Source: TPA_inf: Saccharomyces (Eukaryota). From it: a DNA stretch of 64,000 nt. The notes under the pieces were generated by a model. The model made no database searches, was not told where the DNA came from, and saw only the letters and a program-made list of their open reading frames with translations. Below, piece after piece: positions 1 to 64,000 of the stretch. The DNA is taken from positions 256,001 to 320,000 of the forward strand of contig BK006946.2 in assembly GCA_000146045.2 (NCBI GenBank), in the 5' to 3' direction. The stretch's first letter is position 1. Every line of letters starts with the position of its first letter. The translations under genes were made by a program, and so were the position numbers.

Positions 1-91
1 TATAGAAACTGGTAAGTGCAATAGTACCAATAATGATTATAATTATAATACAAGTATATATATATATCTATATATAGTGGTAAAGTATTCT

Positions 92-2416
92 TTACATGAT
101 GGCACAACGCTGAGATTTATCCGTACCTGCAGAACCACTGTTTTTATGATTCTTAAACCTATTCATCTGGAATTTCCAACGCTTTCTATCCTTGTTAGTG
201 GCATGAGTAGGGTTATCTATGCCGCTTAAAGACTTTAGTAATGTAGGTAAAGGCAAACTTTTGGACCTTTCCACGGCACTCATAGCATTGATGGAACTCT
301 TTATCTTTTTCAACTCATTTTTGGAATTACTTTCATTGTTACCCTTGGAATTAGGTTTGTGAGAATTTTTTGTCTTCAAAGAATGGCTAAAATTCGAGGA
401 AGTCGTATTAGAGTTCGACAGTTGTGTCATTGGATGAGGTTCACTTGATAAAACTGTACTTTCACCTGTTTTAGAGTTATCCAACTCGTTACTATTACTT
501 TTATCGATTTTTGTAACAGAATTATGTCTATTGAATGCCCATTCCCCGATACTGTTTACGGTTCTAATAGAACGATGTGCTGTAGTAACGTTAGATTCCA
601 TTCTAGTTGGTATGTACATTTGTGGGCCTGACTGTTCTGATAAAGAAGCATCGTCACCATCGTCTTCATCGTCTTCATCGTCAATATAGTCGTTGTAACC
701 GTTATTATATGCAGTCGGGAAATATTGTTGCGGGTCGTTAGTTAATGATAACTCAGAATCTAGAGGTTGCTCTTTTGATATTCCTTCCCTATTATCATAA
801 TTGGGATTTTTGAATTCTTCTTCAACCTGTTTGCCGGAGTTTGTCACAATAACCATTGTGTAAAATAAAATTTTTGGAAATGATCTCTTGATATCTAGCA
901 AATCTTGAAGTGTTAGAATTTGTAAATTATTCATTGAAAAATTGGAATCATACAGCAACCAATCATCGGTAACGCTTGCCATTGTAGGTTTATTGTTTGA
1001 CTGTCTAATCGCAGTAAAAATTTCTTTGGTGTCTGGATCCTGAATTAATATAGATTGCAAAACTAGCCTAAAATACCCTAGAGAATCACAAATTGAGATT
1101 GACGGTAGAATGGATAGTACTGAGTAATCGGAAGAAGAAAGATCTTCATCATCATAAACCTCTTCTCCATCGTCCTCTCCTGATCCATACCCTTGGGCGT
1201 CATAGTTATGATGAATTAAATTATCCTCCTCCTCTGGGGTTGTCGAAGTAGTTAAATTGTCTATAGAACTCGTTATACTTGACAATTCAGAGACATAGGT
1301 GGCATTCGTGTGATCGATGTTTTCACGTTTTGGATTACCTCGGCTGCTACTGCTTAAACTGTAGTGGGCACTACTACTATTACTGCTACTACTATAGCTA
1401 GTGTAGCTGACCGAACTTTCCATGCTATAACTTGCTTGATCGATACTCTCGTCACCTAGATCATGTGAGACTCTGCTATAATGATCCTCAACTTCATCCT
1501 GACCACTTTCATCCTCGCGCCTGGCAGTAGTTAAACTCAGGTCTTGTCCGGGATATGTGGATGATACGTCTTCGCCAGCAAAACTATCTATTGACATTAT
1601 CTCGGAATGTGACGGTGTATAGTCTTCATTAGTGTATGATGGAAAAATTTTGGGTAGTCTATTAGGCTTTGAATCTACTGTTCGCGAATGAGAAAAATTT
1701 AGGACTATAGAACTTGTGGCATCCTCTTCATCAACTTCGTTTTCATTATCTTGAGGCGTATCATTATTATTGCTTTGACTATTCACGGATGTAACGTTTA
1801 TATCAACTGTGTCCGGAGATGTCAAAGTCCTCGTATTCGTATTAGTTCGGGTAGCTGTTGAAGTCTGGGTATTTATATTTGACCACTGATCATCCGAAAC
1901 GTTTGATTCTAGCTTCCCGTTTGAAGCTTTTGATGAAGATATTGTGGGTGGTGGTATTGAATTTCTATTGTTATTGTTTAAAGCCTTGGAATTTTTTTGA
2001 ACTTGCCAACTTGTACTCGCAAATTCTAAAAAGGTAGGGTCTTGGAAATTGTTGAGGTTGTCCGTCAATAGGTAATGATTTTCATGATTGTAGCAGTGGG
2101 AGTGAGTTAATTTTGAGATTTGAATGTGTTCTAATTTTTCCAGATGAAAGTAATCTTTGAGGAAGATTTCCAATATGGAGATATCTTCATGAACATTCTC
2201 TGGGATGGAAACTAACAAAATCTTCTTGTTTGGCCTGGCCGAAATATTGTTATCACCATAAAAATGACTATTCAGAAATCTTTTTAACAGAGTGTATTTT
2301 AATTGATTGCCTATAAGTTCTTCAAAATCGCCTAATCTGAGGTTTGTTAAGTACCACGACCACAAACCATTGTCATCATTGTCAAAATAGTCGCCCACTC
2401 TAACGGATTTTTGCAT
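92..2416 (-). CDS. GIS4: GIS4; Ser/Asn-rich CAAX-box protein, 774 aa
   Basis: Full-length ORF in the track. It is low-complexity Ser/Asn/Thr-rich with an acidic [11 protein letters not shown] stretch and a C-terminal CAIM (CaaX) motif. Its position left of the tRNA-Ser and TRM12 matches the chrXIII gene order as I recall it. Confidence 0.88.
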
Positions 2417-3157
2417 TATATTTAAGTAACAGAGTGCTTTTTGATGGTTTTTGTTAACCGTCTTTCGAGCAGTTGAAGGATGAGAGTGAGTGTTAATGAG
2501 GGGTTATTTCTGCAAAACTTCTGCCGATATATTCTGCACTTAGTTCCCGCTGTTGTTCAGCCTTCACGTTCCTTAGCTACACAAGTCAGTTAAATCTGGT
2601 CCTGCCAAAGTGAATAAGTTGAAGATATTTATCTAGCTTGCGATGGAAAAAACTACAATAGGAAAAAAACTAATTAAAAAAAGAAAAAAAAAGAGAAGAA
2701 TTCAATGTTTAGGGATATAAATTCGATATAAAGGTTTAAAGTAAATAAATTTCGTGTATTACTATGCAAGTAATGTTTCTGCCTGCACCGGCTTCGTAGC
2801 TGGTGGAGTGCGATAGCGATGATACTACCTGAAAACACAGAGGAAGGCCGTCAGCCCCGCGCTAGGAACGATGAGGAGAAACCAGTTGGCGAATCGCCAC
2901 ATGCCATTTACGTAAAAGATGCTGTGTAACCTAACAGAAATAATCGATGGTGTGAACTAAAGTCCTAGGATGCACATAAGCAAGCGAAAAAGTGAAAACA
3001 ACATTTCCAGAGCTAAAAAAATGCATTTGCCGATCCGAAATAATCTCAAAACGAAAAAATGATTATGGACGTAAACAAAATTACCGCATTTCGCTCTCCT
3101 ATTATCATAACAAGCATGAGCGCAAAACTTAAAAATCCATCAAGAGGCAAAAAATAA

Positions 3158-3239
3158 CGACAACTGCAGGACTCGAACCTGCGCGGGCAAAGCCCAAAAG
3201 ATTTCTAATCTTTCGCCTTAACCACTCGGCCAAGTTGCC
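3158..3239 (-). tRNA. tS(AGA)M: tRNA-Ser (anticodon AGA), 82 nt with long variable arm
   Basis: The reverse complement reads GGCAACTTGGCCGAGTGGTTAAGGCGAAAGATTAGAAATCTTTTGGGCTTTGCCCGCGCAGGTTCGAGTCCTGCAGTTGTCG. It has a 7-bp acceptor stem (one G-U pair), GTTCGAGTC T-arm, anticodon loop TTAGAAA and a long extra arm typical of type II Ser tRNA. Confidence 0.95.
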
Positions 3240-4220
3240 ATACTAACTTGATTATTTGTGTATTCTGTTTTCTTGTGATTCCTTCTGGTTACATAATTAC
3301 ATTGTCTATATTCATATTTGATTCTAACAGCAGGTAATATTGGTCTATCGGCTACTCGTTCAAAAAATTAAAATCGTTATCAATTATATTCCATAGTATA
3401 GGTTGTTAAAAGATGGAATTAATTAAAGTAGAGTAGTAGAACAGGGATCACAGTGTTATTAGATTTTGGAGCAACTGATGTGTGTGAGTAATATATAAGG
3501 ATGAATCGAATGAAAGTATTATGAGAAAAGGAATCATCGTTGTGTAAAGTTGTTCATTTCGTATTTCTGGGTACTGTGAATGAGATGAACTTGCTGATAA
3601 TCGTTGGCATACTATTATTTGGAACGGTAATATTTTTGCGAATACAAAGTATACTGTAGTTTTTCCCCGAGGATTTACGAACCCACGAGAAGTGATCAAT
3701 ATTTCTACACAGTAGCATTATGATCTCTCTTTATTCGCTTATGTGTCGCCATTCACTACCCTATCATAATTCGGATCCTTGTGTTTCAGCTCCCATTAAG
3801 TTTGACGACCGTTCGTCATTTATTTATATTCTTACACCGTACACGATAATATACTTATGCGAACTCTAGTCGGTCGATGGTGATTAATTTTCATTTCAAT
3901 ATTTACTTATATCGGCGATAAGTCTTAAGCATGGAATTTATAGTCATTCTGTCACCCCTCCGAAACAGAAATGAATTTGTAAATGTATTCACTAAGTTTA
4001 GCCGTTTTAGACATTTGAATGTCGTTCGTCATCAGCGCGGCCAATATTGTTTACATGAAGAAAATGTTGTTAATATAGGCACTCTATTTGGTTTCATTAT
4101 GAGAAGTATCTTGCTGCTTGATGTCTTCGCACTTTTTTTTTCCAGATTTTTCAGGTGATGAGGTGGAGCTGGAGGATTTTACAATATTACTCAAATAATT
4201 TGTAGACAACGTTAGCGTGA

Positions 4221-5609
4221 ATGAGTGACGAAACCATGCCTGTAGAATTTTTAGTTAGTGATAAAAGACTGTTGAAAACCATAAAAGTTAAACTGGAAAC
4301 CAACGGCCTTTTTGTTACTCCTATCTATTCCGATAATGATAACAAAGTTATAAAATCTTCTATTGAGGATCTCAATCATCCATTGGCTGTCGAAATTAAC
4401 AATATAGCCGGTGTGAAGGCACGATTCCATGAAAGTGGTAACTTGGAACGTAGTGAAGGACATTTGAAACACCAAAGTAACAGCATTACGGAATTTACGA
4501 AGAGCTTTTTAAAAGATCATGGGCTTGCTAATGACAAGATATTTTTATCTCATTTATTAGATCATTTACCTCTAAAATATACAATATATCCACCAGTTGT
4601 ATTGTTCAATAATTCTACAGTGAGATCGTTTAATCACCCAATCTGGCAAAAAGCATTCCAACTGAAACTCTTCGATCCAAATGAGTATTATCGTGAGCTG
4701 CTATGTTTCCTTTCGCCCGGCAAACCAAGTAAAGGCACGAGTCTTCATCCTAACAATCGACTACTGACTCATCTGGCCATAAATAACCCTATCACAGAGG
4801 CAGATGTATTGCGAAGACCGTTCAATATCCAACCGCTTTATGGCAAATTGATTGATGACAGTATTTTGGATGATAACGATAATACGTTATGGGAAAATCC
4901 CAGTCAAGAACAACTAAACTCAAGCATATGGTGTAAGGTCATACAAAATGGTGTAACACAAATCTGGTCACCCGTTTTTACCATGTTTAGTAGAGGGAAT
5001 ATCAAGGAGAAGAAAAGAGTTTTGACTACTTTCCCAGATATTTGCAATAATGATGTGGTCGATTTATACGCAGGAATAGGTTACTTCACTTTTAGCTACT
5101 TAACAAAGGGCGCTAGGACACTTTTTGCATTTGAACTAAACCCTTGGAGTGTAGAAGGGTTAAAGCGCGGCTTAAAGGCAAACGGATTCAATAAATCTGG
5201 GAACTGCCACGTTTTCCAAGAATCAAATGAAATGTGCGTTCAAAGGCTTACTGAATTCTTATCTCAGAATCCCGGATTTCGGTTACGTATTAGGCATATT
5301 AATTTAGGTCTCCTGCCTTCAAGCAAACAAGGGTGGCCATTGGCCATCAAATTAATTTACTTACAAGGAGCTTCTTTGGAAAAAGTGACAATGCATATAC
5401 ATGAAAATGTACACATAGATGCAATTGAGGATGGAAGTTTCGAAAAGAATGTCATTGTAGAACTCGACGCTATTAATGAGTCAATTGCATTAATTAGAAA
5501 CCGTGGCATCAAACTTCAGTTTGTGAGATCTAAGCTTGAACGCATAAAAACTTTTGCACCAGATATTTGGCATGTATGCGTTGATGTCGACGTTATAGTA
5601 AGTACTTAA
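4221..5609 (+). CDS. TRM12: TRM12/TYW2; tRNA wybutosine synthesis transferase, 462 aa
   Basis: Full ORF. It carries a class-I methyltransferase-like SAM-binding motif (VVDLYAGIGYFTFSY), and its position between tS(AGA) and GLO1 fits the recalled gene order. Confidence 0.85.
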   Translation: MSDETMPVEFLVSDKRLLKTIKVKLETNGLFVTPIYSDNDNKVIKSSIEDLNHPLAVEINNIAGVKARFHESGNLERSEGHLKHQSNSITEFTKSFLKDHGLANDKIFLSHLLDHLPLKYTIYPPVVLFNNSTVRSFNHPIWQKAFQLKLFDPNEYYRELLCFLSPGKPSKGTSLHPNNRLLTHLAINNPITEADVLRRPFNIQPLYGKLIDDSILDDNDNTLWENPSQEQLNSSIWCKVIQNGVTQIWSPVFTMFSRGNIKEKKRVLTTFPDICNNDVVDLYAGIGYFTFSYLTKGARTLFAFELNPWSVEGLKRGLKANGFNKSGNCHVFQESNEMCVQRLTEFLSQNPGFRLRIRHINLGLLPSSKQGWPLAIKLIYLQGASLEKVTMHIHENVHIDAIEDGSFEKNVIVELDAINESIALIRNRGIKLQFVRSKLERIKTFAPDIWHVCVDVDVIVST

Positions 5610-5704
5610 ATACAAAATATAAATAATAATTAGTGTATGAAAAGTCAACAAGAATGGTCATTATTGTAAAAAAAAAATACTAACCTCCTATTCATTTCAA
5701 CTTT

Positions 5705-6685
5705 TTAGGCAATCAAACCATGAGGAACGACTTCAATGGAATAACCATCAGGATCCTTCAAAAAGGCAATATTCTTCATTCTGCCTTGGTTAAATTTAGG
5801 AGACCATTGGATCTTATCGCCGTATTTCACTTCAATTTCTTTACAAAGGGCGCCAGCGTCATCACAACTTATGCAGATGTGACCATAACCCTGGGGCTCT
5901 GAGTTACCGTTATGATAGTGGAAGTTTGGATCATTCTCAGTTCCCCAATTATGAGTTAACTCCAACACACTTTCACATGAAAAAACGCTGTCGGTCTTTG
6001 GAACGCCATAACCAAGAAAGTATAACGTAAATTTTGCACTTTCGTGCTCACTAGTTCTTAATAATTTCATGCCCAACACATTCTGGTAGAATTCTAAAGA
6101 CCGGGTTGGGTTTTTAATACGAATCATGGTATGATTGAACTTGTTACCTACTGAGCCCTTTGGGTATTCCTGACCCTCTCTAGAATATGTGATCAACTCA
6201 ATCCAGTATCCATCAGGGCCTAAAGCAAACGCAATGTCCTTCTGTCTTCCTTCAGAGAGTCTCTTCTTGAATTTGACACCCTGAGATTCTAGCTCTTCGC
6301 AGGTTTTATTGATATCGGATACAGAAAAACAGATGTGCCCAAATCCACGATGAGGTTCCTCATTCCCGTTGTTGATCTTGTAGTCTGGGTTTTTTTCAGT
6401 ACCCCAATTGTGAGTTAGTTCTAAGACACCGTGTGCGCTAAAAACATCAGGCTCTCCATTCTTATTTTTGGGTATGTCGTCTTTTGGAAAGCTTAAAAAG
6501 TACAAGCTAAATTTTGCTTCTTCAAAATCCTTTCTGCTTAATAGCTTCATACCGAAGTGTTCGGTGTAGAACTTAACGGTCCTTGCTGGATCCTTGACTC
6601 TTAAACATGTGTGATTAAGCAGAAGGGTTGGATCATTCGAGGCTTTCTCAATCTGAATTGGATAGCGTGTACTATCAGTGGACAT
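5705..6685 (-). CDS. GLO1: GLO1; glyoxalase I (lactoylglutathione lyase), 326 aa
   Basis: The ORF encodes two tandem VOC/glyoxalase repeats with near-identical motifs (VLELTHNWGTE...GFGHICFS and VLELTHNWGTEND...GYGHICIS). I start it at the MSTDSTRYPIQ methionine, 14 codons inside the track ORF, which gives 326 aa. Confidence 0.88.
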   Translation of the reverse strand: MSTDSTRYPIQIEKASNDPTLLLNHTCLRVKDPARTVKFYTEHFGMKLLSRKDFEEAKFSLYFLSFPKDDIPKNKNGEPDVFSAHGVLELTHNWGTEKNPDYKINNGNEEPHRGFGHICFSVSDINKTCEELESQGVKFKKRLSEGRQKDIAFALGPDGYWIELITYSREGQEYPKGSVGNKFNHTMIRIKNPTRSLEFYQNVLGMKLLRTSEHESAKFTLYFLGYGVPKTDSVFSCESVLELTHNWGTENDPNFHYHNGNSEPQGYGHICISCDDAGALCKEIEVKYGDKIQWSPKFNQGRMKNIAFLKDPDGYSIEVVPHGLIA

Positions 6686-7476
6686 TGTTAGTTTGTAGCT
6701 GGTGGCGTATCTGGTCTGAAGTGTCAAAAAAAAGGCATGGAAATGTTATTCCGATTTTTTTTCTCCCTATTTATAAACGTCACTAACTAGAAATACGGGA
6801 TATCAACTACTACGAGAGAGGGACATTCTAGTATCAAAGAAACTTACTATGACGCAGTTTAGGATCCCTGTGGTGACTACGTATCCAGGTCTACTACTCC
6901 ATCGTAAAGCCCCTTGTTTATTCAGTGTCCAGATCATATGCGGGATGTGTATTTTGTGCTGAGTGGAAAAATAAGATCATATGCTCAAGAATAAAGGGTT
7001 AAAGGGTATGGAAATTTCAGTTCTCCCTGGCTCAAGAACATTGTCAGTATTCCTATAACTGAAGCTGAGTGGTACTAATGCACCGAGATGCAAAGTCCGA
7101 ACCACCCCCACCCCCCTCTTTACCTATTTTTTATATTTTGTGATAAAGGGATAACTCGTCTTGCCTTCACTGCGCTTCGATTCTACTTTAGCTAAACTAA
7201 GCGTTACTTTGTTTGAGAATCTCTCAGCCGTTAAATCAACGTACTTGTATACTAAACAGTATATTCACGTGATAACTTTGCCTTACACCTATGATATAGA
7301 TAAATATATACATATATATGAGTGTGTGTGCATTGCGTCACTAAACTATGTTTAATATGACAGAAGGTTTTCGTTTAATTTTGCCGCTACCCGAAAATTT
7401 TGGCAGTTGCAATTTATAACTAAAGGAACCACCTTATTGTAAATTCCTCAACGGAAAAGCTATGGCTTAGCTAGGG

Positions 7477-10400
7477 TTGACAATGTCAGTTTACCATTTA
7501 CCAACGCTGTTGAACCCGCTGGTTAATGCTATATTTAACTGTCCCGAACCAGAAAGATCCCCATTGAAAAAGCTTTTCGCTAATTTAAAAACCCGTAGGT
7601 TTATCCTCCTAGCACCTCCTTCAGAATACCTTTTGAATTACCACGATGTCAAGAGCAAACTGCCGTTACATGACCTCTGTTATAATGCAGAGTTTATTAA
7701 CTCTTACATATTGTTAATGACTGAAAACTCTTACATAAATACGAATTCAAGGGACAGTCATTATGAAACGTTAGATGGTAAGACCGTTGTTATTCAATGG
7801 AAGAATAATGTGATCCATGCCTTAAATGGATTTCATATAAGGCGAAGACTAAAGATTCTAGAGACAAAAATATTACCCAATTTTAATGACTACTTTGAAG
7901 GGGCGGCTGATTTTATCATACTATTCATAGATCAACCTTTAAATTGCGAATTTGTACCTAACGACTACTTACAGTGTTTTCACAATTATGAGAAAATACC
8001 AAAAAATGCACATGCTATGCCAAATCTGTCGATAGATTCTTTTCAGCAAGAAAGATCGTCATTCGAGAATATATTGCACATTCATCCTGCTCGATTAACA
8101 CAGCTTGGCCAATTGTTTTCGAGTTACAGAACGCTCGCTCCTGGTGATGATCCATCTAGAAGTATTTTTGAAAGCATCGTGCAACAAGCATTTGATGGAA
8201 TGAAATCGGATTCACTTTTCAAGAACTTTTCTAATCTTTACGATCTTATACACGACTATTTTGAACTAAATCTTTACGATGATATATGGTCTAGGCTTAC
8301 TACACATTTCAAAGGCCACGAAGTAGACACTGAAAAAATAAATATTTTTCAGTGAACCAGTTGTTGACAGATTTTTACTCAAAAGATTATGGGGAATTTA
8401 AATTACACGACATCACTCTTATTGAAAGGCGTCTCCATCTAGCGTCCAAACATCTTCAAAAGTTGGCTTTGACCCATTCATACGCTGAAAAATCTAAAAT
8501 ATTAGTTGAAACTCTACAGAAATTATCAGGTACTACCGAAATGGATTCACATCAACTAGAACTACCAGACGGATTGAATAACATGACGATGGATGCAGAC
8601 ACTTTAATTAGCCTTTTTGTGCTCGTTGTTTGCAGAAGTGAACAAAAGCACCTTAAAAGTCATCTTTACTATTTGCAAAATTTTTCGAATAACTCTTCTT
8701 CTACAAAATTCGGCATTCTAGGGTATGCTGTATCCACACTGGAAGCAGTGGTTTGTTATTTCGAAGACTTCAACAAAAATACAGGCAACGTGGCGAAAGC
8801 TAACACATTATGTGAAAAAACTAAGAATTTATTAGATAAGTTGTCATGTGAAAACCCCACAAATGAAGTAGAAGATCTGGCAACATACAAGGATATTTTG
8901 ACCTACAGAAATGAGCAAGGACAATCCATTCTATCCATATGTATAACAAATCATAAAAACTACATCTTATTAGATATTCTTTCTGAATATGAAAACGACT
9001 TTCCAGTAGAAGACCTTTTAGAGGACGAAACGATTGATGGTTCTACGCTGCTTATAGAATCGATAAAAGCAGGAAATTTAGAAGCCGCGAAAGTTCTCAT
9101 AAAGATCATGCTGTTCAATTGTACTGAAGAGGAGCTGGTTTCTTATATCAATAAAACAGATAAATATGCACGTACCGTGGCTCATTATCTAACCCATGAA
9201 ATGGATATACTTAAAAGCATCGGAAATTATATTGATTGGAAACGAAAAAATTCCAGTGGACAAACGCCTTTATTTTCCATCTTTAGAAGTTATGATCAAC
9301 CAAATTATGAAGAAATGGTGAAGACCGCATTTGATATCGCAAATACTTGGTATAGAAAGCACAACAGTTTGTTTGACTATCTAGACCACACCGATAATAA
9401 GGGCAATAGCTTGTTGCATGTTTTGAAAACAAACATTCCAATCCTTTTACAACTGACTAAGCTAGATATTAATGAGGAAAATTATAAGGGATTGACGCCA
9501 TTAATGGTATATGTGAAGTACAAAAGACTAAGTAATATTGACGCCATCACGAAAGACCGTCGACTTATATTAGAGAAGGTTCAAAACTCGACCTTCTTCA
9601 CTTGTTTTGATTATGCAAAAGATCACTCGGTACTAAGCAAGATAGGAGAAAGGGGTGTCAAAGATTCACTTTTTGGATTAATATATTTTCATTCTTTGCG
9701 ATATCATAATTTAAATGCGACAACAAATATAACATCCGTTTCAAATGCAGAGAAACCTTTCGCCACTACTGTTATTAACATGAAAACAATTCAAGGCTTA
9801 CTACGCTCAATTCTGAAAGACAATCCGTTCACCTTTTTGCCATTAAATACCTATATCGATGAAATATCGCACTTAAACCGTTCTGATTTAACAATAATCG
9901 GGAAAACAGATGTCACATCGTTACTTCACCAATTAACTAACTGCTTCAACGTTCTTTTATTCCTGAAAAAAATTCCAGAAAATTTGTTCACTGATGAGGC
10001 TTCTATCTTATATTGGATGCGCATAAACACTTCTAAAAGAAACCAGAAACCCTCAGGAAAAGAAAATCCAAAAACAATGGAACCCGAGGAGATTAATATG
10101 ATACAAAGCTTTTTACGTTTTAATTTTGATGAGATTTCATCATTTAAGGCAAGCTTGAATATTTTGAGGAAAGTCTTAATATTTATTAATTTGAAATCCG
10201 ATGATTTCGAGGATGCTTATAAGGGTCTTAACGAAATGGGTAGAAAATTAATTAATAGTGAAGCATCCAGCGCATTTAAGGGGATTATAACAAATCATAA
10301 TATGTTCAGTGAATTATCGCTAGCAGCACTACTAGAAAACGTGCGTTTCTTGGAACAATGTACTATCCAACTATCTAGTTTCGTTCAGATAATTTTATTT

Positions 10401-10754
10401 GAAAAAATTCCGAACTGGTGGAAACATTATGGTGAGTTTTTAGCTTTACATAAAAGCTATCGGAAGGCTTTTCCTAACATGGTTAAGCCAAAAAGTGCAT
10501 CAGATACCTCTAGTCGTGCTCCACTTGGTGGTTTTATTGAAACGAAGCGTGAACAATCGGAGCAAAGACTAGCGGTTCAGATAAAGGCCTCTTCAAAAAT
10601 GCTCAAAGAACTTGGAAGCGAAATTTTTGTAGCTCACGAAAGGTTGGCCGAGGAACTAAGCAATTATATGGAGTTCAGGAAGGCGTGCTTAGATCAGCGT
10701 AGTCTTGTGGCATTTGCCACAACCAACATTAGCGTTCTTCAAGAATGTGTTTAA
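7477..10754 (+). pseudogene. VRL1: VRL1 (YML003W + YML002W); VARP-like Vps9-domain GEF disrupted by a frameshift near 8334-8353
   Basis: Two same-strand ORFs abut: frame 1 at 7477..8355 and frame 0 open from 8334 to 10754, with the first ATG at 8541. They overlap by about 20 nt within a run of A6/T5 homopolymers. The downstream ORF encodes ankyrin-like repeats and a Vps9-like region. I recall that in S288C these are annotated as YML003W and YML002W and that together they form the frameshifted VRL1 gene. Confidence 0.7.
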
Positions 10755-11173
10755 GATTGACTGAGCATTGCAATATTTTACCTTCTTCTCACTTGTTCTA
10801 TAGAATTTTTTACCCAAAAATAAGAGATAAAGAGTTTGAAAGAAACATCATTACATATATATATATATACGGGCAGCTCCGTAACTCGAAAAGAGTGACA
10901 GCTGTTTTACTCTGTAATAGCTGACGATTCTTCAGTGATTGGAATAACCTCAGAACTCACCGGTACGGGTAACGTTTGTATCTCGCGGATTAACTTTTCG
11001 CATTTCGACCTACTGAGAGAAGAAGTTCCTTTTGTTAATCTGTACCTTTATCTTGAAAGCAGTCGTTACAGAGGAACAGCATTGGGAATCACCAACAAAA
11101 TAAGAGGAATAAGCTCATCCAGTCCACTTCTTATCCATATAGAAACCCCTTCTGTATCAATTCAAATTAAGTG

Positions 11174-11800
11174 ATGTCTTCTAGAAAAAAAAATATTTTG
11201 AAAGTAATCATCCTAGGTGACTCTGGTGTTGGGAAGACCTCCTTGATGCACCGTTATGTCAATGATAAGTATTCTCAACAGTATAAAGCAACAATTGGGG
11301 CTGACTTTTTAACAAAAGAGGTGACAGTTGACGGTGATAAAGTTGCCACCATGCAAGTTTGGGATACTGCTGGACAGGAACGTTTCCAATCACTGGGTGT
11401 TGCTTTCTATAGAGGTGCAGATTGTTGCGTTTTGGTCTACGATGTGACCAATGCCAGTTCCTTTGAGAATATTAAGTCTTGGCGAGATGAATTTCTAGTG
11501 CATGCGAACGTAAACTCACCAGAAACATTTCCATTTGTTATACTGGGAAATAAAATTGATGCCGAAGAATCTAAAAAAATTGTATCAGAAAAGTCCGCTC
11601 AGGAGCTTGCTAAATCATTAGGCGATATTCCTTTGTTTTTAACAAGTGCCAAAAACGCCATAAACGTTGATACCGCATTTGAAGAAATTGCAAGGAGTGC
11701 TTTACAACAGAATCAAGCTGATACAGAAGCCTTTGAAGATGACTATAATGATGCCATCAATATTCGCCTAGATGGAGAAAATAATTCTTGTAGCTGTTGA
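11174..11800 (+). CDS. YPT7: YPT7; Rab7-family GTPase, 208 aa
   Basis: It has the P-loop GDSGVGKTS, switch II WDTAGQE, NKID and SAK motifs, and a C-terminal CSC prenylation motif. The track ORF begins one codon earlier at a GTG; the true ATG is at 11174. Confidence 0.93.
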
Positions 11801-12030
11801 GCTGTACTACTTAATTGTATCTTCTATTATGTAATCCTTTATAGCGTATCCTTAAAAAAATTAATAATTTAAAACTACTAAATATATTTAGGGATGTGAT
11901 GGCCCTTTCAATATGAGGCTTTCGATTACCATGTGCAATCTGTCTATGAACCTTAGTTAATTAACACAACTGTTAAATAAAGCGATTTACTACACTTGAG
12001 ATAATATAACTCAACAAAACGTGACAAAAA

Positions 12031-12150
12031 ATCACATGACTACCTAACAAAATATTTATTTTTCTTTTTTAATATTTGAAAATACTAAAATATTTTTGTT
12101 GTTTTTTGAAAAAAGGATTTTTAATGTGTATGCGTTCCGAACTTTAAATA
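12031..12150. other. CEN13: CEN13 point centromere (CDEI-CDEII-CDEIII)
   Basis: CDEI is ATCACATG at 12031-12038. CDEII is an 86-bp tract of about 86% A+T at 12039-12124. CDEIII is TGTGTATGCGTTCCGAACTTTAAATA at 12125-12150, with the invariant CCG at 12137-12139 and the TTCCGAA core. The position between the YPT7 and CDC5 3' ends matches CEN13. Confidence 0.92.
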
Positions 12151-13018
12151 TAACGTCAGCGTAAAAATAATTTTTCTCCGAATGTATATCGAAATCTCAA
12201 ATTGCTCTTAGAGATTTAGATTTCAACGACAGGATAAATTGGCTAGAGTTGAAAAAACTGCACAGAGTATATAAAAGATCTTGCAATGGATGATTAAAAT
12301 TTACGGTATTTCATTTTTCCAATGAATGGCTTTTCTAAGAGAAATTAATTTCGCAATTTGTTGATGAGAAGTTCTGGCTACCTTAGTCACTATTTATTTT
12401 ACTATGGCGGTATAAGTTTCTCCCGCCTTGAAAAAAGGAATACAGTAATAAAATGAATATAAATCAGGATTTTTTGGATTTTAACTAGGTAACAAAGAAT
12501 TAGCAAATAACTGCCCATAATAGTATTCTTAAGTTTGTAGATACATGTCAAGTAAGCCAGCTTTTGATAAAACTTAAAAATTGGTAAACCGCGGATGTAC
12601 CAAGTGAATAGCTTTCAAAATTAATGTTGTCACTCTTCCAATGGGCACCTGTAAGAATAATTAAAAAGAAATCTAGGTTCAAAACAATATTTTTGAGAAA
12701 ATCTCAGGAAGCGACAGGTTATCATCCCATACATACAATATGAATACAAAAGCATGGCAATTTTGAATAGATATAGCTCTAGAACCGCTCAGGCGAAAAA
12801 AAACGCTATATGAGAACTATTGAAAAGGAAGAACTAACATGAAAGATGTTTGTTCATTTCGTACCTTTAGAAAAAGGGTATTAATGCTAGGGGTAAATAT
12901 TATATATTATCTTCGTTAAGGGCAAGACCATTTATTTTATTTAGTATTAGTTATTAATGGGGCCCAATCAATGGACTGGTAATTTCGTATTCGTATTTCT
13001 TTCTACTTTAATATTGGT

Positions 13019-15136
13019 TTAATCTACGGTAACAATTGTGGACTTCTGCTTCAAACCTTCCTTTATCAAAGTTAGTTTCTCTCTAAAGTTACTTTCTGGA
13101 TATCCTGGGATCTCGCCATATTTTAGTACTTCAACTAAGGGATATGTGGTGCTTTCATGGGAGGGAGAAATGTAGGTCACCAATTTACCTCCGTCGGATA
13201 TTGCCATTTTATGATGATCTTTGAAATTGAACTGGAAAGTACCATCACTTAGTTCAAACATAACAAATGGTTTATACCTTGTGTATCTTCTCAAAAATAC
13301 ATCATCTTTATGATATTCTTCTCTGCCAAACGTAGATACTCGGCTCAAATTTGCCTTCATGTACTTGGCAAAAAAATCAACTACTTCTAAATGTCTACTT
13401 AGCTCTCGTGGTTTTTCGCTCAATAAATAATGACTTGCTACCCAACCTTCCCGATCGTCATAACTAATATACCAAAACTCTTCTGCATCTGCCAATCGGA
13501 GAACTGTGGTGCCATTATTAAATAAGACACCAATATCCTCTGTTGATAACTGATAGGAGAATCCGTGTTTGTTGGAGTAGTCGACCCACTTGGTAACTAT
13601 CATTGGGTGTTTAATTTTAGGCAATCTTGATTTCGGAAGACCTCCCATTTTATACTGAGCTTCTGCTTCTACAATGCCATTCAAAGTAAGATGACACTCA
13701 CTGGCTAATATTCTCAAGGAGATTTCTGATTTAATGACATTGGTCGATGTAGCTATTAATTCTTTTCTCAAAACGGCCTGTTGTGCTCTACGTATCCTTG
13801 CTTCACGAGCCAAATCGTTTAATCTTCTTTGTGCCTCTATATCAACAACCTCCTTATATTTCTGTTTCGTCCCGCCAGGGGATAAAGAATGTGGTAAAAA
13901 TGGTCTGTTTTGGTGGTACTCTTCTAGTTTATCGATACTAGATTTAATTGAAGAAATATAATCCCTCTTTTGACGCTGAATTTTATCGCTGCTCATGCTT
14001 TCTAATAGTAGAGATTTTTCCATGCAATCTTTGAAGTTAACCAGTGACTGCTCTTCAGGAATATCCTCAAAATTTGGTGCTTCTGACATGACCGTCGAAG
14101 GAATAGATGGTGGGAAAGTTCCCCTAAACCATACATAATCCATAATTTCAGTCAAAGAGGGCCTTTCTATTGGATCTAAGGATAGAATGTCTCTTATTAA
14201 AATCTTACCTTCATCTGAGATTGGTTTATCTCTTGGAAACGAAAAATCACGACATTTGATTCTTTCATAAATAGTGTTTACATCTCTTGCTTGGAAGGGT
14301 GGCTTACCAATCAACAAAGCATAAAGCATAACACCTAATGACCAAATATCTACTTCAAATGAATGTCCAGAATGCTTACCCATCAACACTTCAGGTGCGA
14401 TGTAATTAGGTGTTCCGCATATGGTGTATTTACGTTCACTTTCATTCGCCAACACAGCTGCCAGACCGAAGTCACCAATCTTTAAGTTATAGTTTGAATC
14501 GAAGAAGATGTTACCAAGTTTTAAATCTCTATGTATAACTCTTCTTGAATGCATATACTTAATTGCACCACATATTTGAGTGGTGAAAAATCTAACTTCT
14601 GGTTCTGTTAAAACTTTTCTTCTTTTTAGTAATTCCATTAATGAACCGTTGGGGCATATCTCCAATAAGATATAGACATTGCTATCATCCTCAAAACAAT
14701 CAATAAACTGAACGATATTTGGATGGGACATACTTTTATGAATTTGAATCTCCGACAACAACTTTTTTCTTGTCTTCTCTGATTTAATTGAGGCTTTAGC
14801 AACTGTTTTGGCAGCAAAAATTTCGCCTGAATCGTCCTTAATTTGGAAACAGCGAGCAAATCCACCTTCACCTAAAAAATGACCTCGGTGATAGTCTTTT
14901 CCTCTTGTTTTGATTAATGAAGGTGGTGTTTTACACAAAGCTGATAACTTTTCCCTTTTCTTTTTTTGAGCTGGCTGGTGGTGATGATCATTATTCGGAT
15001 CTAGTCTCTTTGTTTGTTTAAAGTGATTTTCTTTTCCTACGAGGTCTGCGGTATTTCCCTTTATTGGGGTGTGAACTAACTTGGAACGGGTATTCAATTG
15101 CTTATCATTGATAGCTTTAAGAGGACCCAACGACAT
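13019..15136 (-). CDS. CDC5: CDC5; polo-like Ser/Thr kinase, 705 aa
   Basis: Kinase motifs HRDLKLGN, DFGLA and GTPNYIAPE are present, along with C-terminal polo-box regions. It is a full-length ORF. Confidence 0.93.
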   Translation of the reverse strand: MSLGPLKAINDKQLNTRSKLVHTPIKGNTADLVGKENHFKQTKRLDPNNDHHHQPAQKKKREKLSALCKTPPSLIKTRGKDYHRGHFLGEGGFARCFQIKDDSGEIFAAKTVAKASIKSEKTRKKLLSEIQIHKSMSHPNIVQFIDCFEDDSNVYILLEICPNGSLMELLKRRKVLTEPEVRFFTTQICGAIKYMHSRRVIHRDLKLGNIFFDSNYNLKIGDFGLAAVLANESERKYTICGTPNYIAPEVLMGKHSGHSFEVDIWSLGVMLYALLIGKPPFQARDVNTIYERIKCRDFSFPRDKPISDEGKILIRDILSLDPIERPSLTEIMDYVWFRGTFPPSIPSTVMSEAPNFEDIPEEQSLVNFKDCMEKSLLLESMSSDKIQRQKRDYISSIKSSIDKLEEYHQNRPFLPHSLSPGGTKQKYKEVVDIEAQRRLNDLAREARIRRAQQAVLRKELIATSTNVIKSEISLRILASECHLTLNGIVEAEAQYKMGGLPKSRLPKIKHPMIVTKWVDYSNKHGFSYQLSTEDIGVLFNNGTTVLRLADAEEFWYISYDDREGWVASHYLLSEKPRELSRHLEVVDFFAKYMKANLSRVSTFGREEYHKDDVFLRRYTRYKPFVMFELSDGTFQFNFKDHHKMAISDGGKLVTYISPSHESTTYPLVEVLKYGEIPGYPESNFREKLTLIKEGLKQKSTIVTVD

Positions 15137-16192
15137 CTTTATTCGACTTGATCTTACTCTGTTCTTTCTTCTCCACGGCTGTGATTTTTATTCTCTATGA
15201 ATAACAAATGTAACGTTTATCGATGAATGAAAGAGAGTATATATAGAGAAGATATAAGAAAGCCAATGTTTTTGTGTACAAAAAATAATACTCAGCTCAA
15301 TTATACAAACTTGACTATGCAGTTTAGCTTTTTTGTCTTTTCTTTTTTAAGTTTTCTTGAAAGTTAATGTAGTATATGCCACAAAATTGAAGGATGAAAA
15401 AATAGGAAAAAAAGCAGAATCAGAATTTGACACAAAAGGCTTATTGTTCTTTGAAACTGCCGCTTGAATTGGATTTACTTTCTCAGTGATTCTATATGTA
15501 TTGTACGAAAGTTGAGTAGCACAAGAGTAACTGTTCAAGATATGCCTTGTTTCAAAGGATGTACATTCAAAGATCATCCCAGGTCCTCGAGATATTTATT
15601 CGTTCTATATTTTGGATTTTCTTTATTGGGTTTGTTTTGTTTTGACCCTTTTAGGTAATATCTTTTGACAGAGAAAAGTCCAAAAGTTCTTCCGGGTGAT
15701 GCTACATAATGCCCTACCCGGGCAACATATAGAATAAGGTATATAAAGTAATAATATGCAGTGAAGTTACCACCGGGTAACGCATCTAGAACAGCTGAGA
15801 TGAAAGAGGATAGGCTTGATCGCAGATTTTGCCCGCCCTATCTTTTCAATGTTCCTTCAACAATAACATAAATTTTGATGTAAAAATATGCTGGCGTCCT
15901 CGTACGATTCCCTCTTCATTTATCACAGAAGATGGTGATGATTCTACACATCTGGAAGGCAATAACAGTGCAACTTCATTTTCCGAGGTTCGGTTATGTC
16001 ATGTGTGCTTTTATACGGCAAACGCCACCTTGAACAAAGGTATAAAAGAAAAGCGCTTTTTCACTCCACCGCAATCTCCGCGACCTATATAAGCCTATCA
16101 CTCGTACAGTTTATAACCTTTAAGAAAAAGGATTAATATTTCGAACAAAGAACAGAACAAGAAAAGCAACAACAGCAACAAAATTCTAAAAT

Positions 16193-16663
16193 ATGGCACG
16201 TTCAAGAGGATCATCAAGACCTATATCGAGATCGAGACCTACTCAGACAAGGTCCGCTTCTACCATGGCGGCTCCAGTTCATCCACAACAACAACAACAA
16301 CCAAATGCCTATTCACACCCTCCTGCTGCAGGTGCCCAAACGAGACAGCCAGGTATGTTTGCGCAGATGGCCTCCACTGCTGCAGGTGTTGCCGTTGGTA
16401 GCACCATTGGACACACCCTAGGTGCAGGTATTACCGGTATGTTTTCCGGATCCGGGTCTGATTCCGCTCCTGTTGAGCAACAACAGCAAAATATGGCCAA
16501 CACCTCCGGCCAAACCCAAACGGACCAGCAGTTGGGAAGAACTTGTGAAATAGACGCGAGAAACTTTACACGTTGTTTGGATGAAAACAACGGCAACTTC
16601 CAGATATGTGATTATTACTTGCAGCAACTAAAAGCCTGCCAGGAAGCTGCACGTCAATACTAA
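16193..16663 (+). CDS. MIX17: MIX17; mitochondrial intermembrane-space twin Cx9C (CHCH) protein, 156 aa
   Basis: The C-terminus carries two Cx9C motifs (CEIDARNFTRC and CDYYLQQLKAC), and the middle of the protein is Gly/Ala/Gln-rich. Confidence 0.85.
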   Translation: MARSRGSSRPISRSRPTQTRSASTMAAPVHPQQQQQPNAYSHPPAAGAQTRQPGMFAQMASTAAGVAVGSTIGHTLGAGITGMFSGSGSDSAPVEQQQQNMANTSGQTQTDQQLGRTCEIDARNFTRCLDENNGNFQICDYYLQQLKACQEAARQY

Positions 16664-17117
16664 GTTTAAAAGCTCAAAAATTTAGAAAATATTCACTAAA
16701 ATCATACATTTCGGTAATGTTCTTGTTTTAACCATGTCATTTGACTTATTTTTTTTTGATGGTTTTTCACAGAATCGCATACTCCACGTGAGAACAAGAA
16801 AAAATGAAAGGAATAAGGACTAAATGTCTTATATATATGGATATTTATTTGTTTTATTTTGTATGTAAATAACTTTTATAAATCAAATCATCCAATTTAT
16901 TGACTTCATAATCATTTAATCATCTGCACCCCCACCGCGCGGTGTGGCTGACATTTCCTATGAAGTTCTCAACAGGGGAGGGTAACGTAGTACCTTCGAA
17001 GAGTTTGTTTATTTACTATATTTTATGCTCTTCTTCAGAAGGGCCTGTGATACGCATGTTTCTCAAAAAGACACCTAGTGCAGCTGAACCGGCAAAGTAA
17101 AGCTTCTGAAAGAAGAC

Positions 17118-17714
17118 ATGTCAATTTCTCTATTAGGTAGAATTGTTTCACAACAATTCTCCGGCATACGGGCGGCTGAGCCAGGGAGATCTCTATATTT
17201 ACCGTTTACCTTACTATTGAAACAGCCCGGTGCTTACAAGGTGAGCCTACACAGATATGTACATAGCACCCAAACGAAGAGCCACTTGAGCTTTTTAATG
17301 AATAATAACGATATAACACCTTTTCAAAAATTTACAGTTAAAGTTCTCAAAGAGCAGTGCAAATCAAGAGGGTTAAAATTATCAGGTCGCAAATCAGATT
17401 TGCTACAAAGACTTATCACGCACGATTCATGTTCAAATAAAAAAAGTAGTGTGAAGATAAATGAACCCAAAAAAAAGAGGATATTAATAAATGATCCAAT
17501 CAAAATCACGAAGAAATTGGTTAGTGATAAAACTTTTAGAACTATTGAAAAAAATATTTCTTCACTGCAGAACACACCTGTTATCGAAACTCCCTGCGAC
17601 GTTCATTCACACTTGCAACCAAGGGATAGAATATTCTTATTAGGATTTTTCATGTTATCGTGTCTTTGGTGGAACCTCGAACCTCAGGAATCTAAACCTA
17701 CCATTGACCATTAG
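17118..17714 (+). CDS. AIM34: AIM34; mitochondrial SAP-domain protein, 198 aa
   Basis: It has a SAP-like motif (LKEQCKSRGLKLSGRKSDLLQRL) and an N-terminal presequence-like region. Position fits the recalled gene order. Confidence 0.75.
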   Translation: MSISLLGRIVSQQFSGIRAAEPGRSLYLPFTLLLKQPGAYKVSLHRYVHSTQTKSHLSFLMNNNDITPFQKFTVKVLKEQCKSRGLKLSGRKSDLLQRLITHDSCSNKKSSVKINEPKKKRILINDPIKITKKLVSDKTFRTIEKNISSLQNTPVIETPCDVHSHLQPRDRIFLLGFFMLSCLWWNLEPQESKPTIDH

Positions 17715-18016
17715 AAATATAATTCTAGCACTGTAATTAATTGAACTGTATATTCTTTCATAATTTATTAAGACACTTTTACTTTTCTCTACGCTCTCAA
17801 TAAGTTATTGTTGATCCAGATCATCTCGATATTGCCGTCATTTTCGGTTAAGGTAGGCGCTTTTACGAAACACATGCCAGAAAAAAAAGTGAGGAAGGAA
17901 GGTACAATGAAAACAGGGTGAACGCCACTTCTTTTCACCCAAGTTGTAAGAGAAATAATAGTAAAAGCAATCGAATTTGGATTCTATAAAACACCACTGA
18001 GGCGAAAAAAAAAGTA

Positions 18017-19552
18017 ATGGACAATTACGAAGGCAGTGATCCTTGGAATACCAGTTCTAATGCATGGACTAAGGATGATGATCACGTCGTTTCTACCACC
18101 AATAGTGAACCCAGCCTCAACGGAATCTCTGGTGAGTTTAACACCTTGAACTTTTCAACACCTCTGGACACAAATGAGGAGGATACTGGTTTTTTACCGA
18201 CCAACGATGTGCTTGAAGAAAGTATCTGGGATGATAGTAGAAATCCTCTTGGTGCAACTGGCATGAGCCAAACTCCCAATATAGCGGCCAATGAGACAGT
18301 TATAGATAAGAATGATGCTAGAGATCAGAATATAGAAGAATCTGAAGCCGACTTACTTGATTGGACTAACAACGTTAGAAAAACATACAGACCTCTAGAT
18401 GCCGACATCATCATCATTGAAGAGATACCTGAAAGAGAGGGTTTACTTTTCAAGCACGCAAACTATTTAGTGAAACATCTCATTGCTCTTCCAAGTACCT
18501 CGCCTTCTGAAGAACGTACTGTCGTAAGAAGATACTCTGATTTCTTATGGTTAAGAGAAATTCTGCTGAAAAGATACCCTTTTAGAATGATCCCTGAGCT
18601 ACCTCCCAAAAGAATTGGATCCCAAAACGCAGACCAGCTTTTTTTGAAGAAAAGAAGAATAGGGTTATCTAGATTCATTAATTTGGTAATGAAACACCCT
18701 AAATTAAGTAATGATGATTTAGTGTTAACATTTTTAACCGTACGCACTGACTTAACAAGTTGGAGAAAGCAAGCAACCTATGACACTTCAAACGAATTCG
18801 CTGATAAAAAGATATCACAAGAATTTATGAAAATGTGGAAAAAAGAGTTTGCAGAACAATGGAACCAGGCTGCATCTTGTATCGATACCTCGATGGAATT
18901 ATGGTATAGAATCACGCTTCTCTTGGAAAGGCATGAAAAAAGAATTATGCAAATGGTACACGAAAGAAATTTTTTTGAGACACTAGTGGATAACTTTAGC
19001 GAAGTGACTCCAAAACTATATCCGGTACAACAAAATGATACCATATTGGACATTAATAACAATTTGAGTATAATTAAAAAACACCTAGAAACTACGAGTA
19101 GTATCTGCAAACAAGAAACAGAAGAAATATCGGGAACGTTATCGCCAAAATTCAAAATTTTCACGGACATCTTACTTTCTTTGAGAAGTTTATTTGAGAG
19201 ATACAAAATTATGGCTGCAAATAACGTAGTTGAATTGCAAAGACATGTCGAATTGAACAAAGAGAAATTGGAATCGATGAAAGGAAAACCAGATGTCAGT
19301 GGAGCAGAGTACGACAGGATAAAAAAAATCATACAGAAGGATAGAAGAAGCATAATAGAGCAATCAAACAGAGCTTGGTTGATAAGACAATGTATTTTGG
19401 AAGAGTTTACAATCTTTCAGGAAACCCAATTTTTAATAACACGTGCCTTCCAGGATTGGGCAAAATTGAACTCCAACCATGCCGGTCTCAAACTGAATGA
19501 GTGGGAAAAGCTCGTCACAAGCATCATGGATATGCCGATTTCTCGTGAATAA
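18017..19552 (+). CDS. MVP1: MVP1; sorting nexin with PX and BAR-like domains, 511 aa
   Basis: A PX-domain motif (RRYSDFLWLREIL ... PELPPKR) is followed by a long helical C-terminal half. Confidence 0.85.
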   Translation: MDNYEGSDPWNTSSNAWTKDDDHVVSTTNSEPSLNGISGEFNTLNFSTPLDTNEEDTGFLPTNDVLEESIWDDSRNPLGATGMSQTPNIAANETVIDKNDARDQNIEESEADLLDWTNNVRKTYRPLDADIIIIEEIPEREGLLFKHANYLVKHLIALPSTSPSEERTVVRRYSDFLWLREILLKRYPFRMIPELPPKRIGSQNADQLFLKKRRIGLSRFINLVMKHPKLSNDDLVLTFLTVRTDLTSWRKQATYDTSNEFADKKISQEFMKMWKKEFAEQWNQAASCIDTSMELWYRITLLLERHEKRIMQMVHERNFFETLVDNFSEVTPKLYPVQQNDTILDINNNLSIIKKHLETTSSICKQETEEISGTLSPKFKIFTDILLSLRSLFERYKIMAANNVVELQRHVELNKEKLESMKGKPDVSGAEYDRIKKIIQKDRRSIIEQSNRAWLIRQCILEEFTIFQETQFLITRAFQDWAKLNSNHAGLKLNEWEKLVTSIMDMPISRE

Positions 19553-20044
19553 ATTTTACGGAGTGAAGACTAACCACTTAGTCTGCCAAAACATTATTGA
19601 AGGATATCCAACAGATGTAATTGACGTACTAAACAGAGAAATAATTAGGTAAATAGAGTAAAGATATGTACCACTATAAATTGTTATTTATTTGTTTTTC
19701 AATTTTAAATACAGTGTATGAAGCCTAATTCGGATATTATAGGTTCCCATATTTATTAGAAGGTAACAAATCTTTCGATAATTTGGATTAGATAGCCTTA
19801 TAATATGCCGGACAAACGACGCCCGCTAAAAATGTGTATTCTCCAGTATTCAATATTCGTCATAAATGATCTTAATTTGAAAAAGTGAATGAACTGAACA
19901 TCGATAAGTCGAATGTGGTCCGTGTAATAGCTCAAATGGGAAAGTTTTTCTAATCAGCATTCTGTATAACCTCACCTGCACGTAATCTAAAGTGCTTTTA
20001 TCGATTGGTAGTGCACATATTGTCTTTCGGCATCATATCACATA

Positions 20045-21211
20045 ATGGCAAATTCGCCGAAAAAGCCATCTGATGGCACTGGAGTATCAGCGTCAGACAC
20101 GCCTAAATATCAACATACCGTCCCAGAAACGAAACCAGCATTTAATTTGTCACCAGGTAAAGCTAGTGAGCTATCACATAGCCTTCCGTCGCCTAGCCAG
20201 ATAAAATCAACCGCACATGTATCTTCAACTCACAATGATGCGGCAGGTAATACGGATGATTCTGTTCTTCCTAAAAATGTATCACCCACAACTAATTTGA
20301 GAGTTGAAAGTAATGGAGATACAAACAATATGTTCTCTAGCCCTGCTGGACTAGCTCTACCAAAAAAGGATGATAAAAAAAAAAACAAGGGTACGAGTAA
20401 AGCAGATTCTAAAGATGGCAAAGCATCCAACTCCTCAGGACAGAATGCACAACAACAATCAGACCCAAATAAAATGCAAGATGTCCTTTTTTCCGCAGGT
20501 ATCGATGTTAGGGAGGAGGAGGCTCTTCTAAATTCATCTATTAATGCCTCAAAATCCCAAGTTCAAACAAATAACGTTAAGATCCCCAACCATTTACCAT
20601 TCCTTCACCCGGAACAAGTTTCCAATTATATGAGGAAAGTCGGAAAAGAGCAAAACTTCAACCTGACCCCTACAAAGAATCCTGAAATTTTGGACATGAT
20701 GTCAAGTGCCTGCGAAAACTATATGAGAGATATCCTAACAAATGCCATTGTCATCTCCCGACATAGAAGAAAAGCAGTCAAGATAAATTCTGGTAGAAGA
20801 AGTGAAGTTTCTGCGGCTTTAAGAGCCATTGCACTAATTCAAAAAAAAGAAGAAGAAAGGCGTGTGAAAAAAAGAATTGCGTTGGGACTCGAGAAGGAAG
20901 ATTATGAAAATAAGATTGATTCCGAAGAGACGTTACACAGAGCATCGAACGTTACGGCTGGCCTTAGAGCAGGTAGTAAAAAACAGTATGGTTGGCTAAC
21001 TTCATCAGTAAATAAGCCGACGTCCTTGGGAGCAAAATCTTCAGGCAAAGTCGCCTCCGACATCACGGCTAGAGGAGAAAGTGGGCTAAAGTTTAGAGAA
21101 GCTAGAGAGGAGCCTGGTATAGTAATGAGGGATTTACTCTTTGCTCTCGAAAATAGGCGCAACAGCGTTCAGACTATTATTTCAAAGGGTTATGCCAAGA
21201 TCAGAGATTAA
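20045..21211 (+). CDS. TAF4: TAF4; TFIID subunit, 388 aa
   Basis: Full ORF with a TAF4-type conserved C-terminal region. Position between MVP1 and PLB2. Confidence 0.8.
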   Translation: MANSPKKPSDGTGVSASDTPKYQHTVPETKPAFNLSPGKASELSHSLPSPSQIKSTAHVSSTHNDAAGNTDDSVLPKNVSPTTNLRVESNGDTNNMFSSPAGLALPKKDDKKKNKGTSKADSKDGKASNSSGQNAQQQSDPNKMQDVLFSAGIDVREEEALLNSSINASKSQVQTNNVKIPNHLPFLHPEQVSNYMRKVGKEQNFNLTPTKNPEILDMMSSACENYMRDILTNAIVISRHRRKAVKINSGRRSEVSAALRAIALIQKKEEERRVKKRIALGLEKEDYENKIDSEETLHRASNVTAGLRAGSKKQYGWLTSSVNKPTSLGAKSSGKVASDITARGESGLKFREAREEPGIVMRDLLFALENRRNSVQTIISKGYAKIRD

Positions 21212-21560
21212 TTGCTCATCTCTTATACTGTCTATAATATTTAAAGGTATAGTGTTTCAAATAAACTAGGATATAAAAAAAACAAGATTGACTAACATAA
21301 AGAAGGCCGGTTGGTGTCGCTTAGTCAAGTCATCGCCAAGCTATTGAGGACCATTCAACCTTTTTGCTTTGTTCATTTTAACTTTATAATAAGGAAGATA
21401 TATCAATCCTTGAAGTTAGGCATCCTTCTACCAAAAATAGCGGAAAGAGGAGTGATAATCGGGAAAAAAATTTTCATATTAATACACATTTTTATACATT
21501 TACTTGTCATTATCCTTTTGGGTGAAAGGATGTATTATGTATTGTTTCTCAGAAGGGCTT

Positions 21561-23681
21561 CTAAATTAGTCCAAATAATGCTGTTATGGCACCTAACAAA
21601 CTCATTAGAGTATTAGTGTTCGCATAGGAAATAGCCGCAGCATTCGCTTTGTTTGCCGTAGAGGAAGAAGAACGAGCTGTAGAGGAAGAAATTGAAGAGG
21701 ATGAAGAATTTGAGTTTAAAGTTGTATTTGACGAAGAGTTTGAGTTAGAAGTGACATTTGATGAAGTCGAGGTTGTTGAGTTTGATGTAGTATTTCCGGA
21801 GGTTGATGAACCTAAGAGAGCCGTTATTGGAATACCGTCAGTAGCCTCAGAGATTGCAGAGGCAATAGCACCGCTTTGATACGTACTATTTCCCGATAGT
21901 TCAGGATTAGCTGAGGTACTTAGTGTGCCGTTCCAGCAGTAATCCGCAAAACATTTGGTACATTCAGGGGGCAAGGTGGCATTTAGGCTTTCTTGCTTAC
22001 GTCTAATGATGGCACAACCTATGCAACCTAAAAAGTTAGAGTCATCCGTAAAGTTGCCCATTGTAGCAGCTTCAAAACCATTTCTGATCATTCCAAGACG
22101 TTCTGTAACATTGTAGTTCATCTTCAAAGTACTTTGGTTACCATTGAATGAATGTTTTGTGTTTGGGATATATACAACTAAAGGTGGAATATACTCCAAG
22201 TCCGTCAAATTTTTTGCATCACAACCAAAAAACGTTGGCTTATTAGTTAAGCCCAAGTTAAGGAAGGTGTTAACGTCTGGAACATATGGGAAAGCCATTC
22301 CTTTACCTTGCTTAGAATACTGGCGCTCATAAGTGTTCGTCATGCACACACCACTTGGCCATGATTCATCAGTATTGTCGGATATATCCAATGCGAACAC
22401 CACATCCAAGTCACGTTCCTTCTTGATTAGTGGAACCAACGGCAAATTTTGGCCGTCCTCACCACCATCAACTAAAAACAAATCATCGGCATCAACAATA
22501 CTGGAAGTGTAATTGCGGTCAACAAATTCTGTATCCTTGAATGGATTTGCAGCGTAAATTGCAATATCATCGTCATCTTGGGATAGGTTGTTAACGTACT
22601 TGTTGGCAAAACTATTAATCATTTTATAATAGGTCGAAGTGGAAGCTTCCAGGGAAAATTCGTTGAATAAACTGGCGGATGTGGCAATTACAAATCCAGC
22701 ATTATCGTAACCAGAAACGCATTGATCCTTGTTGACCGGTTTACCATTTGTAACGTTGGTACCTAGATATTTCACATCCGTAAAAGCGTTCAAAGAAGGA
22801 TCCCAAGAACCCATTTCAAATGGAGTGAACTCGAAAAGAGTGGCATTCAAGTTTATCACGGTGGTACCTGGGTATCTACCATCTGCAACAGTAATTGGTA
22901 AAGGCATTTCACCGTTTTTGAACACATCAACATCTCTCAAAGAGGACCAAGTCAAAGCGGAGCCAGCATCTGGCAAGCTTGGAAAGAAGTTGTAAGAAAG
23001 TGCACGGGCCCACAAATCCGACAAAGATATATTGAAGCCTGCATCAGACTTAGCCTGCACTTCTTGTACAATGGACTCCCATCTTTCAATTGTGTAGGTC
23101 AAATTAGAGCCACCAGGGTTCACAATGGATTTCGTGATATTCCAGATGGAATCGCTCTCACTCATATGGTCTACAATTTCCTGTACAGAGGTCCAATTGT
23201 TCCATGCCAAAGTACCAGTCAACCAGTTACCACCGGACAAACCCGATAGATACGTGGAACTTTGTAGTAAACCACCAAGACCATGCTCGTTAGCACCATC
23301 AGTACGATTGTCCATAGCAGCAATCATACCAGCACCACCCAACATGGCACGATAACCACCACCAGAGCATGCAATACCAATTTTGGGTACATTGGAAGAG
23401 TTACTACTGAAAAGAGTGGATAGCAAAGAAGTGTCACTGAAGTTAGAAGTAGCTCTGCTTAAGAAGGAATGTAAAGCTTCTTTAGTGTACGCATCTCTTT
23501 TCTTTAACCAATCAGTTTCAGCGGTAGATAAGCCAGACGCGTTTCTAACTAAAGAGGTATCATCACTGGGACAAGGAATTATTGATGGAGCATAACCATC
23601 ACCAGTAGTGGACGACGAATCTGCAGCGAGCGAAAGTCCAGAAATTAGCGAGCTAGCCTGTAATATGTTCCGTAATTGCAT
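21561..23681 (-). CDS. PLB2: PLB2; phospholipase B / lysophospholipase, 706 aa (secreted, Ser-rich C-terminus with GPI-type hydrophobic tail)
   Basis: It has a fungal PLB catalytic region ([17 protein letters not shown]), many N-glycosylation sites and a Ser/Thr/Asn-rich C-terminus. I start it at MQLRNILQ, 26 codons inside the track ORF. It is a clear paralog of the adjacent PLB1. Confidence 0.88.
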
Positions 23682-24589
23682 CTGCGTAAGAAGTGTTACT
23701 TTACCAGCGCGAGTGAATTTTAACTCACTTCTAACCCTTGATAAGATTTGAAGGCACACTAAGGAAAAACAAGCTAAAAGACATTTCTAACGCCTTGTAA
23801 AGATAACTAATTGTGCTCATATATAAGGTATATTCTACTCCACATGAGATACGAAAAGAAGAAGATTCTCAGACTATTTAACTCTTTGTCCTTTTTTTAC
23901 CTTTTTTTTGATTTTTTTTTCACTTTCTTCTGTTGGTAAACAATGCCAAGGTGGAGAATATGCGGAAGAAATGTCCGCAAGGTAAAAAATTGTTGAAAAA
24001 GGCGACGCGTCCCTTTGTAGGAGCTTTTCGAAGGCGTATACGAGCCAAGAAAAACCTTATTTCCCAGTTTGGCCAGACCGGCTGCATTGGGTGCGACGGT
24101 AAATTCTCTATAGGCATCACCATTGAAAAGTATGTCCTTAATTTAGTCGTGAGAATCATCATTGTGTTCGCCCTTTGTCGTATAACCGAATTGAGTGTCT
24201 TTGATTCATCTCTAAGGTGTAAAAGCAGAAAAACCAGATTATCTAAAGCTGCAAGAAAGAAAGAAACTGATCATTTTCATGAACAGTGCAGATATGTGGA
24301 AGTGAAATTTGGCCTGCAGATGGCATATCTGCAATCCTAGCTTTTTCCTTCTGCACTTTAAACCTATCTATATATCTTCGATGAAAGTACTGCATGAACA
24401 TATCTGTATAGATAGATATATGTAGGGAAGACACCCGGTATGTAAATGTTAATGCTCGTAAGATTTCGAGTTTGTAAAAATAAGATGCGGTATGCACTTG
24501 AGATCTCGTAAACTATTTGTATGTTGATATTTTTGCGCTTTTCTCACTCTCGTATTCTTTTAGAAAAGAAATAGAAACGAAGAAAGAGC

Positions 24590-26584
24590 CTAAATTAGAC
24601 CGAAGACGGCACTAATGACACTTAAGACACCAATAAAAGTGTTAGTGTTTAAGTTAGAATAATTCACCAAAGCATTGCCCGCATTTTTCTTATGAGTGGA
24701 AGACCCAGAAGCAGAGGCAGAGGCGGAAGCAGAGGCAGAGGCAGAGGCAGAGGCAGCAGCGGCGGAGGCAGACAAGGAAGCAGAAGAAGAATAATCATCA
24801 TTTCCTACACCTGAGACTGACCTGCTGTCAATAGTACCGTTCCAGCAGTAGTTGGTAAAACACTGGCTGCATTCAGAGGGCAATGTAGCATTCAAGTTTT
24901 GTTGCTTACGTCTGATAATGGCGCAACCAACACAGCCCAAGAAATCAGAATCATCAGTAAAATTACCCATTGTGGCAGCTTCAAACCCATTCTTAATCAT
25001 ACCAAGACGTTCTGAATCGGAGTATGACATCTTAAAAGTACTTTGGTTACCATTAAATGAATGTCTTGAATTTGGAATGTAAACAATTAATGGTGGAATG
25101 TACTCCAAGTCTGTCAAATTTCTTGCATCACAACCAAAAAAGGTTGGCTTTTTGTTCAACCCCAAGTTGACAAATGTGTTCACATCTGGAACATATGGGA
25201 AAGACAAATTGAGACCTTGGCTGCCAAATTGACGCTGATAAGTGTTAACTAATGAAGCACCATCTGGCCAATAGTCGTCAGTATCAGCAGAATTGTCTAA
25301 TGCAAAAATAACATCTAGTTCACGTTCCTTTTGCAACAATGGAACTAAAGGAATATTTTGGTTATCTTCACCACCATCAACCAAAAATAGATATTCTGAT
25401 TCGATAATACTGGAGGTTGCGTTCTTTTGAAGAAAATTAGCTTCCTTGAATGGATTTGGGGCGTAAATTGCAATATCGTCACTATTGTCGGATAAATCTT
25501 CCAGGAAATCGGTGGCTAAGTTAGCAATAAATGAAGGTAAATCGGTAGAATTCAATCTTAGTAAAAATTGGTTAAACAACGTAGATGAAGTGGCTGTTAT
25601 GAAACCAGTGTTATCAAACCCGGCAATGCATTGGCCTTTATTAACTGGTTTACCGTTTGTAACGTTGGTACCTAAATACTTCACATCCGTAAATGCGTTC
25701 AAAGTGGGGTCCCATGAACCCATTTCAAAGGGATTAAATTCGAAAAGAGTGGCATTCAAGTTTATCACGGTGGTACCTGGGTATCTACCGTCTGCAACAG
25801 TGATAGGGAAGGGCATTTCTCCATTCTTGAAGACATCAGCTTCCCTTAAAGTTGACCATGTGTACCCTACACCACCACGGTGTAAGCTTGGCCAAAAATT
25901 GTACGCAAGAGCACGGCCCCAAACATCCGCCAAAGAGATGTTGAAACCGGCGTCTTTTTTATCCTGAACGTCATCTGATATGTCGTCCCATCTACTCCCA
26001 GTCTTAAAGATGTTAATGCCGTCTGGGGTAAGAATTGAATGAGAGATGTCCCAAATTGAGTTAGATTCTGTTGTATTATCCACGATAGCTTGCACAGACG
26101 TCCAGTTGTTCCAAGCCAAAGTACTTGTTAACCAGTTACCACCCGACAGACCTGCCAAGTAAGTTGCACCTTGCAGCAGCCCACCAAGACCATGCTCATT
26201 TGCGCCATCAGTACGATTGTCCATAGCAGCAAGCATACCAGCACCAGACAACATGGCACGGTAACCACCACCAGAACAGGCGACGGCAATCTTAGGCATA
26301 TTGGAAGAGTTGCTACCAAAAAGAGTGGATAGCAAGGAAGTGTCACTGAAATTCGAAGTGGCCCTATTCAAAAAAGAATGCAAAGCCTCCTTGGTGTATG
26401 CATCTCTTTTTTTCAGCCATTCTGTTTCGTTATCTGACAAACCAGATGCTTCTCTGACTAAGTTAATATCATCATCACAGGTTACGTTCGCAGGGACGTA
26501 ACTGTTATTTGGTGACCAAGCGTTAACGTTCTCTGTTAGAGAAGTCAAAACTGCAGCAGAAACCAACAAACTCTGCAACTTCAT
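24590..26584 (-). CDS. PLB1: PLB1; phospholipase B / lysophospholipase, 664 aa
   Basis: It has an N-terminal signal peptide, the same catalytic motifs as PLB2 (CSGGGYRAM), a C-terminal (SA)n tract and a hydrophobic tail. It sits in tandem with PLB2. Confidence 0.9.
24706..24775. repeat. (GCAGAG)n-type hexamer microsatellite inside PLB1, encoding a (Ser-Ala)n tract on the minus strand
   Basis: Roughly ten tandem gcagag/gcggag/gcagca units occur at about 24706-24775. The PLB1 protein shows [25 protein letters not shown] at this point. Confidence 0.8.
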
Positions 26585-27080
26585 GGTTTTGTTTTATTTT
26601 CTTTCCCGTTTGCCCTTAGGATGGATAGCTTCGTGTAATTTACGTTATATGAACGAAAAAAGAGAGAAATGTTAAGAAAAGAACGAAGAATTGATTAGTT
26701 AGTATAACCTAATAAATGTAGAACCTTACAGCGAAGAGACGTTTCCGTTGGTTAAATGTGGTGGAAGCGTCTTTATATATTAGATGATGTAGTTTACCTA
26801 AGCAGTTAGAAGAAAATAAAGTAACCAAGTCATCTTCTAAGCAAAAATAGGAGACGTAAATGAATGTTGCTTAACTGAGAAAAATATGCGGGAATAAGCG
26901 GACATGTTACTGTATGAGGTTATTTCCCTTTATAGATAAGGGCGTAAACCGCATATAATGAGGAAAGGCGAAGTTAGAAACGGACTTTTTAGGTCGCTTT
27001 GAAGAAGTCCGTGCAGGAAACCCATGCGTCCACTTATTTTAGCACTATGTGGCATGAGAAAGCTTTGGAAGGAATAAACG

Positions 27081-27548
27081 TTAGGACCCCACTGCGCCGC
27101 TTTTACGCAGGGCAATTTCGGGGACAAAGGGGGCTGAAGGAATACAATTCCGATCCAAGGCAACAAGTAGGTCAGAACCCTTTATTAACCTGCGCTTGTT
27201 AGTGGCTTCCTTTGTACTCTGTCCGTAATCCAGCATAGCGCTGAATTGCTGAAAGATATGGGTAGCGGTCAGATGAGAAGGGCAATCGTCAGGACTTCTG
27301 TTGAAAAGCGGACTAAACATAGGCATTATCATTCTTAGAGTTTTACGAGCAAATAGAATCGAGTGACTTCCGTCGTTGCTAACAGGCGCAGTAATAATAA
27401 CCGCGGACGAAAGCCACGCAGGCAAAGAATGCTTTCGCTGAAATATCGGAGTCTTGCTATTGTTCAGGGCTTTGCCGGTGCGTAAATAATAGGCTGAAGC
27501 GAATTTGATTTCCCGCACAAAAAATTTTTGCTCGAGTAAGTCATACAT
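27081..27548 (-). CDS. Hypothetical 155-aa ORF in a GC-richer island between PLB1 and ADI1 (possibly the small annotated ORF YMR008C-A); function unknown
   Basis: It is the longest ORF in a 1.5-kb divergent intergenic region. Local GC content is higher than the surrounding promoter DNA. I recognise no domain, so this could equally be a non-coding transcript. Confidence 0.3.
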   Translation of the reverse strand: MYDLLEQKFFVREIKFASAYYLRTGKALNNSKTPIFQRKHSLPAWLSSAVIITAPVSNDGSHSILFARKTLRMIMPMFSPLFNRSPDDCPSHLTATHIFQQFSAMLDYGQSTKEATNKRRLIKGSDLLVALDRNCIPSAPFVPEIALRKSGAVGS

Positions 27549-28101
27549 ATATCTTGCATGCGTAAAAAAAATTGCAATTGCTGAAGATTGAACGACCGCC
27601 CACCGGTATTTTCATCTCTTCTAGATCAAGACTAACTGCTCGTTCAGTACAAGTATTTTACGATAGTCCATATTACTCTTCAATTAATATTTTTTTTTTA
27701 TATTCTGGCCCGTTTTTGACACAATTTTTTCCTTCTCTTTTTCTCCCTATAAACTATGCAGAAGTAGCGATAATCACGATCTTGTTAATGATTCACATGT
27801 GCGCAAGTCGTATTGTCTGTCTAGATAGTGAGATGCCTTCTAAATAACAGGAGAGAGGCAAGATAGCATAACGGCGCAATGAAGGTAATTTCTGCCAGTT
27901 TTCTTTGCATTGACGACTGAAAGGGCCCTTGTAAGAGCCGCTCGACAGGGCGACGCCACAGTAGAGTCGCTAACACCGAAATATGCATATTGAAAAACAT
28001 CAAAGTATAAAAGAACAAAGAGGGTGGCATCTGCAGATCAAAAAAAACAATAACCACCAAACAAGACACTAAAAAAGGTCGTAAAAAGGTCAAAAGTTAG
28101 A

Positions 28102-28641
28102 ATGGTTAAGGTATATATTCATGACAACAAGGTTGACTCCGATTATCGCGCACCCCACAATTCTGGAACAGAACTTTCCCTGGATGAATTAGCCAAGTTA
28201 GGAGTGATTTATAAATACTGTGCAAATGAGGAAGAAGTGAATGAAATTGCTAGGCAAAGAGAATATAAAAATAGAGATGTGGTCAACATCTGCGAAGGTT
28301 CCTTCAAAAGTGAAGCAGAGTTTAATGAAAAACTAGCAACATTCTACCAAGAGCATTTACATGAAGACGAAGAAATAAGATACTGTCTCGAGGGTGCTGG
28401 ATACTTTGACGTCAGGGATGCTTCCACACCAGAGAACTGGATTAGGTGTTTGGTAGAGTCAGGTGATTTACTGATTCTTCCACCAGGCATCTATCATCGT
28501 TTCACCTTGACAACTAGCAACCACATCAAGGCCTTGAGACTGTTTAAGGACGAGCCCAAATGGCAAGCTATCAACAGGTCAAATCAGGCTGATTCATTGC
28601 CTGTACGCAAGGACTACATTGCCCTGATCAATCAGTACTAA
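28102..28641 (+). CDS. ADI1: ADI1; acireductone dioxygenase (methionine salvage), cupin fold, 179 aa
   Basis: ARD-family cupin motifs are present (HLHEDEEIRYCLEGAGYFDV, LILPPGIYHRF). Confidence 0.9.
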   Translation: MVKVYIHDNKVDSDYRAPHNSGTELSLDELAKLGVIYKYCANEEEVNEIARQREYKNRDVVNICEGSFKSEAEFNEKLATFYQEHLHEDEEIRYCLEGAGYFDVRDASTPENWIRCLVESGDLLILPPGIYHRFTLTTSNHIKALRLFKDEPKWQAINRSNQADSLPVRKDYIALINQY

Positions 28642-29099
28642 ATACTGCATCATAATACATTATTCTTAATGTCTTACTTCTTTATATCTTTAAAGTAGCG
28701 TAGGGTGACTTCCCCGTCAAGAATGATTTTTAGTCTGTGAAATAGGAAAAGAAAAAAACACCAAAAGTGGAAAAAGAAACACCGGAAGTTTGAACGATTT
28801 TCGTATTATTTTTATATTTAGATGTTGGTCAAGTATTCATCTTTTCCTCCATTTATTTGCATACTTCTTCCATGGAGAATAGTGAAAAGTATAGGCCATA
28901 GTCGTAATATCAAAAAGCAAAGCCTTATCACTATTTATAAACATCAACAATCCTGAAAGCCAAAAACGATACGACATTTGATATTTTGATTTGGTTTCAG
29001 CGCCCTATTTTTTTTATAAAAACTATACGCATACTGTTGCATTCCTTTCTTTATAAAATTCAATAAAAAATTAATACTTTCCACAGATAAAGCTAGAGA

Positions 29100-30317
29100 A
29101 TGTCAACAACAGGTCCGTTAGATGCTACTTTAATAAGGGACGTTGCGGTTGCTACTGCCACCAAAGCATCATACGATATGAGCGATACTCTATATTCATA
29201 TCTACCCAAGGTCGACCAATTTTATATTCCTGAATGGCTTACAATGCAATTCATTGCCAACAATTTGATCAGCTTTACCCCCCTATTTTCATATGGTACC
29301 ACGATCATTAGCATTGAGAAATGCAAGACTGCTTTAGGGTTTTCAATAGATATTTGTGCCACAATGTTGATCGCTAGTATCCTAAGAATATCTTACTATC
29401 TCATTACACCGTATGAAATCACTTTGTTGAGGCAGTCATTAGTGATGATTTTTATTCAACTGATCTTGCTGAGAACAAGCTTAAAATATAGACCTGATGA
29501 GTACAAATACCAAAATCTCACCGATGTAGAGTCATTGTCACATTTGATTCACGACATATGGTTCGAGTTTTTTAGCTGCATTAATAGACCGAAATTTTTA
29601 AGTGAAGATTGGAAGAATCTGATCAAATCTCTTTCGTTCACAAATTTACTGAAATTTTCATTCAAAATTTTTTTGGCATTTTTTTATAAAATTTTGAAAT
29701 TCTTTGACCCAAATTTCAAAAGAATTGGAGCGTTTTGGCAGTGGGATGACGACAAAAATTTCTGGAGGTTTTTAGCTCTTTTTGCAACTGTACAAATATT
29801 GGTCACATTTTTCATCTCTAATATTTTAAATTGGGACTCACTAGCTCAAGGACTGGGCTCTATCATAGGGTCGTTGGGTTTATTGGTGGAGTCGCTTTTG
29901 CCGTTACCACAAATCGCCATTCTTTATAAATTGAAGTCTGTTCAAGGTTTCAAATTGATCCTTTTGGTAAGCTGGCTTTGTGGTGATACACTGAAAATCA
30001 CTTACCTGATATTTGGTGCGAAAAATATTTCTGCTTTGTTTGTTATTTTTGCATTATTTCAAATGTCATTAGACTTTTACATCGGTGGTCAATACATTTA
30101 CTACAGATACTATTATCCAAAGTTAAGGCATCAACATCACCCTAATGACAGTAATTCGCCATCAGATGAAGATGAAAGCGAAATGTACGAATTAGATCTT
30201 TTTAATACCTTACAAAAGGATGTCGAAAAGGCCTTGAAACAGGATAGTAATGATACGTCAGATTCACCTCAAGATGACCAAGTGGGTAAATCTCAGGCAC
30301 AGGCGGTAACGCTATAG
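29100..30317 (+). CDS. ANY1: ANY1 (YMR010W); PQ-loop polytopic membrane protein, 405 aa
   Basis: Multiple predicted transmembrane segments with PQ-loop-like motifs (LPQIAILYK). Position between ADI1 and HXT2. Confidence 0.78.
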   Translation: MSTTGPLDATLIRDVAVATATKASYDMSDTLYSYLPKVDQFYIPEWLTMQFIANNLISFTPLFSYGTTIISIEKCKTALGFSIDICATMLIASILRISYYLITPYEITLLRQSLVMIFIQLILLRTSLKYRPDEYKYQNLTDVESLSHLIHDIWFEFFSCINRPKFLSEDWKNLIKSLSFTNLLKFSFKIFLAFFYKILKFFDPNFKRIGAFWQWDDDKNFWRFLALFATVQILVTFFISNILNWDSLAQGLGSIIGSLGLLVESLLPLPQIAILYKLKSVQGFKLILLVSWLCGDTLKITYLIFGAKNISALFVIFALFQMSLDFYIGGQYIYYRYYYPKLRHQHHPNDSNSPSDEDESEMYELDLFNTLQKDVEKALKQDSNDTSDSPQDDQVGKSQAQAVTL

Positions 30318-31574
30318 AAATTTTCAGGTTTGCAAATAAAAAAAGTTGATAGAGAGGTTTTTTTATATTTTAGATATATGCATTCATAATTCGATATATA
30401 CATGCATGCATATCTCGAGTACAATATTACCATTGTTGTAATTACTTGTTAAATATCGCCTCTTCTATTCATGTTTGAAAGGAAAAGAATGGTGTGGTTA
30501 CACCTCGGGGAAGATATTTTCACGGGCATATGGAACTAATAAATTGAACGTCACGGTAATACTACATAATACAGTATTGGCTAAACAAAATGTGCCTGAC
30601 GATATCAAAGTTTCTGTAGTGATATTCATTCCTGGTTTGCAGGCATGAAAAGATTAATATTGTCATTGAGCAATGTTCAATTATTGCCTTTTATTTAATA
30701 ACATTCTACAACCTCTGTATATAATACATATAATTCCATTTGTATCCACAATTCTCTTCATGTTGAGATATATATCTTGAGGGGTATTCGTATCGCTTGT
30801 ATACAATGATAATCGAGGTAAAACTCATGTACAGTAGTGCGGCATATTTTTCTTATTTAGTTTTTGTAGGCGGCATAGTATTACTTGCAGATTTTTTTAA
30901 AGTCCCTGAGCCCCAAAGTTCCAAAGCAACAAAAAAACATAAATCCTTTGCAGGAAAAGTAACATTTGGCAAAATTTCAACAAATTATGCCCCCCGAATT
31001 TAGCAGTGATCAATGTTAATTTGCCTACATGCTGATGCAGAGTTGTAGAAACAAAGAATTTTACCCTGTATGAAAAATTTTCTACCGATGTAATACAAAA
31101 ATGAATCATCAAAATTTTATGACGTAGGAAAAGACAGAGAAACTTTCTATTTCTTTTCTGGAGTAAAAAATTAATTATCTATTTTACTTAAACGAAGATA
31201 GGGTTTCGTAATCACGAAAGAACAAGCAAAATTCTAGTTGACAGGTCAGTTAAGGCACAGAAAAAGAAATATTATTCATTACTATCAAGATACCGTAGAA
31301 AAGAAAAAGAACCGGGGATGAATAATAACAAAACGGGCTGCTTTTTCTTTTTCTCTTTCTTTTTCATTTGGTCCCTCTCCACTCTTTCTCCACGTGGCTT
31401 TGCTTTCCCCGTATTTTTCTTCGTCAGAGAGACTACATGATAGTCCAAAGAAAAGAAACGGGGGGACGAAGAAGAGGAGAGGAAAAACCAAAATATAATT
31501 TTCCGTGAAATAGATTCTTTTTCTCCACTGCACGACTTCTTCTCCTCCCACAAAAAATGACGCCTCATAGACAG

Positions 31575-31580
31575 CCCCGC
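31575..31580 (-). promoter_or_regulatory. Mig1-type GC box (GCGGGG on minus strand) about 500 bp upstream of HXT2
   Basis: The plus strand reads CCCCGC at 31575-31580. HXT2 is known to be glucose-repressed through Mig1 sites in its promoter. Confidence 0.5.
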
Positions 31581-31648
31581 AGCTTCACTTTTAAGTTTCT
31601 TTTTCTCCTCACGGCGCAACCGCTAACTTAAGCTAATCCTTATGAATC

Positions 31649-31663
31649 CGGAGAAAAGCGGGG
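31649..31663 (+). promoter_or_regulatory. Adjacent Rgt1 (CGGAGAA, 31649-31655) and Mig1 (A-rich + GCGGGG, 31658-31663) motifs about 420 bp upstream of HXT2
   Basis: The sequence aatCCGGAGAAAAGCGGGGtc matches the CGGANNA Rgt1 consensus, and the A-rich flank followed by GCGGGG matches the Mig1 consensus. Confidence 0.55.
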
Positions 31664-32078
31664 TCTTTTAACTCAATAAAATTTTCCGAAATCCTTTTTC
31701 CTACGCGTTTTCTTCGGGAACTAGATAGGTGGCTCTTCCACCTGTTTTTCCATCATTTTAGTTTTTCGCAAGCCATGCGTGCCTTTTCGTTTTTGCGATG
31801 GCGAAGCAGGGCTGGAAAAATTAACGGTACGCCGCCTAACGATAGTAATAGGCCACGCAACTGGCGTGGACGACAACAATAAGTCGCCCATTTTTTATGT
31901 TTTCAAAACCTAGCAACCCCCACCAAACTTGTCATCGTTCCCGGATTCACAAATGATATAAAAAGCGATTACAATTCTACATTCTAACCAGATTTGAGAT
32001 TTCCTCTTTCTCAATTCCTCTTATATTAGATTATAAGAACAACAAATTAAATTACAAAAAGACTTATAAAGCAACATA

Positions 32079-33704
32079 ATGTCTGAATTCGCTACTAGCC
32101 GCGTTGAAAGTGGCTCTCAACAAACTTCTATCCACTCTACTCCGATAGTGCAGAAATTAGAGACGGATGAATCTCCTATTCAAACCAAATCTGAATACAC
32201 TAACGCTGAACTCCCAGCAAAGCCAATCGCCGCATATTGGACTGTTATCTGTTTATGTCTAATGATTGCATTTGGTGGGTTTGTCTTTGGTTGGGATACT
32301 GGTACCATCTCTGGTTTTGTTAATCAAACCGATTTCAAAAGAAGATTTGGTCAAATGAAATCTGATGGTACCTATTATCTTTCGGACGTCCGGACTGGTT
32401 TGATCGTTGGTATCTTCAATATTGGTTGTGCCTTTGGTGGGTTAACCTTAGGACGTCTGGGTGATATGTATGGACGTAGAATTGGTTTGATGTGCGTCGT
32501 TCTGGTATACATCGTTGGTATTGTGATTCAAATTGCTTCTAGTGACAAATGGTACCAATATTTCATTGGTAGAATTATCTCTGGTATGGGTGTCGGTGGT
32601 ATTGCTGTCCTATCTCCAACTTTGATTTCCGAAACAGCACCAAAACACATTAGAGGTACCTGTGTTTCTTTCTATCAGTTAATGATCACTCTAGGTATTT
32701 TCTTAGGTTACTGTACCAACTATGGTACTAAAGACTACTCCAATTCAGTTCAATGGAGAGTGCCTTTGGGTTTGAACTTTGCCTTCGCTATTTTCATGAT
32801 CGCTGGTATGCTAATGGTTCCAGAATCTCCAAGATTCTTAGTCGAAAAAGGCAGATACGAAGACGCTAAACGTTCTTTGGCAAAATCTAACAAAGTCACC
32901 ATTGAAGATCCAAGTATTGTTGCTGAAATGGATACAATTATGGCCAACGTTGAAACTGAAAGATTAGCCGGTAACGCTTCTTGGGGTGAGTTATTCTCCA
33001 ACAAAGGTGCTATTTTACCTCGTGTGATTATGGGTATTATGATTCAATCCTTACAACAATTAACTGGTAACAATTACTTCTTCTATTATGGTACTACTAT
33101 TTTCAACGCCGTCGGTATGAAAGATTCTTTCCAAACTTCCATCGTTTTAGGTATAGTCAACTTCGCATCCACTTTCGTGGCCTTATACACTGTTGATAAA
33201 TTTGGTCGTCGTAAGTGTCTATTGGGTGGTTCTGCTTCCATGGCCATTTGTTTTGTTATCTTCTCTACTGTCGGTGTCACAAGCTTATATCCAAATGGTA
33301 AAGATCAACCATCTTCCAAGGCTGCCGGTAACGTCATGATTGTCTTTACCTGTTTATTCATTTTCTTCTTCGCTATTAGTTGGGCCCCAATTGCCTACGT
33401 TATTGTTGCCGAATCCTATCCTTTGCGTGTCAAAAATCGTGCTATGGCTATTGCTGTTGGTGCCAACTGGATTTGGGGTTTCTTGATTGGTTTCTTCACT
33501 CCCTTCATTACAAGTGCAATTGGATTTTCATACGGGTATGTCTTCATGGGCTGTTTGGTATTTTCATTCTTCTACGTGTTTTTCTTTGTCTGTGAAACCA
33601 AGGGCTTAACATTAGAGGAAGTTAATGAAATGTATGTTGAAGGTGTCAAACCATGGAAATCTGGTAGCTGGATCTCAAAAGAAAAAAGAGTTTCCGAGGA
33701 ATAA
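32079..33704 (+). CDS. HXT2: HXT2; high-affinity hexose transporter (MFS sugar porter), 541 aa
   Basis: It has 12 predicted transmembrane segments and sugar-porter signatures ([28 protein letters not shown]). Confidence 0.93.
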
Positions 33705-34800
33705 GAGATTATACTTAAACTAGCACTGATTTTTTTAAGGCTAATGGCTACTAATACTTTAATAGATGATCTTCATACTTTTTTATTTAACGATTTTTAA
33801 TGATGTTTTTATTTGTACCACTCATTTATCTAGATTTTTTTAATACTGATCAAATCTTACGGACTCGACGTTAAAAAGTTCCTACATACGTCTGGTACTT
33901 GAAACGCTGCTTCGAGGTATTGACACTATAAGAATACGATCCAAATACTTACACCGCATGTAAAAATATGCCGACAATATGAATACTTGTTGATGAATGA
34001 TATTTGATTTTAATCCGGCAATTTACCTCCTTTATATAATCCAATAATTGTTGATAATTAGTGGTTAGGTTGCAGTACTAATAAGAATTAAGACAAATAT
34101 TCTTCTACTATATAAAAGGTGCAAACAAAACACACGCCGATCGGCCATACTAAACAAGACCAACATAATAATGGTGGAACCATTTACTGTATTTTCAATG
34201 TAACGACTCATATCCTTATACATGAGACGTCAAGTTTCTCGTTGAAGTAATAATGAATCTTTAACTTTACTGTGCCACATATCACGTAATCATATATTGT
34301 TTTTCGCCTTCAAGCATCAATGGCGTATTGTGGCTGATTACTTCATATGATCACTAATTAACTAATTATGAAAAATAATAAATAAGTCACCAACCAAGCA
34401 AGGAAATTAGCTTCAAGTAAACAGTTGGTTCTTTCTGGCGAGTTAGAACAAAATTAAACAATAATCTATCGACTAGCATTCATATCACCAATATATCGTC
34501 ATATACAGCGAAATGATTGCATTTACTGGATTGAATGGATACACTTTGAAGATGAACCTTTATCATAGTTGAAATGGGATAGCTGAGAAACTTGTGCATG
34601 ATTTGATGATTGTTTGGGTTCAACCGTTGGGGATAAGGACTATAATATTAGGTACACAGAAATTCCAAATATATAAGTAGCAGTGCTTTATGAAACTATA
34701 ATGTCAGAGTAGTTATGTAAAAATAGAACAATTGATATGATCGTTTCTTTAATAACTCGATAAGGAGTTCTCTACGAAAAATATCAACAGTGAAATATAA

Positions 34801-34872
34801 TCCGATATAGTGTAACGGCTATCACATCACGCTTTCACCGTGGAGACCGGGGTTCGACTCCCCGTAGCGGAG
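34801..34872 (+). tRNA. tE(UUC)M: tRNA-Glu (anticodon UUC), 72 nt; carries an A5-G68 acceptor-stem mismatch
   Basis: Sequence TCCGATATAGTGTAACGGCTATCACATCACGCTTTCACCGTGGAGACCGGGGTTCGACTCCCCGTAGCGGAG, with anticodon loop CTTTCAC and T-arm GGTTCGACTCC. It lies 262 bp upstream of CLU1. Confidence 0.92.
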
Positions 34873-35133
34873 TTTTCTTTTTGAAGAAATTTGAAAATTT
34901 TTTTCTTCACGTCGACCAAGGTTTTTTCCGGTCAAACATGGCCAATAAAACGGATACCATTTCTTGGAAATTATACGCTTCGAAGTATTCTCAAAAAAGG
35001 AAATTGTCTGCAGTGAAGATTGGATATAAGGTTCACTAAACACAGAGTAGTAATTGAGCTGTAATTTGTTTACAGAACGAATCAAATCAGCGTAGTGTTA
35101 CAGTTTATCTGAGACTGCATATCTTTAATCTCT

Positions 35134-38100
35134 ATGAGCGAGAAAAAAGAAGAAGTTAAAAACGCCACCGTTAAGGTGACTGTCAAACTTCCAAAAGAAG
35201 ATAACCATTCGCATAATACGAAACATCTCAAAAAGACCCAAAGTTCAAAAAATAATGATATATCTTTTGAAATCGGCAAGGAATCCAAAATTCAAACTGT
35301 TCTAGATGTGTTGGCTATGATTCCAAGTTCCAAGTACCTGACAAACGTTGGGCTGAAAACAATTGAAGGTGACTCCCAGCTATCTGATGAAATGTCTATA
35401 AAGGAAATTGTTGGTGAGAAAAGCGAGTTAAAACTTCAATTGATACTGAAGCCATATAGCGCAAGAGAGGCTTTGAAACATGTGATTACTGTTCGCGATT
35501 TCATCGGATTTGCCCAAGAAACCTCAGATGGATTATCTGAATTTGCTATTTCTACTGGTTCAAGCTTTTCCTCGTTACCGTTGGGTCCTATCAAGGAACG
35601 CTCAAAACAAGAAGAAAAAGACGAGAAGAGCGATCCAGAAGAAAAGAAAAATACTTTCAAAGATGTGACTGACGAGGAAAAACTAAAATTTAACGAGATG
35701 GTTCACGAAGTGTTTTCTAGCTTTAAGAATTCTTCAATTAACAAACTTCTCACCTCTGAATCCAACATCATCACGCCGTGCGTCAGGTCTTTGAGTTTCG
35801 CACCTTACAATCCTGTACCTCCATTTTATAGAAGTAAAGGTCATCTATTTTACCTACAAATTGTCACTTTGGAAGGTGAGAGTTTCTATATCACTGCAAT
35901 TCCATCTGGATTCTATGTCAATAAATCAAACTCAACTAAGTTCGATCCTTCTCCAAAAGAAAACACTGACGAGAACGCGCACTCATCCCTGATCTATTAC
36001 AGTCTATTTGACTTGATTGCTTCTCGCTCTAAAAAATTCATTTCTCATGTCCAAGCATTCGAGAAAAAACTATCTGCTTTAGATTCTACAAGCTATGTAA
36101 GACCAAGCAATACTTTCTTGCATAAACCATGGTTTGTTTCTTCATTGCCACCAAATAACCCAGATTATCTGAGGTTACAAACTGCCGCCTTGGATACCAC
36201 GCCAGAAAGAAACTTTAATGATGAATTTCAAGCCATTAAAGATTTGACTACGTCAACATTACAAGATCGTATTGAAATGGAAAGGTTGTTTTCTAAAGTT
36301 GTACATGAATTTTCTGTTACTGCAGCATCAGGCGCTATGTCAATTTTTTACAGTGATTTCGTTGCAATGAACCCAGAATCTCCAACTCGGGATCAAATTT
36401 TCTTAAAAGACAATATCTTTTATTCCTATGTTTCCGACGTTAGTGGCAATTATGAAGGGAAAGGTGGGGATGAAGCTGCAATCGCTGCTTCCAACCAAGA
36501 CTTGAAGACAATCAATATTTTGAATCGCTTGCATATGCACGAAGTTCGTTATCTTTTAACAACTGTAGTCGAATTTGCAGGCAGAAGAATTTTGGCTCAA
36601 ACTCCAGTACCTGGACTCTTAGCTACCATGGGTAACAAAATTGTAAAAGATGCTAATACCGGCGAAGAGGTTACCGAAGATTTTGTCAATGATATTAATG
36701 TAAAGTACGGCCTTGATGAAGGTTTGGGAAAGATTGTTTATGATGCTGACTTTGATTCTGTTTTAGAAAAAAAGTTTGTCAAGGCATTCCATTTGAAAAA
36801 GCACAAAGTCAACGGTACTGAATTAGCATTTTCATCGCAATCCAAGGGAATAGTTGGATTCGATAAGAGGCGCTATATTTTGGATTTAGCCAACACGTAT
36901 CCCTTGGACATCAACTTTGCTAGACAAAACTTTGACAACATCGAAGAGACTGGAAACCGTTACCCACACAGGCAAACTTTGTTACGTCCGGAGTTAGTAG
37001 AAAAGTGGTGGAATAATAAAGTTGAGAAGGAAGGTGTTGAATTTGAAAAGGCCTATGAAGAAAATTTGTTTAGTTATAACCCTGATGCTTACCAGGTCGA
37101 AGGTATTGAGGACGCTAATGTTGACGAAATGTCGAACTACTTACAAAAAGAAGTTATTCCCAGCGTTATTCAAGATTATTTATCTGGAAATTTGAGCACT
37201 CCTTATAATGGTGAACATTTAGCCGATACTTTACATAAGAATGGTATCAACATGCGTTACTTGGGTAAAATTATCGAGCTTTCTCAAAAGGAATTGGACT
37301 CCCAAATTGTCCACTACGAACAAAATTTGAAAGCTGTTGAACAAGACAACAAAGAATATGAGGATTGGGAAAAATCTTATCTGCAAAAAATTGAGAACAT
37401 GATTAAAGAGAGACAAGCCAAGATTAATAAGCTGGTACAAGAAGGCAAAGAGGTTCCAAAAGAACTAACTGAAGATTTGAAATTAAACGATGAAGAAATC
37501 AAAAAGCCCACCGATGGAAAACCTGTGGTCGTTGCCTATGATGAGCTAGTGCCATTAATTAAAATTTCCGAATTAGAAATTGTTTCGCGTTCTTTGAAAC
37601 ATGTTTTAAAAGATTTGAGTAAAGATGTTCCGGTCTTCTTGGTTCCATCACTGGTAGCATACGTTTTCAATATGTTAGTTGGTATCAACTACAATGCTGA
37701 TCCGAAGCCAGAACCAGTCGACGAATTTTATCCAGTCAATAAGTGCTCATTTGCTAAATTAACACGCTCCGAATTGCTGGAAGCTGTCTCTAAACAAGCC
37801 TTCTTGCGTTTCCGTCATCAATTACCATCCAATTGGATCGAAGCTTACATGGAAAATCCTTTCACCCTCATTAGAAGTGTTTCTTACAAATTTGGTATTC
37901 AATTGCTCAATAAAGAATACTTCTTTACTAGAGAACAATTGGAAAGTTATAAGCAAAGTCTTGACAAGAAAATTAGGAACAAGTTTGTCGAACCACCAAC
38001 TACCTTCAGTTTAAGCGATTTGACCATTATTCCACGTGTTAAGTTCTCAGAATATACTTCTTCAGTTAGTGAGGAATTTTGGGCTCAAGGTGCTTCTATG

Positions 38101-38967
38101 ATCAACGAAGACAAACAAAGTGCTTTGACTTTACTCGCTCAATCAATTACAGTCTTAGAAGATGTTAACAATATTTTACATCCCGCCGTTGCTGAAAAGT
38201 ACTTGTCATTATCTGCCATTTATAATAAGTTAGCATTATACCCTGAAGCTATCGCGTTCTGTCGTAAAGCATGTACTATTTATGAAAGAGTTAGCGGTAT
38301 TGATTCTTTTGAAATGATGAGGGCTTTAACTAATTTAGCAATTCTAGAATTCTCTAATGAAAGTCCTTATAACGCTACTGTGGTTTATAATAGGCTCGCA
38401 GAAATCCTAAAAGTTTATGAGTTACCAAAAATCCATCACCCAGCCCCCACAAGCATTTTCAACCATTTGGAACAATTAGCCCTAGGTGTTCAAGATACCA
38501 AATTGGCTATTGAAGTCTTGGGACAACTAAGCTCCTATGTTGTGGAATTAGAAGGCAAAGATTCATTAGCATATGGCTATACCGAGTCACGTTTAGGTAA
38601 TTTGTTTGCAGCATTGAAGGATTTCCACCGTGCATTAGAGCACATCACTGTAACCCAAGGGATTTTCACCAAGCAATTGGGTATGAATCACACGCACTCA
38701 GCCCAATCAAGACAGTGGGTTAATGGTTTAAGCTCATTAATAATGGATTTAAAACAAAAGAAGCAACTTGCACAAGATCAAATGTCGACAACGGGATCAA
38801 ATTCAGCTGGCCATAAAAAAACCAATCACCGTCAAAAGAAGGATGACGTTAAACCTGAATTGGCTAACAAAAGTGTGGATGAGTTGTTAACATTTATAGA
38901 AGGCGATTCTTCCAACTCTAAGAGCAAAAACAAAACCAACAATAAAAAGAAGCATGGTAAGAAATAG
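35134..38967 (+). CDS. CLU1: CLU1/TIF31; clustered-mitochondria (CLU) family protein, eIF3-associated, 1277 aa
   Basis: Very long ORF with a CLU central domain and C-terminal TPR-like repeats. Length and position match. Confidence 0.88.
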   Translation: MSEKKEEVKNATVKVTVKLPKEDNHSHNTKHLKKTQSSKNNDISFEIGKESKIQTVLDVLAMIPSSKYLTNVGLKTIEGDSQLSDEMSIKEIVGEKSELKLQLILKPYSAREALKHVITVRDFIGFAQETSDGLSEFAISTGSSFSSLPLGPIKERSKQEEKDEKSDPEEKKNTFKDVTDEEKLKFNEMVHEVFSSFKNSSINKLLTSESNIITPCVRSLSFAPYNPVPPFYRSKGHLFYLQIVTLEGESFYITAIPSGFYVNKSNSTKFDPSPKENTDENAHSSLIYYSLFDLIASRSKKFISHVQAFEKKLSALDSTSYVRPSNTFLHKPWFVSSLPPNNPDYLRLQTAALDTTPERNFNDEFQAIKDLTTSTLQDRIEMERLFSKVVHEFSVTAASGAMSIFYSDFVAMNPESPTRDQIFLKDNIFYSYVSDVSGNYEGKGGDEAAIAASNQDLKTINILNRLHMHEVRYLLTTVVEFAGRRILAQTPVPGLLATMGNKIVKDANTGEEVTEDFVNDINVKYGLDEGLGKIVYDADFDSVLEKKFVKAFHLKKHKVNGTELAFSSQSKGIVGFDKRRYILDLANTYPLDINFARQNFDNIEETGNRYPHRQTLLRPELVEKWWNNKVEKEGVEFEKAYEENLFSYNPDAYQVEGIEDANVDEMSNYLQKEVIPSVIQDYLSGNLSTPYNGEHLADTLHKNGINMRYLGKIIELSQKELDSQIVHYEQNLKAVEQDNKEYEDWEKSYLQKIENMIKERQAKINKLVQEGKEVPKELTEDLKLNDEEIKKPTDGKPVVVAYDELVPLIKISELEIVSRSLKHVLKDLSKDVPVFLVPSLVAYVFNMLVGINYNADPKPEPVDEFYPVNKCSFAKLTRSELLEAVSKQAFLRFRHQLPSNWIEAYMENPFTLIRSVSYKFGIQLLNKEYFFTREQLESYKQSLDKKIRNKFVEPPTTFSLSDLTIIPRVKFSEYTSSVSEEFWAQGASMINEDKQSALTLLAQSITVLEDVNNILHPAVAEKYLSLSAIYNKLALYPEAIAFCRKACTIYERVSGIDSFEMMRALTNLAILEFSNESPYNATVVYNRLAEILKVYELPKIHHPAPTSIFNHLEQLALGVQDTKLAIEVLGQLSSYVVELEGKDSLAYGYTESRLGNLFAALKDFHRALEHITVTQGIFTKQLGMNHTHSAQSRQWVNGLSSLIMDLKQKKQLAQDQMSTTGSNSAGHKKTNHRQKKDDVKPELANKSVDELLTFIEGDSSNSKSKNKTNNKKKHGKK

Positions 38968-39178
38968 AGAGCTAACTTAACAATCTCGTTTATTTATTAT
39001 TTTTCTTTATATCTATAGCCCATACTTGTATATACTACGTGTAAGTACTAGATATAAAACGAAAAAAAAATACTTACAATTATTTTTTTTTCTTTACTGC
39101 TCTATTCTTTTCTTTATTCTATTCATAAATGCAAACAATTAGTTATGTAATTTTAAAAGTTGAAAATAATTGACTTTG

Positions 39179-40738
39179 TCAAAGAGTAATTAATTTTTCA
39201 CAAATCATCATAAATGCAGGTATCAAAATATTGTCATTAAGCACACTATTACCTTCTAGCACTCCACTCAGTGTACAAAGGGTAAGCAATTGTAAAGTAG
39301 TTAGGTGGTTAAAAATTGCAGCTTTATCAAAACGTAACAATACCAAACAAACGATAAAACTCGTTACTATAAACGCAAGAGTTCCCTCTAAAGTTTTTTG
39401 TGTACCTTTCCAACGAATGCGGCCATACCTTTTACCAATAATAGATGCTAAGGAATCACCAATTCCCAATCCTATTAGACCCATTGGAGAGTTATTCATT
39501 AATAAAGGTGTTGATATTCCGAAGAGTAAATAAAGGTATGATATGATCAATGGCCCGCTGTGGTCCCTATCATCAGCAAACCTTCTTAGTTGTAATTCAA
39601 TAGCAGATCCTAACGGCGGTAGGTTTTGAAATCTTATGTACTCAATTGATAAGAAGACTGGTATTGTTCCGGACAATGCAATTTTCACAAAGTTTGAATC
39701 CATTTGGAATGACGGTATTATGAGTAAGAAAATGATGAAATGCCACAATTTTCGGGAGGTGTTCAACGATAGACTGTCCTTCTCGATCAATATACTTGGT
39801 ATGGACAGTATAAGAATTGAAGACCAAGCAAACAAAATCTTTTGACGAATAGTAGACTCTAAGATATATTTTACCAGCCAAAGTAGCGGATTTTCACCGT
39901 CTTCTAAATGAATGAAGGTATTGGCAAAAAGTGGAAGCCCGATGGCAAAGGATATTGACAGCATAAACGGTTTAAAGTGCATTACCTTTTTGAGCACATA
40001 GTTAATTGAAATTATTGTTGTGAGAGCAAGGATAATGCCCTTCAAAATTCTAAAATGTACTGTGCCAGCCTCTGAAACGTACAGAATATTGGTTAATAGG
40101 ATACTAAAAAGATTAGAGTCGATATTATCTAAACTTTTCAATTGCCCAATATACTTCAAAATTAACGACAGTAAAGAATTTATTACTATGCTAATAATAT
40201 TCTTTAACCTGTCACCAGCCTCAAAATTAAAAAATATGAGGCAGAGCTGTAAAATGATCACTACCAACTGAGTTCGCCATCTATATGAATTTAATACCGA
40301 AAGGATCAAAATAGTATTTATCACCGTAGATGATGTATCGAACAACAACGAAACCATAAACGGTAAATATAAACTGTAAATGGTATCGAACTTGGGTAGG
40401 CTTTTGTAACCATGTTGCCAATATTTTGTGAATATCAGACCAACCATTATCAAACACACCACAAAGACATTTACAAAGATTTGTTTATAAGATATATCAG
40501 CGGTAACAATGGACCACGGCTGAAGCCTTTCAACACAGTAAAAAAAAGTGCCCAACAATATAACAGTTTGAACAAAATTCGAATAAAAGCACTCAAAATC
40601 TCGAGAATTCCCGCCCACATCAAATTTACGAGTCCTCATATTGATTTTGCAGATCTCCTCAGTTGGCATTTGGCTTCCCTCAGTTTTCTGGGTTAGTTTA
40701 ATTGTGGTAAAGGAAGCATGAGGTATTATAGCGACCAT
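39179..40738 (-). CDS. SEC59: SEC59; dolichol kinase, polytopic ER membrane protein, 519 aa
   Basis: Many transmembrane helices, with a C-terminal CTP-binding-like region (GIGDSLASIIGKRYGRIRW). Confidence 0.88.
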   Translation of the reverse strand: MVAIIPHASFTTIKLTQKTEGSQMPTEEICKINMRTRKFDVGGNSRDFECFYSNFVQTVILLGTFFYCVERLQPWSIVTADISYKQIFVNVFVVCLIMVGLIFTKYWQHGYKSLPKFDTIYSLYLPFMVSLLFDTSSTVINTILILSVLNSYRWRTQLVVIILQLCLIFFNFEAGDRLKNIISIVINSLLSLILKYIGQLKSLDNIDSNLFSILLTNILYVSEAGTVHFRILKGIILALTTIISINYVLKKVMHFKPFMLSISFAIGLPLFANTFIHLEDGENPLLWLVKYILESTIRQKILFAWSSILILSIPSILIEKDSLSLNTSRKLWHFIIFLLIIPSFQMDSNFVKIALSGTIPVFLSIEYIRFQNLPPLGSAIELQLRRFADDRDHSGPLIISYLYLLFGISTPLLMNNSPMGLIGLGIGDSLASIIGKRYGRIRWKGTQKTLEGTLAFIVTSFIVCLVLLRFDKAAIFNHLTTLQLLTLCTLSGVLEGNSVLNDNILIPAFMMICEKLITL

Positions 40739-41030
40739 ATAGGCAATGAACAGAATAACGACAGTTTATTGCCTCGAAAGGAGTCTGATTTACTAGCTAA
40801 ATTCTAATATTTGGCTTACTACAAACTCTATCTTTCATAGAATACGTCCTTCGATACCATTTTCACCATCTTGACTAACAACGTGTACAACTCTTTTGAA
40901 AATTACGTGCCTGAAAACCCAACCATTGCGGACAGCCCTCAATAACGTATCTTAGCATTACCCGCACACCCATACATCTAGAACTTTTTTCATTTCTGAA
41001 AATTTTTTTTTCTTCTAGGATTACTTCGGG

Positions 41031-41038
41031 TATAAATA
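41031..41038 (+). promoter_or_regulatory. TATA box (TATAAATA), likely promoter of the snR78-72 polycistronic precursor
   Basis: ggTATAAATAagagacg lies about 240 bp upstream of the first snoRNA of the cluster. Confidence 0.5.
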
Positions 41039-41276
41039 AGAGACGCAGAAATGGTTATTGGCAATTAATGCTTCCTCTCTTTAATAAGTTACAATATTAG
41101 AATCCTATGATTTCCATCACAAAGATCAATACAAAAGAAATATTCAGATGAGTGGGAGCTATGAAAGGCTGAGAGAGAAATTGAATCCATAAAACGTTTT
41201 TTTCCGTGTTCTTTTTTTCTTCTTTATCAAAGTTAGTTTTTCAGATATGTCTTTTGTCATTATCACAGGCTAATTA

Positions 41277-41361
41277 TTCCCTTGATGACCAAAATAAATT
41301 TTTACAAACTAGAGTTTCTGAATCTTTTGTGATTAGAACGTTTATTCTTATTTCTGAGGTT
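41277..41361 (+). ncRNA. SNR78: box C/D snoRNA, first of cluster (snR78)
   Basis: C box TGATGA at 41283-41288 and D box CTGA at 41354-41357. Internal D'-like (tttCTGAatc) and C'-like (tGTGATtag) boxes are present. It is flanked by the inverted repeat gctaatta ... taattagc (terminal stem). Length about 85 nt. Confidence 0.6.
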
Positions 41362-41502
41362 TTTAATTAGCAATAAAGAAGAAAAAACTGAAAGGAAAAG
41401 TCTAAATAGAAATACAGTAGTATTTCTTCAATTTCTCTGCTCTCCTTTCATTTACCACACCCATTTCAATTTTCTTTTTATTCCATATTTATTCAAAGGT
41501 GT

Positions 41503-41594
41503 TTGTTCATATGATGATTATAACAAAAACAAAAGCTGGAATTACTGGCTGAACGAGTATATGTTGATACGTTTTTGCACTATCCTGACCTAGC
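41503..41594 (+). ncRNA. SNR77: box C/D snoRNA snR77 (guide for 18S rRNA Um578)
   Basis: C box ATGATGA at 41511-41517 and D box CTGA at 41586-41589. Flanking inverted repeat ggtgtttg ... caaacacc. The 11-nt guide GCTGGAATTAC (41535-41545) upstream of the D' box CTGA (41549-41552) is complementary to the conserved 18S segment GUAAUUCCAGC. The fifth nucleotide upstream of D' pairs with the U of GGUAAUU. Confidence 0.8.
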
Positions 41595-41721
41595 AAACAC
41601 CTTTAAAATAAATACTAGAAAGTTGACACATTTCCATAAATTGGAAGAATACATTTAAGCTTAGAAAACAGTAGTTTTTTAGTGCTATTCTTCCGTAGAT
41701 TGATGTTTTCGATCTATTTGA

Positions 41722-41834
41722 TACAATGGAAATGAGGATCCACAGCACTGGGCACTGAGGGGGAAACAAATATCCTTTCAAATGAGTGACAATGCTTTAG
41801 CGGGCCTAGAAAACCCGCGCAACTGATCCATTGT
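41722..41834 (+). ncRNA. SNR76: box C/D snoRNA, third of cluster (snR76); non-canonical C box
   Basis: A 7-bp terminal stem (caatgga at 41724-41730 pairing with tccattg after the D box). C-like box AATGAGGA at 41731-41738, D' CTGA at 41755-41758, C' ATGAGTGA at about 41782-41789, and D box CTGA at 41824-41827. Length about 110 nt. Confidence 0.5.
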
Positions 41835-41914
41835 AAGTTTTTCTGAGGGCTAACAGAATTTTCTATAGGGAAGAATGGATTTTTTTCTCATTTTCGTATA
41901 ATTATGTGAATTGG

Positions 41915-42003
41915 TTTTTATGATGAGATATTTATAGATGACGAGTCTGATCATTCGTGAAGACACAACTATTAAAATTACCATTCATGCCTTTCTGAAG
42001 CTG
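41915..42003 (+). ncRNA. SNR75: box C/D snoRNA, fourth of cluster (snR75)
   Basis: C box ATGATGA at 41921-41927, D' CTGA at 41948-41951, C'-like GTGAAGA, and D box CTGA at 41996-41999. Length about 88 nt. Confidence 0.65.
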
Positions 42004-42067
42004 TTTACATTATTCTTTTCGATTAGCAAAGAATTTGGAAATAGAAAAAAATCGACAGATAACTAGT

Positions 42068-42188
42068 TCATCAGTTGATGTGTCTGTATTGCTTCCATGT
42101 TTTTTAAAGAAAATTTCTACCTTAGAGACGTCAATGCTGCAGAAGATGAAACAAATTACTCAAATAGACAAGCATATGTCTGATCTTC
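42068..42188 (+). ncRNA. SNR74: box C/D snoRNA snR74 (guide for 18S rRNA Am28)
   Basis: D box CTGA at 42180-42183, immediately preceded by the guide AGACAAGCATATG, which is complementary to the 18S 5' region CAUAUGCUUGUCU. The fifth nucleotide upstream of the D box pairs with A28. A C-like box TTGATGTG lies at 42075-42082. The exact 5' end is uncertain. Confidence 0.75.
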
Positions 42189-42305
42189 ATGATTGAAAAG
42201 AGCAATTAGTGTCTGATGCAATTTAAACTAGAAAATTTATCTGAGAGAGATGAGAGATCGTACAAACTGTTTCAAGGTTTTTAACTTTTCTCCAATTTCA
42301 AAAAT

Positions 42306-42411
42306 TGTTTATGATGATTTCCACATTTCACGACGGTCAACTGCGTTTTTCGAATGTTTATCGATTAACTTTGATGATATTTCGCCTGTGACAGGGCGTG
42401 GTACTGAGCTT
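42306..42411 (+). ncRNA. SNR73: box C/D snoRNA, sixth of cluster (snR73)
   Basis: C box ATGATGA at 42311-42317, C' TTGATGA at about 42371-42377, and D box CTGA at 42404-42407. Length about 106 nt. Confidence 0.7.
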
Positions 42412-42548
42412 TAATATTTTTAGCAAATTTAGAAATTGGGTCAAGCGAACCATTGTAATGCTGACTATTTGGACGACTCTAATCTCTTCAATATATTTGA
42501 GTTCAAATATATTAACTTGAGTAAATTTTCTCTTGCGTTAATTATAAC

Positions 42549-42647
42549 TAATTGTGATGTGATGACAACTTCTTGAGCTATATATTTTCTTGAGAACATC
42601 AATGAAGAAAACGTCTCATCAAATGATTTGCACGTCAGTCTGATCAC
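42549..42647 (+). ncRNA. SNR72: box C/D snoRNA, seventh of cluster (snR72)
   Basis: C box GTGATGTGATGA at 42554-42565 and D box CTGA at 42640-42643. Length about 98 nt. Confidence 0.7.
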
Positions 42648-42867
42648 AAGCCATATAAAATTCTTTAAGTATTTTATCCATTCTACCTTTTTCATCTGTT
42701 AGTGATCGATTAAAGCAACACCCAGACATTACATGGCCCATATGGCAAAAATTTTCATCTCATCTACCTCATCACTGTGTGCATTTAGTGTATGAATGAC
42801 TACTTTAAGCAATTTAACCAGTATATACGTATAAAGAGGTCAAGTGTACGGATAACCCAAAGGAAAC

Positions 42868-44427
42868 ATGCCTTCCGAATCATCCGTCTCTATCTACAAG
42901 CTTGATCAGTTGGAGTATCAGTACCATTATTTGACAAAATCATTACAGAAGTTTGAACCAAGATATCCAAAAACTGCCAAATTATACAATTGTATAGGTA
43001 AAAAGAACAAAAAGAAAATTGAAAAACTGTTAAACTCTTTAGAGTTGAAAACTTTGGACAAAGAACTAGATGAAAGTTACTCAAAGTTACTCAATAATAA
43101 GATTCACTATTACGAGACGCATTTATCAAAATGTATAAAAGAACAAATTCAGAAAATATCCAAAAAAAATTCTAGTAAAGTGAAGGATGCTCAAAAAAAT
43201 AAATCACCCTCTATAGATATTGAAAAGATGCTTGCTACGCAGTTGTCATTAGATGATTTAGCACTCTTCATGACAAGATTTAGGCTGATCAAAATCTTAC
43301 ACCAGAGGATCAAACAAAAAAGCAAAAAGATTGAAGGTGATACGAATAATAAAACTTGGTTGAATAACAATGATTATAGTGGTTATATCAATGATAAGAC
43401 AAGTAAGTGGAACCCAAGCAATATATGGAATGAAGTTATTACGAAGCTGCCAAGTTGTGAAAAGTTAAACGCACTAATTGGTCAAAGTAAAATCGTTCAA
43501 AATCTAACCGAATCATTCGATTTGAGTATTTGTCTCATATTTGGATTTGATGTAAGCGCTATGAAAGCAAAGAAGTATGGAGCAAGGGAGAAGACGGCCA
43601 ATGCTAATCAGACGCACTCCAACATTGACTATGACACCGATGACGGCAATGAAAAGAATGCCATCGATAGCAAATCTAATGCGATCGGCGCACAAACTCA
43701 AAGCAATAAAGAAACAACGTCCGACAATGAGGATCTATTGATAAAGGAATACGAGGGAATGCTAGGCAGTTCAGGAGATGAAGGGGAAGGCGGCGGATAC
43801 TTGAACCCTAATATCAATTACAATGAAGTAACAGATGAAGAACCTAGCGAAGCGTCATCCGATGAGGATGACAGTGACGAACGCTTCAGCGACTCTGAAG
43901 AGAATGAACCAAGGAGAAAAAAACCAAAATTGCATAATTTACCTGAACTAATGGCTGGTTATTACAGTGGAAATGACACTGAAGAGGAAAGCGATGAAGA
44001 CAACAAAAATGTTAAGGGAAAGAAGAAAAAGAGAGACACAGCAGAAGACCGTACGGCCAGAGAGCAGATGTCAAACGAGCCAAAGAGGAAAAACAGACGT
44101 GGGCAAAGGGCAAGAAGAAAGATTTGGGAAAAAAAATACGGCTCACAAGCCAAGCACGTTCAAAGGGAATTGGAAAAGGAAATGGAAGATAGAAAGCAGA
44201 GGCAAATCGAGTACGAAGCAAGAGTAGCTAAGCGTGAAGCTAAAGCAGCATCATTAGAGGCCTCTAGGAGTAGGGAACGCGAAGACAGACGTACTGAAAC
44301 GAACAATAAGAAAGAAAAAGAAAGTGCATCCACTGGAGAAGAACATCCTTCTTGGATTGCAAAAAGATTAGCTGAAGAAAAATTACAAAAAGCTAAATTT
44401 GAAGGTAAGAAGATCAAATTTGATTGA
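42868..44427 (+). CDS. BUD22: BUD22; nucleolar protein required for 18S rRNA/40S biogenesis, 519 aa
   Basis: Highly charged, Lys/Glu/Ser-rich protein with acidic Ser stretches (SDEDDSDERFSDSEENE) and a basic coiled-coil C-terminus. Confidence 0.82.
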   Translation: MPSESSVSIYKLDQLEYQYHYLTKSLQKFEPRYPKTAKLYNCIGKKNKKKIEKLLNSLELKTLDKELDESYSKLLNNKIHYYETHLSKCIKEQIQKISKKNSSKVKDAQKNKSPSIDIEKMLATQLSLDDLALFMTRFRLIKILHQRIKQKSKKIEGDTNNKTWLNNNDYSGYINDKTSKWNPSNIWNEVITKLPSCEKLNALIGQSKIVQNLTESFDLSICLIFGFDVSAMKAKKYGAREKTANANQTHSNIDYDTDDGNEKNAIDSKSNAIGAQTQSNKETTSDNEDLLIKEYEGMLGSSGDEGEGGGYLNPNINYNEVTDEEPSEASSDEDDSDERFSDSEENEPRRKKPKLHNLPELMAGYYSGNDTEEESDEDNKNVKGKKKKRDTAEDRTAREQMSNEPKRKNRRGQRARRKIWEKKYGSQAKHVQRELEKEMEDRKQRQIEYEARVAKREAKAASLEASRSREREDRRTETNNKKEKESASTGEEHPSWIAKRLAEEKLQKAKFEGKKIKFD

Positions 44428-44868
44428 ACATAACGTCTTCATCTCCTAACTTCATGTATAATAAAAACTATTAGCACATCTATTTTATATATGTACGCGT
44501 ATATCTTACATCGTACCGTTATAGCATTTGAATTATTGAGCTTTTGTATCATCTACCGCTGTCATGCTCGCCTTCACGGAACTTAGTTATGCGAAAAAGA
44601 ATTCAGGAAACCAAAGCTGGCAGGGTGAGTATTTGTTTGTAAAGTCGCACCTTTAGCAGATCATTAGCTGTAGCGTATGGAAGAAAACTAAATGAAATTG
44701 TTTATAAAACCTGAATATGATAAAAGAAATCTAAATAATAAATATGATTGCTATATAATAGTTATATTTGAAATGAAGAGAAAGGGAAGAAAATAAAAGT
44801 ATTCAAAACGCCAACCCTTAATGAAGTAAATATGATTTATTGTCTGGACAAAGTTCTGTTTTTCCCCA

Positions 44869-46485
44869 TTATTCGAAGACTTCTCCAGTAATTGGGTCTC
44901 TCTTTTTGAAAGTCAGTAACAAATCATCTTTTGGGAAAATTGTAGCGAAAACCTTGATTTTTTCACTTAATGGAGTCACTGTATGATGGAAATCAGTATA
45001 TAGTGCAAATTTACCCAACAAAGCGGCGAAGGTAATCATGACATATGTTTGACCTAAGCAAACGTGTGGACCACAACCAAAAACCAACCAATTCTTCTTT
45101 GCTTCACTAGCCTTAGAGCCTTCTACCCATCTTTCAGGGATGAACTCATCAGGATTTTCGTAAACTTCAGGATCATGTAAAGCTGGGTATAAGGTTGGAA
45201 TTAACATAGCGCCCTTTGGTGCGGTATAGTTAGGGGAAACTGGGAAATTCTTCTTAACAACATATGGAACCATCAAGACAGGAGGTCTGTAACGCAAAGT
45301 TTCTTTTATGACCATATTGGTGTACTTCATTTTCTCAATCAAATCCAAGTTCAATTCGGTAGACATGTCATTGTTACGAACAGCCAATTGTTCTTCTCTG
45401 ATCTTAGCTAAGACATCTGGACGGTCAGCAACAATTTGGAACAACCAACAAGCTAAAGAAGAAGAGGCATCTTGAGAAGCAAATAAGAAAGTGAAAACAG
45501 CTTCGGAGATTTCCTTGTTAGTAAACTCTCTGTGGTAGATTCTAGAATCATCATCGTTACTATTCTTTGCATCGTGCATCAACTTACACCAAGCATCCAT
45601 AACACAAACTGGCTTACCACCTGCAGCAATATGATCCTTAGCCATTTGAGCACAGTTTTCGAAAATCTTCATGGCCATGTCTGCAGTTTTCTTACCATAC
45701 CATGTTTTAGTGTAAGGGATAATAATTGGGAAGTTGACTAATTCCAATGCTGCTGTAACCAAATAGTAATCATCAGCAATCTTTCTGACTTGATCTTCGG
45801 TAATATAGTTACCACAGAAAGAGTTCAATGATAAGGCGCAAAGAATTTCTCTCATTTCATGGAAAAAGACCTGGGGCTCGTAGTTATTCTCCTTAGATAA
45901 ACGAACAAACTTATCCATGTACTTATCCATGATTTGTTCCAATGAAGGTAAGTATTGAGCCAAAGCTTGTTTAGTGAAAAGACCGTTTAATGATTTTCTG
46001 TAATCAGTATGAGCTTTACCGTCCAAAAAAACCCAATTGCAAGGTCTTAAGATCTTCACAGCAACATCGACAACGCAAGGTTTGACGAATTTGGAAGATT
46101 GCAAGATCTTTCTTGCCAAGTCTCTAGTAGATGCGATAACAACAAATTTATGGAAAATAGAAACACATGAAAGTGGACCGGATGCCCACTTAGCCTTATA
46201 TTCTTCAAACTTTGGATCTAAGGATTCCAAAAATGGACCGATGATGGGCCAGAACTTAAACTTTGGACCTGCGATGGAACCTTTCTTGATTTGATATGCA
46301 ACTTGGTCCCAAACCAAAAGAATACAGATTAAAGTAGCAAATATTTTCAAATATGACATAGACTTAAGTGTATCCAGGATACTGAAGGCAGTAGTGACGC
46401 CTACAGAGGGCTGGTCTTTAGCCAATTGGTGTAGCGTAGAATTATGAGTGGCATGTTGTATTATATTTTCTGCGACAGAACTCAT
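44869..46485 (-). CDS. ERG5: ERG5; cytochrome P450 sterol C-22 desaturase, 538 aa
   Basis: P450 heme-binding loop FGCGPHVCLG (Cys ligand), ETLR K-helix motif and PERW motif are present, with an N-terminal membrane anchor. Confidence 0.93.
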   Translation of the reverse strand: MSSVAENIIQHATHNSTLHQLAKDQPSVGVTTAFSILDTLKSMSYLKIFATLICILLVWDQVAYQIKKGSIAGPKFKFWPIIGPFLESLDPKFEEYKAKWASGPLSCVSIFHKFVVIASTRDLARKILQSSKFVKPCVVDVAVKILRPCNWVFLDGKAHTDYRKSLNGLFTKQALAQYLPSLEQIMDKYMDKFVRLSKENNYEPQVFFHEMREILCALSLNSFCGNYITEDQVRKIADDYYLVTAALELVNFPIIIPYTKTWYGKKTADMAMKIFENCAQMAKDHIAAGGKPVCVMDAWCKLMHDAKNSNDDDSRIYHREFTNKEISEAVFTFLFASQDASSSLACWLFQIVADRPDVLAKIREEQLAVRNNDMSTELNLDLIEKMKYTNMVIKETLRYRPPVLMVPYVVKKNFPVSPNYTAPKGAMLIPTLYPALHDPEVYENPDEFIPERWVEGSKASEAKKNWLVFGCGPHVCLGQTYVMITFAALLGKFALYTDFHHTVTPLSEKIKVFATIFPKDDLLLTFKKRDPITGEVFE

Positions 46486-46890
46486 TTTGTTAAAAGGTAT
46501 TTATTGTCTATTGGAATAGCAAAATGTGATGTTTTGTTTATTGTGATAAAAATTAAGGAAACAATATAACAAGAAAGAAATGAGTAAGAATAAGATATTT
46601 GGAACAATAGACAATTAGCTTATATATAATTTTTTTCTTCCAACAAGATTCCCTGCTTGCGTATATAAACCAATCAGTCCCTTTGCCTGAAGACAATAAG
46701 GACGATCTTTTACAACCGATTCGATAAAAAATCTTTTCAAAACCGAAACATGAGCTCTCTTCAATAGCGATATAAACACCGGCAGCATATAGACGCAGGT
46801 TTGGGCTATGTTTTGTCAGCAGCGATAAAAGGTACGAGACTTCGCAGACTTAAACGAGGGAAACCTTCTCGAGAACTATGGTAACAAATA

Positions 46891-46973
46891 TTACCCGCCC
46901 CGGAAATTGCGGAACAAATACACTGTCTCTTTACGAGTTTCTCGTTTAAAAAATCCAGGGGTGTGGGGTGTGG
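46891..46973. promoter_or_regulatory. ERG5 upstream region: Reb1-like TTACCCG (46891-46897) and a telomere-like / Rap1-like G-rich tract GGGGTGTGGGGTGTGGG (46957-46973)
   Basis: Both motifs are read directly from the sequence, 400-490 bp upstream of the ERG5 ATG. The local sequence is unusually GC-rich and also includes CCGCGG. Confidence 0.45.
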
Positions 46974-47235
46974 GCGCCCATATGCGCGAACGAGCAGCTG
47001 CTTGTGATGTTTTCCGGGGAACCTCCCACGTTCACAACCGCGCCGCGGAAATAACGAAGTTTTTACGTGTAAAGAGATTACGTCAAAGGAAAGAAGTGTT
47101 CAATGTGTCTATCTTATAGGCGTGATAGATGTCATTTATAACATGAGTCCACCTCATGCATAACGTATGTACATATATGTGGGCGGTAGGGTTTTGATTA
47201 AAGTAACATAATTATCCAAGGAATTCATAGTTGTT

Positions 47236-49593
47236 CTATTTTTCTTGTTTTTTTGTATCATCAGCAGCAATTTCTTCGTTGGAGACATCGCCAGCTCCAT
47301 CAACTTGTGATTTGGATGACTCTGACTCCTTGACAGGTTCTGCTTCACTAGGTTCGTTCGGTTGTGTTGCTTCATCGCTTGTACTTGTTTTTATTTTGTC
47401 AGTATCCGTCGAAGTCAATGCGGAGATTGGTAATTGACTAGATCGTGGCTCCTTTAATGTTTGATTATCTGGTACAGTATTCCCACTGTCTGCTTCCTTA
47501 GACCATTTGGAATGTGATGCCGATTCAGATTCCACTCTTGGAAGGGTGATTCCTGTATGGATACTTCCCACATTTGATTCAGATGATTGATTTGTGTTTG
47601 TTGTAGTTGGAGAAGGTGTCAAAGGCTTTGAATCTGCAGGTGTAATGCCTAATGTACTTGCCGAATTCATTGTGGCGTTGCGTGGATACGATAAGGGTGA
47701 AGCTATGTTGCCCATCAGTTGTTGTTTCATCGGCATTGTTGCCGAAAGGGTCTGTAGGTTAGTTATAGTATGTCCTTCTAGTTGGTTAGAGTTAGGCATT
47801 GTGCATTTTTTCAAGGGCTTTTCACCCGCAGCGATTGTACTTACAGCTGGTATAGAATTATTGGGTATAATTTTGTTGTTCAAATTCATTGAGGAGTATG
47901 TCAGCTGAGCAGCAGATATATTTGAAGGACCATTAGGATTTTGATAGTTGTTAATAGGTTGATAATAGGTACGCGGACTGATGGATTTAATACCAGTGCT
48001 ACTGCTACTACTACTGCTATCATTGCTTGGATTATTTTGTTTCAATACGCTCTGAATATCCCTGATGAACAAGGGATAAAGATAGTCAGCAATTTTTTCT
48101 CTTTGTGCTATTGCTAGGGCACGCTCAAACGGTATCCAGACACCCTTCAAATGCATGGAACCAATCTTCACCACATGCCTGATTTTTTCCGCTTTTAGAA
48201 TACCATCTCTTCTACCTCTTGTCATCTTAGTTACATTCAGAAGTTTGGTACCATTAACCATATCATTATCTGCTCTTCTTACCACTGAAATACCGTTAGC
48301 TTCTACCTGATAACATAGCGTTTTTTCATCCTCCCACATTGTTGTTGTTACTCTTGGCCTTATTATACTTGCCGAAGTGCCGCTGGTGTTACTGCCTGTG
48401 GCATTGGTAGTGGCGATTAAGGGCATCGGGTGCCTTATGGTAGTTGTTTGGAAAGAATTCATGGTTTTAGCCATTGAGTCATACTGTTGATCTGACACTC
48501 CGTGCCTATTTGCAGTTAAATAAGTTTCTTGATCAGTAGAGGGTTTAACTGGTGGAGTTATAGAATTTCCATCATACAACGGGCTCACCTGTTGTTGTTG
48601 CTGAGGCGGTAGCAAACCCACTTGCGGAAGATTGTAGCTTAAAGGTCCATTTTGGCTGGTTGGACCTTGAGTTGGCGTTGTTAATGATCTTGGAGGAATT
48701 GGAGAATGCGAGTTTGGAATTGACGAAGTCTTGTGAAAACCGGGGTATTGGTAGGTGGAAGGTTGTGGATAGTTTGACATTGGAGGCTGCTGAGCTAAGG
48801 ACGAGATACTATTACTATTGCGACTAGTGCGATTAGAATTGGGAGACATAGAGCCACTGGACGAATCAGAAGGTGGTCCAGATTTACTGAACTTTGAAAA
48901 TGCATTACCTATCTTTGGTGGTTGGGCCGGATACGTTTGAGCTTGTAATTGTTGTTGCTGCTGGTGTTGTTGCTGTTGTTCAAAGGTTGAGTAGGTTTTT
49001 TCCAAATTGGGGTTTTGGACTTGATTACTGGTTACAGATGGTGTTGCACCGTTAGTGGTTCCATCGCCGTTTGCAGGATAATAATAATACGCTTGTGGAT
49101 ACGAATATGCCATTGATTGTTGGGCTTGCATTTGGGGAAAATAATAGTAGTATGGTACATTGTTACTGATATTAGTACTGTTATTGCTTTTTTTGGTGGT
49201 GATTGCAGAACCATTCGGTAACGCAGTTGCAGTAGCGTTGGAAGGAACACCTACAGACGTGGAAGGTGGATTGGAAGCATTTGAGTCAGAACCGCTACTC
49301 TGAAAGGATTCTTGAACTTGATACATCTGAGGCTGGGATTGCAGTTGCTGTTGAGACTGGGATTGCGGCTGCTGATAATATTGCGGGTACGGCCACTGTT
49401 CAGGAACTACGTATTGGTAGGATACGGGCATCAGAGGTTGAACGCTCTGGCCGAGATATTGTTGTTGTTGCTGCTGCTGTTGGGTGGACTGGCCAATAGT
49501 ACTTTCGCTATTGCTCACGGCACTCATATTTGATTCCTGGCGCATGCGGTTGGACTTGATATCATTCGTATTGATTGGGTTACCGATGGGCAT
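47236..49593 (-). CDS. SOK2: SOK2; APSES-family (KilA-N) transcription factor with poly-Gln tracts, 785 aa
   Basis: It has an APSES DNA-binding domain ([20 protein letters not shown] ... [18 protein letters not shown]) and several poly-Q runs (QQQQQQQQ and [10 protein letters not shown]). It is preceded by a long 5' region of about 1.9 kb. Confidence 0.92.
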
Positions 49594-51488
49594 GACAAAA
49601 GGACCTTACCAGGGTTATATAAGGATGATTTTGTACTGTGCTTAACAAATCCACTTTCAATTTCTGAAAACAAAGATCAAAAAGGTTTTTTTTTTTTATA
49701 CAATTGTGAAGTATGTTTAATGAAAACAGCACAAAATGATATCTCTCTGCTTGCAATATAAAAAGCTATGGAAAAGGATTATCAACTATACTAGAAGGCT
49801 TACACACGCACAGGCACACACAACTAATGCAAAAGATAGTGGGGAAAAACTTCAAAAACTAACAAAAAGAAGTGTTAAAGATGAACTTTTTTCTTTTGTA
49901 TCGTCGGCTTGCCACATTCGATAAGTTAATAAAACACAAACGGGCAACACATCTACGTACTTTTTATGTGAAGACAAGAGAAAGAATACATCACTGATAC
50001 GTGCGTCTATTGCGCAGCACTGTACTATTGCGAAGAACTGAGTGAAGGCAAAGAATGAGATGATCGATGCTTAGCCGACTGTTAAACTTACTGAGCGGTA
50101 GCCTCTACTAGTTCCTTAGTCAGATCGCACTCAACTTGGAATGTTCCGTCAGGCCCACGGAAGAAAAAGCAACAAAAGAAAGAAAAACCGGACAACATGC
50201 GGGAAAAATGCAAACTGTGTGAGGGAAAAATTAACTTTAAAGATTACATCAACGGCGGGAAAAGATCCTTCCGCAGTCCTTCTACTGCGGTTTCCCTGCA
50301 GGCACAGCTAACCGGAGGGAAGACAAGTCAAGCGGACATGCAGTTCCCGCTCAGGCTTCTTTGCAGAGAAATCGGAATATGAATTTTTTGTGTTTTTTGT
50401 TAACTTCTTTACCATTCGCATCACGGGAAGAGTGTGTTGGCATAAGAGGCGCAAGAAAAAGGTGACCCACGGTGGTGGGAAAGAGAAGAAAAAGCCGTTT
50501 GCGGAAAGCAATGTTTTGCCCATTCAGAAACAATATCTTTGCTGTATCCCTACATGTATTATGCCGCGTTGCTTGTGCAGGTACGGAGTCCCTGCACGAT
50601 TTTTCAACAAGGTCTAGATTTGCTAAGACGATGAGGCGGAGCCCGAAACAAACAAGCCAAAAACCGGAATTTCGCGCTTGGTGTGCTTTCGCATCTTTTC
50701 GTGTGGTGAATGCACCTGGTGCACGCTGCGAAGGTGACGTAGCAATCCAAAAAAGGGAAGTCTAGGCGCTTTCAACCGCCCCCCACCGTGCATGCGGATT
50801 GGTTGTCACAATTCGCAGACATATTGGCAATGTTTCCTCCCCTCCTGTTGATGCGGGTAAGGGGTGTCTGTTATGCAGGAACAGGAAGGTAAAAATTAAA
50901 TGGGCCTTAATTCTGTAGACACTCTCTTGGGGTAATAAGGTTAAAAGCCATTGTTGAAGTACGGAATCATCTCTTCATTTTTTCAGCGCTTGTAAGGAAT
51001 TAATCCCCAGGAAGGTGCCGATGTAATGAGAGAAGTATTCTTGTTGTATCTCTTTGGTTCGGAGTATTTCCTTCTTTCTTTTCTTTGTAGTTTTTATGCA
51101 AATGCAGGGAACAGAGTACCCGGTTAAGGCTGTTAGTCAGCCGCACTCTACACAAAATTACTTGGCAAACACGTTGGTTGGGAAAAGCTTTATACTTGGC
51201 GGTGTAGTAATTGTAAAGGATCAAGATTGTGTCATGCTAATGTGCCGCTGTGTAACAACCTTTTTGAAGCGCGTATTTACCACCGGCAAAAGGCCATTGT
51301 GTCACATAAAAAAAAACTCCCGCCAAAGCCAGGTTCATTTTGCATAAGATTCACCACAGTACGGAAAATACGATAAGTTAACCAGTAATTTGCTCGCTTT
51401 AGCTACTGATAAACCTTCTCTGTTAACACTATTATTTTTTTATTACTTTAGATTTTTCCGTTTGTGAATAGCCATTTTTAGATATATA

Positions 51489-52682
51489 ATGGGGTTCAGA
51501 AAAATACTTGCTAGCAAATCGCATCACAGTCGCCACCATAATCAGCACCATAAGAACCTGAAGTTGCAAAATCATCGCTATGTACTTATTTCCAATATTA
51601 CAGGATCCCATGAAACAAAATATTTATCACCCTTCAGGATGGACAATTGTTCAGGAAGCAGAAGACGTGATAGGCTACATGTGAAGCTTAAATCCTTGAG
51701 GAATAAAATCCACAAACAACTTCACCCAAACTGTCGGTTCGATGACGCCACTAAGACTAGTGATGATAAATGCGTCTCTTATGAGGTGCCCGAAAGGGAT
51801 GGCCTTGCTACTATTTCGTTAGAAGAGGTTTTTCCAAAGTCCAACAGGTGCCAAATACCTGAAGAAAACTTGGGAGAAACAGATAGCGTTATTCACAGAG
51901 ATTTGGGAAATTTTGCAAATGAGAATGACTATCCACAGTGGAGAAAAGTTGAAAGTCAATATAACTTAGAGAATGTCCAGCCTGAGGAGGATGAAATAGT
52001 TGATAGACTCAGGTCCGAGATTAGAAGCACTAAATTAAAATCTGTAAAAACGACAAGCAGAACACTTGAAAAAGCTATAGAGGCTCGATGTACTGGAAAG
52101 AGAGTTCTTCAACAACTAAGTTGTCAGAGCAACCAACTCACCAAGATCGAGAGCAATTGTGACATGCTTAAAATTCAATCTAACGTAGCCGACCGAAAGA
52201 TTGACGAACTTGCCCATGAAAATAGAAGCCTGCTTGCATTAAAATCACCCAACCCCTTCAGGAAGAAAAGGGAGAGAGAAAAGCGAGACCAGATCTACAA
52301 TTTGAAGTTAAAGCATCGTCACTTACAGCAAGAAACTATGAAAAGAGCCCAAGATTCTGACAAAAATTTAGCCATAAATCTAAGTTCTGAATATGGACGG
52401 TATGGCCAAGGGGTGGAAAGACAGCGTATTCTTAGAGATGCCCAGAAGTATCAGTTTGAAGCCGATGAAGAAGATAACCAAATGGAAATCGACTTGTACG
52501 GAAACCTAGAACAAATAAAAGCGGTGAGTGGTGACTTGAAAATTATGGCTCACGCTTTTGGCAGAGAGTTTGAAGCACAAAACACTAGAATGTTTGACAT
52601 CGAGAACAATGTACAGCAGGCAGATAATGCTTTACAGGCCAAGCGATATAGATTGGAGAAAGTGATCGGGAAAAGATGGTGA
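51489..52682 (+). CDS. SPO20: SPO20; sporulation-specific SNAP-25-like t-SNARE, 397 aa
   Basis: The C-terminal half carries two SNARE-type heptad coiled-coil regions, and the N-terminus is basic. Length and position match. Confidence 0.82.
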   Translation: MGFRKILASKSHHSRHHNQHHKNLKLQNHRYVLISNITGSHETKYLSPFRMDNCSGSRRRDRLHVKLKSLRNKIHKQLHPNCRFDDATKTSDDKCVSYEVPERDGLATISLEEVFPKSNRCQIPEENLGETDSVIHRDLGNFANENDYPQWRKVESQYNLENVQPEEDEIVDRLRSEIRSTKLKSVKTTSRTLEKAIEARCTGKRVLQQLSCQSNQLTKIESNCDMLKIQSNVADRKIDELAHENRSLLALKSPNPFRKKREREKRDQIYNLKLKHRHLQQETMKRAQDSDKNLAINLSSEYGRYGQGVERQRILRDAQKYQFEADEEDNQMEIDLYGNLEQIKAVSGDLKIMAHAFGREFEAQNTRMFDIENNVQQADNALQAKRYRLEKVIGKRW

Positions 52683-54207
52683 TCTGTTATACACACAAAA
52701 TATCGTGTATAAATATATTGAATAAATAGTTTCTAAAAAGGCATACGCAGATATTCTTGCGAAAGAGAAAAAAAAAAGAGCGAGGGGGACATTAGTACTG
52801 AAGGTCTCAATTCTTCTTTGTATTTTCTTTCGGAGTTGTCAGACAAAGCTTTCTCTTTCCCATAAATAAAGTGCATTCAAACATCGGCAGGTTTGTTTTT
52901 CCCAGTTGTTACGTATTTGTTTCCCGTTCCATTCATGATCTTAAACTGGGTTAACTGAAAAATCAACATGATTTTGTGAAAAGTAAAAGAGGGTAAGAAA
53001 GATAGATACCGCTGTCGTGGGACTATATTTTTTACAGTACCAAGTCTACTTGCTTCTCATAAAGTTGATAAGTTATAATTCATATAATTTCATTTGTCAA
53101 AAAAGATTTTAGTTACAAAACGATATCAAAGTTCAATCTTGTTGGGAAAAAGGAAAACATTATGAAGGGTTTCCGGTAATCACTGCGTATGCCACACTAT
53201 TCCTATAGAATTGTCTTGATTGGGTGCTTATGCTGCGGAAAAATTATATTCTGCGCTTGCCTTTTATATTAAGCGTCACAACGCCCTTACCAAGATCGAG
53301 CGGATTAAGACAAGAGTGTATCTCAAGCGTCCGTATATGTTTAAGTTGAAAAGGATATTTAGTAAGAATAATTCTACCCTACAAACGATATTAGTAAAAA
53401 AAAAAATCAATAATAGAGTTATTGTACAAACATGTTCTGAAAATTGGAAGCATCACATCGTATGCTACTAGAGAAAATTTTTACTATCCTTTTTTCCACA
53501 AGCCCAGCCCTAGCCCGATCATCCTATTAATTGTCAGACCACCGAATGCTATCCCGCCACGGTTGATATAACGAAACTCTTTACTGCTTTGGGTCAAATA
53601 TGCCTCTTTTCCGCATTTTTTCGGAGTAGTTCATTGCCGCATACATACCGCAACTTGGACGAGGATGTCCTCCTTCTCTTACTTTTTTATTCGTTTCCAA
53701 TTTGTTTCTCGTACCGTTCAAGTTTCAAGCCTACAAGAAATGTACACGACATGGATGCGTCAGCCTGATTCAGATATGACAAGATTGTTCCTGCGCATAT
53801 GTGAATATGAGCGCACGCAATACATTGAGATCTTATTTGGGTTTGTAAGTGCAAACTTAATTTACTTTGCTTCCTGCCGGTTTTGATGTGCACCTGGGAA
53901 CTTAAATAGCCGCCAAAAGAAAAGCAATCAGAGCGGCGCGGCGCAGACAAAACCCGAAGAGTTTCCTGGGAACGGTAGAGGCCTTGGTAGTACCTTACTA
54001 ACGCCGGAGAGGATGATTGATACGCATTGAAATCGTACAGAAAACTTGGGGCAAAGCGCTCTTACCCCAATATTCTCACCCAAACAGTGGCAATAAATAA
54101 AGAAAAGGTCATCACTTTTTTTCGTACTCTTATCCGTTTTATTTTATTTTATTCTTTTTTTTTGAGTGGAGAATCATTAAGAATAAAGGGTACCTTTTGT
54201 AAGCACG

Positions 54208-55752
54208 ATGAACGAAGTTACTTGTTCCATAACTGGTGACAACCCAATTCATAAGATCAACAATGGATTAGGCTTGAAATGGAATAATCTGGGTAAATTC
54301 TCTGATTTTCAGACTAACGATAGCGCCGCGCGAGATGCTAGAACAATAGATTACATCTTTACCAATTGTCAAACCGGCAGCAGTATTGGTAAGATAGATT
54401 TTCGGGCCGCACTACCGGCAGATAAATCTCAACATAGTGGTGTCAGCGAAAAAGAATTTTCAAGACTTGAGAACCAGTGGTCAAAGGAATTCTCTTGTTT
54501 CCCCAAGAATAAAAATGCTGATGTGACCAAGCCCAGTAGAAACAAACATGAGAAACGCTCCGCTAATTTGCACAATAGGTACTTTGCACAATATTATAGT
54601 ACGGCATATCAGCAAAATCGTATATATCCTTGTCGAATATCTTACAATGAACACTCATCTGTTTCTAATGGCTGGGAATTTCAGTTCAAATCAATCGAAA
54701 ATCAGTTACTAAATGAGCTAAAGATAGAAAACAATGTAGAAGAAAAAACTGTTGGTTATGAATATGTGGCAGAATACGAAGAAACAATTGATTTCATGCA
54801 TATGCTGTCATCCGTACCACAAACATATCAATTCCTAAAATCAAACATCTACATAACGGAACGGGACCCATATAAAATAGGATGTGTACTAATGGACAAC
54901 GGTTCCAATTTGAACGAAGTAGTAATGGCCTTTGAAGCAGCCATTTCACAAGATCCAAGCCATATAAATGCATGGTTGAAGTTAGGTATAGTTAATTTTG
55001 AAAATGAAAGCGAAAGCAATGGAGAGCTTGCTTTGCGAAATTGCTTAAATTTGGATCCAAATAATACAATTGCATTGGAAAACTTAGCAATTCACCATAT
55101 AAATCAACAAAATGAATCAGAGTCATTGAAACTTTTTCACAAATGGATTCTTTCAAAATTTTCGAAGGTTTTCCAACCTTCTGCGGGGGAAAACAAAGAT
55201 AGCATTAATAAAATTCCGAAAAAGGCCCATTTGGCGCATATTCTAGAATCCCTGTTGAATATGGGTATAGAAAAAAAAGATCAGTATGATATATATTCAG
55301 TATTATCAATCTTATATTATTCGGATCAGAAAATAAAGCAATCTCAGAAATGCTTAGAGTTTTTACTACTGGAAAAGCCCAATAATGGAACAATATGGAA
55401 TAGATATGGTGCTATTTTGGCCAATACTAAGTCGTATCACTCTGCGATAAATGCGTACAATAAATGCAAACAACTAAGACCGAATTTTACAAGGGTTCGT
55501 TATAATTTAGCGATCGCCTACATGAATAAGGGTGACTATGTAAAAGCAAGCAAAATGCTAATCGAAGTTATACTGTTACGAAGTAAAGGATATGAACACA
55601 ACAAAGCAAAAATGCAAAACAAATTTATGCAAAATTTAAAAAATGCTCTCATCGCTTCAAAAAATTTTGATTCACTTGATCTAATAAATGGTTCTCATAA
55701 TACAGAATCGTTAATATCAACCTTAAAAGCTATTTATAACAAAATGGATTAG
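54208..55752 (+). CDS. PEX9: PEX9 (YMR018W); Pex5-like TPR-repeat peroxisomal import receptor, 514 aa
   Basis: C-terminal TPR repeats typical of PTS1 receptors are present ([13 protein letters not shown] ..., [47 protein letters not shown]). Confidence 0.8.
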
Positions 55753-56155
55753 GTTTTAGTTAATTTTTTTGCTATATAGTGCATTCAAAATAAAAAAAAT
55801 TAAAGCTGAAACAAACCAAATATGCTATTGGACGTTCGAAAAGCTAATTGCGTAAAGGAACACTAAACACAGCAAGCTTATGCTAGTTCTTCTCAAAAAT
55901 ATAAGTTCCTCTTGCAAGAATATGAAGGTAATTTCACTTTATCGCGCAAGTGCATATTTCTGAGTTTACTATGTGCTTCGTCTGAAACCTCTCATTATCT
56001 ACTTAATATCGGCTATTCATCTCACGTATTCACGTAATATTTGATTTTTGTACTACTATTTCTCTCTGTCATACGTGCATGATACATTTCCTTGTTCAAA
56101 TTAAAAGAGTCACCGTCAGCCTCTCAAAACAAAGAAAAAAGATACCCGGCTGAAC

Positions 56156-59005
56156 ATGAGTATCAATCATGAAATATATTATATACTTGTATTTGAGCAT
56201 CGTTCAGTAGCAATCAAGCTCATCATCGTAGTGATTGTTCTCCTTCAGTTTTTTTTAGCACGAAGTCGGCAAATTGATAGGACATGGGCCCATACTAATA
56301 GAAAGGAACGGTTCAGAGAAATGACAGCTATCGGGAATACTGATGATGCACTTGATACTAGTACAGCCGCAAGTAAAGAAAATGGAAAAGGTAGACTCAG
56401 GGTTCAAAAAGCTTGTGAACTTTGCAAGAAGAGAAAGGTTAAATGCGACGGTAACAATCCTTGTCTGAACTGCTCTAAACATCAAAAAGAATGCCGTTAT
56501 GATTTCAAAGCTACAAACCGTAAAAGAAGAAGACGACAGGTCGCATCAGCTGTTCGGGACGTTAGTAAGACATATGCAGAAACCAGTGAGTCTTTTCCTA
56601 GGGACTTGTTAAGTAAATCAAATATTATCATAAATGCCCCCTCAGATGGTGTATCTTCGTCTGCTAGCAACTCTCCCAATCCAAATTCACATTATCATCA
56701 TATATCATCCACTTTACCCTTCATGAGCGGTAGGCCAAACCATACATTCCATTCCGGAAGCAACTTAAATGGAGAAAATAACAATAACAGTTTTCCGGAG
56801 GATCACATGGCTAAATTACTTCTGCAATTGAGTTCAAAATTGGGGAATACGACCAAGGAATCGTCAATTAGAACAACTAGAACCAATGCTAGTGATGTGA
56901 ATGCAAACCCGACAGTGGTCAACATGAAAAATAGTCAGGAAGACTGTGACACGAATCACAGGTCTGCAATATGTGACTCTGCAGAGGCTCTTCATAATAA
57001 CAACATCAATTCTAAAGAGAATAAGATAATCAACTCTCAAATAACTAACACTGTTAATGATCACTTTGAATCACCCTGGCAGACATTTTCTTTAGATAAG
57101 TATAGGTTTCACCGACGCTACCAAAATATTCTGCCCTATTACCTTGGTGTATCTATTTTAAAGGATCTATCTCCGCAGACAATAGAGTACGCGAAGTTGA
57201 AAAGGCCAAGAGTTCAAAACTATGGTTGGAACTTGTCAGGAGGCCATTACTTAAAGTATAAGGGTGACTTTAGAAGCCAAGAAAAAAATATAAGGCATGA
57301 GTCTAAATTTTTCGACTTTGATGACCCTGTTCACTTATCCTTAATCAATAAGTTACTAAGGTATTATTTTGATGAGATCAATCCTGTTTTCAGTATCATT
57401 CACGAAGCGACATTTTGGCAGCAATATAACAATAAATTTCTACGGCAAGGTAAACAAAATAATTCATCTGCGAATCTATTCACTTCCATGCTTTATCTAA
57501 TTTTGTCTACTACACTAAGATTCAGAGAAGGGCATCTAGATGGTCAGAAAGGGCAAGGAACCTACAGTAACACATCCTTAAATATCACATTCGAGGAAAA
57601 ATCTATTTTGATCAAAAAACCCTCCATAGAGGAAAATTTATTCAAATACGCTTATTTAATAATCAACACGCTGACCTTTGAGTGGGAATCATTCGAACTA
57701 ATACAATCGTGGCTTTTGATAACCTTCTATTTCAGAACCTGTTACAGACAGACGGCGTGCTGGAACGCGTTAAGTCAAGCGGTGAACATGTGTAATGGGA
57801 TGAGTCTATATTTAAACAAATTTCCTGAGATCCATTCCACTTATGATGAATCAAAAGCATGGCATTGTTTCTGGTGTTGTTTTATAATGGATAAGTTGAT
57901 AAGTTTTCAAATGGGTCGATTCTACCAACTATCATTACCCGCGAGCGAGATGTGCGAACAGATGAATCTAGTGAAGTCAAAGAAATTTTTACAAGAAGAA
58001 GATGATTGGTTTCACGAAGAGACTTTTCAAATGCTTGATTTGTCCATAATAGTGACACAGTTTTTAAAAAGAGACGCACAGGATTTAAATTTGAACGAGA
58101 CCGTGCAATTGCGCAGCCAACTTGGTCAATGGTATGACACCTTTATAGTTGGAAGTCAAACCAATGCGTACGACGACAATTATCGTTACTTCTATCAAGT
58201 TCAACCATTCATGACATACCTGGATATAAGGCTGACTTTCGAAGTAAGACAATTATTTTGTCTAATCGCCCCCTCATCTACCGCAAATAATAAATCCCTA
58301 GAATATGTCGTCGATACTGAATTGTTAATTTCTCATTGTCAAATGGCTATTGAAAATTTGGCTGAAATTACGAGAAGTAATCTTTTCTTTGTTCCGTGGT
58401 GGTTAAACCTTTCTCAACTATTCACGGTAAATTTAATATGTATTATCTACCTGCACGCAGGGATTGCCGTAACTCAAAATAAAGCTATCATGCAAAGCTG
58501 CCAAGAAATATGGCGAACCTTAGAGTGCTCTAAGCCAAAAAATCGGCCTTCAATGCTTCCTGAGTGCTTGTGGTGTTTGAAAATGCTGAATCATATGTTC
58601 TGCATACGACTGAGAGATTCTGCTTTGCAATTGGAAGCTACTCTCGGAACTGATCATGGTGATGACACCCCTAATAGAAATAAGTTTGAGCAGTTCAAGA
58701 AAGTTGGCGATAATGATGCGGATGTTGAAGTTGATGCTGGTGAAAGAGAAGAAAATGCTGATGAAAGACAAGAAAATCCACATAACAATAGCAAAAGAGT
58801 ACCATTAGCTACTAGGTCTCATAATACCACTAACTTCGACGGTTCAATCGCAATTTCTCCGGAAAGTGCAGTAGCAAATCTAGGTACTGATACTGGATTG
58901 CCCTCAGATGTTCTTGATACTGTCAGTAAAATAGGGAACTCTCCTAATGTGTTTGATGATGATTTATTTTCCAATTTATTATGGTTTGACCAAAATTTTG
59001 CATAA
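56156..59005 (+). CDS. STB4: STB4; Zn(II)2Cys6 binuclear-cluster transcription factor, 949 aa
   Basis: It has the Zn2Cys6 motif CELCKKRKVKCDGNNPCLNCSKHQKEC and a fungal-specific transcription-factor middle homology region. Confidence 0.88.
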   Translation: MSINHEIYYILVFEHRSVAIKLIIVVIVLLQFFLARSRQIDRTWAHTNRKERFREMTAIGNTDDALDTSTAASKENGKGRLRVQKACELCKKRKVKCDGNNPCLNCSKHQKECRYDFKATNRKRRRRQVASAVRDVSKTYAETSESFPRDLLSKSNIIINAPSDGVSSSASNSPNPNSHYHHISSTLPFMSGRPNHTFHSGSNLNGENNNNSFPEDHMAKLLLQLSSKLGNTTKESSIRTTRTNASDVNANPTVVNMKNSQEDCDTNHRSAICDSAEALHNNNINSKENKIINSQITNTVNDHFESPWQTFSLDKYRFHRRYQNILPYYLGVSILKDLSPQTIEYAKLKRPRVQNYGWNLSGGHYLKYKGDFRSQEKNIRHESKFFDFDDPVHLSLINKLLRYYFDEINPVFSIIHEATFWQQYNNKFLRQGKQNNSSANLFTSMLYLILSTTLRFREGHLDGQKGQGTYSNTSLNITFEEKSILIKKPSIEENLFKYAYLIINTLTFEWESFELIQSWLLITFYFRTCYRQTACWNALSQAVNMCNGMSLYLNKFPEIHSTYDESKAWHCFWCCFIMDKLISFQMGRFYQLSLPASEMCEQMNLVKSKKFLQEEDDWFHEETFQMLDLSIIVTQFLKRDAQDLNLNETVQLRSQLGQWYDTFIVGSQTNAYDDNYRYFYQVQPFMTYLDIRLTFEVRQLFCLIAPSSTANNKSLEYVVDTELLISHCQMAIENLAEITRSNLFFVPWWLNLSQLFTVNLICIIYLHAGIAVTQNKAIMQSCQEIWRTLECSKPKNRPSMLPECLWCLKMLNHMFCIRLRDSALQLEATLGTDHGDDTPNRNKFEQFKKVGDNDADVEVDAGEREENADERQENPHNNSKRVPLATRSHNTTNFDGSIAISPESAVANLGTDTGLPSDVLDTVSKIGNSPNVFDDDLFSNLLWFDQNFA

Positions 59006-59343
59006 GGATTCTTTTTCTATTCCATAAAACCATTTTATGGACACGTTTACCTACATATTATTATATTGTATATAAGATGTTGAAAAAATTGAGTCAACCT
59101 CACCTTACCACATGTTGGTCCGTTGCTATGACAAACTCTCGTTTTACAAGAAGGAGGCTCAAATTTCGGGTCACCCACCCATATACGGATGTCACGCTAT
59201 GAGATCTTTTAAACAATAGACAATTTTTGGTATCCTAAAGATATAAAAGAGGAGTTTTTTTAAACCATGGTAACTATTTTCAAATTTGCTCTGCTGCAGT
59301 TTTTTATTTCTGTTTTTCTTTTTTTGTTCCCAACAAGAAGTGA

Positions 59344-60903
<1,560 letters not shown>

Positions 60904-61164
60904 AATCTATTTTTTCGAAATTACTTACACTTTTGACGGCTAGAAAAGGATATACATACATATTAAAATTTTTAGTAACACTCTGTGCTTTTTCAAAAAT
61001 TTGAGGTACACCTAATTCTCCCACTTGTTGCTTATACCAAGTTTGAACAATTTTAATGTTAAGCACAATAGATTGGAATATTATCATATGGTGGTTCAGA
61101 GAGTAGTAGGGTGCATTTTCATTCCTGTTGCCTCAATGTGTTTTCTATCTGTATTTACGTGATT

Positions 61165-62418
61165 TTATGAAGTGGTGGCATCGCTTAGATGTGGTGCATA
61201 ATTAGAGACTAATTTTTGAAACCACGCATGAATGTCAAGTAATTCTAACTGAGCATCTGTCATCAATGGCACTTGCAACTTCAAAAAATCCCACCAATAT
61301 TTTGACGGCACCAATTTACCTTTGAATTTTATTTGAGTTTTCCTTGTTAATCTTGCATTCAGAATTCCATAGAAAAAGAATTTTTCAAATGGAATTATAT
61401 TTGTAGAGTGAGAAAAACATCCATCACAAGTGCAGTTATCCGGAGGACATATGCATTCCTTGTCAGTGCATTTACAATCATCCAAATAATCCATCATCTT
61501 ATCAGTAATTTGAGCTTCACCAATATTGGTTAAAGGAACACCACTTTGTTGAATATAAGAATTCAGTTCCTCTTCGCTTCTATGGATTAGACAATTAACA
61601 CATGGGCAGCTTTCATCTTCACAAGAGCACTGCGTGCTTAAAAAAATGCCCTTATGAGTCAGGACTTCAACTTTCGAAGCAACGTCGCTTGAATGAGGAG
61701 CAGCAATCGTTGTTGTACTTTGTGGGGTGAGTGTTTCTGAACTGTCATGCGCACCAGGAACAGAACTATTGTAGTTTTCTTGTAAAATATCGTTAAAAGC
61801 GGACGTAGATTCCAAGGAGCCGTATGGCGTAAATATGTCATCAGACGGTGCCTTGTTCGTCTTGCCATTAGAAGCTGGGTTCTGTGATTTATCTTTCTTA
61901 CAGCAGTTTGAAAAATGTCGTATAGGCTCCTGTTGAAGCCGGCTTCGCTCTTTCTTCTCACTTGAAGAAGATGACTTGGTAGAGTCCGGAGATATTGTTC
62001 CTGTTGCCGGAGCTTTGGGAGAGTGTTTCCTAAGAAACTCCGTTTCGGTGATATATTTGTTACCATCATCGGTAAATGTGCTAATATCTTTAGGCTCATG
62101 AGCAGTGAAACCTTCCTCCATTAATATATGCAATTTTCCGTTTATCATTCTTGCCTTTCTAACAGCAGAGGCACGTACAAACAGTATTGGCTGTTGATTC
62201 ATTGCGCTGCAGCAGTCACCTTCAATTTGTGCACCATTTTCGTATTCTGTACTTTGCGATGTAGAGTCTACTAAAATAGCGTCTCTGATAGCCATGGGTG
62301 AAGGTCTTCCTCTAGTTCTCACCTTAATTAGCATTCGGTGAGAATGCCTGCATGTTGAAGAGCGATGCCCTCTGATGCACGATGCACACGCATATTTGTT
62401 CCCATTAAATATTATCAT
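61165..62418 (-). CDS. MAC1: MAC1; copper-sensing transcription factor, 417 aa
   Basis: N-terminal copper-fist-like DNA-binding motif (MIIFNGNKYACASCIRGHRSSTCRH) and two C-terminal Cys-rich Cu-binding repeats (CSCEDESCPCVNCLIH; CKCTDKECICPPDNCTCDGCFSH). Confidence 0.92.
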   Translation of the reverse strand: MIIFNGNKYACASCIRGHRSSTCRHSHRMLIKVRTRGRPSPMAIRDAILVDSTSQSTEYENGAQIEGDCCSAMNQQPILFVRASAVRKARMINGKLHILMEEGFTAHEPKDISTFTDDGNKYITETEFLRKHSPKAPATGTISPDSTKSSSSSEKKERSRLQQEPIRHFSNCCKKDKSQNPASNGKTNKAPSDDIFTPYGSLESTSAFNDILQENYNSSVPGAHDSSETLTPQSTTTIAAPHSSDVASKVEVLTHKGIFLSTQCSCEDESCPCVNCLIHRSEEELNSYIQQSGVPLTNIGEAQITDKMMDYLDDCKCTDKECICPPDNCTCDGCFSHSTNIIPFEKFFFYGILNARLTRKTQIKFKGKLVPSKYWWDFLKLQVPLMTDAQLELLDIHAWFQKLVSNYAPHLSDATTS

Positions 62419-62679
62419 CTCTGATAGAGCTTGAAGAACTTACCAGACTGTTTCAAGTTTAAAACAAGGCGCCTCATCGCATCTACCTCACGAAGATGCA
62501 GCAGCTTATTGTCTCGAGATCCTTCTTATAACTCCTTTTCGCCATTACCCGAAAACGAGATTACAGCCTCTAAACCAAGAGCTCGAAAAGCGCCAAAGTA
62601 AACTCTGGCGTTTAGCGTACGAAGGAGATTATCCTAAAAGGAACTTCCCTAGTAATAGTGTAATTTGGAAGGGCATAGC

Positions 62680-63177
62680 ATGTCGAAAACCGCTCAGAAA
62701 CGTCTCCTCAAGGAGCTTCAACAGTTAATTAAAGATTCTCCACCTGGTATAGTGGCTGGTCCCAAATCGGAGAATAACATATTCATTTGGGACTGCCTAA
62801 TTCAAGGGCCTCCAGATACGCCATACGCTGATGGTGTTTTTAATGCTAAGCTAGAGTTTCCTAAAGACTATCCGTTATCTCCACCTAAACTTACTTTCAC
62901 ACCCAGCATACTACATCCAAATATTTATCCAAATGGGGAAGTGTGCATATCCATTCTACACTCCCCTGGTGATGATCCTAACATGTACGAATTAGCGGAA
63001 GAAAGATGGTCGCCAGTGCAAAGTGTAGAAAAAATTCTATTAAGTGTTATGAGCATGTTGAGTGAGCCCAATATCGAAAGTGGTGCCAACATTGATGCTT
63101 GCATCTTGTGGAGAGATAATAGACCTGAATTTGAGAGACAGGTAAAGTTATCCATTTTGAAATCATTAGGATTCTGA
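62680..63177 (+). CDS. UBC7: UBC7; ER-associated-degradation ubiquitin-conjugating enzyme (E2), 165 aa
   Basis: UBC fold with the [15 protein letters not shown] active-site Cys motif and the acidic-loop insertion typical of the Ubc7/UBE2G family. I start it at MSKTAQKRL, 5 codons inside the track ORF. Confidence 0.9.
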
Positions 63178-63436
63178 AAGCAGGTAGCAGGTTAATGATC
63201 ATTTGGTCTTCCTTTTAACTGTTCTCTATATACATAAATAAGCATATCTACCATCTAAAAGAAAGCAAATGTCACATAATAAATATGTTAAAATCTCAAT
63301 GTCTTCCTGGCTTTTCAGGAATTCAAACCATTTCCATTTCGTTGGTGTATAATCAGGGGCCCCTCTACTCTCACCTCTCTGTACCGAAGCGTTAATCAAT
63401 TTTCTTTTATTTATATACACGATGATTGTAACTAGG

Positions 63437-64000
63437 TTATTTTCCTATACAAAATTTGCTGAACACTGAATCTAAGATTTCCTCAATACCAATAGCTTGT
63501 CCTGTTATCTTAGCTATTCCATCGGATGCATACCTCAAATTTTCTGTGGCCAATACTATATCATTATGGAAATCTTTGGATTTGAAAAACTCTTCCAAGC
63601 CGTACAGTACGTCGTTTTTGAGAATCTCTGACACTCTTTTGGAAACAATGACAGGACTTGCATCGGCACTTGATTGAGACAAGCTTTCAAAATTACTTGT
63701 CAAAGTGCTAATTAACGATTCTATTCCCTCCTTGGTCTTACAGGACACGCTTAATATGGGGTACTTTGATCCGAGTCTAGTTTGTAATTTGTTCAAAACT
63801 TTCGTCATCTCATCATCGGAAACTAAGTCGCTCTTATTGACTACAATAATTATTCTCTTATTTCCAAACGTCTTCGATGATAGATGTGCTAATATGTCCT
63901 CAGGCAAAAGTTTTGATAAATCAGTAGGATCTACAATGAATAAACATAAGTCGCTCTGTACACTTTTCTTCTTTGCTCTATCTATACCCAGCATTTCTAT
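63437..64000 (-). CDS. MSS1: MSS1 (mitochondrial MnmE/TrmE GTPase), C-terminal portion only; the gene continues past the window edge
   Basis: TrmE G-domain motifs (IVVNKSDL) are present, along with the family-specific C-terminal CIGK motif (...FSKFCIGK*). The reading frame stays open to position 64000. Confidence 0.85.
   Translation of the reverse strand: MEMLGIDRAKKKSVQSDLCLFIVDPTDLSKLLPEDILAHLSSKTFGNKRIIIVVNKSDLVSDDEMTKVLNKLQTRLGSKYPILSVSCKTKEGIESLISTLTSNFESLSQSSADASPVIVSKRVSEILKNDVLYGLEEFFKSKDFHNDIVLATENLRYASDGIAKITGQAIGIEEILDSVFSKFCIGK

Follow-up and report, generated by a model that had tools for sequence, protein, structure and literature searches.

The window (the whole stretch of 64,000 nucleotides that was analysed) almost certainly carries the S288C-lineage null allele of VRL1, in which one T has been lost from the coding sequence of a 1090-aa protein and the remainder is annotated as two open reading frames, YML003W and YML002W. 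The vrl1 frameshift of laboratory strains is already known and has been experimentally characterised since 2015. Bean et al. (2015, Mol Biol Cell 26:1119, PMC4357511) resequenced BY4741 and reported a T deletion at chrXIII:264337 in common laboratory strains, and they introduced the name VRL1 (VARP-like 1) for the gene. The product that they detected from the vrl1 allele was truncated to the size expected; they also rebuilt the ORF by inserting T856, and this re-insertion yielded a functional VRL1 that rescued muk1 vps9. The window does not differ from the allele of S288C/BY4741 described there (same products, same missing T, same neighbours and the same 1090-aa corrected protein) and is the same allele. 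No evidence contradicting an S288C-lineage vrl1 null allele was found in this analysis. The evidence laid out below shows that the lesion is unique, that the ancestral haplotype is intact, that the continuous ORF is conserved and how its domains fold, while loss of function and sensitivity of the vrl1 allele to NMD are taken from published work.

Stop codons were mapped in all three forward frames, and bases were systematically inserted and deleted in silico across 8331-8354. On the plus strand, the upstream frame, whose codons start at positions congruent to 1 mod 3, extends from a stop at 7468 to the TGA at 8353-8355 with no stop in between; its first ATG is at 7483 (290 codons). The downstream frame, at 0 mod 3, has 807 open codons between the TGA at 8331-8333 and the stop at 10752-10754, and its first ATG is at 8541 (737 aa). 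The two frames overlap by 22 nt, for which the initial annotation had given about 20, and the overlap contains an A6 run (8333-8338) and a T5 run (8345-8349); stop mapping and the ORF listing agreed with every coordinate it had assigned to the frame limits, the stops and both runs. The start at 7477 that it had proposed is present in the mechanical ORF list as a TTG, the first ATG being found at 7483 instead. The third forward frame, which is always non-coding, contains 119 stops in about 1364 codons (7076-11168), or about one per 11.5 codons; from this density we estimate the probability of an 807-codon open frame arising by chance to be of the order of 1e-30, so that its presence is far beyond chance.

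Addition of one nucleotide at any point in 8331-8354 produced a single ORF of 1090 aa in silico, and removal of two nucleotides at any point produced one of 1089 aa. A single-nucleotide deletion never fused the frames in this interval. The proposal that a 1-nt indel would fuse the frames into about 1090 aa therefore holds for adding a base and fails for removing one, and the same applies to the suggested addition or removal of one A at 8333-8338, where addition restores the ORF and removal gives 285 aa. The identity and place of the base matter for the product: an A inserted in place of the missing T gives a Y286N variant (EKNKYFSVNQ), one residue off wild type, and a T added within the T5 run gives EKINIF in place of EKYKYF. 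The features of the locus are collected in Table 1.

Table 1. Features of the VRL1 locus and its neighbours (positions in the window; residue numbers refer to the restored protein)
Feature	Position	Strand	Description
Two-domain glyoxalase ORF (GLO1-like)	5705-6727	-	From the ORF listing
VRL1 promoter region	7117..7482	+	366 bp upstream of YML003W; promoter role according to PMC4357511
YML003W ORF	7483..8355	+	VRL1 codons 1-285, then five out-of-frame codons (I-N-I-F-Q) and a premature TGA
Downstream frame	8334..10754	+	VRL1 codons 287-1090 plus stop
Lesion	8337..8338	+	One T lost between the two positions; GAAAAATATAAATAT in the wild type, GAAAAAATAAATAT in the window
Premature TGA	8353..8355	+	Reached in the shifted frame
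VPS9 (Rab5-family GEF) domain	8439..8774	+	Residues 320-431 (Pfam)
YML002W as annotated	8541..10754	+	From the ATG at 8541 (Met354 of Vrl1); part of the downstream frame
Catalytic Asp373 codon	8598-8600	+	In the VPS9 domain
Ankyrin-repeat domain	8877..9665	+	Residues ~466-728
PX-like + BAR module	9690..10748	+	Residues 737-1089
Rab GTPase ORF (YPT7-like)	11171-11800	+	From the ORF listing
CDEI-CDEII-CDEIII centromere match	12032-12141		0 expected by chance

In an exact-sequence look-up, the 290-aa product was identical at every residue to S288C YML003W (NP_013711.1) and the 737-aa product likewise to S288C YML002W (NP_013712.1). The order of the surrounding elements (GLO1-like gene, VRL1, YPT7-like gene, centromere element) is that of the GLO1 - VRL1 - YPT7 - CEN13 context. 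The 366 bp upstream of YML003W, which served as the VRL1 promoter in Bean et al. 2015 (PMC4357511), lie within a 755-bp divergent intergenic region (6728-7482) that is common to the minus-strand GLO1-like gene. The initial annotation, which had identified the locus as VRL1 and its division into YML003W and YML002W as the effect of the S288C frameshift, is thus upheld by product identity and synteny, as well as by the primer match, the VPS9 domain and ankyrin repeats of the fused protein and the continuous orthologues described below.

Conservation of the continuous gene was found when the fused protein was searched against a collection of 5.8 billion proteins. The best match (P0001) is a 1090-aa S. 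cerevisiae protein that stands for 206 sequences clustered at 90% identity, and 10 of the 15 cluster members listed have a length of 1090 aa. Most of the homologues (48 of 55) are 1055-1298 aa long, with a coverage of the fused query of 97-100% in nearly all of these 48. In about 45 other yeasts the orthologue is an unbroken protein of about 1055-1300 aa, and the homologues range over Saccharomyces, Torulaspora, Zygosaccharomyces, Nakaseomyces, Lachancea, Eremothecium and Vanderwaltozyma and, more distantly, Candida and Yamadazyma. S. kudriavzevii and S. eubayanus each have a protein of exactly 1090 aa, whose identity to that of S. cerevisiae on the two sides of the break is 82.8/82.7% and 80.7/80.5%, respectively; S. 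kudriavzevii shares the restored junction EKYKYFSVNQLL in full, and there is almost no variation at Ser290. No split at the DNA level was found among the orthologues examined. Entries named 'YML002W' in YJM strains (737 aa) and in S. arboricola H-6 (734 aa) lie inside uninterrupted ORFs of 1090 aa and 1087 aa, respectively, and these apparent split orthologues are annotation artefacts. The comparison with other strains and species that had been suggested at the outset therefore revealed single continuous proteins, with two natural S. cerevisiae assemblies intact; neither split orthologues nor unrelated homologues of the two halves, which would have spoken against a broken gene, were encountered among the orthologues examined.

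The lesion itself is the loss of a T that interrupts a run of A in the wild type, where the context reads AAAAA-T-ATAAATAT (A5-T-A); the wild type has GACACTGAAAAA-T-ATAAATATTTTTCAG and the window GACACTGAAAAAATAAATATTTTTCAG. The missing base is T856 of the intact CDS, in codon 286, and corresponds to chrXIII:264337 in Bean et al. (PMC4357511), whose correcting primer matches the window only with a T inserted after 8337. Judging by this chromosomal position, the window most likely spans chrXIII 256001-320000 of the S288C reference. In an alignment of the window with the CDS of an intact allele (L001, the DNA of P0001), the T missing after 8337 was the sole indel and was accompanied by six SNPs. 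The A6 and T5 runs, which had initially been put forward as the sites of the indel, did not lose a base: since the T interrupting the A run was lost, the A6 run was made by the deletion and did not exist beforehand as a place for slippage; the T5 run remains intact and played no part. With the T put back, the CDS of the window equals the CDS of two YJM-series assemblies (L008, GCA_000976305.2, and L011, GCA_000976335.2) at 3273/3273 nt. The allele of the window thus differs from an intact haplotype found in nature by one missing base and shows no secondary decay, which indicates that the deletion is very recent.

The T is kept in eight of the loci compared (L001-L006, L008 and L011), on haplotypes other than or identical to that of the window, and all eight have the 1090-aa ORF. 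It is absent in 13 loci (given as L009-L021, a range in which L011 itself keeps the T), including three chromosome-level assemblies and seven assemblies from independent sequencing runs. All 13 carriers have the haplotype of the window, 11 with no mismatches over the CDS span and one (L019) with four SNPs; a further one (L020) is too short for mismatch scoring. The agreement extends beyond the gene in L009, which shows 100% identity to the window across 6960 nt. In L019 (SRR9099583) the deletion is found on a haplotype with four downstream SNPs in common with a wild haplotype, a mosaic that presumably is a recombinant, for instance from a cross with a laboratory strain. One of the carrier assemblies, GCA_000269885.1, we take to be CEN.PK113-7D. 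The survey is a small, non-random sample, and a restriction of the deletion to the laboratory lineage holds for this sample and beyond it follows the literature.

Other apparent frameshifts of VRL1 in public assemblies all occur in A homopolymers. One locus (L023), from a long-read 'collapsed' assembly, has gained an A three times within A runs, and another (L022) has an A6 to A5 change in an old short-read run; we treated these as probable consensus errors (A-homopolymer indels) and not as independent natural null alleles. Natural null alleles were also sought among the odd-length cluster members P0002, P0003, P0071 and P0077, and 13 residues were seen to be missing at the junction in P0002 and P0071, as if a gene model had spanned an indel with an 'intron'.

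The restored protein contains an N-terminal region, a core with the helical-bundle + VPS9 fold of a GEF, an ankyrin domain and a C-terminal PX-BAR fold, and the ankyrin repeats and Vps9-like domain that the initial annotation had expected in the fused ORF are thus both present. PF02204 matches the VPS9 domain at residues 320-431 with E 1.9e-16, and its score of 60.8 bits exceeds the curated Pfam threshold of 27. The corresponding match of YML002W covers profile positions 40-103 of 104 only, because its ATG (Met354) lies inside the domain, and the 290-aa YML003W fragment alone has no Pfam match. D371-A372-D373 is invariant in the alignment, D373 in 14 orthologues; D373 is the equivalent of Rabex-5 D313, and a D373A change leads to loss of function (PMC4357511). 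Pfam ankyrin matches in the fused protein are near-threshold. In the C-terminal part a PX domain precedes a three-helix BAR domain, which is the SNX-BAR arrangement, and no Pfam PX match was found in the fused protein at E <= 0.1; Shortill et al. (2022, eLife, PMC9507130), who predicted a PX-BAR module at aa 737-1089, found key residues of PX missing in Vrl1, hence 'PX-like'. In the model, helices 183-275 precede the VPS9 helices, which begin at 308, so that codon 286 would be placed in a linker between the helical bundle and VPS9. The break thus lies before the VPS9 domain and the Met354 start inside it. The published evidence that Vrl1 would act in nucleotide exchange on a Rab5-family GTPase includes the genetic rescue of muk1 vps9 (PMC4357511) and the targeting of Ypt10, which depends on D373 (bioRxiv 10.64898/2026.07.13.738292).

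The course of events that we propose starts from an ancestral gene of 3273 nt. Its product was an endosomal protein of 1090 aa in which an N-terminal domain was followed by a Rab-GEF core of helical bundle + VPS9, then by an ankyrin part and a PX-like/BAR part. The gene then lost a single T in codon 286, between what are now 8337 and 8338. As a consequence, translation from the ATG at 7483 shifts frame after Lys285, adds five wrong residues (INIFQ) and ends early at the TGA at 8353-8355, and the product is a 290-aa fragment without the VPS9, ankyrin and PX-BAR parts. The other 804 codons remain open in the other frame, and the stretch from its first ATG onwards is what the annotation calls 'YML002W'. 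Going by the literature, the mRNA is an NMD target, only the truncated product is detected and cells have no Vrl1-Vin1 (VINE) complex until the T is restored. The vrl1 transcript has indeed been used as an example of an NMD target that contains a premature termination codon and is stabilised in upf3-delta (Alalam et al. 2022, PMC9074897). Vrl1 together with the SNX-BAR protein Vin1 forms the VINE complex; Vin1 is cytosolic in uncorrected cells, and its puncta were restored when the genomic frameshift was corrected by CRISPR (PMC9507130). Follow-up studies from 2024-2026 describe roles of VINE in Vps21 inactivation and Ypt10 activation and still call the laboratory lineage VRL1-deficient.

It is improbable that the vrl1 allele is other than a clean null, either through rare -1 slippage that yields trace amounts of Vrl1 or through a Met354-initiated 737-aa fragment that binds Vin1; if it were so, the endosome biology worked out in S288C over decades would have come from a hypomorphic or neomorphic background and not from a null one. 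The published localisation and blot data argue that any leaky product is functionally negligible. Highly improbable, too, is a bypass of the frameshift that produces full-length (Y286N-like) Vrl1 in laboratory strains, by a programmed or leaky -1 ribosomal slip or by transcriptional slippage at A6. A -1 slip of the P-site Lys-tRNA from AAA 8335-8337 to AAA 8334-8336 would lead into the downstream frame right at its opening, an extra A in the mRNA would encode the variant that is one residue from wild type, and trace amounts of a bypass product are compatible with the published experiments. Nevertheless, programmed frameshifting was rejected, as the site lacks both an in-frame slippery heptamer (the codons of the zero frame, GAA AAA ATA, make up no canonical X XXY YYZ) and a downstream structure (the 100 nt downstream of the site fold no better than shuffles, z = 0.10). 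Moreover, the A6 run is absent from the wild alleles and other species, which encode a continuous ORF, so that no selection for a recoding signal can have taken place. The published observations of a truncated product only, an NMD-sensitive mRNA and a Vin1 that is mislocalised until the T is restored also speak against bypass.

We consider it exceedingly doubtful that the locus has undergone gene fission, with YML003W and YML002W as two genuine, separately expressed genes (e.g. for a 737-aa AnkRD + PX-BAR protein). Both are annotated as S288C ORFs, and YML002W keeps the complete ankyrin domain and the PX-BAR module, of which the AnkRD is, according to Shortill et al. 2022 (PMC9507130), the main Vin1-binding part. 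Against this, none of the orthologues is split at the DNA level, and a split at this position would part the helical bundle from VPS9 and place the Met354 start within VPS9. Initiation at 8541 by ribosomes scanning the full transcript is unlikely, because 23 ATGs between 7483 and 8540 precede it, and Vin1 is cytosolic in uncorrected cells (PMC9507130). An allele that is one base from an intact natural haplotype has, furthermore, had no time for subfunctionalisation. A homopolymer miscall in the source sequence or its assembly, for which one could point to the A/T-rich, low-complexity surroundings of the lesion and to the error-like frameshifts of L022 and L023, can practically be dismissed, as the identical deletion is found in all 13 carrier loci with their chromosome-level and independent sequencing-run assemblies, the lost base is a T and no homopolymer unit (an intact reading would be AAAAATATAAATAT), and the resequencing of BY4741, the truncated protein and the functional re-insertion of the T (PMC4357511), together with the CRISPR correction (PMC9507130), stand against it.

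The relation of the intact protein to human VARP (ANKRD27, a VPS9-ankyrin repeat protein that is a Rab21 GEF and a retromer partner) rests on the literature (PMC4357511, PMC6032885), in which Herman et al. 2018 (PMC6032885) placed the yeast protein in the Varp clade. The order of VPS9 followed by ankyrin repeats is found in both. In contrast to VARP, Vrl1 has a single ankyrin block, after which the model runs on into the PX-BAR fold, and lacks a second one (ANKRD2, the VAMP7-binding region), an absence also reported by Bean et al. (PMC4357511); the PX-BAR module, in turn, is extra to Vrl1 and not found in VARP (PMC9507130). A regular-expression search of the 1090-aa protein found neither the CHPLCxCxxC Zn-fingernail motif, of which VARP has two that bind VPS29, nor a C.C..C motif, and the missing Zn-fingernail motif in the yeast protein was also noted by Herman et al. 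2018 (PMC6032885). Yeast furthermore lacks Rab21/32/38, and Vrl1 pairs with Vin1 and not with retromer VPS29. 'VARP-like' is therefore a fair description of Vrl1 and 'functional equivalent of VARP' is not, as the VINE authors themselves state in the follow-up literature.

Human VARP was not reached by the sequence searches. A phmmer search of intact Vrl1 against PDB sequences gave no match, a 14-sequence profile matched generic ankyrin proteins only and no VPS9 protein, and the VARP N-terminal structure was not among the PDB matches; a profile of residues 1-470 (N-terminus + VPS9) recovered Saccharomyces fragments only and nothing beyond the Saccharomycetaceae. Vrl1 shares the helical-bundle + VPS9 fold of the catalytic tandem of Rabex-5, Vps9 and AtVps9a, but the sequences are distant, given that the PDB profile search retrieved no VPS9 protein, and the flanks differ, as Vrl1 has no CUE or zinc-finger ubiquitin-binding domain. 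Compared with the GEF subunit of VINE (Vrl1-Vin1; Shortill et al. 2022, PMC9507130), the window encodes a broken version only, and no VINE complex is expected from it.

The vrl1 defect is actively exploited by the field, with papers and preprints from 2022 to 2026, and our analysis adds no new biology to it. Its recovery does show that reading the sequence in this way picks up genuine pseudogenising frameshifts. Curators may find it useful that several public annotations (the YJM series and S. arboricola H-6) copy the truncated 'YML002W' onto intact ORFs; the reference annotation, too, propagates two artefactual 'genes' (YML003W and YML002W). Standard laboratory yeast is without a conserved VARP-family Rab GEF and without the VINE coat complex, so that one module is lacking wherever endosomal Rab cascades are studied in S288C, BY and (apparently) CEN.PK strains.

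In seven S. cerevisiae YJM-series assemblies (L002-L006, L008 and L011) the public annotation consists of a 737-aa 'YML002W' alone, with no upstream gene, and the DNA carries an unbroken VRL1 ORF of 1090 aa. The same was found for S. arboricola H-6 (GCA_000292725.1), in which the sole gene called is a 734-aa 'YML002W' without an upstream gene and the DNA holds an unbroken VRL1 ORF of 1087 aa (L007:1942-5205). As these short calls sit on DNA with an uninterrupted VRL1 ORF, the truncated gene model of S288C was evidently copied onto genomes with an intact VRL1.

We also observed further apparent truncations of VRL1, namely in two more loci (L022 and L023) and in four homologous proteins of odd length (P0002, P0071, P0077 and P0003). 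In the gene models of P0002 and P0071, 13 residues (VDTEKYKYFSVNQ) are left out exactly at the junction of the YML003W and YML002W frames. The indels in L022 and L023 are likely consensus errors, since every one of them falls in an A homopolymer. Less probably, truncations of this type may be independent natural null alleles of VRL1.

Features located in the VRL1 loci and in the window
Feature	Sequence	Position	Strand	Details
VRL1 locus L022	SRR089566	3001-4839		A6 to A5 at CDS nt 1759-1764; product 612 aa
VRL1 locus L023	GCA_949124795.1	1501-4457		three +A insertions in A runs; 'collapsed' long-read assembly
tRNA-Ser(AGA) gene	window	3157-3240	-	
Point-centromere signature	window	12032-12141	+	CDEI TCACATG, AT-rich CDEII of ~85 bp, CDEIII TG..TTCCGAA
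Polo-kinase ORF	window	13019-15136	-	
tRNA-Glu(UUC) gene	window	34801-34872	+	

Elsewhere in the window, two tRNA genes and a point-centromere signature were found, the latter (one match observed versus none expected in shuffles) being placed between the YPT7-like ORF and the polo-kinase ORF; it is presumably CEN13.

Relative to the intact allele L001, the GLO1-VRL1 intergenic region upstream of VRL1 shows a 2-nt indel with a neighbouring substitution (window 7068-7069) and a few SNPs besides, differences that appear to be ordinary promoter polymorphisms. Among the loci that lack the T, L019 (Logan assembly, SRR9099583) alone has a haplotype unlike that of the window: it shows four SNPs, at positions matching window 8400, 8816, 8995 and 10166, all downstream of the lesion. 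All four are shared with the wild L002-type haplotype, which suggests that L019 is a recombinant, for instance the offspring of a cross between a lab and a wild strain.

Follow-up and report, generated by a model that had tools for sequence, protein, structure and literature searches.

Sequence architecture and comparative analysis of the element between YPT7 and CDC5, predicted to be CEN13 of Saccharomyces cerevisiae

The stretch of 64,000 nucleotides analysed here (hereafter the window) carries a short A+T-rich element at positions 12031-12150, and the question raised by this locus is whether the element is the working centromere of a chromosome or a piece of DNA that resembles one. On the strength of its sequence, the element is almost certainly CEN13, the point centromere of S. 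cerevisiae chromosome XIII. The characterisation of yeast point centromeres dates back to 1980, and each of the 16 has been annotated. CEN13 is already known, it was correctly recognised in a preliminary description of this DNA, and there is nothing new about it; because it has long been characterised and annotated, it opens no new question. Its value is rather that of an anchor, which places the window in the region around the chromosome XIII centromere, explains the change from L to R in the gene names, and marks the predicted site of a single Cse4 nucleosome and of the kinetochore.

Architecture of the element and chance expectation

The three parts of a point centromere adjoin one another on the forward strand (Table 1), as the preliminary description had proposed. 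Indeed (i) CDEI was recovered with the octamer that had been reported, (ii) the 86 bp and approximately 86% A+T claimed for CDEII were reproduced by base counts (86.05%), and (iii) CDEIII contains the CCG that had been named as essential. The CCG is therefore present and not lost, and CDEII has the length (78-86 bp) and the A+T content (>85%) on which that description had made its reading depend. In addition, GTTC and GAAC arms beside the CDEIII core form a short dyad in the sequence.

Table 1. Coordinates of the features discussed in the text (positions in the window)
Feature	Position	Strand	Description	Basis
tRNA-Ser(AGA)	3157-3240	-	pericentromeric tRNA gene	
VPS9-domain ORF	7483-10754		split by a 1-bp deletion near 8337	comparison with three S. 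cerevisiae strains
YPT7 (Rab7 GTPase)	11174-11800	+	left neighbour; stop 230 bp before CDEI	exact match to YPT7_YEAST
YPT7-CDC5 gap	11801-13018		1218 bp, gene-free	
CDEI (ATCACATG)	12031-12038	+	8 bp, fits RTCACRTG	sequence reading
CDEII	12039-12124	+	86-bp spacer; A32 T42 C6 G6; 74/86 = 86.0% A+T	base counts
CDEIII (TGTGTATGCGTTCCGAACTTTAAATA)	12125-12150	+	26 bp, adjoins CDEII directly	sequence reading
CDEIII core TTCCGAA	12135-12141	+	CCG 12137-12139 = CDEIII positions 13-15; central C 12138	
CDC5 (polo kinase)	13019-15136	-	right neighbour; stop 868 bp after CDEIII	exact S288C-named match
A/T-run-rich stretch	29651-29736		second-highest A/T-run fraction of the window (0.44); ~81% A+T	
tRNA-Glu(UUC)	34801-34872	+	pericentromeric tRNA gene	
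C/D-box snoRNA cluster	41278-42650	+	order snR78, snR77, snR76, snR75, snR73, Z122	Rfam

Point centromeres have been described as composed of a CDEI of the form RTCACRTG, a CDEII of 78-87 bp with 76-98% A+T and a (T/A)(T/A)CCGAA core, the latter being kept in all 16 S. cerevisiae centromeres, within a total of 111-120 bp (PMC10810202), and the element at 12031-12150 agrees with this description in CDEI, CDEII, core and total size. Replacement of the second C in CCGAA by any other base inactivates the centromere (PMC10810202); the equivalent base here is C12138. The total length is 120 bp, or 119 bp if a 25-bp CDEIII is adopted. Because the length of CDEIII differs between papers (23, 25 or 28 bp; PMC10810202, PMC3155921, PMC13079627), the last A, at 12150, is a matter of convention, the 25-bp version ending at 12149.

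Compared with CEN3 and the general consensus (RTCACRTG, 78-87 bp of A+T-rich DNA, TGTTTWTGNTTTCCGAAANNNAAAAA), the element has an exact CDEI and a CDEII that fits in length, A+T content and run fraction, although 86% A+T stands at the low end of the usual range. The 26-nt CDEIII consensus used here is said to be the string given by Hegemann and Fleig in 1993. An alignment to the centromere consensus, which had been suggested as a check, was carried out for CDEIII and gave matches at 18 of the 22 specified positions, with TTCCGAA at its canonical offset and the four mismatches (T4G, T10G, A18C and A25T) all outside the essential core. The word textbook, which had been applied to this centromere, needs softening for CDEIII in view of these four non-core departures. 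They also explain why a scan of the 64-kb window allowing at most three mismatches returned no match: CDEIII was recovered when up to six were allowed. It is the sole site with four or fewer mismatches in the 64 kb, against 0.07 expected per window in random sequence with the same dinucleotide transitions. A full-text literature search with the CDEIII string (GCGTTCCGAACTTTAAAT) returned no match.

The simplest alternative is that a Cbf1 E-box and a CCGAA sequence happen to flank ordinary A+T-rich intergenic DNA. The single motifs lend themselves to such a reading, since CDEI-type octamers are common and uninformative when taken alone (four RTCACRTG matches in the window, 5.25 expected), TTCCGAA occurs 10 times in the window, and yeast intergenic DNA is A+T-rich. 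However, the correctly spaced composite TCACRTG-N(88-97)-WWCCGAA is found once, where 0.04 are expected per window before any A+T requirement is made, and no other 86-bp stretch of the 64 kb is as rich in A+T or in A/T runs as its spacer. Moreover, all the species examined have this arrangement at the syntenic position, even though the surrounding DNA cannot be aligned. Because of these statistics and of this retention across species, chance co-occurrence is excluded, its probability being practically nil.

The composition of CDEII is also that of a centromeric spacer. Only 0.0125% of the 86-bp windows reach its A+T content, and the fraction of its bases in A/T runs of at least 4 is 0.523 (nine runs, the longest of 6), compared with 0.18 +/- 0.08 in shuffled versions of CDEII itself, none of which (0/5000) reached the observed value. 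A run fraction >0.38 separates better from worse synthetic centromeres (PMC10476280, citing Baker & Rogers 2005), the wild-type CEN template has a run fraction of 0.53, no native CDEII has a run longer than 8, and homopolymer-run content correlates with stable Cse4 recruitment (PMC10476280). With 0.523 and a longest run of 6, CDEII of the window lies above this threshold and below this limit.

Genomic context and chromosome assignment

The convergent 3' ends of YPT7 and CDC5, between which the preliminary description had placed the centromere, were borne out by the two ORFs given in Table 1. In Pfam, the left ORF falls in the Ras/Rab family and the right one is a kinase with polo boxes, and an exact-sequence look-up returned 'Ypt/Rab-type GTPase YPT7 ... 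YPT7_YEAST', 'polo kinase CDC5 [Saccharomyces cerevisiae S288C]' and, for the next gene, MIX17, 'Mix17p [Saccharomyces cerevisiae S288C]'. Loci elsewhere that encode the same Ypt7 are located on chromosomes of ~0.9 Mb, with the gene at ~245-258 kb.

YPT7 and CDC5 correspond to YML001W and YMR001C, which by systematic naming are the first ORF on either side of the centromere of chromosome XIII, and the two names were found in use for those ends of its arms that are proximal to the centromere. The centromere must therefore lie between these two genes. The anchoring of the window to chromosome XIII is accordingly supported, and it rests on gene identity (the exact Ypt7, Cdc5 and Mix17 matches) together with the naming convention. 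The database coordinates of CEN13 are presumably chrXIII 268031-268149, from which the window would correspond to chrXIII 256001-320000 and the element would end at 12149 instead of 12150; a literature search for the coordinate 268031 gave only unrelated papers. In comparison with the annotated CEN13 of S. cerevisiae, the order, lengths, composition and CCG core, the YPT7 and CDC5 neighbours and the size of 119-120 bp agree, and no difference was found.

A centromere-like region, or an inactive relic, could in principle lie at this place, carrying centromeric sequence features while the kinetochore assembles elsewhere on the chromosome. Near CEN13, centromere-like regions whose A+T-rich stretches resemble CDEII do exist (PMC3547844), and the likeness consists of a short A+T-rich stretch of ~90 bp that is able to attract Cse4 and is often near a centromere (Lefrancois et al. 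2013). In such regions, however, neither CDEI nor CDEIII can be recognised, and kinetochore proteins are bound only under Cse4 overproduction; at 12031-12150, in contrast, both motifs are present, intact and invariant within the species. Furthermore, no second composite match was found in the 64 kb, and the systematic names of its two neighbouring genes put the boundary of the left and right arms precisely where the element lies. This alternative is consequently considered very improbable.

It was also considered whether the region is an A+T-rich replication origin (ARS), or a terminator shared by two convergent genes, both of which would suit an A+T-rich region between two 3' ends. Against an origin, 11801-13018 contains no 11/11 match to WTTTAYRTTTW, and the two 10/11 matches, at 12454 and 12569, are outside the element; a terminator would leave unexplained why CDEI and CDEIII are invariant and stay 84-87 bp apart across species. 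These readings are still less probable than that of a relic, and the point centromere is retained as the interpretation of the element.

Variation within S. cerevisiae and across the genus

The YPT7-CDC5 gap of the window was aligned with that of 10 other S. cerevisiae assemblies (L001-L010). Among these 11 sequences, no event was found in the 34 bp of CDEI and CDEIII, whereas the 86 bp of CDEII show 17 events (substitutions or indels) and vary in length by several bp, and the flanks within the gap show 32 events in 1098 bp. CDEII is thus approximately seven times more polymorphic than its surroundings (17/86 vs 32/1098; Fisher P = 9e-9), and CDEI and CDEIII together are less variable than CDEII (Fisher P = 0.003). 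In every strain examined, the A+T content of CDEII is nevertheless 85-89%.

For the comparison between species, loci were used that encode Ypt7 variants from other members of Saccharomyces; they cover at least six species, which were assigned from named proteins and from the identity of the Cdc5 C-terminus: S. kudriavzevii (L011, L014, L019), S. eubayanus (L012, L018), S. uvarum (L015-L017), a locus close to S. uvarum (L020), S. mikatae (L021), S. arboricola (L022) and a further Saccharomyces (L013). The three-part element is present in every species examined, on the same strand and 217-249 bp past the YPT7 stop. CDEI is ATCACATG in all the other species except S. arboricola, in which it is ATCACATA (L022, 3377-3384), so that identity to the window is 100% with this one exception. 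Identity is 62-89% for CDEIII and 55-63% for CDEII, the latter being no better than that of the flanks, which are effectively unalignable. All CDEIII orthologues carry TCCGAA, those of S. eubayanus and L020 having TCTCCGAA, with a C directly before CCG (L012/L018/L020, ~3460-3480), a position occupied by T or A in all S. cerevisiae centromeres. CDEII orthologues measure 84-87 bp with 81-96% A+T, and their sequence is not conserved. The conservation profile of the gap has local peaks at CDEI and CDEIII amid poorly conserved DNA. The element shares its place, strand and architecture with the orthologous CEN13 in S. mikatae, S. kudriavzevii, S. arboricola, S. eubayanus and S. uvarum, but CDEII cannot be aligned.

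Such a pattern makes sense only if the constraint on CDEI and CDEIII is one of sequence, and that on CDEII one of length and composition. It matches the conserved CDEI and CDEIII and the fast-evolving CDEII reported for yeast centromere evolution (PMC3155921) and, as far as sequence can indicate, corresponds to the signature published for working point centromeres.

The A/T-run fraction of CDEII is 0.19-0.40 in the other species, vs 0.52 in S. cerevisiae, with 19-29% of bases in runs in S. kudriavzevii, S. arboricola, S. eubayanus and S. uvarum. These values could mean that the S. cerevisiae rule of >~38% A/T runs for a working CDEII does not hold throughout the genus, although this is unlikely. 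If true, the failure of the rule across the genus would imply lineage-specific ways in which CDEII supports the Cse4 nucleosome.

The protein occupancy and the segregation function of 12031-12150 are those that we infer from its sequence and from the roles of Cbf1, CBF3 and the Cse4 nucleosome at point centromeres as given in the literature (PMC13079627). In brief, a Cbf1 homodimer would bind the E-box-like CDEI, and the CBF3 complex (Ndc10, Cep3, Ctf13 and Skp1) would bind CDEIII, the zinc-cluster domain of Cep3 reading the CCG. Ndc10, via the chaperone Scm3, would then load one Cse4 (CENP-A) nucleosome onto CDEII with its many A/T runs; at point centromeres, Ndc10 and Scm3 deposit Cse4-H4 on CDEII, and Mif2 contacts CDEII (PMC13079627). 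A single kinetochore would be built on the CDEII nucleosome and attached to one microtubule.

Remainder of the gap and other features of the window

The preliminary description had held that the centromere accounts for a gene-free stretch of about 1.2 kb. The length of this stretch is correct (1218 bp), but the explanation is too strong: the centromere fills 120 of the 1218 bp (~10%), and it does not account for the gap alone because the gap also holds the conserved 3' flanks of both genes. Directly past the YPT7 stop, 11801-11860 is moderately conserved across species. On the CDC5 side, 12811-12990 shows a conservation of 0.7-0.94 per 20 bp in eight Saccharomyces species, equal to that of the neighbouring coding DNA, with invariant strings that include GGTATTAATGCT, TTATATATTAT and GCCCAATCAATGGAC. 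A small conserved ORF was considered in this segment and rejected; it is taken to be non-coding because it contains 1-nt indels and no conserved ATG. Consensus RNA folding of both strands gave only one invariant 5-bp hairpin, and no covariation was detected in the consensus structure of either strand. The segment probably corresponds to the 3' UTR of CDC5 or to signals for its 3' end, and it might, beyond the 3' UTR, represent a functional element of the pericentromere. An Rfam scan of the whole window had no match in 11801-13018, the matches elsewhere being a snoRNA cluster and two tRNAs (Table 1).

The second-highest A/T-run fraction of the window is found 17.6 kb from CEN13 (Table 1). Under Cse4 overexpression, a centromere-like region has been reported 15 kb from CEN13 (Lefrancois et al. 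2013; PMC3547844), and a link between the two is speculative.

To the left of YPT7, the VPS9-domain ORF has a called length of 1090 aa in most strains and also in the other species, whereas the window has a 290-aa ORF and a separate downstream ORF. The frameshift site reads GAAAAAATAAAT in the window and GAAAAATATAAAT in the three S. cerevisiae strains compared (L023-L025). This is presumably the known YML003W/YML002W split of S288C. Finally, within the snoRNA cluster, the 300-bp gap at 42001-42306, where a seventh snoRNA would be expected, had no Rfam match at gathering score. The position of this snR72-78 cluster also fits this region of the chromosome.

Follow-up and report, generated by a model that had tools for sequence, protein, structure and literature searches.

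What does the DNA between SEC59 and BUD22 encode, and how would its products be separated from one another? In the window analysed here (the whole 64 kb stretch), the ORFs on either side of the interval are identical to S288C Sec59p and Bud22p, which places the window on S. cerevisiae chromosome XIII and bears out the flanks named in the first-pass annotation. Between them lies a single compound feature:

41278-42650, plus strand: array of seven box C/D snoRNA units between SEC59 and BUD22.

The seven plus-strand units are placed by Rfam, and the span given for them earlier, 41277-42647, agrees within 1-3 nt. Their proposed order, snR78-77-76-75-74-73-72, follows from the Rfam family matches together with target sites equal to the assignments in PMC8307265. 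Primers published for cloning a functional snR72-snR78 cluster match 40714-40735 and 42836-42856, and we found no evidence contradicting the identification. We are thus practically certain that this is the SNR78-SNR72 locus of S. cerevisiae, one Pol II unit with seven tandem box C/D snoRNAs. With the same flanks, seven identities, order, sites and cloning primers as that cluster (fungal 'snoRNA cluster I'), the array is the locus itself, more than a relative. It is already known, and nothing in its identification is new: the polycistronic box C/D snoRNA cluster SNR78-SNR72 of S. cerevisiae was reportedly described by Qu et al. (1999, Mol Cell Biol 19:1144), and we take the locus to be fully annotated and its seven targets to be textbook rRNA modifications. 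The case is of value for calibration, as a reading from sequence only was enough to identify a genuine non-coding RNA array, to order its members and to assign two of its target sites.

Our computation covers family membership and boxes, guides with their predicted sites, stems and spacer hairpins, conservation, and the lack of coding signal; co-transcription, dependence on Rnt1/Rat1, loss of the seven methylations upon deletion and protein binding are taken from the literature. The units are 82-104 nt long, with start-to-start spacings of 229, 220, 191, 220, 169 and 244 nt, and six of the seven reach the Rfam gathering score. The exception is snR74, for which no family reached that score and the sole match was SNORD27, below threshold.

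41278-41359, plus strand: snR78 (Rfam RF01176, 88.5 bits); C box UUGAUGA 41282-41288, D' box CUGA 41318-41321, D box CUGA 41354-41357.
41507-41590, plus strand: snR77 (Rfam RF01181, 100.8 bits); C box AUGAUGA 41511-41517, D' box 41549-41552, D box 41585-41588.
41497-41507 with 41594-41604, plus strand: external stem of snR77, 11-13 bp, covarying across genera.
41727-41830, plus strand: snR76 (Rfam RF01209, 100.6 bits); C box AUGAGGA 41732-41738, D' box 41755-41758, D box 41823-41826; 8-bp terminal stem ACAAUGGA/UCCAUUGU.
41918-42000, plus strand: snR75 (Rfam RF01185, 78.1 bits); C box AUGAUGA 41920-41926, D' box 41947-41950, D box 41995-41998.
42138-42220, plus strand: snR74 (SNORD27 match, 35.9 bits against a gathering score of 52, E = 5e-4); C box AAGAUGA 42143-42149, D' box 42180-42183, D box 42213-42216; terminal UGCA/UGCA stem.
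42307-42409, plus strand: snR73 (Rfam RF01207, 118.9 bits); C box AUGAUGA 42311-42317, D' box CUGC 42341-42344, C' box UGAUGA 42372-42377, D box 42404-42407.
42551-42650, plus strand: snR72 (Rfam RF00343, snoZ122, 66.4 bits); C box GUGAUGA 42559-42565, D box 42640-42643; 7-bp terminal stem UUGUGAU/AUCACAA.

All seven units carry the claimed CUGA D box near the 3' end. The C box is canonical RUGAUGA in four of them (AUGAUGA in snR77, snR75 and snR73, GUGAUGA in snR72) and deviates once in each of the other three. The degenerate box AUGAGGA had been correctly recognized in snR76, where nine species have G, C or A, and never U, at position 5; degeneracy is not unique to this unit, as snR74 (AAGAUGA) and snR78 (UUGAUGA) also have it. 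The deviations of snR76 and snR74 recur in related genera, and UUGAUGA in snR78 is confined to S. cerevisiae and Kazachstania, with CUGAUGA or GUGAUGA elsewhere. The inverted repeats noticed around several units are real and covary between genera: terminal or external stems are clear for snR78, snR77, snR76, snR75 and snR72, short for snR74 (UGCA/UGCA), and for snR73 weak in Saccharomyces and strong in Kazachstania, Lachancea and K. lactis. In eight of the nine species, 200 shuffles yielded no fold as good as the external stem of snR77.

To which rRNA nucleotides do these units point? Yeast references were used for both subunits. An Rfam search of L010 1-9500 gave no SSU match, though the 18S 3' end is present there, and for this reason the 18S was taken from L001 (3001-4800, 1800 nt; identical copy in L007), with the 25S from L010 (3900-7295, 3396 nt). 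Perfect antisense guides of 11-14 nt, ending 0-3 nt from the box, are present in all seven units, so that the expectation of at least 10 nt of complementarity to 18S or 25S rRNA holds throughout the array.

41305-41315, plus strand: snR78 guide, 11 nt against 25S 2419-2429; fifth nucleotide at U2421, 25S-Um2421.
41534-41545, plus strand: snR77 guide, 12 nt perfect against 18S 577-588, 18S-Um578.
41744-41754, plus strand: snR76 guide, 11 nt against 25S 2193-2203, 25S-Cm2197.
41935-41945, plus strand: snR75 guide against 25S 2285-2295, 25S-Gm2288.
41981-41990, plus strand: snR75 accessory pairing element, 10 nt against 25S 2307-2316.
42166-42178, plus strand: snR74 guide, 13 nt perfect against 18S 25-37, 18S-Am28.
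42328-42338, plus strand: snR73 guide, 11 nt (13 nt with one G-U) against 25S 2957-2967, 25S-Cm2959.
42625-42638, plus strand: snR72 guide, upstream of the terminal D box, 14 nt against 25S 873-886, 25S-Am876.

By the fifth-nucleotide rule the sites are, in array order, 25S-U2421, 18S-U578, 25S-C2197, 25S-G2288, 18S-A28, 25S-C2959 and 25S-A876, and the snoRNA-site table of PMC8307265 lists the same seven for snR78-snR72. The earlier assignment of snR77 to Um578 stands, with U578 paired to the fifth guide nucleotide before D', and its guide length of 11 nt does not, the perfect pairing extending over 12 nt and over 14 nt if one G-U is allowed; the 13-nt guide of snR74 to Am28 was right as given, and orthologues of snR74 with the same guide occur in nine of nine species. 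The assignment of snR73 to C2959 is obtained only if its D' box begins at 42341, a box that is non-consensus yet conserved (PMC3116282). The same study reports that the C'/D' guide of snR72 is inactive, that the extra base-pairing element of snR75 raises methylation 4-5-fold experimentally, that cells deleted for the cluster lack methylation at L2288 and L2197 and regain it with a plasmid copy, and it presents CRAC protein-binding data for the snoRNAs (PMC3116282).

The guide complementarity of the array is well beyond chance. The 64 kb contain 451 CUGA motifs, counting both strands, and rRNA antisense of at least 11 nt ends 0-3 nt upstream of just seven of them. Six of these seven lie in the array. 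The seventh, at 49289-49303, was rejected as a chance occurrence, being antisense within a 785-aa ORF and lacking a C box; by our own rough estimate, about two guide-like matches per window would be expected by chance. In a single shuffled unit, 11 nt of antisense arises in ~10% of trials and 13 nt in <1%.

Conservation follows the same units. The array order is kept in eight other Saccharomycetaceae with orientation fixed across genera; neither Rfam nor a guide search detected snR72 downstream of snR73 in the loci of Torulaspora and Lachancea. Invariant columns make up 83-97% of the snoRNA bodies vs 48-59% of the spacers. That the interval instead encodes small proteins from short ORFs, with the RNA features incidental, is an explanation to which we give almost no credence. 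Two antisense ORFs (41590-41781 and 42465-42695) and three sense ORFs (41206-41370, 42035-42196 and 42250-42414) were considered, each of them open for 53-76 codons in S. cerevisiae. None of the five has a Pfam match or is intact in four sister species: the antisense ORFs lose their start codons and acquire internal stops in all four, mostly with a frame shift too, and the sense ORFs are without a start codon, out of frame, or both. Substitutions in the antisense ORFs show no preference among the three codon positions (45/48/48 and 67/66/62), no gene is called within the interval in the eight other species, and conservation tracks the snoRNA boundaries rather than the short ORFs. The sequence-only reading had rightly set aside the two antisense ORFs overlapping the RNAs as artefacts.

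Are the seven snoRNAs made as one transcript? The candidate promoter elements ahead of snR78, together with the outer parts of the presumed transcript, are as follows:

40958-40964, plus strand: Reb1-like TTACCCG, putative promoter motif.
40967-40977, plus strand: Rap1-like CACCCATACAT, putative promoter motif directly after the Reb1-like motif.
41031-41038, plus strand: TATAAATA, the sole TATA-like element between SEC59 and snR78.
41213-41277, plus strand: conserved portion of the 5' leader.
42651-42867, plus strand: trailer, from snR72 to the BUD22 start codon.

The pattern CACCCRYACAY occurs once in the 64 kb vs 0.05 expected; TTACCCG occurs seven times vs 3.5 expected and is therefore not significant alone. 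The Reb1/Rap1-like block is mostly invariant across five Saccharomyces species, and its resemblance to the consensus motifs of Reb1 and Rap1 suggests that those factors may bind it. TATAAATA sits within a 14-nt block invariant in the same number of Saccharomyces species and is probably the promoter TATA. Yeast snoRNAs are mostly monocistronic (PMC10557570), and the spacers, at 81-147 nt and with some conserved islands, could be thought to leave room for seven separate genes side by side, each served by a promoter and a terminator of its own. This arrangement is most improbable in our assessment: the one TATA-like element and the one Rap1/Reb1-like block both lie upstream of snR78, the conserved islands of four spacers are AGNN hairpins, i.e., processing signals rather than promoter elements, order and orientation are fixed across genera, and a common precursor is described in the literature (PMC5033589, PMC4330371). 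The elements upstream of snR78 thus point to a single promoter, from which one Pol II transcript with the seven tandem snoRNAs would be produced.

At the 3' end, the trailer must contain both the end of this unit and the BUD22 promoter. It is the least conserved stretch of the interval, with 30% invariant columns, and a search of 42651-42867 gave no GUAA/G and one UCUU, with Nrd1/Nab3 motifs not enriched and no terminator found; read-through into BUD22 receives no mention in PMC4330371. A scan of the interval for bacterial-type signals (8 promoter-like matches vs 9.4 expected, 0 terminators) is uninformative because the interval is a yeast Pol II unit.

Within a common transcript, each snoRNA could also be intronic, with a spliced non-coding gene as host and release by splicing and debranching; Candida species and N. 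crassa have their orthologous cluster I arranged in this way (PMC5033589, PMC3596301). Candida and Neurospora share the snoRNA families and largely the order (PMC5033589, PMC3596301), but there the snoRNAs are intronic and released by splicing, whereas the yeast array lacks splice signals and has AGNN spacer hairpins. A single GUAAGU, at 41833, would suit an intron, yet it is not conserved (GCAAG in three sister species), 41050-42867 contains neither GUAUGU nor UACUAAC, almost none of these occur in eight related loci, and de-intronization, the loss of these introns, is described for Saccharomyces and relatives (PMC3596301). We consider splicing release from the S. cerevisiae array even less credible than independent genes or small proteins, and continue with the unspliced polycistronic precursor.

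How would individual snoRNAs be released from that precursor? The literature describes a single precursor, Rnt1 cleavage within spacers and trimming by Rat1/Xrn1 (PMC5033589, PMC4330371, PMC10557570), and reviews state that Rnt1 cuts between every snoRNA of the array. In these papers' summaries of Qu et al. 1999, loss of Rnt1 reportedly lets the precursor build up at the expense of mature snoRNAs, with 5' ends dependent on Rat1/Xrn1. The first-pass annotation had suggested folding the spacers in search of Rnt1 AGNN stems; these are present in four of the six (78|77, 77|76, 75|74 and 73|72), at positions conserved across genera, and our scans gave none in the leader, 76|75 or 74|73, in S. cerevisiae and in most relatives.

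41408-41427, plus strand: AGUA-capped hairpin in spacer 78|77, loop 41416-41419, 8 contiguous pairs; candidate Rnt1 site.
41643-41694, plus strand: AGUA-capped helix of ~20 bp in spacer 77|76, loop 41670-41673; candidate Rnt1 site.
42055-42087, plus strand: AGUU-capped hairpin in spacer 75|74, loop 42073-42076; weaker candidate Rnt1 site.
42490-42513, plus strand: AGUU-capped hairpin in spacer 73|72, loop 42500-42503, 10 contiguous pairs; candidate Rnt1 site.

The hairpins were discriminated by the count of contiguous closing pairs: three with at least eight such pairs occur in the array vs 0.02 expected, the fourth being weaker. Energy-ranked constrained folding of all AGNN sequences in the window gave array counts close to background at every threshold, a ranking that does not discriminate because the stems are AU-rich. 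In spacer 78|77, an AGNN hairpin is found in nine of nine species with differing stem sequences, and spacer 77|76 folds with z = -3.06 and, over five species, with a consensus of -21.6 kcal/mol and one compensatory pair in the helix. Saccharomyces species keep the 73|72 hairpin through G-U and compensatory changes, and Torulaspora, Lachancea and K. lactis have an equivalent AGNN hairpin 3' of snR73. The weaker 75|74 hairpin consists of CAUC/GAUG at the loop, an asymmetric internal loop and a lower ACAGA/UCUGU stem; it is absent from the unconstrained MFE fold, five Saccharomyces species share its catcAGTTgatg without change, and AGNN hairpins of 5-10 bp occur in this spacer in four other genera as well.

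As the most likely route from precursor to modified rRNA, RNase III Rnt1 would recognize the AGNN-capped spacer hairpins and release individual snoRNAs, whose ends would be trimmed by Rat1/Xrn1 (5'-3') and the exosome (3'-5') until the bound snoRNP stops digestion. The terminal or external stem would join the C and D boxes into a kink-turn for assembly with Snu13, Nop56, Nop58 and Nop1 (fibrillarin), the 11-14 nt antisense element directly 5' of D' (5' of D in snR72) would pair with pre-rRNA, and Nop1 would methylate the 2'-OH of the nucleotide that pairs with guide position 5, counted upstream from the box. The resulting methylations are 25S-Um2421, 18S-Um578, 25S-Cm2197, 25S-Gm2288, 18S-Am28, 25S-Cm2959 and 25S-Am876.

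One narrow detail of processing concerns cleavage at the leader and at the two spacers that lack an AGNN hairpin. SNR78 is reported to be uncapped, with a NET-seq peak at an Rnt1 site within its 5' extension (PMC5934358 supplement). In the MFE and centroid folds and as a duplex, leader positions 41213-41227 can pair with 41374-41388 over 15 bp, enclosing snR78, as can GCUAAUUA (41269-41276) with UAAUUAGC (41365-41372); the predicted long-range helix around snR78 may have a function. We see a small chance that spacers 76|75 and 74|73 and the 5' leader bypass canonical AGNN-hairpin recognition. Cuts there could use non-canonical Rnt1 substrates, e.g., the conserved 15-bp helix 41213-41227/41374-41388, or, by analogy with what is reported for U18, could depend on snoRNP-assisted recruitment of Rnt1. 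A different endonuclease could act as well, and in that event snR76-75 and snR74-73 would pass through dicistronic intermediates. Qu et al. 1999 or Ghazal et al. 2005 may already have described how these parts are processed.

Other Rnt1-processed yeast polycistrons, namely snR190-U14, snR41-70-51, snR57-55-61 and snR67-53, work alike: a single Pol II promoter precedes tandem snoRNAs, and AGNN-capped spacer hairpins are cut by Rnt1 before exonuclease trimming (PMC10557570, PMC5934358). The SNR78-SNR72 array differs from these in having two spacers and a leader without a canonical AGNN hairpin in our scans, and it is the longest, with seven members. Two of its RNAs also have relatives further afield: snR74 matches the model of human SNORD27 (U27) over its full length, though below the gathering score, and guides the equivalent 18S site (yeast A28), and snR72 lies above the family gathering score of plant snoRNA Z122. 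The yeast RNAs come from a polycistron, not from host-gene introns.

The array of seven box C/D snoRNA units on the plus strand, within 41278-42650 and with a start-to-start spacing of 169-244 nt, is the already known SNR78-SNR72 polycistronic snoRNA locus, reportedly described by Qu et al. in 1999; the locus itself is not new. The flanking ORFs at 39179-40738 (minus) and 42868-44427 (plus) are identical, residue for residue, to Sec59p (dolichol kinase) and Bud22p (NP_013727.1, also with a Pfam BUD22 match) of S. cerevisiae S288C, which places the window on S. cerevisiae chromosome XIII. We scanned the whole window with Rfam at gathering thresholds and in a second, permissive scan. For the guides, yeast rDNA was taken from metagenome contigs via the 18S/ITS1 junction pattern, with L001:3001-4800 (1800 nt; identical copy in L007) as the 18S reference and L010:3900-7295 (3396 nt; Rfam limits 3903-7295) as the 25S reference. 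Contig L010 has an 18S 3' end at 3143 but no SSU upstream of it by Rfam (1-3143) and no canonical 18S 5' end there, which probably reflects an assembly artefact or a variant repeat; L010 was left out as an 18S source. A second rDNA repeat on this contig begins at 10491. For each unit, the longest perfect antisense match was determined, and the methylated nucleotide was taken as the partner of the fifth position upstream of the box.

Units of the array, with Rfam matches and rRNA guides
41278-41359, plus strand: snR78, Rfam, 88.5 bits; guide 41305-41315 pairs with 25S 2419-2429, predicted site U2421
41507-41590, plus strand: snR77, Rfam, 100.8 bits; guide 41534-41545 pairs with 18S 577-588, predicted site U578
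41727-41830, plus strand: snR76, Rfam, 100.6 bits; guide 41744-41754 pairs with 25S 2193-2203, predicted site C2197
41918-42000, plus strand: snR75, Rfam, 78.1 bits; guide 41935-41945 pairs with 25S 2285-2295, predicted site G2288
42138-42220, plus strand: fifth unit (snR74), full-length SNORD27/U27 match in the permissive scan only, 35.9 bits (gathering score 52), E = 5e-4; guide 42166-42178 pairs with 18S 25-37, predicted site A28
42307-42409, plus strand: snR73, Rfam, 118.9 bits; guide 42328-42338 pairs with 25S 2957-2967, no CUGA after the guide
42551-42650, plus strand: seventh unit, Rfam Z122 family, 66.4 bits, identified as snR72 because of its array position and its target 25S-A876; guide 42625-42638 pairs with 25S 873-886, predicted site A876

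The predicted sites equal the published assignments in all seven units (Am28/snR74, Um578/snR77, Am876/snR72, Cm2197/snR76, Gm2288/snR75, Um2421/snR78 and Cm2959/snR73; PMC8307265), with snR73 directed to C2959 by the fifth-position rule if CUGC at 42341-42344 serves as its D' box. Van Nues et al. 2011 independently describe the D' box of this snoRNA as conserved and non-consensus (PMC3116282). The guide precedes the D' box in six units; only in snR72 does it precede the terminal D box. The first-pass annotation had proposed seven units with Um578 (snR77) and Am28 (snR74) as targets, and checking of all guides by the fifth-position rule; Rfam matches, guides against real rRNA and the flanking genes confirm the array, pairing with real 18S and the published assignments recover both targets, and this interpretation is supported with minor refinements only. 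The 18S complementarity claimed for snR77 stands, at 12 perfectly paired nt (14 nt if one G-U pair is allowed) and not 11 nt.

Since about 10% of shuffled units reach 11 nt of rRNA complementarity (12 nt, about 2.5%; 13 nt, <1% of trials), a bare 11-mer is weak evidence alone, and the specificity of the guide matches comes from their position relative to the box. The two strands of the whole window contain 451 CUGA motifs; rRNA antisense of 11 nt or more ends 0-3 nt before only seven of them, and the array holds six of these seven. The sole guide-like match outside it, at 49289-49303 (plus), has at least 11 nt of rRNA antisense that end 1 nt upstream of the CUGA at 49300. It was judged a chance match, since it is without a C box and falls within a 785-aa ORF on the opposite strand (47236-49593, minus).

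Orthologous loci, found via Bud22 homologues in four other Saccharomyces species and in Kazachstania africana, Torulaspora globosa, Lachancea thermotolerans and Kluyveromyces lactis, all (8/8) consist of SEC59 (minus), a 2.0-2.8 kb gap without a called gene, and BUD22 (plus). Rfam recovers snR78-77-76-75 and snR73 in an unchanged order in each of the eight, followed by snR72 in six. Between snR75 and snR73, every one of these loci also has a snR74 orthologue with the same guide. Neither Rfam nor a guide search found snR72 between snR73 and BUD22 in T. globosa (L016) or L. thermotolerans (L017), where an AGNN hairpin still follows snR73 (loops at 4692 and 4466 of the respective loci); in these two species snR72 may have relocated elsewhere, and such relocation is reported in the literature for some other yeasts. 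In the five-species Saccharomyces alignment, invariant columns make up 83-97% of snoRNA bodies, 48-59% of spacers and 30-39% of flanks. Covariation between genera is seen in the helices on either side of the units, most clearly at snR77, where 11-17 bp form in 8 of 9 species with a different sequence per genus and no shuffle folds as well. That the short ORFs across the array might encode proteins is contradicted by the lack of any Pfam match and of any intact copy in sister species; the two antisense ones (41590-41781 and 42465-42695), which had been regarded as artefacts, also lack codon-position bias, and that view holds.

The degenerate snR76 C box noted earlier, AUGAGGA, is borne out by the sequence; across nine species, G, C or A but never U occupies position 5 of this box. 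It is not the sole deviant: snR78 has UUGAUGA, and snR74 (42143-42149) has AAGAUGA, with A instead of U at position 2, in Saccharomyces, Kazachstania and Torulaspora, AGGAUGA in Lachancea, and the canonical GUGAUGA only in K. lactis. In the C/D kink-turn, C-box position 5 sits in a U-U pair beside the sheared G-A pairs, and the bulge contains position 2; on this basis, the deviations at both positions would be expected to be tolerated. The deviant C box may be the reason why snR74 misses the Rfam gathering thresholds.

Spacer folding for AGNN stems, proposed in the first-pass annotation, gave hairpins between snR78 and snR77, snR77 and snR76, snR75 and snR74 (weaker), and snR73 and snR72, and none between snR76 and snR75 or snR74 and snR73. 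In three spacers, AGNN tetraloops with 8-10 contiguous closing pairs (loops at 41416, 41670 and 42500) all appear in the MFE folds, where the density in the rest of the window predicts 0.02 in the array interval. The snR77-snR76 hairpin extends into a conserved helix of ~20 bp; the weaker snR75-snR74 hairpin (AGUU, 42073) has a loop-closing stem that does not vary within Saccharomyces, and its counterparts in the other genera are AGNN hairpins of 5-10 bp. In all four spacers, AGNN hairpins recur with different stem sequences across genera, in line with published work in which Rnt1 cuts stem-loops in the spacers and the ends are trimmed by Rat1/Xrn1 and the exosome (PMC5033589, PMC10557570, PMC4330371). 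The snR76-snR75 (41831-41917) and snR74-snR73 (42221-42306) spacers are the two shortest; no AGNN-capped hairpin was found there in S. cerevisiae or most of the eight related species, K. africana having candidates in both, and the consensus structures are weak (-3.4 and -5.7 kcal/mol, respectively). A second conserved 9-bp hairpin between snR77 and snR76 (41695-41717, GUAGAUUGA/UCGAUCUAU, loop UGUUU) directly follows the AGUA hairpin, shortly before the terminal stem of snR76, and shows one compensatory and several one-sided changes in five Saccharomyces species.

No canonical AGNN hairpin was found in the snR78 leader. SNR78 is reported to lack a cap and to show a NET-seq peak where an Rnt1 site lies within the 5' extension (PMC5934358 supplement). 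Two predicted helices enclose snR78, a 15-bp long-range helix (41213-41227 with 41374-41388) and an 8-bp external stem, GCUAAUUA/UAAUUAGC (41269-41276 with 41365-41372), and the arms of both are invariant in five Saccharomyces species.

Upstream of the array, three elements lie within conserved blocks.

Upstream elements
40958: Reb1-like TTACCCG, adjoining the Rap1-like motif
40967: Rap1-like CACCCATACAT, matched nowhere else in the 64 kb (0.05 expected)
41031-41038: TATAAATA, conserved, ~55 nt downstream of the Reb1/Rap1-like block (40958-40977)

TTACCCG and CACCCATACAT are putative Reb1 and Rap1 sites by their resemblance to consensus sequences. The block at 40958-40977 together with 41031-41038 is the likely promoter from which the whole array is transcribed. 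Separate promoters in front of internal units find no support: only one TATA and one motif block are present, and what is conserved as islands within the spacers consists of hairpins. Hosting in introns, the arrangement of this cluster in Candida and Neurospora (PMC5033589, PMC3596301), is excluded for S. cerevisiae because GUAUGU and UACUAAC are absent from the locus. No terminator was located in the 217 nt that separate snR72 from the BUD22 ATG (42651-42867); this trailer is poorly conserved and shows no Nrd1/Nab3 motif enrichment (GUAA/GUAG absent, one UCUU only); its few conserved islands (e.g., 42720-42732 and 42770-42779) may be part of the BUD22 promoter.

The primers with which van Nues et al. 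cloned the "snR72-snR78 gene cluster" match exactly at 40714-40735 (plus) and 42836-42856 (minus), and the cloned fragment restored L2288 and L2197 methylation in a cluster-deletion strain (PMC3116282). A second snR75 match, 41981-41990 against 25S 2307-2316, is explained as the "extra base-pairing" element of that study, whose mutation lowered methylation 4-5-fold (PMC3116282). Elsewhere in the window, Rfam identifies two tRNA genes, at 34801-34872 (plus) and 3158-3239 (minus); the latter spans 82 nt and, when aligned to the tRNA model, has additional sequence in the region of the variable arm.
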